The notes under the pieces were generated by a model, which saw only the letters and a list, made by a program, of their open reading frames with translations, made no database searches and was not told where the DNA came from. DNA of 64,000 nucleotides from Terriglobia bacterium (lineage in GTDB: Bacteria; Acidobacteriota; Terriglobia; 20CM-2-55-15). Below, piece after piece: positions 1 to 64,000 of the stretch (position 1 is the first letter of the stretch; each line of letters opens with the position of its first letter). Position numbers and translations under genes: made by a program. The DNA lies in assembly GCA_965218585.1 (NCBI GenBank), contig CBDCLE010000002.1, positions 352,001 to 416,000 of the forward strand, written 5' to 3'.

Positions 1-418
1 CACCCACCATGATCGAGAGAATCCCATCGATCGCACCAGGTTCGCCACCGCTCACCGGAGCGTCGAGCATCCCCACTCCCTTCATCTCCAATTGCTTCCC
101 TATCTTCTGAGAGACAAGAGGGTTGATCGTACTCATGTCGATCAGCAACTGCCCTTCGCGCACTGCACTGACGAAACCATCGGGTCCCAGAACCACGGAT
201 TCCACATCCGGCGAATCCGGAAGCATCGTGATTATGATCTCGGAGGCTTCGGCCACTTCGCGGGCGGACTTGGCCCCGACGGCCCCTTCACTGCCAAGCT
301 CCTTGACGCTGGAACGACTTCTGTTGTGGACGGTGAGCGGAAAACCCGCCTTCAGGAGATTTCGCGCCATGGGTTTCCCCATGATCCCCAATCCAATAAA
401 CCCGACTTTCGTTTTCAT
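1..418 (-). CDS. NAD(P)-dependent 3-hydroxyisobutyrate dehydrogenase / 2-hydroxy-3-oxopropionate reductase family (5' part; runs off the window)
   Basis: Not in the ORF track. Manual translation from ATG 418 gives MKTKVGFIGLGIMGKPMARNLLKAG...DAPVSGG, with the Rossmann GxGxxG and DAPVSGG family motifs. Confidence 0.88.
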   Translation of the reverse strand, partial: MKTKVGFIGLGIMGKPMARNLLKAGFPLTVHNRSRSSVKELGSEGAVGAKSAREVAEASEIIITMLPDSPDVESVVLGPDGFVSAVREGQLLIDMSTINPLVSQKIGKQLEMKGVGMLDAPVSGGEPGAIDGILSIMVG

Positions 419-442
419 GATTTCTCAATTCAAACCGGAATA

Positions 443-549
443 AACGCAGAGACGCAGAGCAAGAAGTAACAGGTTAAGAGAGACAGACTCGCTGACAGAA
501 ATCTCATCAACCATATCATCCGTCCTCAGCGTCTCTGCGTCTCCGCGTT
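443..549. repeat. REP/MITE-like inverted repeat built from 8-bp units
   Basis: aacgcagagacgcagag (443-459) versus ctctgcgtctccgcgtt (533-549) is 16/17 complementary; the right arm has three ctcngcgt units. Confidence 0.6.
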
Positions 550-580
550 AAAGTCTATCTCCCAGACACCGACGTAATAG

Positions 581-2533
581 TCAGGCTTCTTCGGACTCCC
601 GAAGTTTCGCCAGAACAGAATAATCCTCGAGCGTAGTCGTGTCTCCGACCGCTGTCTTCCCGGAAGCGAGATCCCGCAGCAGGCGACGCATGATCTTGCC
701 ACTCCGCGTCTTAGGAAGCGCATCGGTGAAGCGGATCTGCTCGGGTTTTGCGAAAGCGCCGATCATTTTACCGACATGGCCTCGCAACTCCTCCTTAAGT
801 TCCGGCGTGGGATCGGCATCACCTGTCGGCGTGACGAACGCGACAACACCCTGGCCCTTTATTTCGTGTTCGATGCCAACCGCAGCGGCCTCGGCCACCT
901 TCGGATGGCTGACGAGTGCACTTTCGACTTCCATCGTTCCGATCCTGTGACCCGAGACGTTGATCACGTCGTCTATACGACCCATGATCCAGAAGTAGCC
1001 GTCTTCATCCCTGCGTGCGCCGTCCCCTGTGAAGTAGACGCCGGGAATGTCACTCCAGTACTGCTTCTTGTATCGTTCCGGGTCTCCGTAGATGGTTCGG
1101 AGCATCGACGGCCAGGGACGTTTGATCACAAGAAACCCACCCTGGTTATCGGGGAGTGAATTGCCGTCACGATCAACGATATCGGGAACAACGCCCGGCA
1201 GAGGTCTGGTTCCCGAACCCGGCTTCGTGGGCGTCGCGCCAGGCAGCGGAGATATCATGATCGAACCGGTTTCGGTCTGCCACCAGGTGTCTACGATCGG
1301 GCAGTTCTCACCTCCGATCTTCGTGTGATACCACATCCAGGCTTCGGGATTGATCGGCTCGCCGACCGTTCCAAGCAGTCGCAGACTCGAGAGGTCATGC
1401 TTCGCCGGCCATTCGTCGCCCCACTTGATGAAAGCCCGGATGGCAGTGGGCGCAGTGTAGAAGATGTTGATTCTGTACTTCTCGATGATGGACCATAATC
1501 TGTCCGGTTCCGGGTAGTTGGGAGCCCCCTCATACATCACGCTGGTCGTGCCGTTCAGCAGCGGTCCATAGACGATATAGCTGTGCCCGGTGACCCAACC
1601 GATGTCGGCGCCGCACCAGTACGTGTCCTCGTCTTTGAGATCGAAGACCCATTTCATGGTCGCGTACGCGCTCACCATGTAACCGCCCGTCGTATGAACG
1701 ACACCCTTCGGTTTTCCGGTCGTCCCACTCGTATAGAGCATAAAGAGGGGATGCTCAGCATCCAGACGGACGGCCTCGAACTCATCCGACGCCTCAGCGA
1801 TAAGTTCATCCCACCAGAGATCGCGACCGGACTCCATTCCGACGGCTTCTCCCGTTCTCTTGACGACGATAACTTTCTCGACCGAAGGTGCGCCATCGAG
1901 CGCCTCGTCTGCGTTCTTCTTGAGCGGCACAACTGCTCCCCTGCGATAGCCACCATCAGCGGTGATGACGATCTTCGATTGAGAATCGTTGATTCGGTCA
2001 CGCAGAGCTTCCGCACTGAAGCCTCCGAACACGACGTTGTGCGTCACTCCGAGACGCGCGCAAGCCAGCATCGCGATCGGCAACTCTGGAACCATCCCCA
2101 GATAGATTGTGGTCCGATCTCCAGGTTCGGCGCCGAGGGACCGAAGAACGTTGGCAAACCGGCACACTTCACGATGAAGCATCTGGTAGGTCAGGATCCG
2201 CTCCTCACCCGGCTCTCCCTCCCAGAGCAAAGCGACACGATTCTTGCGCCAGCCGGAAAGATGACGGTCAAGGCAGTTGTAAGACAAGTTCGTCTTCGCA
2301 CCAACGAACCACTTGGAAAAGGGTTCGTCCCATTCGAGGACCTTTGACCATGGCTCAAACCACTCCAACTCGGATGCGACCCCGGACCAGAACGCGTCCG
2401 GCTCGTCTATGGATTGCCGGTACATCTTCTCGTAGTCATCCATGCCGGAAACGGTGGCTCTGCTGGAAAATTCGGCACTGGGCGGAAAGACACGGCCCTC
2501 TTTCAAAAAGGATTCGATATTCTTGCCTGACAT
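581..2533 (-). CDS. acs: acetyl-CoA synthetase
   Basis: 650 aa with [20 protein letters not shown] and [11 protein letters not shown] motifs. Confidence 0.97.
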
Positions 2534-2629
2534 CAGACTCTGCCTCCTTACTTAACTTTTTGGCATCGGCCTCCGGGAAGGCCTGACAAGAGGGGAACAG
2601 GGAGGATAAACCAGAAAAGGAAGGCATGC

Positions 2630-2659
2630 AAAAGGGGCGGCCCTGTGGCCGCCCCTTTT
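2630..2659. terminator. intrinsic terminator (bidirectional-type) downstream of the ferredoxin
   Basis: aaaaggggcggcc-ctgt-ggccgcccctttt is a perfect hairpin with A/T tails. Confidence 0.85.
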
Positions 2660-2678
2660 AAACTTTCGACTCGCTGAA

Positions 2679-2948
2679 CTAGTCCTTGCTCAATCCGAAA
2701 TACTCGTAGTTCACGGGGATATATTTCTGTTCTTCATCCGGCACATTGTCCTCTGGCCAGATAGCGGTCACCGGGCAAGCCGGCTCACAGGCACCACAAT
2801 CGATACACTCTTCCGGATGAATGTAGAGCATCTCGGATTCTTCGAAACCTTCTTCATCCTTCTTTGGATGGATGCAGTCTACCGGACACGCATCAACGCA
2901 GGCGGTGTCCTTGGTGCCGATGCACGGCGAACCGATGATATAGGTCAT
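2679..2948 (-). CDS. FdxA-like dicluster ferredoxin
   Basis: CVDACPVDCI and CIDCGACEPACPV motifs; AGGAG RBS upstream. Confidence 0.93.
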   Translation of the reverse strand: MTYIIGSPCIGTKDTACVDACPVDCIHPKKDEEGFEESEMLYIHPEECIDCGACEPACPVTAIWPEDNVPDEEQKYIPVNYEYFGLSKD

Positions 2949-3045
2949 TCTGATCTCCTTCCAATTTGACTATAGCGTCCCAAAAAACGTCATTATACAC
3001 TGACTTCCCAGACGGCGACGCGCGTCTTTTGCCAAGGTATAGGCT

Positions 3046-4500
3046 TCACTTCAGCATTCGTTTCAGCACTTTCCCCGAAGGTGTTCTGGGAAGATCATCC
3101 ACGATTTCAATCACTTTCGGCACTTTGTAGGCGGCCACATGATCCTTGGAAAAACTGCGCAGTTCGCGCTCATCGATCGTCGCGCCCTCCTCGGCGATAA
3201 CGAAGGCCTTCGGAACCTCACCACGAACCTCATCCGGTATGCCAATCACCGCCACTTCCTTTACAGAGGGGTGCCGCACGAGCGCTTCTTCAATCTCTCT
3301 TGGGTAGATATTTTCTCCCGCAGAGATGATGAGCTCTTTTTTCCGGCCCGTAATCGAGACGTACCCTTCGGCATCTATCTTGCCCAGATCCCCCGTATGC
3401 AGCCAGCCATTGGTGATCGTCTTCGCGGTCTCCTCAGGAAGGTTGTGATAACCCTCCATGACGTTCTCCCCGCGAACCATCACCTCTCCGACTTCATCCG
3501 GCTGGAGCGATTCGCCCTGATCGTTCCAGATCGCAACTTCGACTTCCGGTAAGGCTCGACCGACTGTACCGAGCTTCCGGCTCCCCGGAACGTTGAGCGT
3601 GACCACAGGTGCCGCCTCGGTCTGTCCGTAACCCTCATAGATATCTACGCCGAAGCGGTTTTGGAAGGCTTCCGCTATTGCGACCGGAAGAGGTTCCCCT
3701 CCGGATATCGGGAATCTCAAAGCGCCGACATCGAACTCCTCGTCAGAGGCTGCCAACACCCGGTACATGGACGGGATCGCCATGAAACAGGAAATCCTCT
3801 GCTCTTCAATCAGCTTCAAAACCTTGGTCGGCCCGAACCGGTCCACCAACACAGCTTTGCTTCCGTTTAGTAGTGGCAGCAAGAAGGTGCCCGTAATGGC
3901 GTAGGTATGGAAAAAGGGCAGTAGACAGAGGAAGCTGTCTTCCGGATTGAACTTCCCTGCGAGCTGCGAGGACTTGACGTTCGCGATCAGGTTCGCGTGC
4001 GAGAGGACAACACCCTTCGGTCGTCCCGTCGTACCCGAGGTGTAAAGGTAAAGCGCGGGATCCTGATCCGATCCCGTTTCCAGCCCCGAAGCCTCTGGAA
4101 TGAAGTCAGGATCATCAGCCATCAGGATTTTTCCGTGCTCGCCGAACAGGAGCCGGATCTTCCCAATAGCTTCGTCAAAAAACTTCGACCCGATCAGGCC
4201 CGACATCCCGGAATCCTTCAGTATGAAGCCCAGGTCCTGGGGAGGCAGGAGGTAGTTCAAGGGAACAGCCGTCTTTCCCGCCTTCCAGATGGAAAGCATA
4301 GACACCAGGTATCGCTGGGAATTCAAAAGGAGTATCCCGACGACGCTACCTCTCACCTCAGTCTGGAGACGCCGGGCGAGGCGCTTCACCTCATCATCCA
4401 GCGTTGTATAAGTCCATGACTTCCCCGCCTCATCGACAAGCGCGATACGGTCCGGATGCTGACGGACAGTGCTATCAAATTGTTCGGACAAGAAAGACAT
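3046..4500 (-). CDS. long-chain fatty acid--CoA ligase (AMP-binding family)
   Basis: YTSGTTGRPKG, YGQTE, TGDLG and PRTPSGKVLK motifs; start placed at ATG 4500 (MSFLSEQF). Confidence 0.88.
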   Translation of the reverse strand: MSFLSEQFDSTVRQHPDRIALVDEAGKSWTYTTLDDEVKRLARRLQTEVRGSVVGILLLNSQRYLVSMLSIWKAGKTAVPLNYLLPPQDLGFILKDSGMSGLIGSKFFDEAIGKIRLLFGEHGKILMADDPDFIPEASGLETGSDQDPALYLYTSGTTGRPKGVVLSHANLIANVKSSQLAGKFNPEDSFLCLLPFFHTYAITGTFLLPLLNGSKAVLVDRFGPTKVLKLIEEQRISCFMAIPSMYRVLAASDEEFDVGALRFPISGGEPLPVAIAEAFQNRFGVDIYEGYGQTEAAPVVTLNVPGSRKLGTVGRALPEVEVAIWNDQGESLQPDEVGEVMVRGENVMEGYHNLPEETAKTITNGWLHTGDLGKIDAEGYVSITGRKKELIISAGENIYPREIEEALVRHPSVKEVAVIGIPDEVRGEVPKAFVIAEEGATIDERELRSFSKDHVAAYKVPKVIEIVDDLPRTPSGKVLKRMLK

Positions 4501-4592
4501 AGGGCGAATCAACCTCAGCAGAGGGCGAGTATAGCATGAGAAAACCGCCTTCAATCGGGGGCCGGCACTACTTGGACAGGATGGCCGATCGT

Positions 4593-4988
4593 TTAGGAAC
4601 GCTCCGAAATGGGCGGATGGTAGATGAGCTGGATCAGAATTCGATCTGGATCGTAAAAGTAAAAAGAGCGAGCTCCGTCACGATGAGTTTTCAGAGGTCT
4701 AGCCAGCTCGATACCGTGGTCCTGGAGTCGCCGCGCCCAGAGGTCCACATCCTCAGGAGACGCCACAGCAAACCCGATGTGGTCGAGCGTCTGGACTTCG
4801 CCGGGTTCGCGATCCGGAGGTAGCTCGTGAAGTGCAAGGTTGTCGGAGCCGGAAGTCAAATACACATTCTTCTCATCCGGTTTCCACTCCAGCTGCATGC
4901 CCAGCACATCACGATAAAACGCCATCGATCGACCGACGTTTCGAACATAAAGGGCGGCATGGCGTAGACCTATGAACTGTGGATTCAT
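4593..4988 (-). CDS. VOC (glyoxalase/bleomycin-resistance) family protein
   Basis: GLRHAALYV, DHIGFAV and SFYFYDPD motifs; start placed at ATG 4988. Confidence 0.85.
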   Translation of the reverse strand: MNPQFIGLRHAALYVRNVGRSMAFYRDVLGMQLEWKPDEKNVYLTSGSDNLALHELPPDREPGEVQTLDHIGFAVASPEDVDLWARRLQDHGIELARPLKTHRDGARSFYFYDPDRILIQLIYHPPISERS

Positions 4989-5057
4989 TGACTCGGCCTC
5001 ACGACCAACACTACAATTGGATTCTTTATTGAAGACACGCGAGTGTAGCATACGCGA

Positions 5058-6416
5058 GTGAAGAGAAACCGGGACGGCCTGAGCCTTCCCGAACAGCAGA
5101 TACCGTCTATCGAAAAACTGGAACCAGCCACATTCATGAGCGCGAAGTCATCCGGAAAACCCTACACAACTGAGCACTTGAACGCATGGCGAATGCATCG
5201 CCAGTGGTTGGACCGCCCGTTTGAGGGTCGCAGCATCCTGGACCTCGTACGCAGGCTCGGATGGATTCACTCCCCGGGTTGTTCCACTCCGTACCTTTCT
5301 CTCTGGGCACGATCGAAAAAGTTCAGGCCGGCAAGCCTGGACCGACTGGTCTTCAAGGAGCGAAAGCTCGTCCAGTTGGAAACGTTGCGAGGCTGTACCA
5401 TGCTCCTGCCTCGCGAGCACGCGCCGATCGCACTTCGCGTGCGGAGCCGTGCCTTCACCGACCTAGCCAAAGAAGCCGGCCCTCTCATGCCGATCCGTCA
5501 AAAGGAAATCGACCAGCTCAAGAAGTCAGTTATCCATGCTCTGGAAGGCGGCTCCCTCACCCGGGATGAGATTCGCCTCGCGGTGCCTTCAGGCCTTGTT
5601 CGCGACTTCCCCTTACGATTGAAAAGGATTGGTCTGACAGAGAGCGTATCGTTGGCGATACGCCTGCTGGAAGAAGATGGACGTATCCTCAAGGTTCCGT
5701 CCGGAAAGCGACTGGACTCGACCGAATATACGTACTCTTTGCTTTCCGATGTCCTGCCCGAAGTCGATCCCTTTCATCTGAAGCCCGAAATCGCCAACAT
5801 CGAACTGGCAAGTCTTTACTTTGCCTCCGAAGGGCCCGCGCGAATCAAGGACTTCGCATGGTGGGCCGGAATCAACGTGACTGAAGCAATCCGGGCCGCC
5901 GGAGAGGTCCGCCCGGTTTTACAAGCCATCGAGGTCGCCAACAGCAAGGACGAATTTCTTCTGAGCGCGCACGCGGTGAGGGAATTCTCCGAGTTCACCC
6001 CCGACGATTCTACGGTGAACCTGATCCCCTACCGCGATGTGTACCTCAAGGGACAACGGGAAGTGGTCAACCGCTTCGTTCGCCCCAACCATTCCGACAA
6101 ACCGTTTGCTCGGTTGCGCGGGAAACTCATCAACGATCCCCTGCCGACAGTCATCCGGAACGGTGAAGTTGTGGGCGTCTGGGAATGGGATGCGTCCGGT
6201 CCGGGCAGGCTGAACTCCGAACTCTTTGGAAAAGGTATCGGAAAGCGCGATCAGGAGCGAATCTCGAGGCGTGGGGCTGAGCTTGCCCGGTTCATAAAGA
6301 ACGAGCTTAAAGTGGTACGCCTTGGTGGAAACGGTTCCAGCCGGCAGATGACGCGGATCAGCGACTTGAGAGCCTACTGGGGACAGGGAGCAGAAGTTGA
6401 TGTCAGCGCCGTTTGA
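5058..6416 (+). CDS. HTH_42 winged-helix / AlkZ-like crosslink-repair glycosylase family protein
   Basis: PYLSLWAR, TLRGC, GPARIKDFAWWAG and NGEVVGVW motifs typical of AlkZ/YcaQ-like proteins. Confidence 0.72.
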   Translation: MKRNRDGLSLPEQQIPSIEKLEPATFMSAKSSGKPYTTEHLNAWRMHRQWLDRPFEGRSILDLVRRLGWIHSPGCSTPYLSLWARSKKFRPASLDRLVFKERKLVQLETLRGCTMLLPREHAPIALRVRSRAFTDLAKEAGPLMPIRQKEIDQLKKSVIHALEGGSLTRDEIRLAVPSGLVRDFPLRLKRIGLTESVSLAIRLLEEDGRILKVPSGKRLDSTEYTYSLLSDVLPEVDPFHLKPEIANIELASLYFASEGPARIKDFAWWAGINVTEAIRAAGEVRPVLQAIEVANSKDEFLLSAHAVREFSEFTPDDSTVNLIPYRDVYLKGQREVVNRFVRPNHSDKPFARLRGKLINDPLPTVIRNGEVVGVWEWDASGPGRLNSELFGKGIGKRDQERISRRGAELARFIKNELKVVRLGGNGSSRQMTRISDLRAYWGQGAEVDVSAV

Positions 6417-6687
6417 TATCGATCGAACGGAAGCATCCTATTGGTGGCGCACCAACGTCGTCACCGGGGTCATTCTCCATCGCCTCATGCTGCTCTTCAT
6501 CGCGGTTCCGGCCGTTCTCGTCTGGCAACGTTATTACCTCCTGAGCGGTCTGGTCTTTCTGGGAATGATTCCCTACGGATTCTTTCTCAGATATCTCGCG
6601 GAACGCACCGTTTCAACCTTCATCGAGGCGAACCCAGAAACGGTCTCTGAATTCCAAGAGAGCGGGATCATCAGCGGCGGGGACTGA
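6400..6687 (+). CDS. small two-TM hypothetical membrane protein
   Basis: Two hydrophobic stretches; overlaps the upstream stop, suggesting an operon. Confidence 0.6.
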   Translation: MSAPFDIDRTEASYWWRTNVVTGVILHRLMLLFIAVPAVLVWQRYYLLSGLVFLGMIPYGFFLRYLAERTVSTFIEANPETVSEFQESGIISGGD

Positions 6688-6747
6688 CTGCTCCCTGCAC
6701 CGGCCCTTTTGTTGCGTGCCTTTGGCGATTCTCGATATCATGAACGC

Positions 6748-8610
6748 ATGCATCGAAAGCACTACCCTCTCGCTGTTCTTATTGCAGCCGTTGCCGCTGT
6801 TTCTTCGATAGCTCTCGGCTCGCTGGTTGCGACTCCGGCAACGACCACCCCGGCCGCCCATCTGCTCGCCGCAGAGTCCATATCCGCTAATCGGTACATG
6901 GATCACGTCGAATTCCTGGCGGACCCCGAAATGGAAGGCCGCGGAAACGGATCTCGTGGATTGGAGGAAGCCGCAGACTACCTGGCCGCACAATTCCGCA
7001 TTTGGGGACTCAGCCCGGCCGGCGAAGACGGCACTTACTTCCAGACATTCGAATTGACAACAGAAACCGAGCTAGGCACGGGCAACCGATTGGCTTTAGG
7101 GGAAAGCGATCTGACTCCAGGTGAAGATTTCTCAGCGATTCGATTCTCATCCTCAGCCAGCATCGAAGGTTCCCTGGTTTTCGTCGGCTACGGAATCACA
7201 GCTCCCGAAATGCACTGGGACGACTACGCCGGTGTGGATGTCACTGACAAAATCGTCGTGGCTTTCAGACACGAACCCCAGGAAGAGGACGAGGACAGCC
7301 CTTTCAACGGAACGGAGTTTACGTCCCATGCATCGCTGATGAAAAAGGCGATTAACGCCAGGCAACATGGAGCAGCCGGCATCCTTTTTATTCTGGATCC
7401 CAACAACCATGGACCTGATGAGGAGGAGATCGTCTCGACCGCTACGAGGACGGCGACGGATAACTCCGGCATCGCAGTCGCGTATGCGCGGATGGAGCCC
7501 GTACTGTCTCATTTTGAGACGGGAGGTTTTGATTTGCGTCAGATGCAGACCGAAATCGACACGCGGTTAGAGTCCCGATCGTTCGAATTCGTCGGCCCCG
7601 CGGCAGCGCTGACGACTGACATCGTCCGGGTGCGGAAGCCGGTCCGCAACGTTCTGGCGTCTATCGAAGGTTCAGATCCAGAGTTGAAGAACGAATGGAT
7701 CATAGCCGGCGCACACTACGACCATCTGGGACTTGATGGCGAGTTCTCCTTGGCCCGGGATGGGGATGGACAGATTCACCACGGAGCCGACGACAACGCG
7801 TCGGGGACAGCTGGAATTCTGGAGTTGGCACGCATCGCAGGCCAGAATCGCGAATCTTTCAAGCGCTCCATTCTACTGATAGCTTTCGCGGGCGAAGAGG
7901 TCGGATTGCGCGGATCCAGCCATTTCGTGGGAGAACCGACGATCGACATCGAGAATGCCATCGCGATGTTGAATCTGGATATGATCGGGCGTTTGAGAGA
8001 TGACCACGTGTACGTGAGCGGCGTTGGTACGTCTCCGAGTTTCCGGGAGGCGCTGGAAGAGTTGAACGAGCCGATTGGACTCTCGCTGGACTATTCAGAT
8101 TCGGGCATGGGCGCCAGCGACCACATGTCGTTCAACATAAAAGGGATCCCGGTTCTTTTCTTCTTTTCCGGCCTCCATGGTGACTACCACCGGCCAACCG
8201 ATACGGCAGAGAAGATCAACGCCGATGGAGCGCGCAACGTTCTTATGCTTGCCTACCAGATGCTGGGCCGTTTGGCAGGGGAGGCCGAGCGCCCACTTTA
8301 TACGGAGGTTGTCGAACCTAGACCCGTGACAGGAAGCGGGGGCGGTTATGGGCCGTACTTCGGATCGGTCCCCGATTTTCGGGACGACCTCGGTGGCGTT
8401 CTGTTCGCAGACATCAGCCCGGGAAGCCCTGCCGAAGAAGCCGGGTTGCTGGCGGGCGACCTCATGGTTGAATTCAACGGCAAACAGATTCAGAACCTCT
8501 ACGACTTCACGTATGCACTGCAGGCGGAGGAACCTGGAAACGTCATCACCGTAGTGGTTGAACGCGACGGTGAACCTCTGGCGGCTGAAGTCACACTGGG
8601 AGCGCGCTAA
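6748..8610 (+). CDS. secreted M28 aminopeptidase with PA and PDZ domains
   Basis: Signal peptide; GAHYDHLG, GADDNASG, GEEVG, SDH and DYH motifs; C-terminal PDZ (GSPAEEAGL). Confidence 0.9.
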   Translation: MHRKHYPLAVLIAAVAAVSSIALGSLVATPATTTPAAHLLAAESISANRYMDHVEFLADPEMEGRGNGSRGLEEAADYLAAQFRIWGLSPAGEDGTYFQTFELTTETELGTGNRLALGESDLTPGEDFSAIRFSSSASIEGSLVFVGYGITAPEMHWDDYAGVDVTDKIVVAFRHEPQEEDEDSPFNGTEFTSHASLMKKAINARQHGAAGILFILDPNNHGPDEEEIVSTATRTATDNSGIAVAYARMEPVLSHFETGGFDLRQMQTEIDTRLESRSFEFVGPAAALTTDIVRVRKPVRNVLASIEGSDPELKNEWIIAGAHYDHLGLDGEFSLARDGDGQIHHGADDNASGTAGILELARIAGQNRESFKRSILLIAFAGEEVGLRGSSHFVGEPTIDIENAIAMLNLDMIGRLRDDHVYVSGVGTSPSFREALEELNEPIGLSLDYSDSGMGASDHMSFNIKGIPVLFFFSGLHGDYHRPTDTAEKINADGARNVLMLAYQMLGRLAGEAERPLYTEVVEPRPVTGSGGGYGPYFGSVPDFRDDLGGVLFADISPGSPAEEAGLLAGDLMVEFNGKQIQNLYDFTYALQAEEPGNVITVVVERDGEPLAAEVTLGAR

Positions 8611-9719
8611 TGAGGCCTCTTGCATCGTTAATGGCGGCGATGGCATTGTTCCTGGCCGGTTGTGGGAATGTGAACGACACGGGAGAACCGGCCGGAATCA
8701 ACCAACCGGAACCTGAGAGTACGCCGGCAACCGCCCAACCCGTTGCGGAACATCTCGATGAGGTTCACATCAGAAATCCGCGACAACTGACATTTGGTGG
8801 AGAGAACGCGGAGGCTTACTTTTCGTTCAACGGTCAGGACATCATCTTTCAGTCCACACGCGACGCCAATCAATGTGATCAGCAGTACACGATGAAGACC
8901 GATGGGTCCGACCTCAGACTGGTCAGTACGGGTGAAGGACGGACAACCTGTGGATACTACACCCCAGACGGCGCGACGATCATCTATGCTTCAACCCATC
9001 TGGGAGATCCCGCTTGCCCCCCTGTTCCAGACCAGTCGTTAGGATACGTGTGGCCTCTGTACCGCAGCTTTGACATCTTTGCGGCGAACGCGGATGGGAG
9101 TGGCCTGCGCCGGCTCACCGATGTAGACGGATACGACGCCGAAGGCACAATATCTTCCGATGGCGAAAAGATTGTCTTCACGTCAACGCGGGATGGCGAC
9201 CTGGAGATCTACACGATGAATCTTGACGGCAGTGAACAGACCCGGCTCACCCATGAACTGGGGTACGACGGGGGCCCGTTCTTCTCGCCTGACAGCCAAT
9301 GGATCGTCTACCGGGCGGGTCATCCCACCGACCCCGAAGAAGTGGCCGAGTACGAAGGACTCATAGATCAGGATCTCGTCCGTCCGGACGACCTTGAAGT
9401 CTGGGTCATGCGGGCCGATGGCAGCGAAAAGCGCCAGATCACTTCGTTTGGAGGGGCCAATTGGGCGCCGTATTTCCATCCGAGCGGGGAGAAGATTATC
9501 TTCGCCTCGGATATGGACAACGAGAACCCACGCGTACCCAATTTTGAACTCTACATGATCGATATAGACGGCACAGGGCTCGAGCGACTGACGTTCGATG
9601 AAGCTTTCGACGGGTTCCCGATTTTCAGCGCGGACGGGACTCAACTCATCTGGGCCTCCAATCGGTTTGCCGAAGACCCTGGAAATACCAACGTTTTTGT
9701 TGCAGACTGGATTGAATAG
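8610..9719 (+). CDS. TolB-like PD40 beta-propeller lipoprotein
   Basis: Lipobox LAGC; repeated FSPDG/IVF-type PD40 repeats; TAATG overlap with the M28 gene. Confidence 0.85.
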   Translation: MRPLASLMAAMALFLAGCGNVNDTGEPAGINQPEPESTPATAQPVAEHLDEVHIRNPRQLTFGGENAEAYFSFNGQDIIFQSTRDANQCDQQYTMKTDGSDLRLVSTGEGRTTCGYYTPDGATIIYASTHLGDPACPPVPDQSLGYVWPLYRSFDIFAANADGSGLRRLTDVDGYDAEGTISSDGEKIVFTSTRDGDLEIYTMNLDGSEQTRLTHELGYDGGPFFSPDSQWIVYRAGHPTDPEEVAEYEGLIDQDLVRPDDLEVWVMRADGSEKRQITSFGGANWAPYFHPSGEKIIFASDMDNENPRVPNFELYMIDIDGTGLERLTFDEAFDGFPIFSADGTQLIWASNRFAEDPGNTNVFVADWIE

Positions 9720-9725
9720 GAGATA

Positions 9726-9953
9726 ATGATGCCATTGTTCGAATACGTTTGCAGCCAGTGTGGAACCGAGTTTGAAAAGATCGTTCGCTCACGCACGTCG
9801 GCCGTTGAATGCGTTAGTTGCAGCAGCGCGAAGGTCGAGCGGCAGCTGTCGGTCTTTGCCGTGGCCACGGGCAGAACTGATAGCGCCGCTGGCCCAGCCG
9901 AGTTCTGCGGAACCTGCGGAATGGACGGACCGGGGTGTGGCACAGTGAATTAG
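9726..9953 (+). CDS. FmdB-family zinc-ribbon protein
   Basis: MPLFEYVCSQCG...CVSCSS signature. Confidence 0.88.
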   Translation: MMPLFEYVCSQCGTEFEKIVRSRTSAVECVSCSSAKVERQLSVFAVATGRTDSAAGPAEFCGTCGMDGPGCGTVN

Positions 9954-10077
9954 GAAAGTAACTGGTCAATAGCTACAAGCAAGATTTTCGAACCCGCCGC
10001 TCGTCACTTGTCACTCCCACACAGCACTGCCAACCTGCCCGAACATAGCCGCTCGCGGCTGTGCTAAACTGCCGCCT

Positions 10078-12933
10078 ATGCAGGATTTAGCGCGCCGACT
10101 TCGGGAAAAAATCGCCGGCGAGGTCCGCTTTGACCCCGCATCTCGTTTCCTTTACAGTACCGATGCCAGTATCTACGAGATCGAACCGATCGGAGCGGTC
10201 ATTCCTCGTAACCGGGACGACATACTTCAAACGGTGGAAATAGCTGCCGAGTTTGGAGCTCCTGTCCTTCCACGGGGCGGCGGCACGAGCCTCGCCGGTC
10301 AGACGGTCGGTCACGCAGTCATCATCGACCACTCGAAGTACTTGAACCGGGTTCTTGAGGTAAACACTGAAGAGGGCTGGGCCTGGGTCGAGCCGGGAGT
10401 AGTCCAGGAACAGTTCAACAAGCACCTGCACCCCATGGGTTTTCTCTTCGGCCCCGACACGTCGACAGCAAGCCGGGCCACCATCGGCGGGATGATAGGC
10501 AACAACTCGGCGGGCTCACACTCGATCATCTACGGCAAGACAATCGATCACATCCTGGAAATCGATGTCGTCCTCGCTTCCGGAGAGCGGCGAATCTTCA
10601 AGGAGATGGATTTCGACCACGCCCGCCGAATGGGTGGACTGGACGGACGCATCGCCGACATCGTCGACACAAACAGAAGTGAGATAGAGCGGCGATTTCC
10701 GCGTCTGATGCGCCGGGTCACCGGGTACAACCTCGATGAATTTGTCCGCAATGGAAAATTCAACCTCGCCAAACTAATTGTCGGCTCCGAGGGTACCCTG
10801 GCTCTGGTCAACCGGGCCAAGGTCCGCATCGAACCGCGACCTAAGGCCAAGGCTTTGATGGCCGTGCATTTCAAAGACATCGTCGAATCGATCGAGGCCA
10901 CCCAGGCCATCCTGCCGCTGGATCCGTCGGCCGTGGAACTCATCGACGACGTCATCCTGAACCTGGCACGGGGATCCCTGGAATTTTCGCGCCAGATAGG
11001 CTTTATCGAAGGCAACCCAGAGGCGATCCTGCTGGTCGAATTCTATGGAAGAGAACCGAAGCAGCTCGAAGCGCGACTGGATCAACTCGAGAGCATACTC
11101 AGACGTGACGGGCTCGGCTATGCGTATCCCCGATCGCTGGATCCAGCCGGCCAGGCAGCGATCTGGAAAGTACGGAAGGCAGGACTCGGACTCCTTCTGG
11201 GCATGAAGGGAGAACGCAGACCGATCGCGTTCGTTGAGGACTGTGCCGTCGAACCTCACCGACTACCGGAATTCTTCAAACGCTTCCGGTCGGTGGTGAA
11301 TAAGTACGAAACCAGTGCCGGCTATTACGGCCATGCCAGCGTCGGCTGCCTCCACATCCGGCCGTTGATCAACACCAAGCTGGGTTCCGAAATCCGAAAG
11401 ATGAAGGACATGACCAACGAAATTGCGGATCTGGTCATGGAATTTAACGGATCGATGAGTGGGGAACATGGGGATGGGCTCGCTAGAAGTCACTTGAACA
11501 AGAAACTGTTCGGGCCCGAGATATATCGGGCGTTGCAGAACGTCAAGTACGCCTTCGACCCGCTCAACAGGATGAATCCGGGCAAGATCGTAGATGCTCC
11601 TGAAATGGATGAAAACCTCCGTTTCGGAGAAGAGTACGAAACGATTCAAGTCGACACGCATTACGACTTCACGAAAGAAGGCGGGTTTGCCACGGCCATC
11701 GAACTCTGCAACGGCAACGGCGCATGCCGCAAGACGGGGGAAGGTACGATGTGTCCCTCGTATATGGTCACGCGTGAGGAAGAACACTCCACTCGGGGAA
11801 GGGCGGACTTGATGCGTGGAATCCTTTCAGGAAGGCTGTCCGGAGAAACGGTCGAGAGAGAACTTTCCGGCCAGATCCTTCACGAAGCCCTCGAACTCTG
11901 CCTTGAGTGCAAAGCCTGCAAAGCCGAGTGCCCCTCCAACGTGGACATGGCCAAACTGAAATACGAGTTCCTCGCACAACATAACGACGAAAACGGAACT
12001 CCGCTGCGTTCGACCTTGTTCGGCCATATCCACAGCCTCAGTCACGCAGCGTCACTGTGGCCGGGAGCGGCGAACCAGATGGTGCGGAACCCGACTCTTC
12101 GGGGCCTGATGGATCGATTCATGGGAATCGATCGGCGCAGGCAACTCCCCATGTTCGCTGACGAAACGTTCGAAGCGTGGTTCAGGAAACGACCCCCTCG
12201 CCGAGCGGACAACAACACGTCGACGGGAAAAGTAGTGTTGTTCCACGATACGTTCATGAACTTCAATCATCCCGAAATCGGGAAAGCTACGACACAATTG
12301 CTGGAAACAGCGGGCTACGAAGTACGGCTCGCGGACCGGGTATGCTGCGGACGACCGATGATTTCCAAAGGAATGGCCGAAACAGCGCGATCCTATGCCT
12401 CTCACAACGTGGAGGAACTTCTGGGTTGGGTCGAAGAGGGATACACAGTCGTGGGATGCGAACCGAGTTGCATCCTGACGTTCCGTGACGAATACGCCGA
12501 TCTGCTCGAAGGAGAGGCTGTAGGGAAGGTAGGCAAAGCCTGTCTTCTTCTGGACGAGTTTGTTGACCGCGAGACTCGCGAGGGGCGTTGGCGGATCGAA
12601 TTCGGTGCGATCCGCAAGAAAGCGCTGCTGCACACCCACTGCCACCAGAAAGCCCTGGTCGGAAGCACGCACCTGCACAAGATGCTCAGTGCCGCATATG
12701 ATGTTTCCGAAATCGATTCAGGTTGCTGCGGGATGGCCGGCTCGTTCGGCTACGAAAAGGAGCACTACGACGTGTCGCTCCAGATCGGACAACGTCGCCT
12801 CTTGCCTGCAGTTGAAAACGACAACGATAGTGTCGTAATTACGCCGGGCGTTTCATGCCGCCAGCAGATCTTCGACACCACGGGCAGGCACGCGCTCCAT
12901 CCCGCTGAAGCGCTCATCGCCGCTATGCAATGA
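10078..12933 (+). CDS. FAD-binding and 4Fe-4S oxidoreductase (YdiJ-like)
   Basis: PRGGGTSLAGQ, GEHGDG and MNPGK motifs; Fe-S Cys motifs; CCG domains. Confidence 0.9.
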   Translation: MQDLARRLREKIAGEVRFDPASRFLYSTDASIYEIEPIGAVIPRNRDDILQTVEIAAEFGAPVLPRGGGTSLAGQTVGHAVIIDHSKYLNRVLEVNTEEGWAWVEPGVVQEQFNKHLHPMGFLFGPDTSTASRATIGGMIGNNSAGSHSIIYGKTIDHILEIDVVLASGERRIFKEMDFDHARRMGGLDGRIADIVDTNRSEIERRFPRLMRRVTGYNLDEFVRNGKFNLAKLIVGSEGTLALVNRAKVRIEPRPKAKALMAVHFKDIVESIEATQAILPLDPSAVELIDDVILNLARGSLEFSRQIGFIEGNPEAILLVEFYGREPKQLEARLDQLESILRRDGLGYAYPRSLDPAGQAAIWKVRKAGLGLLLGMKGERRPIAFVEDCAVEPHRLPEFFKRFRSVVNKYETSAGYYGHASVGCLHIRPLINTKLGSEIRKMKDMTNEIADLVMEFNGSMSGEHGDGLARSHLNKKLFGPEIYRALQNVKYAFDPLNRMNPGKIVDAPEMDENLRFGEEYETIQVDTHYDFTKEGGFATAIELCNGNGACRKTGEGTMCPSYMVTREEEHSTRGRADLMRGILSGRLSGETVERELSGQILHEALELCLECKACKAECPSNVDMAKLKYEFLAQHNDENGTPLRSTLFGHIHSLSHAASLWPGAANQMVRNPTLRGLMDRFMGIDRRRQLPMFADETFEAWFRKRPPRRADNNTSTGKVVLFHDTFMNFNHPEIGKATTQLLETAGYEVRLADRVCCGRPMISKGMAETARSYASHNVEELLGWVEEGYTVVGCEPSCILTFRDEYADLLEGEAVGKVGKACLLLDEFVDRETREGRWRIEFGAIRKKALLHTHCHQKALVGSTHLHKMLSAAYDVSEIDSGCCGMAGSFGYEKEHYDVSLQIGQRRLLPAVENDNDSVVITPGVSCRQQIFDTTGRHALHPAEALIAAMQ

Positions 12934-12953
12934 GAACCCTTTGACCTGAAACT

Positions 12954-14063
12954 ATGTCTGAGCGCATACAGGGAACAGCTACCGGAGAGGGGACCCGACG
13001 ATTCGCAGATCGTTTCGATAATGCGGCCAAGGGACACTTCCGCCCGAGCCGCGAGCTGACTGTGGCGTCGGTTGGCGTGGGAACGTATCTCGGAGGAGCC
13101 GACAATCGTACCGACGCGCTCTATAAGCAGTCCATTGTTCGCGCGGTTCAATTGGGCTCGAACGTGATCGATTCAGCGATCAACTACCGTTATCAACGAA
13201 GCGAAAGAGCGATTCGCGGTGCGCTCAAAGAACTCCAGAAGGATGGGTTCAGGCGAGACGAGTTGGTTGTTGCGACCAAGGCCGGCTTCTTAAGCTTCGA
13301 TAACGAACCGCCTTCCGACGCCCGGGAATATTTCGAAAGAACATATCTGAACACAGGGCTTCTTTCGCCAAACGATATCGCTGCGGGGTCGCACTCGATT
13401 GCGCCGCGTTACCTCGAAAACCAGTTAGATCGCAGCCTCGAAAACCTTGGGCTGGACACGATAGACATCTTTTACATCCACAATCCTGAAACTCAGCTCG
13501 AAGAAATCACAACGGAAGAGTTTTCCGGACGGCTACGCAGTGCCTTCGAGTTTCTCGAATCTGCTGTAGAGGCGGGAAAGATTGGCACCTATGGAACGGC
13601 AACGTGGAACGCTTACAGGAGTGCGCCTGATTCCCGGGGCTTCTTGAGCCTCTCCAACCTTGCCGAATGCGCAACCGCTGTCGGAGGCAAGGACCATAAT
13701 TTCCGCGTCATTCAACTGCCGTACAATCTCGCGATGAGAGAAGCTTTCGCGCTGCGAAATCAGAAAGTAGGGAACAGTCTTCTTTCGCCGCTGGAAGCCG
13801 CACGCGAACTGGACATCACTGTGGTGGCCAGCGCATCGATCCACCAGTCTCGCTTAAGCCGCAACCTTCCTGAATTCCACCATACTCATTTACCCGATCT
13901 AGCCACGGACGCTCAGCGCGCAATCCAGTTTGTCCGCTCGACACCGGGGGTCACGAGCGCACTGGTCGGCATGAGTCGCCCAGACCATGTGGAAGAAAAC
14001 CTTCGTCTGGTAGCAATTCCGCCTGTCGGGGCGGATAGCATTCAAACCATCAATGCTGCGTAA
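12954..14063 (+). CDS. aldo/keto reductase
   Basis: DSAINY, ATK, SLENLGLDTIDIFYIHNP and QLPYNL motifs. Confidence 0.88.
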   Translation: MSERIQGTATGEGTRRFADRFDNAAKGHFRPSRELTVASVGVGTYLGGADNRTDALYKQSIVRAVQLGSNVIDSAINYRYQRSERAIRGALKELQKDGFRRDELVVATKAGFLSFDNEPPSDAREYFERTYLNTGLLSPNDIAAGSHSIAPRYLENQLDRSLENLGLDTIDIFYIHNPETQLEEITTEEFSGRLRSAFEFLESAVEAGKIGTYGTATWNAYRSAPDSRGFLSLSNLAECATAVGGKDHNFRVIQLPYNLAMREAFALRNQKVGNSLLSPLEAARELDITVVASASIHQSRLSRNLPEFHHTHLPDLATDAQRAIQFVRSTPGVTSALVGMSRPDHVEENLRLVAIPPVGADSIQTINAA

Positions 14064-15057
14064 GTACATCGAAGGCCGTGAGCGCCGCTGGCACCAGCGC
14101 GACTCGAACCGCTTGCCCAGACCCTTCGCGTGGGGAGTGGAACATCTGGACTTGGGAAACGGATCGGACCCACATGCGGCTCTGGAAGATTTCGCAGCCG
14201 AAGCGGTCCGGGACAGCGAGACCTTCTATGCTCATTCTCCGACCCAGGATTACGAGTTCGACGGCCACACACTTCGGTTCCCCAGCCCTATCGAGACCCT
14301 TGATGAGGTCAACAATACGGTCTGGGGACGTTTTTTTCCTGCGCAGGGCCCCCTGGCCCTAATCGTATTGCCGCAGTGGAACGCTCAGTGGGGAAGCCAC
14401 ATCGGTCTGTGCCGGATTCTCCAACGATTCGGCATCACTACGCTACGGATGAGCCTGCCATACCATGACCATCGACGCCCCGAAGAATTTGAGCGCGCCG
14501 AACCACTAATCGGCCCGAACGTCGGACAGACCATGGCGACAACCCGACAGGCTGTACTCGAAGTCCGGCGCGCCGCAGATTGGCTTGCCGACCGCGGATA
14601 TAGCCGGCTGGGTGTCCTTGGAACCAGCATCGGATCCTGCATCGGCTTTCTGGCGATGGCCCACGATCCCCGGCTCCAGTACAACGGTTTCATACACGTT
14701 TCGTCCTACTTTGCCGACGTTGTGTGGGAAGGTCTTTCGACGAGCCACGTTCGAGAATCATTGGAAAGCGCCCTCCGGTTGGAGGAGCTGCGCCGCCTCT
14801 GGGCGCCGATCAGCCCCTACCCATTCATTTCACGACTCAGTGGAGTTCGGAAACCGCTGCTGGTACTCTGCGGCCGTTACGACCTGAGCTTCCCGTTTCA
14901 CCTCACCAGAAAATCCTTCGAAGAATTCGACCGGCATCGAGTCCCTTACGAACGCGTACTCCTCCCGTGCGGGCACTACACCATGGCCCTGTTCCCTTTC
15001 CGGGAGATCGTCGGTTTCCAGATTGTGAAGTTCTTCAGAAGGTTTCGAGGAAGTTAG
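14053..15057 (+). CDS. alpha/beta hydrolase (ABHD18-like)
   Basis: GTSIG nucleophile elbow; C-terminal PCGHY. Confidence 0.8.
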   Translation: MLRKYIEGRERRWHQRDSNRLPRPFAWGVEHLDLGNGSDPHAALEDFAAEAVRDSETFYAHSPTQDYEFDGHTLRFPSPIETLDEVNNTVWGRFFPAQGPLALIVLPQWNAQWGSHIGLCRILQRFGITTLRMSLPYHDHRRPEEFERAEPLIGPNVGQTMATTRQAVLEVRRAADWLADRGYSRLGVLGTSIGSCIGFLAMAHDPRLQYNGFIHVSSYFADVVWEGLSTSHVRESLESALRLEELRRLWAPISPYPFISRLSGVRKPLLVLCGRYDLSFPFHLTRKSFEEFDRHRVPYERVLLPCGHYTMALFPFREIVGFQIVKFFRRFRGS

Positions 15058-15124
15058 GAGCTCAGAAATAGGATCTCAACTTTTGGCTCTTAACTTTCAG
15101 GGCTTGAGAGTACAATCCCTATCG

Positions 15125-15259
15125 ATGACCTGCGATCTTTGCGAAGATGACGACGGAAAAGGCACGCACTATCACGCCTTTATAGATGGAAGACACTACT
15201 GGATCTGCTCACCCTGTAAGAAGAGACTGAAAGTCGAATCCGATCACAACGACGAGTAA
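15125..15259 (+). CDS. candidate 44-aa zinc-finger microprotein
   Basis: Manual translation MTCDLCEDDDGKGTHYHAFIDGRHYWICSPCKKRLKVESDHNDE; two CxxC motifs; TACAAT -10 box 8 nt before the ATG. Confidence 0.6.
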   Translation: MTCDLCEDDDGKGTHYHAFIDGRHYWICSPCKKRLKVESDHNDE

Positions 15260-15291
15260 CGCGAAACCTGCCCCGCAAACCTCTCAAGGGA

Positions 15292-16215
15292 TTATTCGCT
15301 CTTGGGTTGTTCCTCGGCGAGAATCTCGTTCTGAGCGGGTTCGGTCGCAATTTCTTCAAGGAAAGCAATGGGCGCGCCCGTCTCTTCCAGCGTTTTCTGG
15401 GCAAGCGCTTTGGGTTCGAGTTCCTCTGCAGACGTACTCAGGACAACAATATCCACCCGCCGGTTCAGGCCTCGGCCCTCCCGGGAATCGTTCGGTGCCA
15501 CGGGCCGGTACTCGCCGTATCCGACGGCCGAGAGACGGCTGGGAGGAATACCGGTTTCCGAAATCAGGTACTGGAGTACGTGCGTCGCACGAGACGTGGA
15601 CAGTTCCCAATTGGAGGGAAATCTCGCTGTCCGGATGGGGATGTTGTCTGTGTGCCCTTCCACGCGAAGGTTGTATCGCACTTCCTTCAGCTTTTCGGCG
15701 ATGCTATCAACCACAGGCAGCCCGTCTGCCTGAAGGACATCCGACCCAGGTGAGAAGAAACCGGCCTCGGCCAGACTGACGGTCAGGCCGCGTCCATCGA
15801 GAGTCAGACGGACCTTTCCGGATTCGACTTCCTCCCCGAGCATCGTCGTCAGCAGTTCGTTGACTTGATCGATCGTGTATTGGCCTTCACCCACACCGTC
15901 ACCGTTTCCGTTTCCAGAACCCATGAACTGCGTCTCGGAAAAGGCCGAATGGAGGTTACCAATTACGCTGACCTTGTTGGAAGGCAGGCCACCCTCATCG
16001 TACAGCGGAAACACCTTGCCGGCAGGCGTAAAGACAGCCATCTCGGAAAAAGCGACCTGAATGGCCTGCGCAACTTGACCGGCTTTGTCTTTGTCCTCAT
16101 TCGACGCCGCAAACATCACGACGAAGAACGCGAACAGAAGCGTGATGAAATCAGCATAAGACACCAACCACCTTTCGTGGTTGACGTGTTCCGGGTGTTT
16201 TTTCTTTCTCGCCAT
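15292..16215 (-). CDS. motB: flagellar stator protein MotB
   Basis: WLVSYADFITLLFAFF; OmpA domain with GHTD, NWELS and NRRVDI. Confidence 0.96.
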   Translation of the reverse strand: MARKKKHPEHVNHERWLVSYADFITLLFAFFVVMFAASNEDKDKAGQVAQAIQVAFSEMAVFTPAGKVFPLYDEGGLPSNKVSVIGNLHSAFSETQFMGSGNGNGDGVGEGQYTIDQVNELLTTMLGEEVESGKVRLTLDGRGLTVSLAEAGFFSPGSDVLQADGLPVVDSIAEKLKEVRYNLRVEGHTDNIPIRTARFPSNWELSTSRATHVLQYLISETGIPPSRLSAVGYGEYRPVAPNDSREGRGLNRRVDIVVLSTSAEELEPKALAQKTLEETGAPIAFLEEIATEPAQNEILAEEQPKSE

Positions 16216-16297
16216 CAGCGTCCTTTAGGTTCCGCGTAATCTGTGCCTCTAATCCGTGACATCCGCGTTACGGAATCCGCAGCGGGAGCGACCAGGC

Positions 16298-17077
16298 CTA
16301 ATCGCCCGGCGACTTTTCACGCATCTTCTGCAGTTCCTCATCGAGGAAAGAACTCAGTTTCCCTTCTATCAGGCGAGGGTTCTGGCCTTCGAGGATGCCC
16401 AACGTGCCTTCGAGCATCATCTCTTTGATGATCATGCGTTTCCGATGCTTGGCCTTGAGCTTCGCAGCGGCGGGCAGGAAGAAGATGTTGGCAATGCCGA
16501 CACCGTAGATCGTGGCCACGAAAGCGACAGCGATACCGTGACCGACTTCTTCGATATCGTCCAGGTGCTGCATGACCTGGATCAGCCCGAGCACAGCACC
16601 AATAATCCCAATCGTCGGCGCGTACCCACCCGCGGCTTCGAATATCTTCGCGGAAGTTTCACCGCGCTCGTCCATGTAGCCCAGTTCGACTTCCATCGTT
16701 TCGCGGAGTTCGCTGGGCTCGCTGCCATCGACCGCCATCATGGTGGCCTTCTTGAAGAAGGGGTCTTCTACATCGTTGGCGTCCTTCTCCAGCGAGATGA
16801 TCCCCTCGCGGCGCGCCTTGTTAGTGAAAGCGATGATCTGATCAATGACACCGTTAGGTTGAGCGGACTCTTCCTTGAAAACATAGATCAATTCGCTCAC
16901 GGCTCGCTGGAACGAGGCTAGAGAAAAGCCAATCATTGTGGCCCCGATCGTTCCGCCGAACACGATAAGCGCTGCTGTGGGCTGGAGAATCTGTAAGACA
17001 GAACCGCCTTCCAGGAACTGTCCGAACAAAATGCCTACGAATGCTACAGTTATTCCAAGTATCGTTCCGAGATCCAT
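16298..17077 (-). CDS. motA: flagellar stator protein MotA
   Basis: GGYAPTIGIIGAVLGLI and AFVATIYG motifs. Confidence 0.96.
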   Translation of the reverse strand: MDLGTILGITVAFVGILFGQFLEGGSVLQILQPTAALIVFGGTIGATMIGFSLASFQRAVSELIYVFKEESAQPNGVIDQIIAFTNKARREGIISLEKDANDVEDPFFKKATMMAVDGSEPSELRETMEVELGYMDERGETSAKIFEAAGGYAPTIGIIGAVLGLIQVMQHLDDIEEVGHGIAVAFVATIYGVGIANIFFLPAAAKLKAKHRKRMIIKEMMLEGTLGILEGQNPRLIEGKLSSFLDEELQKMREKSPGD

Positions 17078-17149
17078 GGTTGTATTCCCTTACGTCTCGT
17101 GCCCGTCTCTGGCCGCTGCGGCCTAGTCCGGGCTAAAGAGTGATTCCTT

Positions 17150-17401
17150 TCACTCTTTGACGGTTTCGAGTTCCTCCATCTCTTCCTCTGTGGATCGCAC
17201 GTACACGTCAATACCCGAGGAATTAATGGCTCTTCTGTATTCAACTACCTTGCTCACGATCTCGTGAGGCCGGTCGGCAACAACGAGCTTTTCGCCCGTG
17301 GTCAGAGAGATCACCGTGTCTGCGTGCTCTCCCTCGATCATCTTGATGAGTTCACAATTGACCACCAGATCTTTCTTGTTGATCTTCTTAACTGTGATCA
17401 C
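17150..17401 (-). CDS. flbD: flagellar FlbD (SwrD) family protein
   Basis: VVNCELIKMIE..DTVISLTTGEKLVV; located upstream of motA. Confidence 0.85.
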   Translation of the reverse strand: MITVKKINKKDLVVNCELIKMIEGEHADTVISLTTGEKLVVADRPHEIVSKVVEYRRAINSSGIDVYVRSTEEEMEELETVKE

Positions 17402-17588
17402 GCATTTCCTCCCGGAGGGATGTATTCTTCCCCTACAAACAACTCATCGGCCGGGGAATCGAGTTTCTGCAGGACTAAATGGGGTTAAGCCGATTACGGG
17501 GATTATTGTTGATCGCGCGGGTTACTGAGAGGAACTGATAGGCACTTACCTCAGACAAGAACTTCGCTCGTAACTGCCTTTTGATCAA

Positions 17589-18311
17589 TCAGATCTGTAC
17601 AGTCTTCGTATCAGGCGGGGGGCGAAGCACCGAGGCTCGGGCTTGCTGGATCAAGGCGGGCAGGTCGAACCCGGTACCCTTGAGATTCCTCGCAACTTCT
17701 TGAACCCAAAGGTAATCGGGTAGTTCGTCTATGGTCAGGCTCAATTCCGGGCACTCGCACGCGGGACGTGGCTCTAAAAAGATTCCACCTGTATCGGACG
17801 GATTCTCTTTTGCATACAGAGTCACATGCTCTCGCAGACGTTCCTCATGAGCAGTCTCTGAGATTCTGGCCAGGAGCCTTCGGGTCAGCGCCTCCCCGGT
17901 TGTTCCGACGGGCAGCCCGTTTTCGATGACATACTCGGCACCGGTCTCGACAATGTGGCTCACGACGCGATCGATGCTTTCGGGGTCGGTGAAGGGGTTG
18001 TCTGCAGTCACGCGAACGATGATGTCGGCGTCCGTCACGGTCGCCGCTGCAAGGTAGCGGGAAAGCACGTCATGCTCGCTTCCACGGAAACAATCAATGT
18101 CATGCCGGCGACATTCCTCAACGATGATGTCGTCTCTTGGATGGACTGTCGTCGCAACGACTACCTGATCCAAACACTTTGTATGATGTAGACGCTCGAC
18201 CAGGTAGGTCAGAATGGACCGGCCGTCAAGTGTCAGTAAGACCTTGCCGGGCAACCGGGCCGAACCCATACGGGCCTGCACTATGGCAACGGTACGAGGC
18301 TTTACTTCCAC
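17589..18311 (-). CDS. SpsF-like nonulosonate cytidylyltransferase
   Basis: IVQARMGSARLPGKVL, RGSEHDVLSRY, RVTADNP and REHVT motifs. Confidence 0.88.
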   Translation of the reverse strand: MEVKPRTVAIVQARMGSARLPGKVLLTLDGRSILTYLVERLHHTKCLDQVVVATTVHPRDDIIVEECRRHDIDCFRGSEHDVLSRYLAAATVTDADIIVRVTADNPFTDPESIDRVVSHIVETGAEYVIENGLPVGTTGEALTRRLLARISETAHEERLREHVTLYAKENPSDTGGIFLEPRPACECPELSLTIDELPDYLWVQEVARNLKGTGFDLPALIQQARASVLRPPPDTKTVQI

Positions 18312-19350
18312 GATTCGCTCCCTTTGGAAGCGGTTGCGGAATCACCCAGTGCGGTTTCAACCGCTTCAACGAGTTCTCCGATCCGGAAAGGCTTGGACAG
18401 GCACGAAACGCCAGAGCGAGAGATAAAGTCCTTCATCTCTCGACTGGCAACATCACCGGTCAAGAGAAGCACTTCCGAGTTCTTGCCTTCTGACTGGATC
18501 CATTCAACAACTTCACGGCCGCCGACTCCCGGCATACGGAGGTCACTGATAACCAGATCAAATTCCGTTGATTGAAGCTTGGCAATAGCCTCCTCGCCGG
18601 ATCCCACACATTCGACTTCGTAGTCCGTATCCGACAGGACCGCATCCACCAGATCCAGGATGTGATGCTCATCGTCAGCCACGAGAACACGGGGCGGTCT
18701 CTTGTCGCCGACTCCGGGATCGGGATCTCCTTCGGTGACGGGAAAATTCAGAGTGAACGTTGTCCCCCGACCTTCGTCGCTGACAACAGAGATCTCTCCC
18801 TGATTCGACTCGACCAACTGACGCGAAAGGCTCAAGCCCAGACCGGTTCCTGTTTCCTTTGTCGTAAAGAACGGCTCAAATATCTTCGAAATGTCGCCTT
18901 CGGACAGTACCGACCCATTGTCCCGGACCCGGATCAACACACGGTCTCCGAACGTTTCGGTCGAAACGTCAACCGAACCCTCCTCACGTCCTCGCCAATC
19001 GCCTGGACGGCGTTGTTCACGATGTTGAGCAGGACCTGCGTGAACTCGCAGGGATTTACGGAAATCGCCGGACTCTTTGCAGCCAGATTCAATCCGAGGC
19101 TGACCTTGTTCAAGCGCAGTTGGTACGCAGCCAGTTCCAGAGTTTCCCGAACAGTTGAGTTCAGATCAATCGTTTCGTTGTCGGTCTTACCAGGGAAGGA
19201 TATGCGTAGCACGTTCTGAACGATGCGTGCACAGCGCTCGGTTTCGGAAACAATCCGGCTGAGGTTCTTCTTATTGCCCCCGTCTGTCCGGGCCAGCAAC
19301 TGAGCAAAACCGAGGATCGTGGTCAGCGGGTTGTTCAACTCATGAATTCC
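18302..19350 (-). pseudogene. hybrid histidine kinase-receiver, frameshifted
   Basis: HELNNPL H-box and N-box lie in one frame; DNG, FEPFFTTK, GTGLGL and a REC domain lie in another; shift near 18992; N-terminus unresolved. Confidence 0.78.
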
Positions 19351-19385
19351 CTGTTTACCAGCCTCTGGTCTTAATCTCCGGTTGT

Positions 19386-20424
19386 CTAGTTGACGTATGC
19401 CGTCGCCGAACTTGTCCGGGCAAACCGGCCACGCGGCACTCGGTTTCGCTTCACCTTCAACTCTTCCTCGCTCGCGAATAAGCTTTCCTCGAAGCTCATC
19501 ATCGTTAAATCCTGCTGAAATTTTCCGACTTGGGACGGGACAGATCGGCCACCTCTCAACTGAACGAGCCATGTAGCAAAGTCCGCACCGGCAGCTATCG
19601 TCAAGGGAATACCCCCGGAAAAACGAGGATTCACTTCGATCAGACTCACTGTCAGGCCATCCCATTTGCACTGGATGTTGGCGGCTCCGACGATCTGCAG
19701 GCTTTCGGCAACGTTGGTAGCGAATTCGATAATTCTCTTGTGTAGCCGGGTCGTTCCCTTGTCGCTGACGCCGGCCCGGATTACGAGCCGTTCGCGTGGC
19801 ACGACAGATATCACTCGGCCTTCAAAATCCGAACACACATCAACGGTGAACTCTGTTCCCTCCAGATAGTCCTGCACAACAGCATCGGGCACGTAATCGC
19901 AGAAGAAGCGGAGCTGCTTCTCGTTGTGTGCTTCGAACACCTGGATGCTTCCACGCCCACACCTTGGTTTGACAACAACGGGATACGAAATTTCGTCGAA
20001 ATTGATGTCCTCGGGCAAACGGGTTGGGGGACTTTCGATCCCGTTCATGAGCGCGAACTCATGCGTCCGGTACTTGTCATTGGAAATTTCAGTTGTTTCT
20101 TCACCTGAAACCGCCACCCAAATATCATTCCGTTCGAAACGCGGACGGTTCCGACCGAAGATCGGCAATTCATCGTCGATTGTTGGAATGATCAGATGAA
20201 TGTTTTCAACGTCGCAGATGCTTTCAATAATCGGAATATACTCCGGGTCGCTTGTCAGGGGCACGATATGGTTCTTGTGGCCAAAGTAAAGAGCCGGGGA
20301 CATGGAATTGATGTCGGTGGTAACAACTTTACCCTTTCCGAAGCGCTCCACGGCTCTGCGGAAAGCGCGTACCAAAACCGACGCGACGGGAAGCAGCTGT
20401 GATGAGGACGTTTACGGGCTTCAT
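19386..20424 (-). pseudogene. ATP-grasp protein (glycan-modification type), +1 frameshift near the start
   Basis: ATG 20424 overlaps the neuB-like stop (ATGA) and reads MKPVNVLITAASRRVG, then leaves frame at A4 (20374-20377); body has IPTIDDEL, KPRCGRGS and EVNPRFSGG. Confidence 0.78.
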
Positions 20425-21464
20425 CCTATGGAATCCCACTGTACCGGTTCGTTCTCATCTATCGAGTTGCGTGCCTCGCGGCCGACAACCTCATCGACGT
20501 GCTCCGGAGATATCCCCACGGCAGGCCGAAGGGCATACAACATGTCGCGGGAAATCGTCTCTCCCGGTGCGATGGGGCGCTTGGCGTACAGCGCACGGCG
20601 GGAAGCCGTCAGGTTCTGGCTTTCCGTCTCAGTTCGAACCTTGTCGCGCTGACCCAGCATCGATCTGATCGAACGCAGTTCTTCGATACTTGCACGTAAC
20701 TGCTTGGTGTCGAATGAAACATCACGATCAGGAACGTCACCCCGGGTATCGAGCATGAAATGCCGCTCGAAGACCTGTGCGCCCAAAGACACAGCGATTA
20801 GGGCGCCCATGTTATCGACGCTGTGGTCGGAGAACCCAACGGGCAGTCCGAATCGGTCCCGCAGGAACTCAATCGATTTCAGATTCAACTCCTCAGGTTT
20901 CGGCGGATAAGCTGAAACGCAGTGCAGGAGGATGATCTGGTTATTCTGGGATGTGTAGATCCAATCGATCGCTTTCTCGATCTCGTCGGCCGTACTCATC
21001 CCGGTCGATAACAGAATCGGTTTGCCTTTCCGGGCAATGTGTTTAACCAGAGGACTGTGCGTGATGTCGCCCGAAGCGATCTTGAAGGCACCCACTCCGA
21101 GTTCTTCCAGGAAATCGACACTTTCTTCGTCGAAAGGTGTCGAAAGAAATTCGATTCCTATCCTGTTGGCTTCACTGTGTATGACACGAAAAGCGTCGAA
21201 ATCCAGTTCCAGCTTCTTGAACAGGTCCTGCAGGTCAACGTCCTTGGTGTGGGTAAGCTGGGCACGCGTCTTGGAGTTGAGTCGCTCGGCCTTGAACGTC
21301 TGAAACTTGATCGCGTCGGCTCCGGCCCACTTGGCGGCACGCACCATGGCCATCGCTTTCTCTTTGGAGCCGCCGTGGTTCAGGCCGGCCTCGGCTACAA
21401 AGAACGTCCGGTCGGTGTCCTTCTGCAGAACGTCGAACAGGTTAGCGGTTACATTGTTGGACAT
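20421..21464 (-). CDS. NeuB/PseI-family nonulosonic acid synthase with SAF domain
   Basis: AEAGLNHGG, KFQT, STPFD, KIASGD, LHCVSAYP and GFSDHS motifs. Confidence 0.92.
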   Translation of the reverse strand: MSNNVTANLFDVLQKDTDRTFFVAEAGLNHGGSKEKAMAMVRAAKWAGADAIKFQTFKAERLNSKTRAQLTHTKDVDLQDLFKKLELDFDAFRVIHSEANRIGIEFLSTPFDEESVDFLEELGVGAFKIASGDITHSPLVKHIARKGKPILLSTGMSTADEIEKAIDWIYTSQNNQIILLHCVSAYPPKPEELNLKSIEFLRDRFGLPVGFSDHSVDNMGALIAVSLGAQVFERHFMLDTRGDVPDRDVSFDTKQLRASIEELRSIRSMLGQRDKVRTETESQNLTASRRALYAKRPIAPGETISRDMLYALRPAVGISPEHVDEVVGREARNSIDENEPVQWDSIG

Positions 21465-22411
21465 AGTTCTCTCCTCACGATCTCCCTGACGCGGAACAAT
21501 CCCTGACCGTCCACCAATCTACGACCGGCTTCGGCCAGGCGGTTCATCAGCGAAGGGGTTTCGCGCATCTCCCTTGCGCGTTCGACGACTTCATTTGGGT
21601 GAAGCGCTGACATTACGCCCGCATTTTCGACGGCGCCTCTATCTTCAAAAGCAGCGGCCGTCTTGAGTTGAAGTTCATCGACGCTGAGCGCAATCGTCGG
21701 TACGCCCGCCGCCAACATTTCGTAAAGTGAAATCCCCGCGTTGGAAATCGCAAACAGACAGCGGGATACTGCTTGATGAATCTCGTCACGATTGCGGATC
21801 CAACGAACTAATGGGTTCCGAGGGTTCGGGGAATCCTGTAACGCCGTATCAAACCCTTGTGTCGCACATACCTGGAATCCTTGGTCCGTCAGTCGGTTCA
21901 CAACAGCGTTGAGATACTCAGAATCGACCCCACCACCCAGAGTCACGAATACCTCATCACTGGTCCCGTTGCGCTGCTGTTGCCAGGGGTCGACGACTGT
22001 ATAGTCCGGACCCACGAACATCTTTCGACCGGGATCTGCACCGTAGGGCACTGCTTGAGTGATACTGCCATCGATGACGATGTCGGAATCACACTGAGCC
22101 AATCCCAGATCACGAATGCTGATGTGATGGCAACCCTCGGTCCCGACCCGGTCGGTCACCGGATGAATCCGGCAGAGGTCACTCACAACGAGGGCTGGGA
22201 AACGGGAGGTGTCGTCAAAACGGACCGGAAAATCCCTGTCCGACAGGAAGCGGGCGCAGGGTTCCGATAGCGGGTAGAAATCGATCTTCGCGTCGCGGGC
22301 GAGACCCTCTGCGATTCTGAGGCAACGCACGACATGTCCATAGCCCACCTCGGGTCCGGCATCGACAACGAAACCAATATCGGCAACTTTACTGTTAGTT
22401 GACCTGACCAC
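21449..22411 (-). CDS. PseG/SpsG-like UDP-sugar hydrolase
   Basis: DAGPEVGYGHVVRC, TLGGG and VDGQG motifs; GTG start after GAGG. Confidence 0.78.
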   Translation of the reverse strand: MVRSTNSKVADIGFVVDAGPEVGYGHVVRCLRIAEGLARDAKIDFYPLSEPCARFLSDRDFPVRFDDTSRFPALVVSDLCRIHPVTDRVGTEGCHHISIRDLGLAQCDSDIVIDGSITQAVPYGADPGRKMFVGPDYTVVDPWQQQRNGTSDEVFVTLGGGVDSEYLNAVVNRLTDQGFQVCATQGFDTALQDSPNPRNPLVRWIRNRDEIHQAVSRCLFAISNAGISLYEMLAAGVPTIALSVDELQLKTAAAFEDRGAVENAGVMSALHPNEVVERAREMRETPSLMNRLAEAGRRLVDGQGLFRVREIVRRELCPTM

Positions 22412-22985
22412 GTGTCCTCTTGACCAAACTCTTCCAACCATCCAGCACAGGAGCAATCTCATACTCCAGGACGTCGCAGACCGAAATCCAGAATCCGTTC
22501 TCCTGGGCGGAGATCAATTCTCCCAAAGCCTGCTCCAGGGAAGCAATCATTGCTGGACGGGTATCGCCTTCCTCACCGTGAACCCAACCCAGATCCTCTG
22601 AAAATATGCTGAACAAGACCGCAAGTGATTCTAAATACTGGGAAAGTGCCTGATAGGCCTGCTCCTGGTCGCGACTCTCGAAAAGCCGTACGATCGCAGC
22701 CCCAGCCTCGGCGACCTGATCCAATTCCTTATCCAGCTCCCCGAGAGACTCACGTACGACACTGTCAAAGTCCCCACTTTCGATGTCAATCTGCTCCAGG
22801 CCGCCGAGTTCTTGCTCGCAGAGGCCGTCGTCTCGATAGCTCATCGCTTCCTGGTCGCCGAAACTTACGTTCGTAATGCATTGACCCGACTTCAGATAGT
22901 CGGTCTCGAGCCAGTCCAACAGGTCACCCCAGGTAGCCAACTGCCCGGGGATGTCGATGGGGTCCTGGTTTACTCGGATGTTCAT
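22395..22985 (-). CDS. acidic hypothetical protein of the flagellar glycosylation locus
   Basis: 196 aa in the operon; C-terminal DVLEYEIAP motif. Confidence 0.65.
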   Translation of the reverse strand: MNIRVNQDPIDIPGQLATWGDLLDWLETDYLKSGQCITNVSFGDQEAMSYRDDGLCEQELGGLEQIDIESGDFDSVVRESLGELDKELDQVAEAGAAIVRLFESRDQEQAYQALSQYLESLAVLFSIFSEDLGWVHGEEGDTRPAMIASLEQALGELISAQENGFWISVCDVLEYEIAPVLDGWKSLVKRTRGQVN

Positions 22986-23030
22986 CTTATGACTCCACTG
23001 GGAAGCTTGACGGCGGTCATTTTTCCGACT

Positions 23031-24311
23031 TCAAGCTTCTGTTACGCCGGTGGCGGCTGGAACGGCCGAACCTCCGGAATTCAACAACTTCTGCTCCAAA
23101 ACCTGCACTTCCTCGGTAAAGAAAGGCTGTGTCTGGAGGCGGTCTAGAATCTTCTCTGCTGCATTTCGGTTTCCTTTTTCCAGATACATGTGGCCCTTCT
23201 GGAGCATGGTCAGAGGACCAGACCAGCGCGGCGGCACCAATTGGGGCTCCATTCGCTCAAAGAGTCGGGACCACTCGCTGGCAATAGATCTCCATGAATA
23301 ACGGCCAAATGCGCGGGAGCGGGCAGCGGCGGACATCGCCTGGTGCCGCTGGGGATTCCTCGCCAGCTCGACTACAGCCTCGACAAACTTTCGCTTGTAC
23401 GTTTCAGAAGATGGATCCCCTTCGATGCAGAATCCGGTTTCTCCGTCAGCAACTGTCTCGTTAAGGCCGGCCTTGGCGGACGTGACAACGACGGCGCCAC
23501 AAGCCTGAGCTTCGATGGCGGCGATGCAGGAGGTTTCATCGAAGGTGTTGGGATAGAGCAGGAAGCCACTCCGGGAGAGCTCCTCTAACAGCAACTTCTG
23601 CCCGACGCTGCCGTGCATCGTCACGCCGGGCTGCTCAGCAACCTTATATAGGTCACCATAAGCCTCACGATCGTTGTCCTCGGTCCAGCCGTAGACTTTC
23701 ATACTGCTGAAAACGTCCAACGACATGTTTCCAACCTGCTCTCGGATCCGCGGGAACATTTCCAGCAAACCCTTCAGACCCCGAAACGGGGTGCTGGAGT
23801 AAATGCCGTTGGTCCAGATCTTCTGCCGCTGGGCAGGGACCAGGTCGTCCCTGAAGCCGTTTCGTGTGGCGACGACCTTTTCCGGGGAAAGATCAAAGGT
23901 GTCGATGAACGTAGACCGTTGCCATTCGCTCACACAGAAGTGCAGGTCGATGTTGTCCTGAATCGCCGGGTGACCCAGGTTCGATATCGCCGGTTGATCG
24001 AACGCGTCACCGGTCCAGAAAATCGTGCGTGGCGCGACGCGGCCTATCAGAAACGGATCGAACGAGCGGAAAGAGATAAAGACATCCCACGGTGTGACTC
24101 GGAATTCTTCGAAAAAACGATGGTGGTGCTGGTAGCGGACACCGTCGTAGATTTCCGGTTCGGGGCAGTTGCAGTAAACGCGCACCGAATGGCCGATCCC
24201 AGCTAACTCGCGCGCCATGTAAACGATGCCGCTTTCGCTGCCTCCAAGCGGCCCTTCCACGGGTGAATTTCCGTGAAAAGGTATGCCGTTGTTGTAGATT
24301 GCAATATTCAT
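23031..24311 (-). CDS. GT4 glycosyltransferase
   Basis: GGSES, YSSTPFRGL and ETSCIAAIEAQACG motifs; ATGA overlap at 24311. Confidence 0.88.
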   Translation of the reverse strand: MNIAIYNNGIPFHGNSPVEGPLGGSESGIVYMARELAGIGHSVRVYCNCPEPEIYDGVRYQHHHRFFEEFRVTPWDVFISFRSFDPFLIGRVAPRTIFWTGDAFDQPAISNLGHPAIQDNIDLHFCVSEWQRSTFIDTFDLSPEKVVATRNGFRDDLVPAQRQKIWTNGIYSSTPFRGLKGLLEMFPRIREQVGNMSLDVFSSMKVYGWTEDNDREAYGDLYKVAEQPGVTMHGSVGQKLLLEELSRSGFLLYPNTFDETSCIAAIEAQACGAVVVTSAKAGLNETVADGETGFCIEGDPSSETYKRKFVEAVVELARNPQRHQAMSAAARSRAFGRYSWRSIASEWSRLFERMEPQLVPPRWSGPLTMLQKGHMYLEKGNRNAAEKILDRLQTQPFFTEEVQVLEQKLLNSGGSAVPAATGVTEA

Positions 24312-26062
24312 GCTTCGTGTGACCTCTCCTGCCGGACGATTTTGAGGTGGGGACCGGCCGACAACCTGGCGGCAACTTGCGGCTCGCTCTGTTTCTGATG
24401 GATCCAGTCCCGAAGCTGGGGCACCTGATCGTCCATCACCGTGAAGTGCTCCTCCAGTTCCTTCCACATCTGCTTACGCTCGAGTATCAGGCTCCGGTAG
24501 ATCCAATGATCCGGCGTCGCCTGACCTCGAGCGATGACCTCGTCCAGGTGGAAGAGAGCGTCGTCGAGGAGACCTCCACGCGCTTCGTAGATACTCAACG
24601 TGGGTAAAAGACTGGTATTCTGCGTCTTCTCGTAACCATGACGCAGGTGACGGGCGGCACGAACGAATTCACCGTCATTCCCATAAACGTGACTGATATT
24701 GATACGTGCATCGATTATTGACTGATCGCTGCGTATCGCCGCTTCCAAATGCTCACGCGCCTTGTCGTTATCGCCCCGCTCCAGGTAGGCCGCTCCTCGC
24801 AACGACTCGGCAACCGCATCACCGGGAAACCGGTCTCCAAGCAACTCGAGCGCAACGTCGGGGCGTTTCAACTGGAGGTTCGCTTTGGTCAGCGCCAGTC
24901 GGACATCCCGCCGCTCGGGGTGGTGAGTCAGAAGTTCTTCCAGGATTGTGGCAGCCTCGCTGAATTCGCTGGCGTCAGTGTGAATTGCCGCAAGTTCCAG
25001 CACGGGTTCGGCAAAGGCTGGATCAAGATGATGCGCACGCCTGTAGTAAGAAGTCGCCTTCTCCAACTGGTCTGTTTTCCTATACGTAAGACCTATGTTG
25101 AAGGTGGCTACAGGATTCCCGATGCTCCGTTCCAGACAAATCCGGTATGACTTCCGGGCTCTCTTGTAGTCGCCGAGCGCCAGCCAAACATTGCCCCGTT
25201 CGAGGTGAAGTTCGAACGTATCCAACCCATGCTCGGCGGCCCGATCCAGAAGCCTGCCCGCCTCTTCGTGGTCGCCAAGACTCTTTTCGGCTACGGCGCA
25301 GTGAAGAAGACTTAGGGGATATCCCGACATTTCAAACGATTTGAGAAACGGCTCGCGGGCATCGGCGTGCCTTCCCAGTTCCTGAAGCTGGATGCCGTAA
25401 TCCATGTAAGCCTTCGCGTTGGTCGGATCCTCTTCAAGTTTCTTCTCACCCAACTTTAGATACAGATGCTGCTTTTCGACAACGCGGTCTTCCCCACGCA
25501 CCTTCCCGAAATGGTGGATGGGCACGTCGAGTGTCGAAAAACTGAGGTTCTCGGGCAGCCATGTTGGATCGATGATTTCGTGAACGGCCCCCTGGAAGCG
25601 GAGCCTTTCGTCGTTTCTGAAGAATCGGATCAGGGGATTGTCCACAAACCCCGGATAGGGTCGGCCTTCGTCGTAGTCACTGGTGTTGGGTGCCCATCCG
25701 TGAAGGTGGTTTTGATAGACATAGTTCCGTTGGATGAGGTTGTAGCCGTCATAGGATCCGGACATCGCCTTTTCTAGCTTCGCCAGGTCGCTGGCGGCAA
25801 TGCATTCATCGGCATCCAGGACGAGAATCCAGGAATGCTGCGCCTGGGCCAGGGAAATGTTGCGGGCGTTTCCGAAATGATCCGACCACTCGCTGTGAAT
25901 AATCCTCGGGGAGAAGGGTTCCACTCTCTCCAGAGTCCGGTCCGTGCTGCCGGTGTCCACAATTATGACTTCGGAAACTAAAGAAATGACACTGGAGACG
26001 GCCTTTGCTATCCAATCTTCTTCATTCTTAACGATCATGCATAGAGATATTCCGTTCGTCAT
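24308..26062 (-). CDS. GT2 + TPR flagellin glycosyltransferase
   Basis: ISLCMIVKNEE, DTGSTD, LDADE and VHE motifs followed by TPR repeats; divergent from fliC. Confidence 0.88.
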   Translation of the reverse strand: MTNGISLCMIVKNEEDWIAKAVSSVISLVSEVIIVDTGSTDRTLERVEPFSPRIIHSEWSDHFGNARNISLAQAQHSWILVLDADECIAASDLAKLEKAMSGSYDGYNLIQRNYVYQNHLHGWAPNTSDYDEGRPYPGFVDNPLIRFFRNDERLRFQGAVHEIIDPTWLPENLSFSTLDVPIHHFGKVRGEDRVVEKQHLYLKLGEKKLEEDPTNAKAYMDYGIQLQELGRHADAREPFLKSFEMSGYPLSLLHCAVAEKSLGDHEEAGRLLDRAAEHGLDTFELHLERGNVWLALGDYKRARKSYRICLERSIGNPVATFNIGLTYRKTDQLEKATSYYRRAHHLDPAFAEPVLELAAIHTDASEFSEAATILEELLTHHPERRDVRLALTKANLQLKRPDVALELLGDRFPGDAVAESLRGAAYLERGDNDKAREHLEAAIRSDQSIIDARINISHVYGNDGEFVRAARHLRHGYEKTQNTSLLPTLSIYEARGGLLDDALFHLDEVIARGQATPDHWIYRSLILERKQMWKELEEHFTVMDDQVPQLRDWIHQKQSEPQVAARLSAGPHLKIVRQERSHEA

Positions 26063-26181
26063 GGTGGGGATTAATGCAAGCGGGACACCAAAACGGATTC
26101 TCTCGGACCAACTCATTACACATTGCAAAATAAAACAATCTGAATACCTTAGGCGAGGGTGTCGGTTTTTGACATCAGGTC

Positions 26182-26209
26182 TAAAGTTCGACACCGACTG
26201 ACTCGATAA
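26182..26209 (+). promoter_or_regulatory. sigma28 promoter of fliC copy 1
   Basis: TAAA-N16-CTCGATAA. Confidence 0.72.
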
Positions 26210-26308
26210 GTTGTGTGATGGTCCAAGGGTGGACCGATCAGCCCAGGACGGAATTAACCCAAAACGTCGCAAGGATGCGGCAATCAGTTTCATGGAGGAA
26301 GCTTAAAA

Positions 26309-27136
26309 ATGAGCTTTTCAGTAGTTACAAACCTTTCATCGATTCAGGCCCAGTCGACTTTGGATATGACTCAGAGCGGTTTGCAGCGGACCCTGTCCCG
26401 ACTCACATCAGGACTGCGTATCAATAGTGCTGCCGACGCCGACGCCGGTCTGGCCGTTGCCAACCGTCATAAGCTGGACAACACCGGCCTGACGATCGGT
26501 ATCCGGAGTGCGAATGATGCCATCAGCAAGCTGCAGATCGAAGACGGCGCGCTGAACAATATCTCCTCGCTGCTCGATCGTGCTCTGACTCTGGCCAGCC
26601 AGGCCGCTTCAGACACATTCACGGGCTCCAGGGCCACGCTGGACTCCGAGTTCCAGTCGGTCCTCTCGGAAATCACCAGAAACGCGACTGCTGCGGGTAT
26701 TGAAACCAGCAACGCCAACCTGAACGCACGGTCGGTCTTTGTTGGAAACACCCAGACGAGTACTTCCGCGACGGTCACTTACGTAAGTTTCGCTCTGACC
26801 ACAGCCGTCGACTCCGAGGGTCTTGGCGTCAGCACGCAGAACATCACCAGCCAGGCCAACGCAGCCACCGCCATCTCGACGCTCCAGACCGCCATCGGTA
26901 CGCTCGGTACGGTCCAGGGTCGGGTCGGTGCGGCAATGAACCGTTTGAGTTTCGCCGTCTCTCAGGCGCAGACGATGTCGGTGAGTGTCCGGGCTTCGGA
27001 ATCCCGAATCCGTGACGCCAACATTGCTGAGGAAGCTGCTTCGTTGACGAAGCTCAACATCCTGACCCAGAGTGGTTTAGCTGCTCTGTCGCAGGCGAAC
27101 TCCTCGTCTCAGTCTGTACTTCAGCTGCTTCGTTAA
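26309..27136 (+). CDS. fliC: flagellin (short, 275 aa), copy 1
   Basis: RLTSGLRINS, SRIRDANIAEE and C-terminal QSVLQLLR motifs. Confidence 0.96.
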   Translation: MSFSVVTNLSSIQAQSTLDMTQSGLQRTLSRLTSGLRINSAADADAGLAVANRHKLDNTGLTIGIRSANDAISKLQIEDGALNNISSLLDRALTLASQAASDTFTGSRATLDSEFQSVLSEITRNATAAGIETSNANLNARSVFVGNTQTSTSATVTYVSFALTTAVDSEGLGVSTQNITSQANAATAISTLQTAIGTLGTVQGRVGAAMNRLSFAVSQAQTMSVSVRASESRIRDANIAEEAASLTKLNILTQSGLAALSQANSSSQSVLQLLR

Positions 27137-27145
27137 AGAATTTAT

Positions 27146-27219
27146 GGGGACTGACACCGGATTCATTGAAATTAAAGTAGTTAACTGATCAAGCGGAAAT
27201 GAATACGATGTCGGTTTCC
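27146..27219. repeat. REP-like imperfect inverted repeat, possibly acting as a terminator after fliC
   Basis: ggggactgacaccggattcatt ... aatgaatacgatgtcggtttcc, followed by a T run. Confidence 0.5.
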
Positions 27220-27249
27220 TGATTTTTTTCGAAAATATCCGGGGGTCTC

Positions 27250-27277
27250 TAAAGAGGCCTCCGGGGACCGCCGATAA
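27250..27277 (+). promoter_or_regulatory. sigma28 promoter of fliD-fliS
   Basis: TAAA-N16-GCCGATAA with consensus boxes. Confidence 0.85.
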
Positions 27278-27316
27278 CGTGGTTGCGAACGAGATCGAGA
27301 GATCGAGGAGACAACC

Positions 27317-28671
27317 ATGCCGGGCGAGATTAATTTTCAGGTTTCAACGGCTTCGACTTCAACCAAATCATTGACGTCACGATCGAAGCCGAAAGTGCTC
27401 CCCTCAAAGCCTTAGAGCAACAAGACAAAGACCTCAGAACGAAAGATTCCGCACTGGGATCTTTCGGCGTCGAAGTCGCCGATCTTCAGGATCCCGTCGG
27501 GGATCTGGTTCTGGCTACGGCATTTACAGACCTCGAGGCAGCCTCCACCGACAAGGACGTGGCCACTGTAACGCTCGGCGACAACGCGGTTGCCGGCACA
27601 TACGACCTTGTCATCACACAACTGGCTAAAGCCCAGACCACTGCATCCACAAACGGATATACCAACACGACCGACACGGCGGCCGATGGCGGCACGATTT
27701 CGTTTACGATCGGTGCGAGTACGACAACCGACATCACGATCAGCGCCGCAACCTCGGTAGCTGAACTCAAGACATTAATCAACGACCAGAATTCGGGCGT
27801 CGTGGCTTCTGTCGTCAATGACGGCACCAACAACAAGCTGGTGATTTCGAGTCGGGTGACGGGTGCAACCAACGGATTCACGATCAACAACAGCCTGACC
27901 AATGGTGTCAGCACAGTCGTCGCATTTGCGGTGGGCCAGAGTCCGTCGGTCGGCAACAGCCAGGACGCACAGGATTCGGCCTTTACGGTCAACGGCCTCG
28001 CGATCACGAGCGCCACGAACGCTGTGACCGACGCCGTTCCCGGCACGACCGTAACGCTGGTCAAGGCCGGATCGGCATCCATCAACGTAACGAACGATTA
28101 CGACACGCTCAAAGAAAACGTCAAGACCTTCATTACGGAATTCACCGCCTTGAAGGAATTCTTCGACAAGCAGACCCAGATCGACAGCATCACCGGAAAA
28201 CCGGGACCGCTGGCCAACGACACGATTCTGCGGCAGGCTCTGTCGGACGTTAAGAACACAATACTGACCTCGAACGGGAACAACGGTCAGTACTCATACT
28301 TGACCGAGATCGGCGTGGAGTTCGAGCAGGCTGGAACTCTGAAGCTGGACGAGGAAAAGTTTAACACCGCAATCGATACAGCGGTTACCGACCTTCAGAA
28401 GCTGTTCCAGGGTGACGGCACCGTGGACAGCGTTTTTGACGATCTAAAGTCGGCTCTCGCGAACATCGACAACACCGCGGGGTTGATCAAGACGACACGG
28501 ACCGCGCTGGACCTGTCGATGAAGAAGATCCGCGATCAGATTCTGGGGCAGCAACTGCGCCTGGAACTGAGACGGACGGAGCTTCAGAAGATGTTTACAG
28601 CGGCTGATCTGGCAATGTCCCGGATCAGCTCACAACAGGGCGCACTCGGAGCAATCGGATTTGCGTTCTAG
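27317..28671 (+). pseudogene. fliD: filament cap protein FliD, -1 frameshift near the N-terminus
   Basis: GAGGAG RBS and ATG 27317 (MPGEINF); adding one T to T4 (27334-27337) joins SGFNGFDFNQII to the 27559-28671 FliD ORF. Confidence 0.85.
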
Positions 28672-30408
28672 CCCGCATGTTTCACCAGTCCGGCGATCAG
28701 GGGGATTTGGGCAGTAAGAATCGGATTCGGGAGGATCTGGGTTCGAATTGGGCATGTGTGGCGTGACTCGCCGGTGTCGACAAGCGGGAGTTGCTGCGTT
28801 TTCGGGTTCAGAAGAGGGTGACGAAACGCACTGAGACAAACCTCGGCGGAGCCGAAAAGAGCGAGTCGATTTTGGCGCAGGGGATCGGGTCGGTTCTCAG
28901 CAGCGCAGAGGAAGCGCCTGCAGGTTTCGATGGACGAGGGCAAAGACCTCGGCGTAGGGATAGGCTTCCGACATGGAGATCCAGATGTTGCGAACCGTCA
29001 GACGGACTTGAGCTCCGATCTTGAGGAGCTTCAAGCGGATCGTCTGGCACTGAGCGCGGGCCAGATCGGTATTCTTCAGTCCCAGACGGCGTAACGCGTG
29101 CAGGAGCATGTAGGCGGCCGAGGACAGATAGAGCCGGAGTTGATTGGCGCGCATGGTTGCCGCGCTGGTCCGGTCGGCGAATAGATCCAACTGCTGTTCC
29201 TTGATGCGATTTTCCATGTCGCCCCGCGCACAGTAAAAGTCTTCATAGAGGGCGCGGGCGTCCAGGCGTTCCGGCGACAGTGAGGTCACAACGAATCGAG
29301 GATTGGCGCCTTTCTCCAGGAACTCGGCCTTGCCGATGACGCGTCGGGTGCAGGTCCAGCTCTTCCGAGTGCGATACCGGAAATCGTTAAACACCCGCGC
29401 CGGTTTCCCGGTGTCGTTAAACTCGGCTTCGGCCTGACTCATCGATTCAGCGATCTCGCGCTTGAGCCGATCGTTCTTGGCCAGACCCACCACGTAATCG
29501 ACCTGGTGGGCCTCGCACCAACTCAGCAATTCATCCCGGCAAAAGCCCGAGTCGGCCCGGATGATAATCGACACCTCCGGCCAGCTCTGCCGGATCTGGC
29601 CGATGATGCGGTTCAATTCCTCGACGGCGCCGTCCGCACCGTCGACATTGGAGCACCGCAACCGGGCGCATAGCAGATGCTCTCCCGAAAAGATGTAGAG
29701 CGGCAGATAACAGTAGTTGCCGTAGTAGCCGTGAAAGAACCGTCCTTCCTGATGGCCATGGATCGGATCATCGGTCGCATCCAGGTCCAGAACAATCTCC
29801 TCGGGCGCCGATCCGTGAGCCGCCACAAATGCATCCACCATCCAGCGGTCGATCTTGTCCGGGTCCATGGCCATCTTCTTGTACCGCTCCTTCCCATCGA
29901 CTTGCTCCCCGGTCAGTTCCAACCGGTTCAGCGTACACTTGCCCGCCAACGCTTTTCCCCGGTCTCGGGCCTGCCGCCGCTTCTCCCCCAGTGGATCGGC
30001 CTTATCCACCGCCACGGCCAGCATCGGATCGGTCCGCAGTTGGTCATGATCGTTCAGATCCTCGTAGCCCAGACAGAGTCCGTAGACGCGCTGCCCCAAT
30101 AACTCGCTCACCGTGTGTTCGATCAACCTCGCGTCCCGGTAATCCCTGAAACACTCGGCCAGTCCGGCGATCAGACCCGTTCGCTTTTCCACTTCCCTCA
30201 ACAGCAGAACCCCAGCGTCGGAGGTGATCTTTCCGCCGTCAAAACGCGCCTTCACTTTTCGTTGAAGAAGTCCGTGAAATTCGAACGTCGTTTGGTTACA
30301 CTCTGTTCTCATAAGGGCCGTCTCCGTTTGGCTTGTTAAACGTTTATTTCAAAACGCTTTATGCCAGACAGGGCGGCCTTTTCTGGTCCTATTGGTGAAA
30401 TATGCGGG
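28672..30408 (-). mobile_element. IS1380-family insertion sequence
   Basis: IRs cccgcatgtttcacca / tggtgaaatatgcggg; CTAG duplicated at 28668-28671 and 30409-30412. Confidence 0.93.
28897..30312 (-). CDS. IS1380 transposase
   Basis: FDGGKITSDAG, DLDATDD, RADSGF and RGDMENRIKEQ motifs; intact 471 aa. Confidence 0.95.
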   Translation of the reverse strand: MRTECNQTTFEFHGLLQRKVKARFDGGKITSDAGVLLLREVEKRTGLIAGLAECFRDYRDARLIEHTVSELLGQRVYGLCLGYEDLNDHDQLRTDPMLAVAVDKADPLGEKRRQARDRGKALAGKCTLNRLELTGEQVDGKERYKKMAMDPDKIDRWMVDAFVAAHGSAPEEIVLDLDATDDPIHGHQEGRFFHGYYGNYCYLPLYIFSGEHLLCARLRCSNVDGADGAVEELNRIIGQIRQSWPEVSIIIRADSGFCRDELLSWCEAHQVDYVVGLAKNDRLKREIAESMSQAEAEFNDTGKPARVFNDFRYRTRKSWTCTRRVIGKAEFLEKGANPRFVVTSLSPERLDARALYEDFYCARGDMENRIKEQQLDLFADRTSAATMRANQLRLYLSSAAYMLLHALRRLGLKNTDLARAQCQTIRLKLLKIGAQVRLTVRNIWISMSEAYPYAEVFALVHRNLQALPLRC

Positions 30409-30456
30409 CTAGTCAGACGTACGGGCCAGGGCCGTACTAACAAGGAAGAGGAACCT

Positions 30457-30903
30457 ATGAACTATTCGAACTATGAATCAGCGGCTTACAAGGAGACGTC
30501 GGTAACGACTTCCAGCCAAACTCAGCTGATTGTCATGCTCTACGAAGGAGCGATCCGCTTTCTTCGTGAAGCGACTGACGCGATCGAAAAGAACAACATC
30601 ACTGCCAAAGCCAATGCGTGTGATCGCGCTCTGGCCATCGTTCAGCACCTCCATCTCTCGCTCGACATGGAACGTGGCCAGGAGATCTCCGCTGAGTTGG
30701 AACGATTCTACAGCTTCGTCATTTCGAAGATCGTGGACGGGTCGAGCCAACTGTCTGCGAAGAACTTGGATGAGGCAATCAAAGTGCTAGATATACTCCG
30801 TACTGCATGGACTGAGTTGGCCCAGAAGGAGCAAGCAGAAGAGGTCCCTACGGAACTGCTGGCCTCCCAGGCTGCTAAGGGTCGGCTGGCGCTGAACGGA
30901 TAA
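30457..30903 (+). CDS. fliS: flagellin chaperone FliS
   Basis: AYKETSV...QLIVMLYEGAIRFL; start placed at ATG 30457. Confidence 0.93.
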   Translation: MNYSNYESAAYKETSVTTSSQTQLIVMLYEGAIRFLREATDAIEKNNITAKANACDRALAIVQHLHLSLDMERGQEISAELERFYSFVISKIVDGSSQLSAKNLDEAIKVLDILRTAWTELAQKEQAEEVPTELLASQAAKGRLALNG

Positions 30904-30919
30904 ATCACAGGAGAAATAG

Positions 30920-31354
30920 ATGAATTCCGCCCAAATCGTTACGAGCCTCGAACGCGAGAGGCAACTACTCGAAGAATTCCGCAGCGTGTCCGAGCAGCAA
31001 CTCAGGCTCATCGAAGATGAAAACATCGACGGTGTCGAAAGCTTACTCGGCCGGCGGGCTGACCTGATGGTGGAACTGACCGCTATCGAGTCGACCCTGG
31101 CAACGTGGATCTCCCAGATCCGCCATGACCCTTCCGTCACTCCGGAGATGATGCAGGAGCTGCGGTCGCTAAACGATGAAATTGTAGACCTTGCAAAGGA
31201 AGTGGTCGCAATCGATGCCGAGACTCACTGGAAGCTCGATCTGATTCGCGAACGGACGCAGGCTGAGTTGAAGGATATCGATACCAGCGTCCGGGCCCTG
31301 ACTCAGTACGGATCCAGCGTCGAAGCACAGCCCCGACTCGACATCGACGGGTAA
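30920..31354 (+). CDS. FliT/FlgN-like helical flagellar chaperone
   Basis: Helical 144-aa protein directly after fliS; AGGAG RBS. Confidence 0.6.
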   Translation: MNSAQIVTSLERERQLLEEFRSVSEQQLRLIEDENIDGVESLLGRRADLMVELTAIESTLATWISQIRHDPSVTPEMMQELRSLNDEIVDLAKEVVAIDAETHWKLDLIRERTQAELKDIDTSVRALTQYGSSVEAQPRLDIDG

Positions 31355-31550
31355 GCCGAGAGGCGTCTCTCCCGGTCAACCGGTCTAATTTGCCTACCCG
31401 GCAATTTTGACCTGCTTCGAACCTGCAACTCGGAGCACACCGCTCGCCTTCTCCCCTCTCATCGCGAGAGTCATGGAAGTTCAAGAACGCCCGAACTCTA
31501 CGGTCGGAGTGCGCGAGTAAACGATTCAGTTAGTTTTTGTCACAAGGGCC

Positions 31551-31578
31551 TAAAGTACTGTGGCAACGATTCCGATAG
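31551..31578 (+). promoter_or_regulatory. sigma28 promoter of fliC copy 2
   Basis: TAAA-N16-TCCGATAG. Confidence 0.78.
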
Positions 31579-31699
31579 AGAAGATATCTGGCTAGGAGAA
31601 GGCCAGGTTAAGCAAGGACAAAAGGGAATACCCCGCAAGGAAGCTGGGGCCCAACATTCACGGAGGATAACAATTCATGAGTTTTTCAGTAGTAACCAA

Positions 31700-33064
31700 G
31701 AGGTCATTACAAAAGGTGTGTAAAAGTCATCAGGCGGCGGCCTTCGATTTCATCACGACTCTGATGCCGTCAGCGAATTGCTGACCATCATAGACCTCTT
31801 GTAAGAGTTCGGATCCTTTTAAGTGTCGCCAAGCCTTCTCAGCGACACGTAGTAGCTTCCAGATCATTGCCGTTGCATTCTCGACACGCTTGAATCGGCG
31901 AGCGGCGTTGGTGCGGAGGCGAACCATGTCGAAGGGCGATTCGACGATGTTGGTTGTTCTCAGATGCACCCAGTGTTGTTTCGGGAACTCATAGAAAGTA
32001 ATCATCCGGTCCCAGTCCCGCAACAGCGTCTCACCCGCTTTGGGATAGTTCTTCTCATATCGGCGGACGAACTGATCCCGCTTTCGTTCGCAGGCCGCGC
32101 GGGAGTTCGCGAAGGCCATCCCATGAAGCAGCTGTCTGGCCGCGGGCTGCTCGGTCTTCGGCAGATGATCGACCACGTTGATCGACTTGTGGTTCCAGCA
32201 GCGTTGTTCCTGGCCCTGGGGCTGTTGCTCGGCCAGCGCGGACCAGATGCCCAGGTGACCGTCCGCGACAGTCAGTCGTCCCAGCTTCAGGCCCCGTCTC
32301 TGGAGATTGCGCAGAATGCGGCTCCAGGACTCCTTGCTTTCCCGCTGCCCGCTCTCACAGGCCAACACCACTTTGCGCCCGTCTGACAAGGCTCCGATGA
32401 TCACCAGCAATGCCGCTCGCTCTTTCGCGATCCCCGCTTTCACGTACAAGCCGTCTGCCCACTGGTACACGACCTCGAGGCCGGACAGGTCCTGCTGGAC
32501 CCACTCGTCATACTCCAACTGCCAGGTCGATTTCAGTCGTTGGATCGATGCTCGCGACAACGGAGCGCCAGCGCCAAGCAGTCCGCGCATGGCCTGCTCG
32601 AAGTCCCCTGTGGCCAGACCGTGGAGGTAGAGATCGGGAAATAGCTCGCCCAGCTGTTTCGATTTCCGTCGAAAATACGGCAGGATCTGACTCTCGAACC
32701 GCTCGGCGGTGTTTCGAACCCGAGGTCGTCGAACCTCCATCGTACCGTTCATCATTGCGAAGCGTCGCGGCTTCCCGTGACCGTTCCGGTATCCTCGTCG
32801 ATTCGGACTCCGCTCCGACTTTTCCCGACCCAGAAATTGAGTGACTTCGTCCTCGAGCAGCTCCTGTAGCCAGACTTGGACCCGGGATCGCGCCCAGTCC
32901 TCCAAACCTTCATACGCGTTCGTTGACGCCACTGATGCCGGTATGTTCTTCTTCTTCATGGGTGGTGTACCTTTCTCCCGATTGCTGCCGGGATTGCTTA
33001 CGGTTTCGAATTCACCAAAAGCGTACACCGCCTTCTCTTTTTACACACCGATTGGAACGACCTC
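31700..33064 (-). mobile_element. IS256-family insertion sequence
   Basis: IRs gaggtcattacaaaaggtgtgtaaaa / ttttacacaccgattggaacgacctc; 8-bp TSD GTAACCAA (31692-31699, 33065-33072). Confidence 0.95.
31730..32959 (-). CDS. IS256 transposase
   Basis: YRNGH, WADG, ADG, QRCWNHK and RTTNIVES motifs. Confidence 0.93.
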   Translation of the reverse strand: MKKKNIPASVASTNAYEGLEDWARSRVQVWLQELLEDEVTQFLGREKSERSPNRRGYRNGHGKPRRFAMMNGTMEVRRPRVRNTAERFESQILPYFRRKSKQLGELFPDLYLHGLATGDFEQAMRGLLGAGAPLSRASIQRLKSTWQLEYDEWVQQDLSGLEVVYQWADGLYVKAGIAKERAALLVIIGALSDGRKVVLACESGQRESKESWSRILRNLQRRGLKLGRLTVADGHLGIWSALAEQQPQGQEQRCWNHKSINVVDHLPKTEQPAARQLLHGMAFANSRAACERKRDQFVRRYEKNYPKAGETLLRDWDRMITFYEFPKQHWVHLRTTNIVESPFDMVRLRTNAARRFKRVENATAMIWKLLRVAEKAWRHLKGSELLQEVYDGQQFADGIRVVMKSKAAA

Positions 33065-33975
33065 GTAACCAACCTTTCTTCAATCAACGCCCAAGCAACG
33101 TTGAACCAAACCAGCACCGGACTCCAGAGAACTCTGGCTCGTCTGACTTCTGGATTTCGGATCAACAGCGCCTCTGACGACGCTGCCGGCCTGGCCGTCG
33201 CGAACCGTCATAAACTGGATAACACCGGTCTCACCATCGGTATCCGGAGTGCGAACGACGCGATCAGCAAGCTGCAGATCGAAGACGGAGCATTGAACAA
33301 CATCTCTTCGCTGCTTGATCGAGCCCTGACTCTGGCCAGCCAGGCCGCATCGGACACCTTCACGGGTTCCAGAGCGACTCTGGACGCCGAGTTCCAGTCG
33401 GTTCTGTCTGAAATCAGCAGAAACGCCCAGGCTGCCGGCATCGAAACCAGCAACGCAAACCTGAACGCCCGTTCGGTCTTCGTTGGAAACACGACGACCA
33501 ACACTTCAGCGAGCGTCACCTACGTTTCGTTCGCTCTGACCACGGCAGTAGATGCTGAGGGTCTTGGCATCAGCACGCAGAGCATCACCAGCCAGGCGAA
33601 TGCTGCCACCGCGATCTCGAATATCCAGACCGCGATCGGCACGCTGGGTACAGTCCAGGGCCGCGTGGGTGCTGCGATGAACCGGCTGAGCTTCGCGATC
33701 TCGCAGGCGCAGACGATGTCTGTCAGTGTGAAGGCTTCGGAGTCCCGGATCCGGGATGCGAACATAGCTGAGGAAGCGGCTCAGTTGACGAAGTTCAACA
33801 TCCTGACCCAGTCCGGTTTGGCCGCACTGTCTCAGGCGAACCAGTCTTCGCAGTCGGTGCTTCAGCTGCTCCGGTAGTTCTTGAAATTCAACGGGGGGCG
33901 ATAGCCGTCCCTGGCCATACGATCAAACAGTAGGATCGCTCCCGGATCATAGACCAGCTGACAACGAAACCCATA

Positions 33976-34005
33976 GAAAAAGCCCGGCTTCTGCCGGGCT
34001 TTTTC
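33976..34005. terminator. bidirectional intrinsic terminator
   Basis: gaaaaagcccggc-ttct-gccgggctttttc between convergent genes. Confidence 0.9.
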
Positions 34006-34022
34006 ACGTTGACGACTTCTGA

Positions 34023-36127
34023 CTAACTCGCAGCTTCATCGTCTTTCAAACGAGACAGCTCCTCTTCGGCCTCTGCGAGTCGGTCTCTCTTCGTCGAGAG
34101 TTCCTTATAAACGCCTGACAGGCGTTGGCGTTCGGTCGCGAGTTCCCGCTCCAGCGTCCCCAGCCGTTCTCTTTCGAGGGACAACTCCTGCTTCAGTTCT
34201 TCGAGCCTGACGTTCACGTTCTTTAGGGACGTTTCTCCTTCGGGCAGTCCGACGTCTTCAAACGACTCTTTCCGGGATTGACCGGTTTTCGCCCTGAACG
34301 TAGCCTCAAGAAATTCTCTCCCGAAGCTCTGGTCCGGCTCCAGATAGCAACCTTCCGCCCATTCGTTCCAGGCGTTGATGAAAACAAATCTCTCCTCTCG
34401 GGGAAAATCTCGAATCGTTCTGCGAATGGATTCCGCAAGCCAGAATTCGTAATTCGAAGGGGTAGGGTTCAGCGTCAGGAAGGAACGTGGGCCCACGCGC
34501 GGTGTCTGGTCCCAGGAAGGAGAAACCGTACGAAACACATTCGCTGGCTCGTATTCGCGGTCGAGATAGGACTCGGCGAGTGTTTCGTACTCCACAACGT
34601 TACCGTGGAAAGGTGTATAGAAATCGATCAGTTCGTTGATGTTCTGGCAATTGTTATTGTGCGGCGGAAACTGAACTCCGCTGTCAAAGCCGAACTTCGC
34701 ATAATTCTCATTCTCATTGGTAAGTGCGGCACAAAGGTGGATCGGACCAATCCCGATGTTTTCGCAATGCTCTCGCCAGATCTTCGCGCTGTTAGGCGGG
34801 TTCAGAAGGCGTTGTGGTTCGTAAACGATCAGGAAGGGTTTGCCGTCGAGTCTGATGTAGCGCGAATCATTGAAAAACGGAATCACGCTCTCAATAAAAT
34901 CCAGGTCATCAGTCGGCAGATGCTTTTGCCCGATAAGAATCTCGTCGTCAGCTCCGTCCCACCGTCGGGTCCAATTCTCATTGGCCCAGCAGAGGCAGAA
35001 GGGCATTCGCTGGCCCGATCACCCAGCATCTCGTCAAGGGGGCCATTTAAAATCCGAGTGCCGGAAAACCAATAGTAGTGGTAGCAAAATCCGTCAATGC
35101 CGTACTCCCTGGCGAGTGCGATCTGCTCGTGACGCACCTGGCGCACCCTCAGATCGTAAAAACCCAGATCGGCCGGCAGGCGAGGTTGGTAGTGGCTTTC
35201 AAATAGGGGTTCGGCCTTAGTCACATTCGTCCATTCGGTGAAACCCTTTCCCCACCAACGGTCGTTTTCGGGGATGGGATGAAATTGCGGCAGGTAAAAC
35301 GCGATCAGCCGGGTCGGATCGCCATGTGGCCAGACTTCCGGCGATTCTTCTGAAACGGGGTATGCCGCCACCTCCCTTTCCCGCCCGGCATCCTCTTCAG
35401 GCTTTCCTTGGCCCGACAAGGCAAGCAGGGATATACCAGGCCTGTCCGACGTCTTCGGAACTACCTTTGCGACGACCTGATAGACCCGGCCAAAGCGATT
35501 CTCCAGAAGCGCAGTTCTTTTCGTGGGAGCAGTTCTCGCCCACACTTCGGCGAACTCAGTGTCTTCAGGAAAAGGAGTTACAAATCTTACATCCACAATA
35601 GCGAGATTCGCACCGTCGAAGAGCGTCTGAATATTCTTCATTCCAAAAAAACGAATGTGCCCTTCATCCAGCAGACCGGCATCCCGGTATTCCAGATCAT
35701 CGTCCAAGAGGCTGGCGAGCATTCCGACGTATCCGGCATGAGGAATGGAAACGACGATCGCACCATCATCGTGGATCAGGCCTGGTATCTGTTGGAGAAC
35801 AGACCATGGATCGTAGAGGTGCTCCAGCACATCGGCGGCAACCACCGCATCAAAGGCGGCCTCTCCTTCCAGAGCCTCCGGCCACGACGCGTCGTTCAGA
35901 TCGATCCGATACACCTTGTCGCAGGCCGTTTCCAGACGAGAGAGAACTTCCTCGTCAAGCTCCACAGCTGTGACTCGACAGTTGTAAGCTTCCTTCAGGA
36001 CACGCGATATTGAACCGGGTCCAGCCCCGAGCTCGAGCACGCGCTGGCCCTCGCCCACCATTTTGACGACGTGCGCGGGCGCGGAATCATCGTCGACGTC
36101 GATCACGTAATCGTATTTGTGGCCCAT
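34023..36127 (-). pseudogene. SAM methyltransferase + WbsX/GH99-like + coiled-coil fusion, frameshifted
   Basis: [17 protein letters not shown] and GFCYHYYWF; then [12 protein letters not shown] and INAWNEWAEG in another frame; shift at about 35006. Confidence 0.82.
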
Positions 36128-36152
36128 TCTGAAAGCTCGAAGCAGAGCGGGA

Positions 36153-36941
36153 TCAGCTCAAGGTTTTTTGCCAGAAAACACCGACGCCGTCGATTTCCTG
36201 GAGTTGGGGCGAAATGTTTCTGTCCGCAAGGAAATCTCCGATCGCATCCCTGCATCCCTCAACGACGTGGTAGTCATCCACGATCACATAGCCTCCTACG
36301 GAGAGCTTATCGTAAAGGGAATCCATGGCGACGACTGTAGACTCATACAGGTCTCCGTCCAACCGCAAGAGAGCCAGCGTTTCAATAGGTGCAGTGGGCA
36401 AGGTGTCCTTGAACCAGCCCTTCAGAAAAACGACCTGGTCGTCAAGGAGCCCGTACTTTGCGATGTTTTCACGAACGATCTCGAAGGAAACAGAAAGCTC
36501 TTCAAACGTGTGGTAATCGGAGCTGGCGTCCGAAGGGTAACGCTGGGCGTCGGGAACCGGCAGGCCTTCGAAGGAGTCGGCCACCCAGACGCGACGGTCT
36601 GTCACGTTGTAGGCGCTCAACACCGCCCGCATCAGAATACAAGCGCCTCCCCGCCAGACACCCGTCTCTATAAGATCGCCGGGAATCTCGTTTTGAATGA
36701 CATCTTCGGCAAGCTGGCGCAAATTGGCCAGTCTCTTGACGCCGATCATCGTGTGGGCCAAGGAGGGCCAGTCACGTCCGACTTCTCGAAGCGCAGGATC
36801 GTATACCGTTGTACCCAGGGCCTCCAGGGGCTTGTCTTCGTAGATCGTACCGGTCAAACATTTTTCGATCAGCGACAGATAGCGATCACGCAGGTGATCG
36901 ACTTCGTCCGTAGGGGGGGGGCCTTTTCGTAATTCTTTCAT
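36153..36941 (-). CDS. TylF/MycF/NovP-family O-methyltransferase
   Basis: [32 protein letters not shown] and DDY motifs. Confidence 0.92.
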
Positions 36942-36970
36942 TCGTCTCTTGGGTACAAGCCTTCGACTTA

Positions 36971-37609
36971 CTACTTCACTTTCCTGAGATAGCCTTTCGG
37001 ATTCCAGGTAATGCAATAGTCCTCCCGTTCCCGATCGACCACAAAGTCTTCATTCGCGTCAACAAACGTCTCGGCGGCTTCGTATGGTCCTGGTTGAGGT
37101 CCCATGTCCAGTCCGTGATGGCATATTCCATCCTCAACGATAAAGTACTGACCGACACCCACAAGAGGTGCATATGCTTTGAGAACTTTCAGCGTGTTCT
37201 CGAAGGTGTGGGCACTGTCTTCGATGATCATCACCTGGTCACTCTTCTTGAGTGAACCCTCGACCTCTGAAAGCATCGTCCGTGCGTCTCCGGTAAACAA
37301 TGTTATTCGCGGATGACCCCTGACCTCGGGAACTACCTTTTCGCCGTCGCTGTCCACGCCGATAACCCGTCCCTGCCCTATGGCATCAAACGTGTGTGCA
37401 AGTGCCAGCGTGCTACCGCCACAGAAATTGCCAATCTCGATCACGACATCCGGGCGGGCTTCCCACATGATTTCCTGATACATCCAGAAATCCAGAGGAT
37501 TTTTCAGCGTAGGTATCCCATGGTAGGTCGAGCGTTCCATAATTCGTTCCTGTAGGACAGGCAGGACTCTAGACAAAGGCCAGTCCAACGACTCTTCCAT
37601 AAACGGCAT
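36971..37609 (-). CDS. CmcI / cephalosporin-hydroxylase-family methyltransferase
   Basis: KNPLDFWMYQE, IEIG, EDSAH and TWNPKGYL motifs. Confidence 0.88.
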   Translation of the reverse strand: MPFMEESLDWPLSRVLPVLQERIMERSTYHGIPTLKNPLDFWMYQEIMWEARPDVVIEIGNFCGGSTLALAHTFDAIGQGRVIGVDSDGEKVVPEVRGHPRITLFTGDARTMLSEVEGSLKKSDQVMIIEDSAHTFENTLKVLKAYAPLVGVGQYFIVEDGICHHGLDMGPQPGPYEAAETFVDANEDFVVDREREDYCITWNPKGYLRKVK

Positions 37610-37788
37610 CCGCGATTCACTCCTTATCCCTATCCTAGGGCAGCTGTCCGAGCGGCAGCCATCAGCCTGGGCCACCACCCGATTTGGCCGAAACCCGAAG
37701 CCAGTTTATCATTGTCGGCGAGCGAACTATCGTAGCCCACGAAGGGGTTCATGTCCTCTTCCGGGTGCCATAGGGCCCGTCCAAAACT

Positions 37789-39105
37789 ATGATTCGTGCA
37801 AGCAAAATCTCCAAGTGTTACCGAATATACCAACGTCCCCTCGATCACCTAAAGGAAGCTCTGACTTTCGGCCGAAAGCAATTCCATGAACCTTTCTGGG
37901 CTCTGAGAGATGTGGACCTGGAAGTTCCGCGTGGTTGCTGCCTTGGAATCATAGGCGAAAACGGATCGGGCAAGAGCACACTGCTTCGAATCATTGCGGG
38001 TGTCGCCAAGCCCACTTCAGGCAATATCGCGGTCGACGGACGGGTCTCAGCCCTGCTCGAACTGGGCGCCGGTTTCAACCCGGAGTTCACTGGCCGGGAC
38101 AATGTCCTCCTGAACGCATCCATTCTCGGATTCACCGATTCCGAAACGCGGGCCCGCATGCCATCCATTGAGAAGTTCGCCGAAATCGGTGAGTTCGTGG
38201 ACCGGCCCGTCAAGACGTATTCGAGCGGGATGTTTGTTCGGCTTGCCTTTGCCGTGGCCATTCACATGGATCCGGATATTCTCGTCGTCGATGAGGCCCT
38301 CTCTGTGGGTGATCTCTATTTTCAGCAACGCTGCATCCGTCGCATTCAACATCTCAAGCAGCAGGGTGTCACAATCGTCTTTGTTTCCCACGATCTGGAA
38401 GCTCAGCGTAGTCTTGCCGACCGGGCACTGTGGGTAGATCACGGCCGCGTGGTCCTCGAAGGCCGACCTGACGACGTCGCTTCCAGATACGCGGCAGCCA
38501 TGATGGCGCGAGGCGATAAAGAGATGATGGCAGACGAAGAACTCGGCAGAGGCCTCCGGGTTTCCGATGAACTGGCGATCTCGGAAGAGGCGCTCTCGAG
38601 AATCCCGCCGTTTGTGACCTCGATCCCGAACGTCGATCATCGCCACGGCAACCGTAAGGCCCGAATCGAAGGGATCGGAGTTTACGGGGGAGAAGGTCAT
38701 CCGGTAACCAGCGTCGGACAGGGTGACCGCCTCTCGATCCGGATTTCGGTGGAATTCGCCGAAGACGTGGACAAACCCAATGTCGGTTTCATGTTGCGCA
38801 ACAGATTGGGCGAGGACGTGACCGGGACAAACGTGATGTTTGAGGGGGAAAGGCTCCCACCGGCTCGCGCCGGCGATCAGATGTCGGTCGACTTCGTCAT
38901 GGATCTGCCTCTCCTGCAGGGAGGCTTCTATCACTTCTCGCCCGCCGTTGCGGAGGGAACTCTCAACGAATACGAAATGTGCGACTGGGTTGAGAACGCT
39001 TACGCCGTAGAAGTGGTGCAGCGCACGACCACACACGGGCACATGCGGATTCCGATGCGTGTTCGGGCGGTTACGCTCCCAGGCGAGACCTCAGAAGTCC
39101 AATAA
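37789..39105 (+). CDS. Wzt-type polysaccharide ABC exporter ATPase with Wzt_C domain
   Basis: GENGSGKST, YSSGMFVRLAF and VDEALSVGD motifs; C-terminal HGNRKARI beta-sandwich extension. Confidence 0.92.
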   Translation: MIRASKISKCYRIYQRPLDHLKEALTFGRKQFHEPFWALRDVDLEVPRGCCLGIIGENGSGKSTLLRIIAGVAKPTSGNIAVDGRVSALLELGAGFNPEFTGRDNVLLNASILGFTDSETRARMPSIEKFAEIGEFVDRPVKTYSSGMFVRLAFAVAIHMDPDILVVDEALSVGDLYFQQRCIRRIQHLKQQGVTIVFVSHDLEAQRSLADRALWVDHGRVVLEGRPDDVASRYAAAMMARGDKEMMADEELGRGLRVSDELAISEEALSRIPPFVTSIPNVDHRHGNRKARIEGIGVYGGEGHPVTSVGQGDRLSIRISVEFAEDVDKPNVGFMLRNRLGEDVTGTNVMFEGERLPPARAGDQMSVDFVMDLPLLQGGFYHFSPAVAEGTLNEYEMCDWVENAYAVEVVQRTTTHGHMRIPMRVRAVTLPGETSEVQ

Positions 39106-39658
39106 CTTTTTCGTAGATGGCGCGGCCGGACGTTCCCTCGGGCAGGGCTCTGTCCCGGAACCGCCGGAATTGCTCGAGCATCTTCCAGCCCGTACTCTCG
39201 CGGATCAGATTGAGCTCGGACCTCATGTCACGGAGTTGGTCCGAAACAGTATCGTGTTTCGCCTGGAGATAAGCCAGGTCTCCTTGCAGCTGCTCAGCTT
39301 GCTTCCTCCGCCATTCCAGAGCTTCGTCCTTCGAAGCAGAGGCCTTCTCCAGCTCTTCGACCTGCTCCGCCCGCCAGGCCAGAGCTTCGTCGTTTGAAGT
39401 AATCGTCCGATGGAGCCGTTCGATCTCCTCCTCAAGATAAGCTTGAGCCTTGTCGAGAGCCTTGACCTGCCTCTCGCGCCAGGCAACAGCCTCCTGCAGT
39501 GAAGCGTTGGTCACTTTCAACTTCGACAACTGAGCTTCCTGCCATTTCAGCGTCTCAGCTTGATATGTCCCGGTCTCAGGCCGACTCTGGGCGGACCTTC
39601 CGGGCGTCTCCCCGTCTTTATGCAGAGCCCCTCCTGCATTTGGGCGGCTTTTCTTCAT
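39071..39658 (-). CDS. coiled-coil hypothetical protein (glycan-locus type C-terminus)
   Basis: Heptads with recurring ALxWR; ends STGWKMLEQFRRFRDRALP; ATGA overlap with the upstream gene. Confidence 0.7.
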   Translation of the reverse strand: MKKSRPNAGGALHKDGETPGRSAQSRPETGTYQAETLKWQEAQLSKLKVTNASLQEAVAWRERQVKALDKAQAYLEEEIERLHRTITSNDEALAWRAEQVEELEKASASKDEALEWRRKQAEQLQGDLAYLQAKHDTVSDQLRDMRSELNLIRESTGWKMLEQFRRFRDRALPEGTSGRAIYEKVIGLLRSRLGA

Positions 39659-41173
39659 AGGCCAACCCCAAAGAGCTGGATCACCTCGCCTGTCGGAAGA
39701 GCAAAAGAGTCAATGACGCGGAACGAATTCGGATCACCGAGCATGTGCTCAACAATAAGCTGGCGATCCGGAGAGAACAAGAACGAACCGGGAACGCCGT
39801 AGTTGCCCTCCGAAACCAGAATGAAGTCATTGTCGGCGATCGCGGCTTCGTCAAACGCCCACAATCGATTTATCGTAACGTCCTCTTCCCTGAGAGCAAT
39901 GTAAAGCTCGAAAGCCCGTGGATCGAAGCGCGCTATGTCGGGCACGATCCCGAGCCGCACCGCGCTGCCATCCCCAGACTGGACCGCATCGAGTACCTGT
40001 TCAATCTTCCAGTCCTCGCTGGCGGGGCGGCCCCAAAGCCCAAAGTAGCTTTGGGCATAGACATTCCAATTGTACGAGAGTGGCCCCCGGACACCCTCCA
40101 TCAACACGACTCTCTCCGGCAGGCTGCGAATCCCAAAGGAAACCAGGTAATGCTGAAAAACGAGAAACGGCACCAGAACGGCAAGCAGGATCTGTTTCTT
40201 CTCAAAAACCTTGGCGGTTATCAAAGCCACTGCCGGCAGGAGAGGCACGCTATAACGAGGATCCTTGTTTTGAAAGAGCATCAGACCGAACCATCCACTG
40301 AGAATCCAGAAACCAATCGGCGCCCATCGAGGGTCGAAGCGCCGCGCTACCAGCACCGCTCCGGCGATAAAGACAATGAAGAGGGGCAAAAACACTTGAT
40401 AGCCTTCAAGGGCCCGGACGTAGAACACCACCGCCTGAAAGCTGATTCGGGGAGGATCGCCTTCTCCCACACCGTCGTTCGTATTCAGGGCAAGGAACTC
40501 GGTCAGTGAGGTCAGCTGGGGGAGATACCAATAGGCCGCCACGATCAGTGCAGCGCCCGCACTTATCGCAGCGTTCTTTACGTTTTTGCGGGCAAACCAG
40601 ATGAACGGGAAGGCAAGGAAAAATGCGAACGTCCACTTTGTCAGCATGCCGAGCCCGCAGACGACGCCGAAAATCATGGACCAGTTCCGATTGTCTAGGC
40701 CTTTCGACACAAGCAGCCACATTGCGAGCGCCACCATGCTCGTCAGCCAGTAGTCCATCATCGCTTCTCTGGACAGCCACAGCATGAGTGGGTAAAAGCT
40801 CACGAGGACGGCCGCACTTGCAGCTCCAATTGGGGAAAGGACGGTCTTGCCAATTCCGTACGTCGCGATCATGAGAAGAAGGATCGCTGGCAAATTCGCC
40901 CACAGGGCCGCATCGACGCTTCTGCCAAAGACGCTATAAAAGAGCGCCACGATCGACTGATACAGCGGGGGGGTAATAACCTGTAAGTCCGCCCCCAACC
41001 GATGCCATGGCGTCGATCACAGAAGTGGTCCGGAACGCCTCGTAGATCCTGAGCGCCGCGCTCTGGTGGGCCGCCATATCCCAGAAAGGCGGCCGCGTAT
41101 CGTAGGCGATCCAAACCAGGTTGGTCGCGATCAAATACGCTCCAGAAAGAAACAGCAGCATTTGATGTCGCAT
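39655..41173 (-). pseudogene. ArnT/GT39-like (GT-C) membrane glycosyltransferase, frameshifted
   Basis: PPFWDMAAH...GYYPP continues into PPLYQ only if C7 (40967-40973) is C6; multi-TM, with LTKW and KDPRY; start may instead be TTG 41182. Confidence 0.8.
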
Positions 41174-41225
41174 ATGGCTCAATCCATTGATGATAGCTCT
41201 ACGGAAGTCAAAAGTTAACAGCTAA

Positions 41226-41371
41226 CCCGCTTTTCTCACCGGTTGTCGTCGCGAAGCGTCGCAGACCCCGTCAGGACAAGGCGCGCGCCGGGAGGGCGAC
41301 CGAGACCAAGCACAACCGAGTCATGGCGGATGTATCCGGCGCTGTAGCAGACCACTGGTGAGAAATGCGGG
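41226..41371. mobile_element. 146-bp MITE with IS1380-type ends
   Basis: cccgcttttctcacc ... ggtgagaaatgcggg, similar to the IS1380 IRs; flanked by CTAA / CTGA. Confidence 0.75.
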
Positions 41372-41486
41372 CTGACTAAGAGTCCAGAGTCAACTCTCAG
41401 GCGCCGAGGTCAGGAGCATCCCTCCAGAACGGTTCTCCGCGCCTATGTAGTTGATCTGTGGTTAGTAGGGAAGGAAAAAGAAGGAT

Positions 41487-41738
41487 CTACTCAGCCTTTG
41501 GTTCAGGCTTGAGGTCTTCGGCGATCTTCTCGAGCATGTCCTTGTCCGGGATCTGGGACTCGACCGCCGAGACGTTCTGGTTCTTGATCGCTTCGTAGAT
41601 TTCGTATCTGTAGATGGAGATGTGGGCAGGAGCCTTGATACCGAGACGGACGTTGTCGCGACCGATTCTCAGAACTTGAATCTCGATCTCGTTTCCGATG
41701 ATCAGCCGTTCATCTTTCTTTCGGGTGACAACGAGCAT
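41487..41738 (-). CDS. csrA: carbon storage regulator CsrA
   Basis: MLVVTRK...VRLGIKAP...IYRYEIY. Confidence 0.95.
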   Translation of the reverse strand: MLVVTRKKDERLIIGNEIEIQVLRIGRDNVRLGIKAPAHISIYRYEIYEAIKNQNVSAVESQIPDKDMLEKIAEDLKPEPKAE

Positions 41739-41812
41739 CCCTGGTCGGTCGAGCCGCTTCGAGCGGGGGTCGGTAACCGCCTCCTTGCGCGACGCCTCCG
41801 GCGCCATCGTAA

Positions 41813-41841
41813 TTGCTACACTGGCGGCATGATATCGTCAA
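41813..41841 (-). promoter_or_regulatory. possible sigma70 promoter for csrA
   Basis: TTGACG-N17-TAGCAA; the -10 box is weak. Confidence 0.35.
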
Positions 41842-41933
41842 AGCCCCCTCGTAGCAAGTCGTTCTTAGCCAGACGCTTGTCGTCGCGCACCTCTAGAGGG
41901 CGCGCCCGTAGCTTGCCCAAGAAGGACAGGCTA

Positions 41934-42362
41934 CTAGACGAGCGGCTGACGAACCGAGAAGTCGGAGTCGGTCAGGATAATCTGCTTGCCGATCATTTCC
42001 TTGTGGTTGACCAGCAGCGGCGCCTGGAAGTTGCCCGTGCTCTTCTCCGCCGTCGGACCCAGAATCACGGTAACGAAAGCCAACCGGTCATTGCGATCGA
42101 TTACACCGATGGACTCCCATTCCCGCTTCGGGATCAGATGGCAGTATTCGGGAACGCGGTTGGTCGGATCCAGCACCAGGAACCCTACGTCGGAGGAATC
42201 GACGGCACGAAGCAGCCGGAAAGGCGCAAGGTAGTCGTTCTCCAACAGGTTGAAGTTCTTAAAGTCTGAGAAACCGATCAATCCTTCCTCAAAATGGATG
42301 ATGGTCTCCTGACCCTGAATGTCTGACTGACTGATGTTTTCGGGTGTTTCAATGACTCTCAT
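41934..42362 (-). CDS. fliW: flagellar assembly factor FliW
   Basis: FEEGLIGF, TGNFQAPLLVN and GKQIIL motifs. Confidence 0.93.
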   Translation of the reverse strand: MRVIETPENISQSDIQGQETIIHFEEGLIGFSDFKNFNLLENDYLAPFRLLRAVDSSDVGFLVLDPTNRVPEYCHLIPKREWESIGVIDRNDRLAFVTVILGPTAEKSTGNFQAPLLVNHKEMIGKQIILTDSDFSVRQPLV

Positions 42363-42368
42363 GGTTTC

Positions 42369-43247
42369 CTACCTCAAATAATCAAGCAGCGTCAGCTGCG
42401 AAATCCTGGCTCCAACCGCCAGGGTGGACTGCAAAGCGTTTTGATAAGATTGAAACTCGGTCAGCGTCTGCGTGAGATCGGCCGATTCCAGGTCGACCAG
42501 ACTGGCCTCTCTTGCCAGAGCCAGCGCGCTCATTTCCTGTGAAAGAGAATCCGCCACATTAATCAGGCTGCCAACGCGGCTTCGGCTGACCGAAAGACCC
42601 TCCCATGCGGCCTCGATGGGTTTCAAGGCAGCATCGATATTGCTCTTCGCGCCGGATTTCATCGCGGTAATCAGGTCGGTCATCGCCTTGAAGGCATCGT
42701 TACCTGTACCAAACAACTCGTTCCCCGGAATCTGCGTCTGAAGTGATGTAACGCGCCCTACCTGCACCTTGACAACGTCGGAATTACCCTGATACGTAAC
42801 CACTCCTGCGCCGTCCTTCAGGAAAGGCAGCGTGTCGCCGTCGCTGCCCCAAAAAATAAATCGTCCCTGGAACGAGGTGCTCGCCGTCCCCAGGATCTGC
42901 TCCCGCAAGCCTTCGACTTCGGCAACAAAGGCGTCACTATTCGTCTCGGCTCCAATGGCCGAGAGCGCCAGTGATCGGACACGCTCGACCATGCTCTGAA
43001 GGCTTTCCAGCGCTGTATCGGTGAAGTCCAGACGCGACTTGCCGAACTCGAGATTTCTCTCGTACTGCTCGGCTTCGCTCTTGTCTGCACTGAGGCGAAG
43101 AATGTCGGAGAGACCGCGCGGGTCATCTGACGGACGCAGGATGGCGCGTCCCGTCGACACCTTGTTCTGCGCATCGAGCATCTTGGATTGTGCGCCCTGG
43201 ATATCACGCAGGAAATCGCGAAGCGCCATGCTTTGAGTAACTCTCAT
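42369..43247 (-). CDS. flgL: hook-associated protein FlgL
   Basis: STGRAILRPSDDP; C-terminal TLLDYLR. Confidence 0.94.
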   Translation of the reverse strand: MRVTQSMALRDFLRDIQGAQSKMLDAQNKVSTGRAILRPSDDPRGLSDILRLSADKSEAEQYERNLEFGKSRLDFTDTALESLQSMVERVRSLALSAIGAETNSDAFVAEVEGLREQILGTASTSFQGRFIFWGSDGDTLPFLKDGAGVVTYQGNSDVVKVQVGRVTSLQTQIPGNELFGTGNDAFKAMTDLITAMKSGAKSNIDAALKPIEAAWEGLSVSRSRVGSLINVADSLSQEMSALALAREASLVDLESADLTQTLTEFQSYQNALQSTLAVGARISQLTLLDYLR

Positions 43248-44617
43248 CGTCCTATCATCAAAACCGTTTGGAGCAATTCATCAACGATGGCAATCAGGCT
43301 GGCCGACGCCTGAAAGGATCGCTGGAACTGAAGGATCTTCATCGTCTCTTCGTCAATCGAAACCCCGGATGTGGCATCGCGTTGATTCTCGAGCTGGTGG
43401 AGCAGGGCCGAAGCCTGTTCCGATCGTCCCGAAGCGTTGGTCGTGTCCGTTCCCACCGTGAACACCAGACTGCGGTATTGATCCACTACCGAACCGCCCG
43501 TGAACACTTGCTTGTGAAGCAGGTTCCCTATGTCGGTTGCGGCATCATTGTCGGTGCCGGCCACCAGTTTGGCCGTAGCGATCTTGGTCAGGTCCGTTGA
43601 AATCGCAGAGTTCAACTTCATTTTCCGGGCGGCGTCGCTGGCCGAGGTCAGAGGATCGAAAAAGTTGACACCTGTGTTGCCGCTCCGGTCGTAGGAAACC
43701 GAATGGATCGCGTTGACCTGCTGTGTGATTTCGTACGCAAATTGATCCAGTTTCGTCAGATAGTCGGGAACAAATTTGTCCCGAGCCTGCTGCTGGGCAT
43801 AGATCCGGCCCGACGTCAGGGTGCTTCCGATGTCCATGGACCCCAGCTTCACCGCGACGAAGCCACTGGCTCCGGACGAGTCTGCGATTAGGGGAGAGGT
43901 ACGACCATCGAAAACAAGCAGGGTGCCACCGACTGCGAGTTGATAGTCCTGGCCGCTGGTCATCTCCCTTACGCTGATGTACTTGGCGATCTCTTTGACC
44001 AACTGGCCGCGCCGGGTTCGCAGGTCGTGAGCCGTGTGCCCCCCCGCCTCCTGAATCCGAATCTCGCCCGACAAGCTCGCGACCTGTTCCGCCAGGACAT
44101 TGATCGTGTTGATGTTATCGATAATTGTCTGGTCTGCAAGGCTCTGAACCCGCCTCAGTTCTTCTCCCCGAACCGTGAAACTCCGGCTAAGGTCGGCGGC
44201 GGCGCCCCGAACCTGTTCCCTGAAGTTGGTCGAGGAAGGATCCAATGCGAGGGACTGGAACGAGTTGAAGAAATCGGTGATCGCCGGCAACATGCCCGTG
44301 TCGGCCACGTCGTTGAATAGTATTTCAATCTCTCGAAGTGTCGTATGCAACGCATCATCGCCTGAAAAGTTGGAAAATTCCTGCTGTAGCCGCGTTTCCA
44401 GCAACCGGTCTCGCATGGATTCGACCCTGACCGTTTCAACGCCGCTGCCGGAGAGAAACTTATCGCCCTGGTTCAACGAGGGCTGAACAACGAGACGCTG
44501 CTTGGCATAGCCGGGAGTCGTCTCGTTCGCGATGTTGTTCGACGCAACGTTCAGCGACTGCTGCGCCGCTTCCATCGAACTCAAGGCCGAATGAAGTACT
44601 GAGGTGATTCCGGACAT
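43244..44617 (-). CDS. flgK: hook-associated protein FlgK
   Basis: SNNIANETTPGY and SGVSIDEE motifs. Confidence 0.95.
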   Translation of the reverse strand: MSGITSVLHSALSSMEAAQQSLNVASNNIANETTPGYAKQRLVVQPSLNQGDKFLSGSGVETVRVESMRDRLLETRLQQEFSNFSGDDALHTTLREIEILFNDVADTGMLPAITDFFNSFQSLALDPSSTNFREQVRGAAADLSRSFTVRGEELRRVQSLADQTIIDNINTINVLAEQVASLSGEIRIQEAGGHTAHDLRTRRGQLVKEIAKYISVREMTSGQDYQLAVGGTLLVFDGRTSPLIADSSGASGFVAVKLGSMDIGSTLTSGRIYAQQQARDKFVPDYLTKLDQFAYEITQQVNAIHSVSYDRSGNTGVNFFDPLTSASDAARKMKLNSAISTDLTKIATAKLVAGTDNDAATDIGNLLHKQVFTGGSVVDQYRSLVFTVGTDTTNASGRSEQASALLHQLENQRDATSGVSIDEETMKILQFQRSFQASASLIAIVDELLQTVLMIGR

Positions 44618-44621
44618 TTCT

Positions 44622-44957
44622 CTATCCCTGCACCGTCAGGCGCTGCTTCGGGCCGTCTTCACTAACGCCCTCTGCGGTATAGCCTTGCTCGATCAGTGCA
44701 AAGTAAGGTGAAATCGAGATGAGATTGAGAAGAAGAGCGAAATTGAGTTGCGTTTTCTGTGCAAGGGCAACAACACTCTCACGCGACAACGAGGATTTTT
44801 CCAGGGTTCCCAGAGAAACCAGATGCGTCTGTTCGGCGGCGGCTGTCTCGTAAGAGTCTGCGTCGAACTCGAGCAGAGCTACGTTTTTTACCGCTTCCAG
44901 CTCGAGCAATCGTTCAAGCAGCTCGTTCCCTGAAAGGGGAGCGGAAGGTTCATTCAT
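44622..44957 (-). CDS. hypothetical protein in the FlgN position
   Basis: Lies between flgM and flgK; helical, with a C-terminal GYTAEG. Confidence 0.55.
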   Translation of the reverse strand: MNEPSAPLSGNELLERLLELEAVKNVALLEFDADSYETAAAEQTHLVSLGTLEKSSLSRESVVALAQKTQLNFALLLNLISISPYFALIEQGYTAEGVSEDGPKQRLTVQG

Positions 44958-45100
44958 CTCAGTTCTCTCTTCGGTCCAGGCATCGGAGCGGTGGGTGATC
45001 CACTCTATTCCAATGCCATATCTCGTACCGCCCTCGGGCGGACTCACTCGTTAAGGTCGTTCCTAAAGCTGTTCACTGTCGGGAAGGGGCGATCTCCCAA

Positions 45101-45406
45101 CTATTTCTTATGCGCCCCGATAATCTTGTTCGCTATGTCTTCTCCCGATACTCTGTAAGTCCCGTTCTGAATGGCCTCTCGAACCTGGTTTATCCGAGCG
45201 GCGCGATCTCCGGTCTGGCCAGCCAACTGGGAAAGGCGCCCGATCTCCCTGGCTTTCGATGACAGGGCTACCGAGTCGTCCCGGGTCGGCGTTGAAGTTC
45301 CGTCTGGTCTGACGGCTCCGTCCTTGCCACGCGCTTCCTGCGCCTTGTCCAAGGAGGGATGATTGTCTATCCCGTGATTGGTGACACTAATTCGGTCAAT
45401 ACTCAT
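45101..45406 (-). CDS. flgM: anti-sigma28 factor FlgM
   Basis: DSVALSSKA and RINQVREAIQNGTYRV..IANKI motifs. Confidence 0.93.
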   Translation of the reverse strand: MSIDRISVTNHGIDNHPSLDKAQEARGKDGAVRPDGTSTPTRDDSVALSSKAREIGRLSQLAGQTGDRAARINQVREAIQNGTYRVSGEDIANKIIGAHKK

Positions 45407-45548
45407 AACAAGCTCCTGGCCAATTACTTATGGCCGTGTCTTAGCTGACCAAACCGCTTCGTACGCGATTGGTCGACCCTCCATGGAAGCTCTATTGGGT
45501 CGAAACGTCCTTGTTCCGAACCTCGGGCATAATCTGCCTCTACGTATC

Positions 45549-45576
45549 TGATCGGCAAAAGGGCCAAACATCTTTA
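45549..45576 (-). promoter_or_regulatory. sigma28 promoter of flgM
   Basis: TAAA-N16-GCCGATCA on the minus strand. Confidence 0.8.
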
Positions 45577-45597
45577 GCAATTCCGGTGAGGAAGTCG

Positions 45598-46254
45598 TCA
45601 TTCCGTCACCTCAAAATGAACGTGCGGCCCCGTAGATCGGCCGGTCGACCCGACCTGGGCGATGACCTCACCCTGCCGGACACGGTCACCGACCTTTACA
45701 TGATTCACCAAGTTGTGTGCATAGAGCATCTTACGTCCGTCATCGACCTCGACCACAACCGCGTTCCCATAACCGCCTTTCTTGCCGCTTTCGACGACCC
45801 GTCCGCTGCTCACGGCCTGAATCGGAGTTCCGTTGGGAGCGGCGATGTCAGTTCCCCGGTGGTATCGCACTTCACCCGTAATCGGATCCCGTCGCCATCC
45901 CTCCGGTGAACTCACCCGGCCGTTAACGGGAAGCGATCTCGCACTGGTGCTCTCGGCGACAGGCACAGCTGTCGCAGCGGTAGCCGACCGTTCCCGGATC
46001 GCCTTCTCCAGTTCCTGGACCAGCGGACCGTCCAGATCGTTGGACATGGCAATGGCCAGTTCCTGTCTCAGCATGCCTCTGTAAATGTCTGAAGTGGAAG
46101 AATCTCCGTAGAGACCGCCTTCGGCCTCGACGCTGTCTTCCATGGTCTTGAGCAGCACCTCCATGAACATCGCCTGGACCTGACTGGCAATCTCCTTAGG
46201 GCCCATCTCCCCGGCTTGAACCTGGTTGGTTATGCTGCTGATATCAAGGTCCAT
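45598..46254 (-). CDS. FlgJ-like rod-binding domain fused to an M23 peptidase
   Basis: N-terminal QAMFMEVLLKTM/IYRGML rod-binding-like segment; HRGTD, YAHN and STGPHVHFEV; follows flgI. Confidence 0.8.
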   Translation of the reverse strand: MDLDISSITNQVQAGEMGPKEIASQVQAMFMEVLLKTMEDSVEAEGGLYGDSSTSDIYRGMLRQELAIAMSNDLDGPLVQELEKAIRERSATAATAVPVAESTSARSLPVNGRVSSPEGWRRDPITGEVRYHRGTDIAAPNGTPIQAVSSGRVVESGKKGGYGNAVVVEVDDGRKMLYAHNLVNHVKVGDRVRQGEVIAQVGSTGRSTGPHVHFEVTE

Positions 46255-46272
46255 AGCTTCCTACGCTTTCAG

Positions 46273-49200
46273 CTAAATGATCTCCAGAGCGGCCTGAAGT
46301 GCGCCCGCCGCCTTGAGAGCTTCAAGGATGGCGATGGTGTCACGCGGCGTAACTCCCAGTGCGTTCAGGGCTCCAATCAAATCGTCTACGGTGGCACCGT
46401 CGGAAAGCGTTACGAATCCGCTCTGTTCTTCCTCAACGGTAATCTGCTGCTGCGGCGTAATTACCGTCTGGCCCTGTGAAAACCCTTGTGGTTGAGACAC
46501 ATCGAACTGCGTCTCAATCTGAATACTCAGGTTCCCGTGAGCAATGGACACTGGCGAAATACGAACCTCACTGCCGATTACAACCGTTCCTGTTCTCTCG
46601 TTGACCACGACTCGCGCTTCAGTGTCAATCTCGACCGTAACAGCTTCAATCGCTGTAGAGTCGAAAGTGGTCGGGCAGAGCCGCCCTTCCACCGTCCGCT
46701 CAATCAAACGGCTCGTGCAGTTTTCCCGCAAGCCGCTTTCCTCAGTTGCTCCTCGCTCGAAGTCACCGGTCCACAAGACCGGGGATCAGATGCGTCAGTC
46801 GGACCAAACCAAACTCCCGAATCAGTCGTCGTGCCGGATAGCGGCGCCACATCGTATTGCGCCACCGTTTCGCGAGAAACGAGTGGATACGGCGCTCGAT
46901 CCAACGGTCCAACTGGTTAAAGAGTCGGCGCACCCGCGCTTTGCGGTAGTAGTTCCCCCAACCACGAATCACTGGGTTGAGCTGGTCGATGACTTCGCCC
47001 AGCGTGAGGGGAGCCTTTCGGCGCGAGAGGTGTCGGATTTGCGTCCGGAACCTCTCCACCGACTTTTCCCGTGGAATGGCGTACAGGTTATAGGGATGCA
47101 TTCCGCGACCCTGCCTCTGTGTATCGGACAGGCGCAGGCCTTTCCCTTGCTTCACCTTGTACCCCAAGAACTCGAAGCCCTGTCGGACGTGTACAATCCG
47201 CGTCTTCTTCGGATGGAGCCGAACTCCAAGTGCCTCCCAGAGAAACCGCTCTGCACATGCGAGTGCCTGCCGGGCTTCCGACGGTGTCCTGCAGACCACC
47301 ACGAAGTCGTCCGCCCAGCGTGTGAGTCTGTAACCTTGTCGGGTCATCTCACGGTCAAACGGCGTCAGAAAGATGTTTGACCACAACGGACTGGCCACTC
47401 CCCCTTGGGGAACTCCCGTCCGCGTGGGTTGCCAGCAACCTCCGTCCAACACCCCCGAACCCAGGATGACCCGGATCAGTCCCAGTACTCGGCCGTCGCT
47501 GATCTCTTCGGCAATTAAGTCGAGGAGCTTCTCCTGGTCAATCGTGTCGAAGAACTGCCGCAAGTCGGCATCAACTACCCATAGGTCTCCCTCGCCCAGA
47601 GCTCTACCCATACTTTCCGCATCGCATCGTGAGGCGAACGCCCCTTGCGATACCCGAATGAGCAGTCCAGAAACAGCGGCTCGAAGATCGGTTCCATCCG
47701 CTGGACCAGTGCCTGCTGACATACCCGATCCATCACGGCCGGTATCCCCAGCTTTCGCACTCCTCCGTCGGACTTCCCGATCTCGACTCGCTTAACCGGC
47801 TTGGGGCGATAACTGCCATCTCGCAGTCTTTGATGCAACAAGGCCAGATATTCCTCCTTGCGCGTTTCAAACTGCTCAACGGTCACCTTGTCGATGCCCG
47901 CACTACCTCGGTTCCGCTTCACCTTCTCCCAGGCCAACTCCAGATTCTTGCGACTAAACACCTTGTCGATCAGCGAGTGGACCTTTCGCTTCTTTCCCTG
48001 TTTGCTTTCCAATGTCGCTGTGTGGTGACGGGCGGCGGCTTCGTCCGAATCGCGTTTGGGTCTTTCACTAAGGGAACTGTCCAAGGTCACGATACCTCCG
48101 CCTTTCCCTCGCTCGCACAATCACAACTGAGTACAGGGACTTCCCCCTCCAACGGGCCTTTTGAACCCGCCAGCGCCGCTGCTTGAAGCAACGATCCGAG
48201 ACCTTATGTTCGGTGTCTCGTTCCTGAGTACTATTCCCTGATCCGATTCCTGGCACCGCGTCGGCCGGAACTTCGCTCTCGCTTATATCCGCACCTACCT
48301 TGCGGGGCTCTAGGTCGATGTTTGTCTTCTCCGTTGCCCGCCCTTTCGTCTGCGGGTGCCACACCATCTCGACCTTACCTTCCGCCCGGACAATACCAGG
48401 CCTCCCTGGGTCACTCGTGTCTCTTCTCCACCGTGTCGCCCGCACACACCTTGGTGCGATGGGGGGGAACCAATGTGCCTTCGCCCCCATAGTGCGGGCT
48501 CGACCATTCCCCATCTTTGGCCGACCGGTTCATCCTCGGGATCGCTCCCGTCGATTACGACCCGGTGGTTCTCCTCATGCCCTTCAGACCCCACCTCGCG
48601 GTGGGCGCCCTGCCCTCCAAAGTTTCCGTAGGTGAATCCAGCTCTGTCTTGGCCGTATCCGGCTTTCGCCTTCGTGCCCGTTTAGGCATTTGCATACCCG
48701 CCTACACTTCGGCCAGTGAGGCATTACCCCCACTTATTGGATATCGACCCGTGGCCTCGGGCCGAGCAGGACTTTAACCCGCCGGAAACGCGTGCTGCCA
48801 GGCACGCGCTATGAATTCGATCGGCCGGCGCTGAAAATCAGCCGGAACTGCCAAGCGGACCGAACGCGAATCTAATGGTTGTGCAATTGGTCCGCCAAAG
48901 GCGGTGTTGACCGCTTCGGTAACCCGAGTGGCATTGGTAAAGTCCGCCCTGTCAAGGATCAACTCCAGTGTTTGCACCACTTCGGGCATCCCCGTAACGA
49001 CTGTCTGTTCGACCGTCGCACCGTTCGGAATCCGCCCGACTGTCGGATGATTGACACTGACGCTGTTGTTGTCGTTGCCGGCAGAGAAACCACCCAGAAC
49101 GAGCGGGCCCTGCGACATCGCATAGACGTTGCCGTCCGGACCGAGTAGCGGAGTCTGAAGCAAAATGCCACCCTGAAGGCTTTCGGCATCGCCAATAGAA

Positions 49201-49547
49201 GAAACGGTGACGTCGATCTGCGAACCCGTCCTGGAAAAAGCTGGCAAGTCGGACGTGACCATGACCGCGGCGATGTTCTGAACCCGAATCGCCGAGTTAT
49301 TCATCGTCAATCCAAACCGTTCGAGCATGTTGATCAGGGTCTGGTTCGTGAAGAAAGTCTGCTGCCGATCACCCGTCCCGTTCAGGCCGATAACCAGGCC
49401 ATAGCCGATCAGAGAGTTGCCTCTGACACCGGCGATATGGCTGATGTCCTTCAGCCGCGAGGTCGCCGCTGGGGCTGGGCCGGCAAAACTCAGCAAGAGA
49501 ACAGCCGCGATAATCCGTGCCCACATCTGTTGACGCTTTACTTTCAT
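46273..49547 (-). CDS. flgI: P-ring protein FlgI, split by a group II intron (exons 48808-49547 and 46273-46654)
   Basis: Joining the exons gives 1122 nt in frame (373 aa), reading ...PIEFIAAIEAVTVEIDTEARVVVNERTG... Confidence 0.9.
46655..48807 (-). mobile_element. group II intron, in sense orientation within flgI
   Basis: 5' end GCGTG (variant of GTGCG); domain V at 46706-46740 with AGC triad; 3' end ...CTCTAC; RT ORF inside. Confidence 0.9.
46763..48090 (-). pseudogene. group II intron reverse transcriptase/maturase, frameshifted, no En domain
   Basis: RKLGIP and SFGYR lie in one frame; DADL, GVPQGG, RWADDF, FLGY and IRGWGNYY in another; shift near 47605. Confidence 0.88.
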
Positions 49548-49563
49548 AATTAGAGACCCCTAG

Positions 49564-51113
49564 GAGCCTGCGCCGTAGGACGATTTTCGACTCGGCGAAT
49601 TTCGCGATATGGCGATTGATCGGTATCGGTGACCGGGGAATGGGCGTTTTGGACGACGAGGCGCCGATGGGTGCGCCACGGGTGCTTGAATCGACCCTCG
49701 TTCGGCCTGATTTGCGGGCGGTATCCCTGTCATCAGGCTGCCTGAAGCCCCTGCATCCGCTTGACGTTCAATGCCAGACACACCAAGTTCCACTCGCCCT
49801 GGACCTTGTTCAGGCCGCGCAGGCTGAATCGGCGGAAGCCGAGCACCTCCTTGATCCACCCGTTGGGCGCCTCCGACAGCCATTTGCGCTGGGCGTACTG
49901 CACCCGTCCCGCCTCCATCGACAGCTTCTCGGCCATGCGGGCCTTCGCCGGATGCCTGGCGGCGTCTACCGCGACCGCGCGCCGGCCCTCCCGGCCCAAG
50001 GCCACATAGCCGTCCACGCCGCGCGCCTCCAGCGCCTCCAGGTCGTCCTCGTTGCAGTAGCCCGCATCCGCCAGCACCGTCTCGGGCCGTTCCCCATGGG
50101 TGGCCTCCACCTCGTCCACCAACGGGACCAGCCGACCCTGGTCGCTGGCGTTCGACGACACCTCGGTGGCGACGATCAACTGCTTCTCTCCCTCCACCGC
50201 CACCTGCGCGTTGTAGCACTGCTGAAAACCCTCCGATGAGGTCTTCATGATCCGGCTTTCGGGATCGGTGAAGTTGTCCTGCGCCTTCTCGTCCGGCTCG
50301 CCGTATTCCCGCTTGTAGGGCCGCCCGCTCTTCCGGTTGCGCTTCGAACCGGGCTCGCGTCCCCGCGCCTCGTCGGCCTCCCGTTGCCTGGCCTCCAATC
50401 GCGCCCTGGCCGCCCGGATCGCCGCCAGCCGATCCTCCCGGCGGCGCAACTCCTCGGGTAACTCATCGCCGCGATGCGCCTCCCCGAAACGCGCGTCCTC
50501 CGCCGCATCGGTCTCCCGCGCGCGCGACAGCAACGCTTCGATCTCGCCCTCCAGGCGCCGCTCCTCCTCCTGCATCCGACCGTAACTCATCGCCTTGCGC
50601 TTGCTGGCATTGGCTCGAACCTTCGTCCCGTCGATCGACAACTTGCCGAAGTTCCCAACCCCGGTCTCGCGCGCCAGACCGACCACCTCCACAAACAGCG
50701 CCTTGAAATCCGACAAATGACGCCGGCGAAACTCGCAAATCGTCCGATGGCTCGGAAAATTCCCCGCCGCCAACACCCGAAATGCCACGTCCTCCTCCAG
50801 CTTCCGCGCCAGCCCTCGGGACGAAAACACCCCCGTCGCGTACCCGTAGATCAGCACCTTCGCCATCATCCGCGGCTCATACGGCGACTTGCGACGACCG
50901 TCCCCCTCGTAAGGCGCGTAAAACGCCGTCAAGTCCAATCCGTCCACCAGATCGCTCACATGGTGTGCCAAGTGCCCCTCCGGCAACCAATCCCGTATAT
51001 CCGGCGCCAGCAGCAACCCCTGCTCCGGCTGGTACGGGCGAAACGTCGTCGGCATCGCATTCTCCTCCTAACTGCGACACTATTATCTCATTCACTTCCT
51101 ACGGCGCAGGCTC
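49564..51113 (-). mobile_element. IS1182-family insertion sequence
   Basis: Perfect 17-bp IRs gagcctgcgccgtagga; CTAG duplicated at 49560-49563 and 51114-51117. Confidence 0.93.
49733..51055 (-). CDS. IS1182 transposase
   Basis: YGYATGVFSSR, IDGTK, TDPES, YNAQ and ADAGY motifs. Confidence 0.93.
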   Translation of the reverse strand: MPTTFRPYQPEQGLLLAPDIRDWLPEGHLAHHVSDLVDGLDLTAFYAPYEGDGRRKSPYEPRMMAKVLIYGYATGVFSSRGLARKLEEDVAFRVLAAGNFPSHRTICEFRRRHLSDFKALFVEVVGLARETGVGNFGKLSIDGTKVRANASKRKAMSYGRMQEEERRLEGEIEALLSRARETDAAEDARFGEAHRGDELPEELRRREDRLAAIRAARARLEARQREADEARGREPGSKRNRKSGRPYKREYGEPDEKAQDNFTDPESRIMKTSSEGFQQCYNAQVAVEGEKQLIVATEVSSNASDQGRLVPLVDEVEATHGERPETVLADAGYCNEDDLEALEARGVDGYVALGREGRRAVAVDAARHPAKARMAEKLSMEAGRVQYAQRKWLSEAPNGWIKEVLGFRRFSLRGLNKVQGEWNLVCLALNVKRMQGLQAA

Positions 51114-51812
51114 CTAGAACGGCGAAATCAGTTGGAACAGTTTGTAGAAGAAGCCGGGTTCGTTGGCGTCTGTCACAACACCCTGTCCGTCGAACTTGAC
51201 CTCCATATGGGCGATCGAACTGGACAGCACGATGTTATAAGGACTCACGTCGCGTGACCGGACCACCCCGCGGAGAGTCAGGTTGTGACTTTCCTGGTTG
51301 ATCGTCACCTGCTTGGTGCCTTCGAGCACCAGGTCGCCGTTCGGCAGCCGTTCCACAACCCGCGCCGAAAGGGACGCGGTCAGCGTTCCGCTGCGTGAGG
51401 TCGTCCCCTGACCGGAGAATGACAGATCGGAAAGACCCTGAAGAATACTGGCGAAATTCAGGGCCGACGCACCGCCCTCCAGTCCGAAGAACGAAGGTGC
51501 CGAAGCGTTGGTTTCCCCGTTTTGATCCGTCGACGTATTTGCCGAATTCGACGCCGATGCGCTCTCAAGAATCTGAATCGTCACGATGTCGTTGACGTTC
51601 CGAGCTTTCACATCGACAAAGAGAAACAGGTTCGAGGCCGAGTGCGAAAACAGCGACGGGCCGACGGCTGCCGGCTCCCTTCCACCTGCCCTTGCCTGTC
51701 TCAGATACTCTTCAAGAGGAGAAATTTTGAAATCCTCGTCATAGCCCTGACCGGCGACTTGCATCGGCAACGCCAGAACAAGGAGCAGCATTGCGATCAT
51801 GATTTGCTTCAT
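51114..51812 (-). CDS. flgH: L-ring protein FlgH
   Basis: DIVTIQILES, RVVERLPNGDL and GVVRSRDV motifs. Confidence 0.92.
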   Translation of the reverse strand: MKQIMIAMLLLVLALPMQVAGQGYDEDFKISPLEEYLRQARAGGREPAAVGPSLFSHSASNLFLFVDVKARNVNDIVTIQILESASASNSANTSTDQNGETNASAPSFFGLEGGASALNFASILQGLSDLSFSGQGTTSRSGTLTASLSARVVERLPNGDLVLEGTKQVTINQESHNLTLRGVVRSRDVSPYNIVLSSSIAHMEVKFDGQGVVTDANEPGFFYKLFQLISPF

Positions 51813-52705
51813 TGGCGTCCCCCCACGAGCGCTTCAACCCGGCCCTGGCCCGTAACCCGGGCCGCCGCCTGACCAGTTCCATTAAGGTGTTCGACAATAA
51901 TCGTTTCTCCATACTCGCCAGCCGAGCGTGCCTTCATCATCGCTGAGATGGTGATGCCACCGACCGAAGCTACAACGGTAACTGCGTCGCCGCGGCGGAC
52001 CAGTACCGGCGAATAGAGCTGCCGCGAAGTCAGGACCTGTCCCGCCTCGAGATCCTGTTTGGCGAGCATGCCGCGAATCTGATCGAGTGACCCGACAGGC
52101 CCAACAGCGCCATCCAGCGCAGCAAACTGCCACTTCACGTCGTTCTCAAGTATCGAAGAGTGCGCCCGCACCGGGCGTTGCAATATCGGTTGAGGAATCT
52201 CGATCTCTACTCGTGTCTGCACATAGATCGAGCGGGCAAAGCCGTTGCCGCGAACGTCGAGCCGTGCTGAAATCCGACCGTTTGGATTGATGTTCACCGG
52301 GAGTGAACCGGACAGAGCAACCTCACCCGTCGAAGTCTCCATCGGCGGAATGATCATTTCCTGAATCTCGATCCGGCCTTCCGGAAAACGGCGTTCGAAG
52401 AGTTCCCGGACGAAAAGCCTGACGCGCCGGGCATCCAACTGGGCCGACTCGCGTCGGATAAGAACAGAATCCGGAAGGTTCAGATCTTCCGTTCTCAAAC
52501 CACTGACCCGCAGCTTACCCAGAATTTCATAGTCGTGAATCCGCCGTGCCAAGCCCGGATTCGGAGCCTGTCCAAGCAGAACGGTAGAGCGCAGGTCACC
52601 TTCAGCGAACTCAATGAGATCTCCAAGAAGGATCGTATCTTTGTCGAGACTCAGTTCTGCCGGCGCAGTCAAGCAACAGAGAAGGGTCAATGCAAATGCA
52701 ATCAT
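51809..52705 (-). CDS. flgA: P-ring chaperone FlgA
   Basis: Signal peptide; SAF domain; LVRRGDAVTV; located between flgG and flgH. Confidence 0.85.
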   Translation of the reverse strand: MIAFALTLLCCLTAPAELSLDKDTILLGDLIEFAEGDLRSTVLLGQAPNPGLARRIHDYEILGKLRVSGLRTEDLNLPDSVLIRRESAQLDARRVRLFVRELFERRFPEGRIEIQEMIIPPMETSTGEVALSGSLPVNINPNGRISARLDVRGNGFARSIYVQTRVEIEIPQPILQRPVRAHSSILENDVKWQFAALDGAVGPVGSLDQIRGMLAKQDLEAGQVLTSRQLYSPVLVRRGDAVTVVASVGGITISAMMKARSAGEYGETIIVEHLNGTGQAAARVTGQGRVEALVGGRQ

Positions 52706-52722
52706 CTCAAATCTCCATTCAA

Positions 52723-53511
52723 CTACCGAACGAGGTTGTTGACCTGCTGCAGCATGTCGTCGGCAACCCGAACTGCCCGGGAGTTCACTTCATAGGCCCG
52801 CTGCGCAATGATCATGTTCACCATCTCCTCAACGACGTTCACATTGGATTGTTCCAGAGCGCCTTGGCTGAGCGTTCCGAGTCCGTTGGTTCCAGGCGTT
52901 CCAGTCGTCGCCAGACCTGACGCCGTGGATGGCATCAGAAGGTTGCGGCCAATCGCGTTCAATCCAGCCGCGTTCTGAAAATTCGAAATCTGAATCGTTC
53001 CGACGGGCGTCGCCGCAGCTTGATTCGCCTGCGTCACCGAAACGGTGCCATCCGAGCCGATTACGATCCCCTGGGCGTCGGCTGGAATCGAGATAGCGGG
53101 TGACAAGGGATTACCGTCGGCGGTAACAACGGTTCCTGCCTGATCGAGATGGAAAGACCCATCCCGCGTGTAAGCAGTCTCACCACTGGGCAGCGTTATC
53201 TGAAAGAACCCTTTGCCGGAGATGACGACGTCGAGCGGATTATCGGTTTGACGAAAATCACCTTGAGAATAATCCCTGGCAGTCGCTACGGGCATCGTTC
53301 CAAGGCCGAGTTGTAAACCGGTCGGGTATTCGGTCGAGGATGAAGACGCCGTGCCGGCCGGTCGCAGATCCTGATAAAGAAGGTCCTGAAATTCTGCACG
53401 GGCTTGTTTGAATCCCGTCGTATTCACGTTCGCGATGTTGTTCGCGATCGTGTCGATGTTGATTTGCTGCGCCTGCATTCCCGTCGCGGCCGTGTGTAAC
53501 GCTCTTAACAT
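52723..53511 (-). CDS. flgG: distal rod protein FlgG
   Basis: ANNIANVNTTGFK, YTRDGSF and LEQSNVNVVEEM motifs. Confidence 0.96.
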   Translation of the reverse strand: MLRALHTAATGMQAQQINIDTIANNIANVNTTGFKQARAEFQDLLYQDLRPAGTASSSSTEYPTGLQLGLGTMPVATARDYSQGDFRQTDNPLDVVISGKGFFQITLPSGETAYTRDGSFHLDQAGTVVTADGNPLSPAISIPADAQGIVIGSDGTVSVTQANQAAATPVGTIQISNFQNAAGLNAIGRNLLMPSTASGLATTGTPGTNGLGTLSQGALEQSNVNVVEEMVNMIIAQRAYEVNSRAVRVADDMLQQVNNLVR

Positions 53512-53528
53512 GCCAACTCCTTAATCCT

Positions 53529-54239
53529 TTAAGTCAAATCTGCCAGCTCGGCCAGCAGTTGCTTATCCATGTCGGTCGTAATCGACCTTAATGTCTGTGC
53601 TACCGACTCAAACTCACGAAACGCCCCCATCAACTCGACCATTTCAGTGATCGAATTGACGTTGGACTTCTCCAGGTGACCACCTTTTACTCTGGGTTCG
53701 AGTGTGTCGGTCACACCGGTGGGATCACCGATCCATTCGTAACGAAACATTCCTTCTTTTCTCAGGAACCGGGGATCGTCGAAATCGACGATGCGCAACG
53801 TTCCAACTACGTTGCCGTCAACAGCGATGTCGCCTCCGTCCTGAACCTGTACCTGTCCCTGACCAACAAAGATCGGAACATCTCCGTCTCCGAGAACCCT
53901 GAGGCCGTCTTTCAGAACGAGTTCACCTTCGGAGCTAACGTTGAAGCTCCCGTTGCGCGTGTAGCGGGTTCCATTGTCGGTGTCGATTACGAAGAAGCCC
54001 GATCCGTCGATTGCGGCATCCAACTCACGACCCGTAGTGACGAGAACACCGGGTGTCAGGTCGACCTGACTGACCACTTCCACGTTGACTTCGGTCTCAG
54101 AAACGACTTCTTCAAGAACCTGTCCGAAGTCGCGCTTGAAACCGGTCGTCTGAACATTGGCAAGGTTGTTGGCGATGATGTCCACCATCTTCATCCTTGC
54201 TTCCAGGGCTTCGTACGCTGCAAAAATCGCGTCACTCAT
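53529..54239 (-). CDS. flgF: proximal rod protein FlgF
   Basis: ANNLANVQTTGFK, YTRNG and LEKSNV motifs; precedes flgG. Confidence 0.88.
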   Translation of the reverse strand: MSDAIFAAYEALEARMKMVDIIANNLANVQTTGFKRDFGQVLEEVVSETEVNVEVVSQVDLTPGVLVTTGRELDAAIDGSGFFVIDTDNGTRYTRNGSFNVSSEGELVLKDGLRVLGDGDVPIFVGQGQVQVQDGGDIAVDGNVVGTLRIVDFDDPRFLRKEGMFRYEWIGDPTGVTDTLEPRVKGGHLEKSNVNSITEMVELMGAFREFESVAQTLRSITTDMDKQLLAELADLT

Positions 54240-54292
54240 AAGAAATACTCAATTCAGGGTTCCATCCAAAAACAAGTTCCCCGTCTTATATC

Positions 54293-54308
54293 TGCAAGAT
54301 GTGCTCCA
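54293..54308 (-). promoter_or_regulatory. sigma54 promoter of the flgF operon
   Basis: TGGAGCACATCTTGCA (GG-N10-GC). Confidence 0.65.
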
Positions 54309-54403
54309 GAGGAGACCGAGATCGGGCCGAACCCGCTGGATCTCGATAACCCACAGACCTGTTAGCACTTCGGAAATCGGGCCGTACCCTTCGTGATTTC
54401 CTC

Positions 54404-54431
54404 TAAAGAACTCTTCCAAACCTGCCGATAG
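54404..54431 (+). promoter_or_regulatory. orphan sigma28-type promoter pointing antisense into the fliA-fliM-fliN operon
   Basis: TAAA-N16-GCCGATAG, same geometry as the four gene-linked sigma28 promoters. Confidence 0.55.
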
Positions 54432-54451
54432 GAAGAAAAGGCCAGGGCTGG

Positions 54452-54835
54452 CTACTTTTTCCCACCTTCGACGCGAGACATACCCAGCAACACGCTGACT
54501 TCCGCCTCACTGAGTCCGGCTGTGTGCGCAATCTCGTCTGCAGTCGCACCGCTCTTGCCCATTGCACTGACCTGATTTCTCAGTCCGAAGCTGATTTCTC
54601 CGTTCGGCTCAGGCCGGCTCACTCGAGGGGACGGCTCAGAATCGAGGCTGCCGATCTGCTGTTGGGCTGCCTCGGCAATCTTGAAGAACCGGGCCTGGGC
54701 ATCTTCCCATTCCCTGTTCAATGTCGTCAGCGCGCTGCTCGCCCGCACGAACTTGCGTTGTACGTGAAGCGCGAGAAAAATAATCGACAAGCCGCAGAGG
54801 CCCAGCGCCAGATAGATCCCGATCCCCTCAGGCAT
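54452..54835 (-). CDS. membrane-anchored flagellar-locus protein (DUF2802-like)
   Basis: N-terminal TM segment; C-terminal GATADEIAHTAGLSEAEVSVLL; overlaps the fliN stop. Confidence 0.65.
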   Translation of the reverse strand: MPEGIGIYLALGLCGLSIIFLALHVQRKFVRASSALTTLNREWEDAQARFFKIAEAAQQQIGSLDSEPSPRVSRPEPNGEISFGLRNQVSAMGKSGATADEIAHTAGLSEAEVSVLLGMSRVEGGKK

Positions 54836-55130
54836 CGAGGGTAAGAAGACGTTTGTCAGCACCGCACAACTCCGTGATTCTGATTCCATAAAATCCATCA
54901 ACGACAACCACCTCGCCTCGCGCGAGCGCTCGGCCGTTGACGACGAGATCGACCGGTTCGTCGATACTCGAATTGAGCTCAATCACTGATCCAACTCCCA
55001 ACTTGATCGCATCCTCCAGGAGCATCTCGGTCTCACCAAATCGAATGGAAGCGGCCAACTGGAGGTCCATAAAGACATCCATGCTGTCGTCCACAGCGTT
55101 CGGTGCGTTCTCTTCAGGTACGATTTCCAT
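54828..55130 (-). CDS. fliN: C-ring protein FliN
   Basis: SpoA domain PVDLVVNG..ARGEVVVVDG.YGIRIT. Confidence 0.92.
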   Translation of the reverse strand: MEIVPEENAPNAVDDSMDVFMDLQLAASIRFGETEMLLEDAIKLGVGSVIELNSSIDEPVDLVVNGRALARGEVVVVDGFYGIRITELCGADKRLLTLDA

Positions 55131-55285
55131 TTACGATCCCCCTATGACGGCTGTAGCGGTTTCTACTATCTCGAACGATTTCCGGCTTGCTTCGAGTCGG
55201 GCAGTGGCTTTCATTTTGTCTTTGCCCCCGACTCGGAGTACGACCGGCAGATCTTTGAACCGCCCCGGGAATCCCGGAGACCGTT

Positions 55286-56514
<1,229 letters not shown>

Positions 56515-57333
56515 GATGACTCCCATCCTCTCAAGAAATGGAGTCTCCGGAAAACCCGGGGCGGTTCACTTTCCTCTGTTCCAGCACCAGAGTGTCACCC
56601 TCCTGCAAGGAAAGTATCGATCGCATCGGATAGAACGTTTCCCCGGTCTCGATCGCAACATTCACAGGAACTTTGTCTATGTTGTGCACCAGACTTGAAC
56701 CTGCGGCCGCCTTCTTCCGTCCCGACAATTCCTTATCGAAGATGTGAATGATCGGCTCGAGCACGAGAGTAGGGAACGCGAGGCTGATCCTGGCGCTCGT
56801 AATATCGCGGGTACGCATCTGGAACTTGAAGACGACGACCATTTCGTTGGGCGAAACAATCTGAACCATGTGGGGGTGCGTCTCCGTCGCAAGGATGTCA
56901 AACTTGATCGGATAGATCTGCCTCCAGGCCTCACGCAAATTGTCCACGACCAGCTTGAGGATACGCTGGATAACGTTCTGCTCGATTTCCGTCATCGGGC
57001 GTTCCAGGCTCAGCGGCGTTCCGACACCCCCGAGCAACCGGTCGAGAATGGAAAATACAGCGTCCGGCGCGATTTCCAATGCAGCGGATCCTTCCAACGG
57101 CTTCAGAGATACCGATGAATAGCAGGTCGGATCGGAGGCCGATGAAAGGAATTCGGCGTAGGTAATCTGTTCGATGCTGTCGAGGTTGATCTCCACGACC
57201 TTCCGCAGGAACGCGGAAACTGCTGAGGAGATGTTCCTTGCAAATCGATCGTGAACGAAGTGCAACGAACGGAGCTGGTTTTTCGAGATACGGTCAGGAC
57301 GTTTGTAGTTGTATGGCTGTATTTTCTGTTCCA

Positions 57334-58083
57334 TTACTCACTCAGAAGTTGAAAAGCCGATTCGACGCCGGGCGATACTTTTTTCATTTTGGAACGGAGC
57401 CTCAACATGGCCTTGGTGCGAATCTGCGACACGCGCGACTCGTTCACTCCCAACATGGCTCCGATCTCTTTCATCGTGAACTCTTCGTAGTAGTAGAGCG
57501 AAAGAACAAGACGCTCTCTCTCGGGCAGTGTGTCAATGACTCCGCCCAGCATCTTGGCCAACTCATCCCTCTCGAATTGTGCGTAGGGATCGTTGTCGCC
57601 GTCGTCGGGGTAGTAATTGATGAAGCTCTCGCCGGAATCGTCTTCACGGCTGTCACCGATGTCTTCAAACGAACCGATCGAGAGTCCATGGAGCTGGTCG
57701 ACGAGCGCATGGAATTCCTCCATGTCCCCACCCAGTTCGTTGCAAACCTCTTCGTCGGTTGCCGGGCGGCCAAGACGTTGTTCCAGACCCTGATAGATCT
57801 TCTCCAGATCCTTGCTCTTTTTCCTGAGCGAACGGGGCGCCCAGTCCAAGTCACGCAAGCTGTCCAGCATGGCGCCTCGAATTCGCAATTCCGCATACGT
57901 CTTGAACTTGACGCCGCGTTCGGGGTCGAACTTCTCGACAGCGTCCAGAAGCCCTATAACACCGGCGTTTACGAGGTCACGAATCTCAACGTTGGGAGGC
58001 AAGCGGACGGCCACCCTGTGCGCGATATGATTGATCAACGGCAGAGACTCGCTGATCAGGTCTTCTCTTTCGACTGTCGTCAT
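57334..58083 (-). CDS. fliA: flagellar sigma factor FliA (sigma28)
   Basis: FKTYAELRIRGAMLDSLR and GVNESRVSQI motifs; start placed at ATG 58083. Confidence 0.95.
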   Translation of the reverse strand: MTTVEREDLISESLPLINHIAHRVAVRLPPNVEIRDLVNAGVIGLLDAVEKFDPERGVKFKTYAELRIRGAMLDSLRDLDWAPRSLRKKSKDLEKIYQGLEQRLGRPATDEEVCNELGGDMEEFHALVDQLHGLSIGSFEDIGDSREDDSGESFINYYPDDGDNDPYAQFERDELAKMLGGVIDTLPERERLVLSLYYYEEFTMKEIGAMLGVNESRVSQIRTKAMLRLRSKMKKVSPGVESAFQLLSE

Positions 58084-58126
58084 AGCAACATCCTGCTGGT
58101 GTTTCCGGTCATTCTTCTCCCGGTGT

Positions 58127-59362
58127 TCAATGAATCGGAAGCATGAGCCGTGCCAGCTCAGCTCCGTTCGGAAGCAGAAGGTCTTCCGGAACATGCTGCC
58201 CTTCAGTGATATACGAAACAGGCAACAGGAACCGGAGTAGTTCCCCGACGATCGACCCCCTGGTCTCGGTTTCGTCCATCTTCGTGAGGACAACCGACCG
58301 GGGTGAGAGCCGGTGAAAACGCTTGTAAATCTTGGAGACGTCTTCGGACTTTGTCGTGGCGCTGAGGACAAGCCTGACCCGTGCTCCGAGGCCATCCAGT
58401 CCGCTTTCGAGCTTACCCAGCCGCGCCCGGTCTGATGGACTGCAGCCCGCCGTGTCAACGAGAACAAGATCGTATTCGTCCAGCGACTCGACCAATTCTT
58501 TCAGCTGTGCCGTGTCGGAACATTTGAACGTTGTTATCCCGAGCAACTGTCCGTATCGGTAAAGTTGCTCTTGACCGGTCACCCTCTGGCCATCGGTTGA
58601 AATCAGAGCGACTTTCTTCCCGTGGCGAACCGCTGCATGTCCCGCAATCTTGGCGATAGTCGTCGTCTTACCAACTCCTGTGGGTCCAACGAACACACTG
58701 ACGACGCGCTCATTTGACGACAACTCATCCGGTGCTTCGATCGAAAACATCTCTCCAAGCAACGCACGTACGGCGTCTCGGGTCTTGCCCGACTTTGGAT
58801 TCAGCCTGGCGGCGCTTGCAAGGAGGTTCTCCACAAACTCCGGATCCACCCCCTGACCCACAAGCTCGCTGTAGATATCACCGTGCCGCCCTTCCCTCTG
58901 AGGAATGGCCTGTCCAAGCAGTCGGACGGACCTCTTGAGTTCATCAATCTCTTCGAGAACTTCTTCGATTCGGGCCTCAGCCTTGCGAATAAGACGCGAC
59001 GGCGCTTCGAACTCCGACATAGCTGCACCGGACACATCCGTCGACCGAACTACCCGATCCACATCAACGTTGGTCCGGACAGGCGGGTCCACCAGTTTCT
59101 CAGTGGTTCGCACGACCTCGGGCGAAATAGATACCGAATCGGGAACGTCAGCAGCGATCTTATCGATGGGGCTTTCAGTCACCGCCGTTTCGGTCGCTTC
59201 CTTGGCTCCTGCGGTCACCTCCCATCTCTGGCGCCGAATGCCCCAGGGCTTGCGAGTGGTCACGGGCCGCGTGCCGAGGATCATCGCGTCGGGACCGAAA
59301 TCGCGCTTGATATGCTCGACCGCTTCCTTGATCGACCGTGTTTGATACGTTTTCACCTTCAT
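58127..59362 (-). CDS. flhF: SRP-type GTPase FlhF
   Basis: GPTGVGKTTT, DTAG, TKMDE and GQHVPED motifs. Confidence 0.93.
   Translation of the reverse strand: MKVKTYQTRSIKEAVEHIKRDFGPDAMILGTRPVTTRKPWGIRRQRWEVTAGAKEATETAVTESPIDKIAADVPDSVSISPEVVRTTEKLVDPPVRTNVDVDRVVRSTDVSGAAMSEFEAPSRLIRKAEARIEEVLEEIDELKRSVRLLGQAIPQREGRHGDIYSELVGQGVDPEFVENLLASAARLNPKSGKTRDAVRALLGEMFSIEAPDELSSNERVVSVFVGPTGVGKTTTIAKIAGHAAVRHGKKVALISTDGQRVTGQEQLYRYGQLLGITTFKCSDTAQLKELVESLDEYDLVLVDTAGCSPSDRARLGKLESGLDGLGARVRLVLSATTKSEDVSKIYKRFHRLSPRSVVLTKMDETETRGSIVGELLRFLLPVSYITEGQHVPEDLLLPNGAELARLMLPIH
58140..58155 (-). promoter_or_regulatory. sigma54 promoter upstream of fliA (inside the flhF 3' end)
   Basis: TGGCACGGCTCATGCT (GG-N10-GC). 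Confidence 0.6.
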
Positions 59363-61393
59363 TGTCCAACAACTCCTTGCGACACAATCTGCAGGTTCGG
59401 TGGGATGTCATTCGGAGAAACAATCGTCAACTGGGGGATGAACCTTTCAATCAGCTTCCTCAGGTGGTAGCGGATGGTGCTCGAGCACAGTAAGGTCCAC
59501 TGAGACGTTGTCAACGTCTGACAGGTTGTACCGAGTTCCTGAACCAGATCTTCAAATCCCTTGGAATTCAGCGCCAGATATGCTCCCGACTCGTCCTGGA
59601 TAAGGGAATCCTTCAGCCTTGCTTCCCAGTCCGGGGACAGCGAAATAACAGGTAGCGCACCAGTTTCGTTCAGCAATGGTTTTGTGATCGACCGGCTCAG
59701 CGAAGCACGGACCGCTTCGGTTAACGTCGCGGGATCTTTCGTGCGAACACCGTAATCGGCAAGCGCTTCGAAGATCGTCACCAGATCGCGGATCGATACT
59801 TTTTCACGGAGGGGACTCTGCAGAACCTTCTGAACTTCACCAACCGAAAGTGTCGTGGGTACAAGTTCTTCAACGAGCTTCGGATAGGTTTCGCCAACGT
59901 GGTCGATCAGGGTCTTGACTTCCTGGCGGCCCAGCAGTTCGTGGGCATGCGACCGAATCATCTCGGTGAGGTGCGTGGCCAGGATCGTGGAAGCGTCCAC
60001 GACCGTGTAGTTCATCAGTTGCGCCCGTTCTTTGTTTTCTTTAGTTATCCAGAACGCGGGCAATCCAAACGTCGGCTCCTTGGTGGGCGTGCCTTCGATC
60101 GTTCCAGTGGTGCTCCCCGGATCGATTGCCATCAGGCGGTCCATCATCAACTCTGCCCGACCAATCTCGGAACCCTTGAGAAGAATGGAGTATTCCCGGG
60201 AACCCATCTTGAGGTTGTCAGTGATGTTGACGGGAGGCACAATCATGCCCAATTCTTGCACCAGTTGTTTTCGGATCGAGCGGATGCGGCTGAGGAAGTC
60301 TCCTCCGACCTGAGTGTCGACCAGACCCACGAGTCCATAGCCGATCTCCACGGCCAGACTGTCGATCTTGAGGAACGCAGTCGCCCGCTCTACGGTTCCC
60401 TCTTCAGGAGGTGGAGCTTCGAGGACGGGTTCTTCTGCGCGTTGCCTTGCCAGGCTCGACGCTGTCCAGGCAACACCACCCAGAACGGCTCCCAGAGCAA
60501 GAAATCCTACTGTCGGTAAACCCGGCACCAGTCCCAGACCGGTGACGATCGCGCATGCGAAAAAGACCGGCTTGGGATCTTCGAAAAGCTGACCCGCAAC
60601 GTCCTCACCCAGACTCCTTTCCGCAGCAGCGCGGGTCGTGATGAGGCCGCCACCGATAGAAATCAGGAGCGAGGGAATCGCGGTGACCAGACCATCACCA
60701 ATGGTGAGGATCGTGAAGGTCTCGAGCGCAACCAGAGCGTCCATGCCGTTCTGGAACATACCAATGAACAGGCCGCCAACGATGTTGATCAGAGTGATAA
60801 GAATGGATGCCATCGCGTCACGCTGTGTGAATCGAATGGCACCGTCCGTCGCTCCGTAGAAGTCAGCTTCCCGGCCAACTTCAGCTCGACGGTCGCGGGC
60901 CTCATCCTGATCGATGATTCCCGCATTGAGGTCAGCGTCGATCGACAACTGCTTTCCGGGCAGGGCGTCCAGGGTGAATCGTGCCGTGACTTCTGAAATA
61001 CGCACGGCACCGTGGTTGATAACGACGTACTGGATGATGATCAGGACGAGGAAAATGATCAGACCTACGGCGTAATTCCCCCCCGACGACGAATTGTCCG
61101 AAGGCACCGATGACGTTTCCGGCGGCGCCGAAACCCTCCCCTCCGTTGAGAAGAATGAGCCGGGTGGAGGCAATGTTCAGTGAAAGTCGAAACAACGTCG
61201 TCAGCAACAGGATGGACGGAAATGCTGAAAACTGGACCGGCTTTATCACGTAGAGGGCTGCGAGCAGAACGACGACAGACAGCGAAATGTTGGTCGAAAT
61301 CAGGAGATCCAGGAAGACCGGCGGCAGAGGCACCAATAGCGCTGTCAAAATAACGATGACAACCGCAGGCATGGCTACCTGTGCTTTGACCAT
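59359..61393 (-). pseudogene. flhA: export gate FlhA, +1 frameshift in a G7 run
   Basis: FGQFVVGG continues to NYAVGLIIF only with G6; observed run is 7 (61078-61084). Confidence 0.88.
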
Positions 61394-61420
61394 ATTCTTA
61401 CTGCCTCAAACCGTCGTTAG

Positions 61421-61436
61421 AGCAACCGGAATGCCA
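61421..61436 (-). promoter_or_regulatory. sigma54 promoter of flhA
   Basis: TGGCATTCCGGTTGCT (GG-N10-GC), about 28 nt upstream of the ATG. Confidence 0.75.
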
Positions 61437-61520
61437 AGTTGGGAACTCGCTGGGAACGACTCGTCCGAGGCTCTTCCAACAAGGGGGAATACACCCGCAA
61501 ACTCTGGCCCGGCCACCCAT

Positions 61521-62588
61521 TTAACCCCTTCTCTTCATGCGTTTACGTACCTTGAAGACGTAAGCCAGGACCTCGGCCACAGCCTTGTACAGATTGAGTG
61601 GAATTTCCTGGCCAACGTCCACGCTCCAGTACAGAGACCGGGCCAAGGGGACGTTTTCCACGCGTGGGATGTCATATTCCCGACCCGCCTCTTTAATCCG
61701 CTCGGCCAGAAAATCCTGCCCCTTGGCGATAACCCTGGGGGCGCCCATCAAATCCGGTTTGTACTCGAGGGCAACGGCAAAGTGCGTGGGGTTCGTGATG
61801 ATGACGTCCGCATCCTGAACAGCGGCCATCATTCTCTGCTTGGCCCGTTCGCGCTGGATGGATTTGATCTTTCCCTTCACCTGGGGGTTGCCGTCCATCT
61901 GCTTGTTGTCTTCCTTGACTTCGGACTTGGATTGCTTGAGGTTCTTCTCAAACTGGTACTTCTGGTAGAAAAAATCTATGACCGCTAATACGATCAGCGT
62001 GAGCACGATGTAAGTGAGAACCCGAATGAAAATTTCCCTCAGCAGAGCGTTCCCGGCTTCGATCGGTACTCCGGGGGAGCGCATCAGTTCGTCCCAATTG
62101 CCTCCCAGGGTTTGCCAGATTCCAACAACCAGCGCAGTCAAAAGGACAAAGAAGCGGGCCCATTCGGCCGGATTGGCCTTGGTCTTGAGTTTCTCCAGAC
62201 CCTTGGCCGGATTCAATTTTTCCCATTTCGGCTTGAACGCCTTCGTAGCGATGTTCGGAAGTCCCTGAACAAGGCTGCCCGCGAGGGCTCCGACCCATGC
62301 ACCGGCCAGAATGGGTGCCACCAGCAACAGGAAGTACGTCCCCGTTTCGTTGATCACCGCCAGCATGGCAGACTCGGAGAGATCGTCGAGAATTCCCGTC
62401 TCGAGTACCCGCGACATCAGACCGCGAAATCCCCCCCGATAGCTGAGGACCCAGGCCAGGGCGACGACAGCGAAGGCAAGTGAGGCCGTCGAGGAAACCT
62501 GTTGGGATTGAGCAACCTGTCTTTCTTCACGCGCCTTACGGCGCCTTATAGAAGTCGGTTTCTCTGTCTTGTCGTCTTTTCCAGCCAT
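61521..62588 (-). CDS. flhB: export switch FlhB
   Basis: KTEKPT motif and NPTH autocleavage motif. Confidence 0.96.
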   Translation of the reverse strand: MAGKDDKTEKPTSIRRRKAREERQVAQSQQVSSTASLAFAVVALAWVLSYRGGFRGLMSRVLETGILDDLSESAMLAVINETGTYFLLLVAPILAGAWVGALAGSLVQGLPNIATKAFKPKWEKLNPAKGLEKLKTKANPAEWARFFVLLTALVVGIWQTLGGNWDELMRSPGVPIEAGNALLREIFIRVLTYIVLTLIVLAVIDFFYQKYQFEKNLKQSKSEVKEDNKQMDGNPQVKGKIKSIQRERAKQRMMAAVQDADVIITNPTHFAVALEYKPDLMGAPRVIAKGQDFLAERIKEAGREYDIPRVENVPLARSLYWSVDVGQEIPLNLYKAVAEVLAYVFKVRKRMKRRG

Positions 62589-62589
62589 G

Positions 62590-63339
62590 TCATCTCAGGA
62601 CTACGAAACCGGCCACCTCACGCATGATGGCCGGGAATACGACCAGGGATGCGCCCAGCGTGACGAGTCCCACAAGCACCTTGATCGGTAGAGCCAGGAT
62701 GATCGCGTTGAACTGAGGTTGCATCCGGGCGAGGAAACCAACAGCCATGTCACTGAGCAGAACAACAACGAACAAGGGGAAGCCGATCTTCCAGCCCACC
62801 ACAAAGATGTTGCCCGCGGTGGTCATGAGGAGATCGAACCAGTCGGCGATTGCGGGAACACCGCCAATCGGAAAACTCTCGTAGCTGAACTGCATTGCAC
62901 GGATGAATTCGTGATATTGATCGGCGGCCAGAAACACCGCATAGCCAATCAGCGTGAAGTAGCCGGACATGAGTGAGGATCGATTCTGAGTCTGCGGGTC
63001 AATGGCCTGGACGGCGGAAAAACCCATGCTGAAGCCGACGAGCTGGCCGGCAAAGTGCAGTACCGCAAAGGCAATGCGGATCCCCATCCCGAGCAGGAGA
63101 CCTACAAAGAACTCGCCTGGCAGGACGAGTTCGGGATGCTCCATCGCGGCCTCATTGAAAGGAATGATGGGAGCCACCCCCGCTGCGGTGACAAAGATCA
63201 GGAGCATGCGCACCTGACTCGGTATACCCGGATTGCCCCATATGGGGGAGAACGCCAGCATCGCTCCGATCCGGACTGCGACGATCAGGACGTGGATTAT
63301 GTAGAGGTATGGAATCTGGACTTCGAAGATCTCGCCCAT
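62590..63339 (-). CDS. fliR: export protein FliR
   Basis: Multi-TM; AGQLVGFSMG, IDP and RMQPQFN motifs. Confidence 0.93.
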   Translation of the reverse strand: MGEIFEVQIPYLYIIHVLIVAVRIGAMLAFSPIWGNPGIPSQVRMLLIFVTAAGVAPIIPFNEAAMEHPELVLPGEFFVGLLLGMGIRIAFAVLHFAGQLVGFSMGFSAVQAIDPQTQNRSSLMSGYFTLIGYAVFLAADQYHEFIRAMQFSYESFPIGGVPAIADWFDLLMTTAGNIFVVGWKIGFPLFVVVLLSDMAVGFLARMQPQFNAIILALPIKVLVGLVTLGASLVVFPAIMREVAGFVVLR

Positions 63340-63346
63340 GAGGGAA

Positions 63347-63459
63347 TCACCCTACGTACGGTTCGAACGAGCCCAGCAACGTCTCGGTGAAAGAGATCAT
63401 GTATCCCATCATCCAGGGGAAGATGACCAAAAAGACCAGGAAGGTCACAACGATACGCG
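63347..63459 (-). pseudogene. fliQ: 3' fragment of fliQ, cut by the IS110-type element
   Basis: RIVVTFLVFLVIFPWMMGYMISFT matches the FliQ C-terminal half; directly upstream of fliR; N-half absent from the window. Confidence 0.8.
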
Positions 63460-63619
63460 TTTCTATGGAAGGGGCTGTCAAGAGAAACACGTCCCCGCCG
63501 AGCGGACCACCGGACCCAACACTGTCGTGGCAGCCAGCCCCTGTCTCCGTTGAGACGAACTGTTGATCCGGCATCGCAGAGAAGTCGATCACTCATCACA
63601 ACGTGGTGTGGTTTCGAGA

Positions 63620-63780
63620 AACTGAAAAGCGCAAAGGGGTCGTGATTGCCGACCACGGTTCTATCTGAGCCTCGAGGGCTATCGCTTTTCCAGGTCGTGC
63701 GAGGGGGGATAGAGTATTACATGGGCCTTCAGCAAGCGCTGTGTGCCAACCGCGTATCGGATCCTCACCCTCGACCCTAC
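63620..63780 (-). ncRNA. candidate bridge RNA / seekRNA
   Basis: Two manually folded stem/internal-loop modules whose loops match the target flank (cgatacgcg) and the element end (atagaa). Confidence 0.68.
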
Positions 63781-63847
63781 CGTTCCGACGCCTCACCGAC
63801 GACGAGCGGTCGAATGCCTCGCGCTGTCGGCAGAAGTCTGGAAACGG

Positions 63848-64000
63848 CTATGTCGCCAAGTTCAGTTTCTTTGCGTTAAACGTGTCTCCTTTCTTCCACA
63901 TCTTCAGTGCGGTCGCTGCAATCTTCCTCGCCAGTGTCAGCCGAGCCATCTCCTTACGCTTGCCGTCTTTCTGGAGCCCCTCCAGGTAGCTTTTCCAAGG
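63848..64000 (-). CDS. IS110-family recombinase, C-terminal 50 aa
   Basis: Manual translation PWKSYLEGLQKDGKRKEMARLTLARKIAATALKMWKKGDTFNAKKLNLAT*; ARK...W..G..F is the typical IS110 C-terminus. Confidence 0.78.
   Translation of the reverse strand, partial: PWKSYLEGLQKDGKRKEMARLTLARKIAATALKMWKKGDTFNAKKLNLAT

What the first reader, a model, noticed from the sequence alone, without database searches (positions are those of the whole stretch)
63451..63850. Candidate bridge/seek RNA whose guide matches its own insertion site in fliQ
Seen: downstream of the IS110-like stop (63848) lies about 390 nt of non-coding sequence. On the minus strand, module 1 has an outer stem (63761-63776 pairing with 63693-63710) around an internal loop. 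Its 5' strand reads CGATACGCG (63751-63759), the exact reverse complement of the fliQ sequence abutting the element (coding strand CGCGTATCG, 63451-63459). Module 2 has a perfect outer stem GAAAAGCG/CGCTTTTC (63683-63690 with 63624-63631) and an inner stem at 63641-63657. Its loop strands are ATAGAAC, matching the element terminus cATAGAA, and ACCCCTTTG, complementary to the AAGGGG expected at the left end if the sub-terminal IR gccccttccat is mirrored there. A TTGACA box sits near the end, pointing outward. Established: IS110/IS1111 recombinases use a non-coding RNA with target- and donor-binding loops, and circle junctions form the promoter. Inference: this is an RNA-guided recombinase of an Acidobacteria-type lineage with the RNA in its 3' end. 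The next guide base (G, 63750) predicts an uninterrupted allele CCG-CGT-ATC, the conserved FliQ Pro-Arg/Lys-Ile, so the guide may really point at a flagellar export gene.
Basis: partly seen in the sequence, partly recalled or inferred. Interest (0 to 1): 0.85.

Follow-up and report, generated by a model that had tools for sequence, protein, structure and literature searches.

The report
RNA-guided IS1111-type insertion sequence in fliQ
This is one of 16 copies of an ordinary RNA-guided jumping gene (IS110/IS1111 family) whose own small guide RNA matches the short DNA motif where it lands, and it hit the flagellar gene fliQ by chance rather than by design.

Summary
The 390 nt after the transposase stop (minus strand) encode a two-module RNA. 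Its 5' loop strand (63759-63751) is an exact 9-nt complement of the fliQ flank (63459-63451).

Reading past the window shows a 353-aa DEDD/IS110-type transposase and a 1.56-kb element (63460-65018). It has sub-terminal inverted repeats and a long 3' non-coding region, which is the IS1111 layout.

The genome holds 16 near-identical copies at different sites. Their flanks give a consensus of five left bases (GTAAT), core AC and seven right bases (CGCGTAT). The two loop strands of module 1 carry exactly this.

In 22 related lineages the scaffold is conserved while both guide strands change with the flanks. The 5' guide scores 168/220 matches against a permuted mean of 93.6 (0/5000 permutations reach it). 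A strand in module 2 equals the last 7 nt of the right end in 22/23 rows.

So this is a new member of the known seekRNA/bridge-RNA class. fliQ is not a dedicated target, because flank positions 8-9 are random among the copies. The fliQ 5' half and fliP are missing, and the element's other flank is an unrelated gene, which points to a later IS-mediated deletion.

The parts
63347..63459 (-). fliQ 3' remnant. Its first 9 nt (63459-63451, CGCGTATCG) are the right target half read by the RNA.
   Evidence: PF01313 positions 50-73 only, 17.2 bits; ORF; intact orthologues.
63460..63461 (-). Core dinucleotide copy at the right junction. It reads AA in this copy and AC in 10 of 16 copies (AA in 5, GC in 1).
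63462..63472 (-). Right-end sub-terminal inverted-repeat arm (CCTTCCATAGA). It matches the left-end arm TATAAGGAAGG in 9 of 11 positions.
   Evidence: Read; conserved in relatives.
63476..63481 (-). Outward-facing TTGACA (-35 of a presumed circle-junction promoter), 16 nt from the element end.
   Evidence: TTGACA in 19 of 22 lineages (variant hexamers in 3); 16 nt from the end in 20 of 22. No complete promoter is found in the linear context.
63624..63690 (-). RNA module 2 (donor-binding multiloop). It has a closing stem 63690-63683/63631-63624, hairpin 1 at 63680-63668 and hairpin 2 at 63654-63638.
63658..63664 (-). Donor guide AUAGAAC, identical to the last 5 nt of the right end plus core.
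   Evidence: Equals the right-end terminal 7-mer in 22 of 23 rows, across the AC, TC, GC and CG cores.
63693..63700 (-). Linker GCACGACC, which can pair with 63654-63648 (GGUCGGC). This is an alternative to hairpin 2 and crosses the module 2 closing stem.
   Evidence: 94.8% of cells paired; column pair 94/156 is GC in 12 lineages and AU in 9.
63701..63772 (-). RNA module 1 (target-binding loop; the short seekRNA equivalent). It has an outer stem 63772-63761/63710-63701, an internal loop and an inner hairpin.
63749..63759 (-). 5' (T) guide CGAUACGCG-GU, complementary to the top strand of the core plus right target.
63714..63720 (-). 3' (B) guide GUAAUAC, identical to the left target plus core AC.
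63848..64000 (-). 3' end of the transposase gene. The whole gene is 63848-64909 (353 aa) and the left end of the element is at 65018, both outside the window.

Best explanation
The region is the right (3') non-coding end of an active-looking IS110-family element of the IS1111 type, about 1.56 kb long (window 63460-65018, minus strand). It encodes a guide RNA of about 165 nt downstream of a 353-aa DEDD transposase.

Module 1 is the target-binding loop. Its 5' strand (63759-63749) pairs with the top strand of core plus right target. Its 3' strand (63720-63714) has the same sequence as left target plus core, so it pairs with the bottom strand. Together they specify about 14 bp: GTAAT, core AC, CGCGTAT.

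Module 2 is a multiloop. Its joining strand AUAGAAC (63664-63658) reads the element's right end plus core in the excised circle.

Shown here: the family of the protein, the copy number, the target consensus, the co-variation of guides with flanks, and the conservation of the stems.

Inferred from the family's published mechanism:
- The element excises as a circle.
- TTGACA in the right end plus a -10-like hexamer in the left end then form a junction promoter that transcribes the transposase and the RNA together.
- The RNA-protein complex recombines circle and target at the core.

fliQ was hit because its codons GTA-CCG-CGT-ATC-G happen to fit core plus right target. A later recombination between two copies probably deleted the fliQ 5' half and fliP.
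For: Protein: Pfam DEDD_Tnp_IS110 (3.4e-17) and Transposase_20 (3.9e-9) both match. The sequence is distantly similar to the solved ISCro4 and IS621 recombinases.

Copies: there are 16 copies at 99.7-100% identity, and all 16 have intact 353-aa frames. The covariance model finds exactly 16 RNA matches in the genome.

Target consensus from the 16 copies:
- Left positions -4..0 are G11, T9, A13, A8, T10 of 16.
- The core at the left junction is AC in 16/16.
- Right positions 1-7 are C15, G13, C14, G14, T13, A10, T11 of 16.
- Position 8 onward is random.
- All of this matches the two loop strands.

Cross-lineage test (22 lineages):
- The T guide matches its own flank at a mean of 7.4/10 against 4.08 for other lineages' flanks. 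19/22 own-flank pairs score at least 7, against 18/462 cross pairs.
- The B guide scores 6.45/8 against 3.65. 19/22 score at least 6, against 39/462.
- On the model-based alignment the T sum is 168/220. The permuted mean is 93.6, the permuted maximum is 119, and 0/5000 permutations reach it.
- A column scan gives a clean diagonal for left target -1..-5, identical in 19, 15, 17, 16 and 16 of 22. The first core base is identical in both B-type guides in 22/22.
- The donor guide equals the right-end 7-mer in 22/23 rows.

Lineages found by the model and not used to build it: the donor 7-mer lies at the right end in 12/13 loci, and T matches are 4-8 of 10 against 3.5-4.9 for cross pairs.

Structure: 87.2% of cells are paired against 36-45% when the partners are slid. 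The covariation score is 0.314 against 0.134, and 0/500 shuffles reach it.

Layout: the order 'top-strand match 5' of bottom-strand match' and the 3' non-coding region are the published IS1111 features (PMC11187229: abstract, sections 6 and 9).
Against: No RNA, circle or transposition was observed.
- The only RNA-library data are metatranscriptome contigs of 95-99% alike variants. These cannot show transcription, strand or ends.
- Folding energy is no better than for shuffled sequence.
- No Rfam family matches.
- The NCBIfam IS110 model scores 129.5 bits, below its cut-off of 140.
- No convincing guide for the left end (right donor half) was found.
- 3 of 22 lineage representatives score poorly for the T guide: L021, L060 and L069.
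- The core's second base at the right junction is A in 5 of 16 copies, including this one, although all guides say C. This is unexplained.
- The lineages are related, so shuffle-type statistics overstate independence.
Confidence: 0.9

Rival explanations
1. The guide is aimed specifically at the flagellar export gene fliQ. The insertion would then be a dedicated, possibly regulatory, event at a conserved Pro-Arg-Ile codon stretch.
For: This copy has the best right-flank match of all 16 (9/9). The inferred empty site encodes the conserved V-P-R-I of FliQ.
Against: The other 15 copies, which carry the same RNA, lie in unrelated contexts. Flank positions 8-9 are random among the copies. The left half of the inferred fliQ site would match the B guide in only about 4-5 of 7 positions. 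At the DNA level, relatives' fliQ differs in the site. The fliQ 5' half and the FliP family were not found in this 95.5% complete assembly, and flhA looks frameshifted.
Confidence: 0.03
2. The 3' non-coding region is only an mRNA 3' UTR, terminator or protein-binding end sequence. The transposase protein would choose the target, and the complementarity to the flank would be coincidence or a by-product.
For: Folding is not more stable than shuffles. No expression data exist. The right donor half has no evident guide.
Against: Both loop strands change together with the flanks across 22 lineages while the scaffold stays fixed. Stems keep pairing through compensatory changes. The same architecture is experimentally established for relatives (PMC11187229, PMC11208160).
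Confidence: 0.04
3. The junction of the fliQ remnant with an unrelated left flank is an assembly artefact at a 16-copy repeat, not a real deletion. The fliQ 5' half and fliP would lie in unassembled sequence.
For: The assembly has 26 contigs and 95.5% completeness. Contigs of public runs break at the element's ends.
Against: The window's contig reads through the whole element into both flanks. Neither PF01313 positions 1-49 nor PF00813 was found anywhere in the assembly. flhA nearby also looks damaged.
Confidence: 0.15

Closest known systems
IS1111-group elements with a seekRNA (ISEc11, ISPa11, ISKpn4; Siddiquee et al. 2024, PMC11187229)
   Same: DEDD transposase of about 340-350 aa. Long non-coding region downstream of tnp. 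Sub-terminal inverted repeats. An RNA with a top-strand match lying 5' of a bottom-strand match. Natural re-direction between relatives by changes in these two stretches only. An outward -35 consistent with a junction promoter.
   Different: The host phylum is Acidobacteriota (Terriglobia). The transposase is weakly similar to curated models. The catalytic-serine motif reads G-L-A-V-x4-S-A rather than GL-P-x4-S/T-G. A second conserved module carries a right-end (donor) match. I could not see the paper's figures or supplements to compare folds in detail.
IS621 / IS110-group bridge RNA (Durrant et al. 2024, PMC11208160; Hiraizumi et al. 2026, PMC13626964)
   Same: A two-module logic, with a target-binding loop and a donor-binding loop. 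A core dinucleotide is present at both element boundaries and is read by the guides. There is a circular intermediate with a junction promoter. The RuvC-like and Tnp domains are shared.
   Different: The RNA lies 3' of the gene, not 5'. The order of the strand matches is reversed. The core is AC (TC, GC, CG or AG in relatives), not CT. The donor strand sits in a multiloop. Only the right-end side has a clear guide. No handshake guides were identified here.

Membership tests
IS110 family (DEDD recombinases) | N-terminal RuvC-like DEDD domain | tested here: met
   PF01548 at 3.4e-17, residues 7-146. Conserved D, E, D, D columns in 21 aligned homologues, read by eye.
IS110 family (DEDD recombinases) | C-terminal Tnp domain (PF02371) with a conserved Ser | tested here: met
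   PF02371 at 3.9e-9, 37.2 bits against a cut-off of 21.3. A conserved [S/T] lies in G-L-x-V-x4-[S/T]-[A/G/S]. The catalytic role is inferred.
IS110 family (DEDD recombinases) | Curated NCBIfam equivalog NF033542 score | tested here: inconclusive
   129.5 bits over 6-342 of 343 model positions, below the cut-off of 140. This is a divergent member.
IS1111 group | Longer non-coding region downstream of tnp | tested here: met
   390 nt downstream against about 108 nt upstream.
IS1111 group | Sub-terminal inverted repeats of 7-17 bp | tested here: met
   Arms of 11 bp, 9/11 complementary, lying 2 nt (left) and 0 nt (right) from the core. They are conserved in relatives.
IS1111 group | GL-P----S(t)G motif in the C-terminal domain | tested here: inconclusive
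   The spacing is kept but the residues differ (GLAVAMHMSA). Relatives have GLAVVT..[S/T][A/S/G].
seekRNA / bridge RNA | Two short stretches matching opposite strands of the target, flanking the insertion point, in the IS1111 order (top-strand match first) | tested here: met
seekRNA / bridge RNA | Guides co-vary with target among relatives (natural reprogramming) | tested here: met
   22 lineages plus lineages not used for the model.
seekRNA / bridge RNA | Donor-binding loop reading both donor halves | tested here: inconclusive
   Right end plus core is read (22/23 rows). No consistent match to the left end was found.
seekRNA / bridge RNA | RNA is made, binds the transposase and is required for movement | not testable with these tools
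   Only contigs of RNA libraries were available.
Rfam families | A match to any curated RNA model | tested here: not met
   No relevant hit at E up to 10 in 62000-64000.

The most novel reading that the evidence does not exclude
In this acidobacterial IS1111 clade the guide RNA may be a switch. The strand GGUCGGC (63654-63648) can pair with the linker after module 1 (63700-63693), which crosses the module 2 closing stem as a pseudoknot. It can also pair with the 3' arm of hairpin 2 (63642-63638). Both partners co-vary with it across lineages. Together with a donor loop that reads only the right end plus core, this would mean a donor-recognition and conformational cycle different from the IS621 bridge RNA. 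One possibility is a link to processing of a long RNA into a short seekRNA, or to the choice between excision and insertion.
Probability: 0.15. Interest if true: 0.5.

Novelty: new member of a known kind. Interest (0 to 1): 0.3.

Why it matters
It adds a well-resolved natural example of RNA-guided recombination. One scaffold is re-aimed at more than 20 different sites in soil Acidobacteriota, with five different core dinucleotides (AC, TC, GC, CG, AG). That is useful raw material for anyone mapping the rules of IS1111-type guides, which are less understood than IS621. For the host genome it explains a burst of 16 insertions and the loss of part of the flagellar export cluster. It does not reveal a new kind of system.

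Tried and rejected
- An anchor-free scan of each flank against 300 nt of each non-coding region had too high a background. Own-flank T scored 7.9 against 6.7 for cross pairs, and I did not use it as evidence.
- The first search for related loci with the single transposase found no relative.
- Rfam gave only chance snoRNA-like hits.
- A promoter scan of the linear region found none.
- The search for a guide to the left end (right donor half) gave only scattered column correlations. I read these as shared ancestry. A short AUAGC stretch at 63682-63678 fits this element's left end but not the relatives'.
- The ACCCCTTTG/left-end match is 8 nt in this element. The nearest relative (82% identical protein) keeps the left-end sequence but has CCCCAUGA in the RNA, and the other lineages differ too. 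I rejected it as probable chance.
- The palindrome idea for the target (an early model without the extra C) was dropped. It would break the fliQ reading frame, whereas core AC plus CGCGTAT fits.
- Public runs were all Logan contigs. Two metatranscriptome runs hold 95-99% alike variants of parts of the element, including the RNA region. DNA-run contigs break at 63452-63462 and 65018. No circle junction or empty site was seen. This shows neither transcription nor its absence.
- I did not use structure prediction, complex prediction, the protein atlas or the large protein searches, because the family assignment did not need them.
- Supplementary files of the papers were not opened. Durrant et al.'s Supplementary Table 5 and the ISfinder lists may already hold this element or its RNA model.

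Rows left out before counting: of the transposase loci fetched I used one insertion per lineage (22), chosen for having both ends. Left out were L004 (same site as L003), L010, L013, L015-L017 and L025-L028 (truncated or fragmentary), and the extra copies of multi-copy lineages.

Full report
**What is there**

The window is G000:C2:352001-416000. The minus strand of 63848-64000 is the end of an ORF that continues outside the window to 64909. It is 353 aa long. Pfam finds DEDD_Tnp_IS110 (3.4e-17) and Transposase_20 (3.9e-9). The NCBIfam model 'IS110 family RNA-guided transposase' aligns end to end but scores 129.5 bits, below its cut-off of 140. The only solved relatives by sequence are the ISCro4 and IS621 recombinases.

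BLAST of the region against the whole assembly finds 16 copies of a 1.56-kb element at 99.7-100% identity. All 16 have an open 353-aa frame. Comparing their ends sets the element at window 63460-65018.

In transposase sense the left junction reads flank, then AC, then GCTATAAGGAAGG... The right junction reads ...CCTTCCATAGA, then A(C/A), then CGCGTAT.... The sub-terminal arms TATAAGGAAGG and CCTTCCATAGA are inverted repeats (9 of 11). The non-coding region is about 108 nt upstream of the gene and 390 nt downstream. This is the layout that Siddiquee et al. describe for the IS1111 group (PMC11187229, section 6) and Durrant et al. for IS1111 bridge RNAs (PMC11208160, passages).

**The observation**

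The 9-nt complement between 63759-63751 and the fliQ flank 63459-63451 is exact (also, I11). The energy is no better than that of shuffled sequence (z -0.14; for the whole 398 nt z +1.15). The case therefore rests on comparison, not thermodynamics.

**Target of the 16 copies**

- Left positions -4 to 0 are G11, T9, A13, A8, T10 of 16.
- The next two bases are AC in 16 of 16.
- Right positions 1-7 are C15, G13, C14, G14, T13, A10, T11 of 16.
- Positions 8-12 are random.

The 3' strand of module 1 reads GUAAUAC (63720-63714), which is the same as left target plus core. The 5' strand reads CGAUACGCG-GU (63759-63749), which is the complement of core plus CGCGTATCG. So the RNA carries both halves of the consensus site, with the top-strand match 5' of the bottom-strand match. 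That order is reported for IS1111-type seekRNAs (PMC11187229, abstract and section 9).

The fliQ copy matches the right guide 9/9, but positions 8 and 9 are not constrained in the other copies. The 16 sites are in unrelated contexts. The element is therefore not aimed at fliQ.

**Relatives**

The protein occurs in 16 of 61 related genomes at E <= 1e-20 and in 12 of 401 genomes sampled from the phylum at E <= 1e-60. It is often present in many copies. Record titles of the nearest genomes name Terriglobia and Solibacteraceae MAGs.

I fixed the ends in multi-copy genomes by comparing copies. I then took one insertion from each of 22 lineages with 43-82% protein identity. Their 3' regions share a scaffold, but two stretches differ in every lineage (alignment A1).

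In a fixed-register test:
- The 5' stretch is complementary to its own right flank in a mean of 7.4 of 10 positions. 19 of 22 lineages score at least 7.
- Against other lineages' flanks the mean is 4.08, and 18 of 462 pairs score at least 7.
- The 3' stretch equals its own left flank plus core in 6.45 of 8 positions. 19 of 22 lineages score at least 6.
- Against other lineages the mean is 3.65, and 39 of 462 pairs score at least 6.

On the model-based alignment the own-flank sum for the 5' guide is 168 of 220. The permuted mean is 93.6 and the permuted maximum is 119, so 0 of 5000 permutations reach it.

A column-by-position scan recovers a clean diagonal for left target -1..-5, identical in 19, 15, 17, 16 and 16 of 22. 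The first core base is identical in both B-type guides in 22 of 22.

The poor scorers are L021 (an atypical copy), L060 (register) and L069 (see below). The lineages are kin, so these figures overstate independence. The changes are nevertheless numerous and specific. For example, the nearest relative changes one guide base and its flank changes with it.

**Module 2**

The strand AUAGA plus core, between two hairpins, equals the last 7 nt of the right end in 22 of 23 rows. This holds through AC, TC, GC and CG cores and an A/G change. The one exception is the fliQ copy itself.

A covariance model built from A1 (164 positions) finds exactly the 16 copies in this genome. It also finds matches in 10 of 151 sampled genomes of the phylum, counting this genome. 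In lineages it found that were not used to build it, the donor 7-mer again lies at the right end in 12 of 13 loci. These include AG-core variants. The 5' guide matches its flank in 4-8 of 10 positions, against 3.5-4.9 for cross pairs.

I found no consistent guide for the left end.

**Structure**

For the helices I named, 87.2% of cells are paired, against 36-45% with slid partners. The covariation score is 0.314 against 0.134 in shuffles, and 0/500 shuffles reach it.

Well supported:
- the inner outer-stem of module 1 (63772-63761 with 63710-63701);
- hairpin 1 of module 2;
- the core of the module 2 closing stem;
- a long-range helix, 63700-63693 with 63654-63648 (94.8% paired).

The last helix competes with hairpin 2 and crosses the closing stem. 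Hairpin 2 also forms in 21 of 22 lineages. Whether the RNA switches between folds is open.

**Promoter**

TTGACA is the hexamer in 19 of 22 lineages, with variant hexamers in the other three. It lies 16 nt from the right end in 20 of 22 lineages. The left end supplies a -10-like hexamer 16-18 nt further on, which is TATAAG at 18 nt here. The linear locus has no complete promoter. This fits the junction promoter known for the family (PMC13626964 section 4; PMC11187229 discussion). It is inferred, not shown.

**fliQ**

Only Pfam positions 50-73 of FliQ remain. Intact fliQ of a congener reads ...TTC GTA CCG CGC ATC GTC GTG ACC....

The element's other flank is the start of an unrelated signal-peptide ORF. 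The FliP family was not found in this 95.5% complete assembly, and flhA looks frameshifted. The simplest reading is that two copies, one in fliQ and one in the other gene, recombined and deleted what lay between. An assembly artefact is not excluded.

**Unexplained**

The second core base at the right junction is A in 5 of 16 copies, including this one, and C in 11. It is C at all 16 left junctions and in all three guides. The A is not linked to the few other polymorphisms.

**Verdict**

It is a new, well-documented member of the IS1111 seekRNA/bridge-RNA class, not a new kind of system. The flagellar-gene targeting idea does not hold.

Noticed in passing
window 59359-61393 (minus): flhA appears split by a frameshift. 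An N-terminal ORF (60932-61393) and the main ORF (59359-61173) overlap in different frames. FliP was not found in the assembly and fliQ is truncated, so the flagellar export cluster looks decayed.
   Followed up: partly
just outside the window, equivalent to 65019-65139 (L001:3019-3139, minus): The left flank of this IS copy is the first ~41 codons of a signal-peptide ORF, cut at the element. It is not fliQ. This suggests recombination between two IS copies with loss of the DNA between them.
   Followed up: partly
window 63460 and the same position in the other 15 copies: The second core base at the right junction is A in 5 copies and C in 11. It is C at every left junction and in all RNA guides, and the A is not linked to other SNPs.
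   Followed up: partly
window 63693-63700, 63648-63654, 63638-63642: Three co-varying segments are present. One strand has two alternative partners, and one of the two pairings crosses the module 2 closing stem. This may be an RNA switch or a pseudoknot.
   Followed up: partly
window ~63482-63545 (minus): The distal non-coding region holds further blocks conserved across lineages: GGGGCUGGYUGCC and GGGGAsnUGUUUCUCUUGACA. A possible hairpin would enclose the -35 box. I did not analyse these.
   Followed up: no
L069 (G098:C64), right junction and L069:959-1112: The right flank of one relative's element is a sibling copy's RNA gene, starting just after its B guide. The DNA that encodes the B guide looks like a left half-site, so this may be a self-targeted or nested insertion.
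   Followed up: no
L086, L091, L095, L099, L101, L103, L105 (G112): Seven copies of a distant relative share a left flank. Its reverse complement reads like a protein-kinase glycine-loop motif (LGNYEILEPLGAGGMG, read by eye). This lineage's guide seems aimed at a conserved motif of a paralogous gene family.
   Followed up: no
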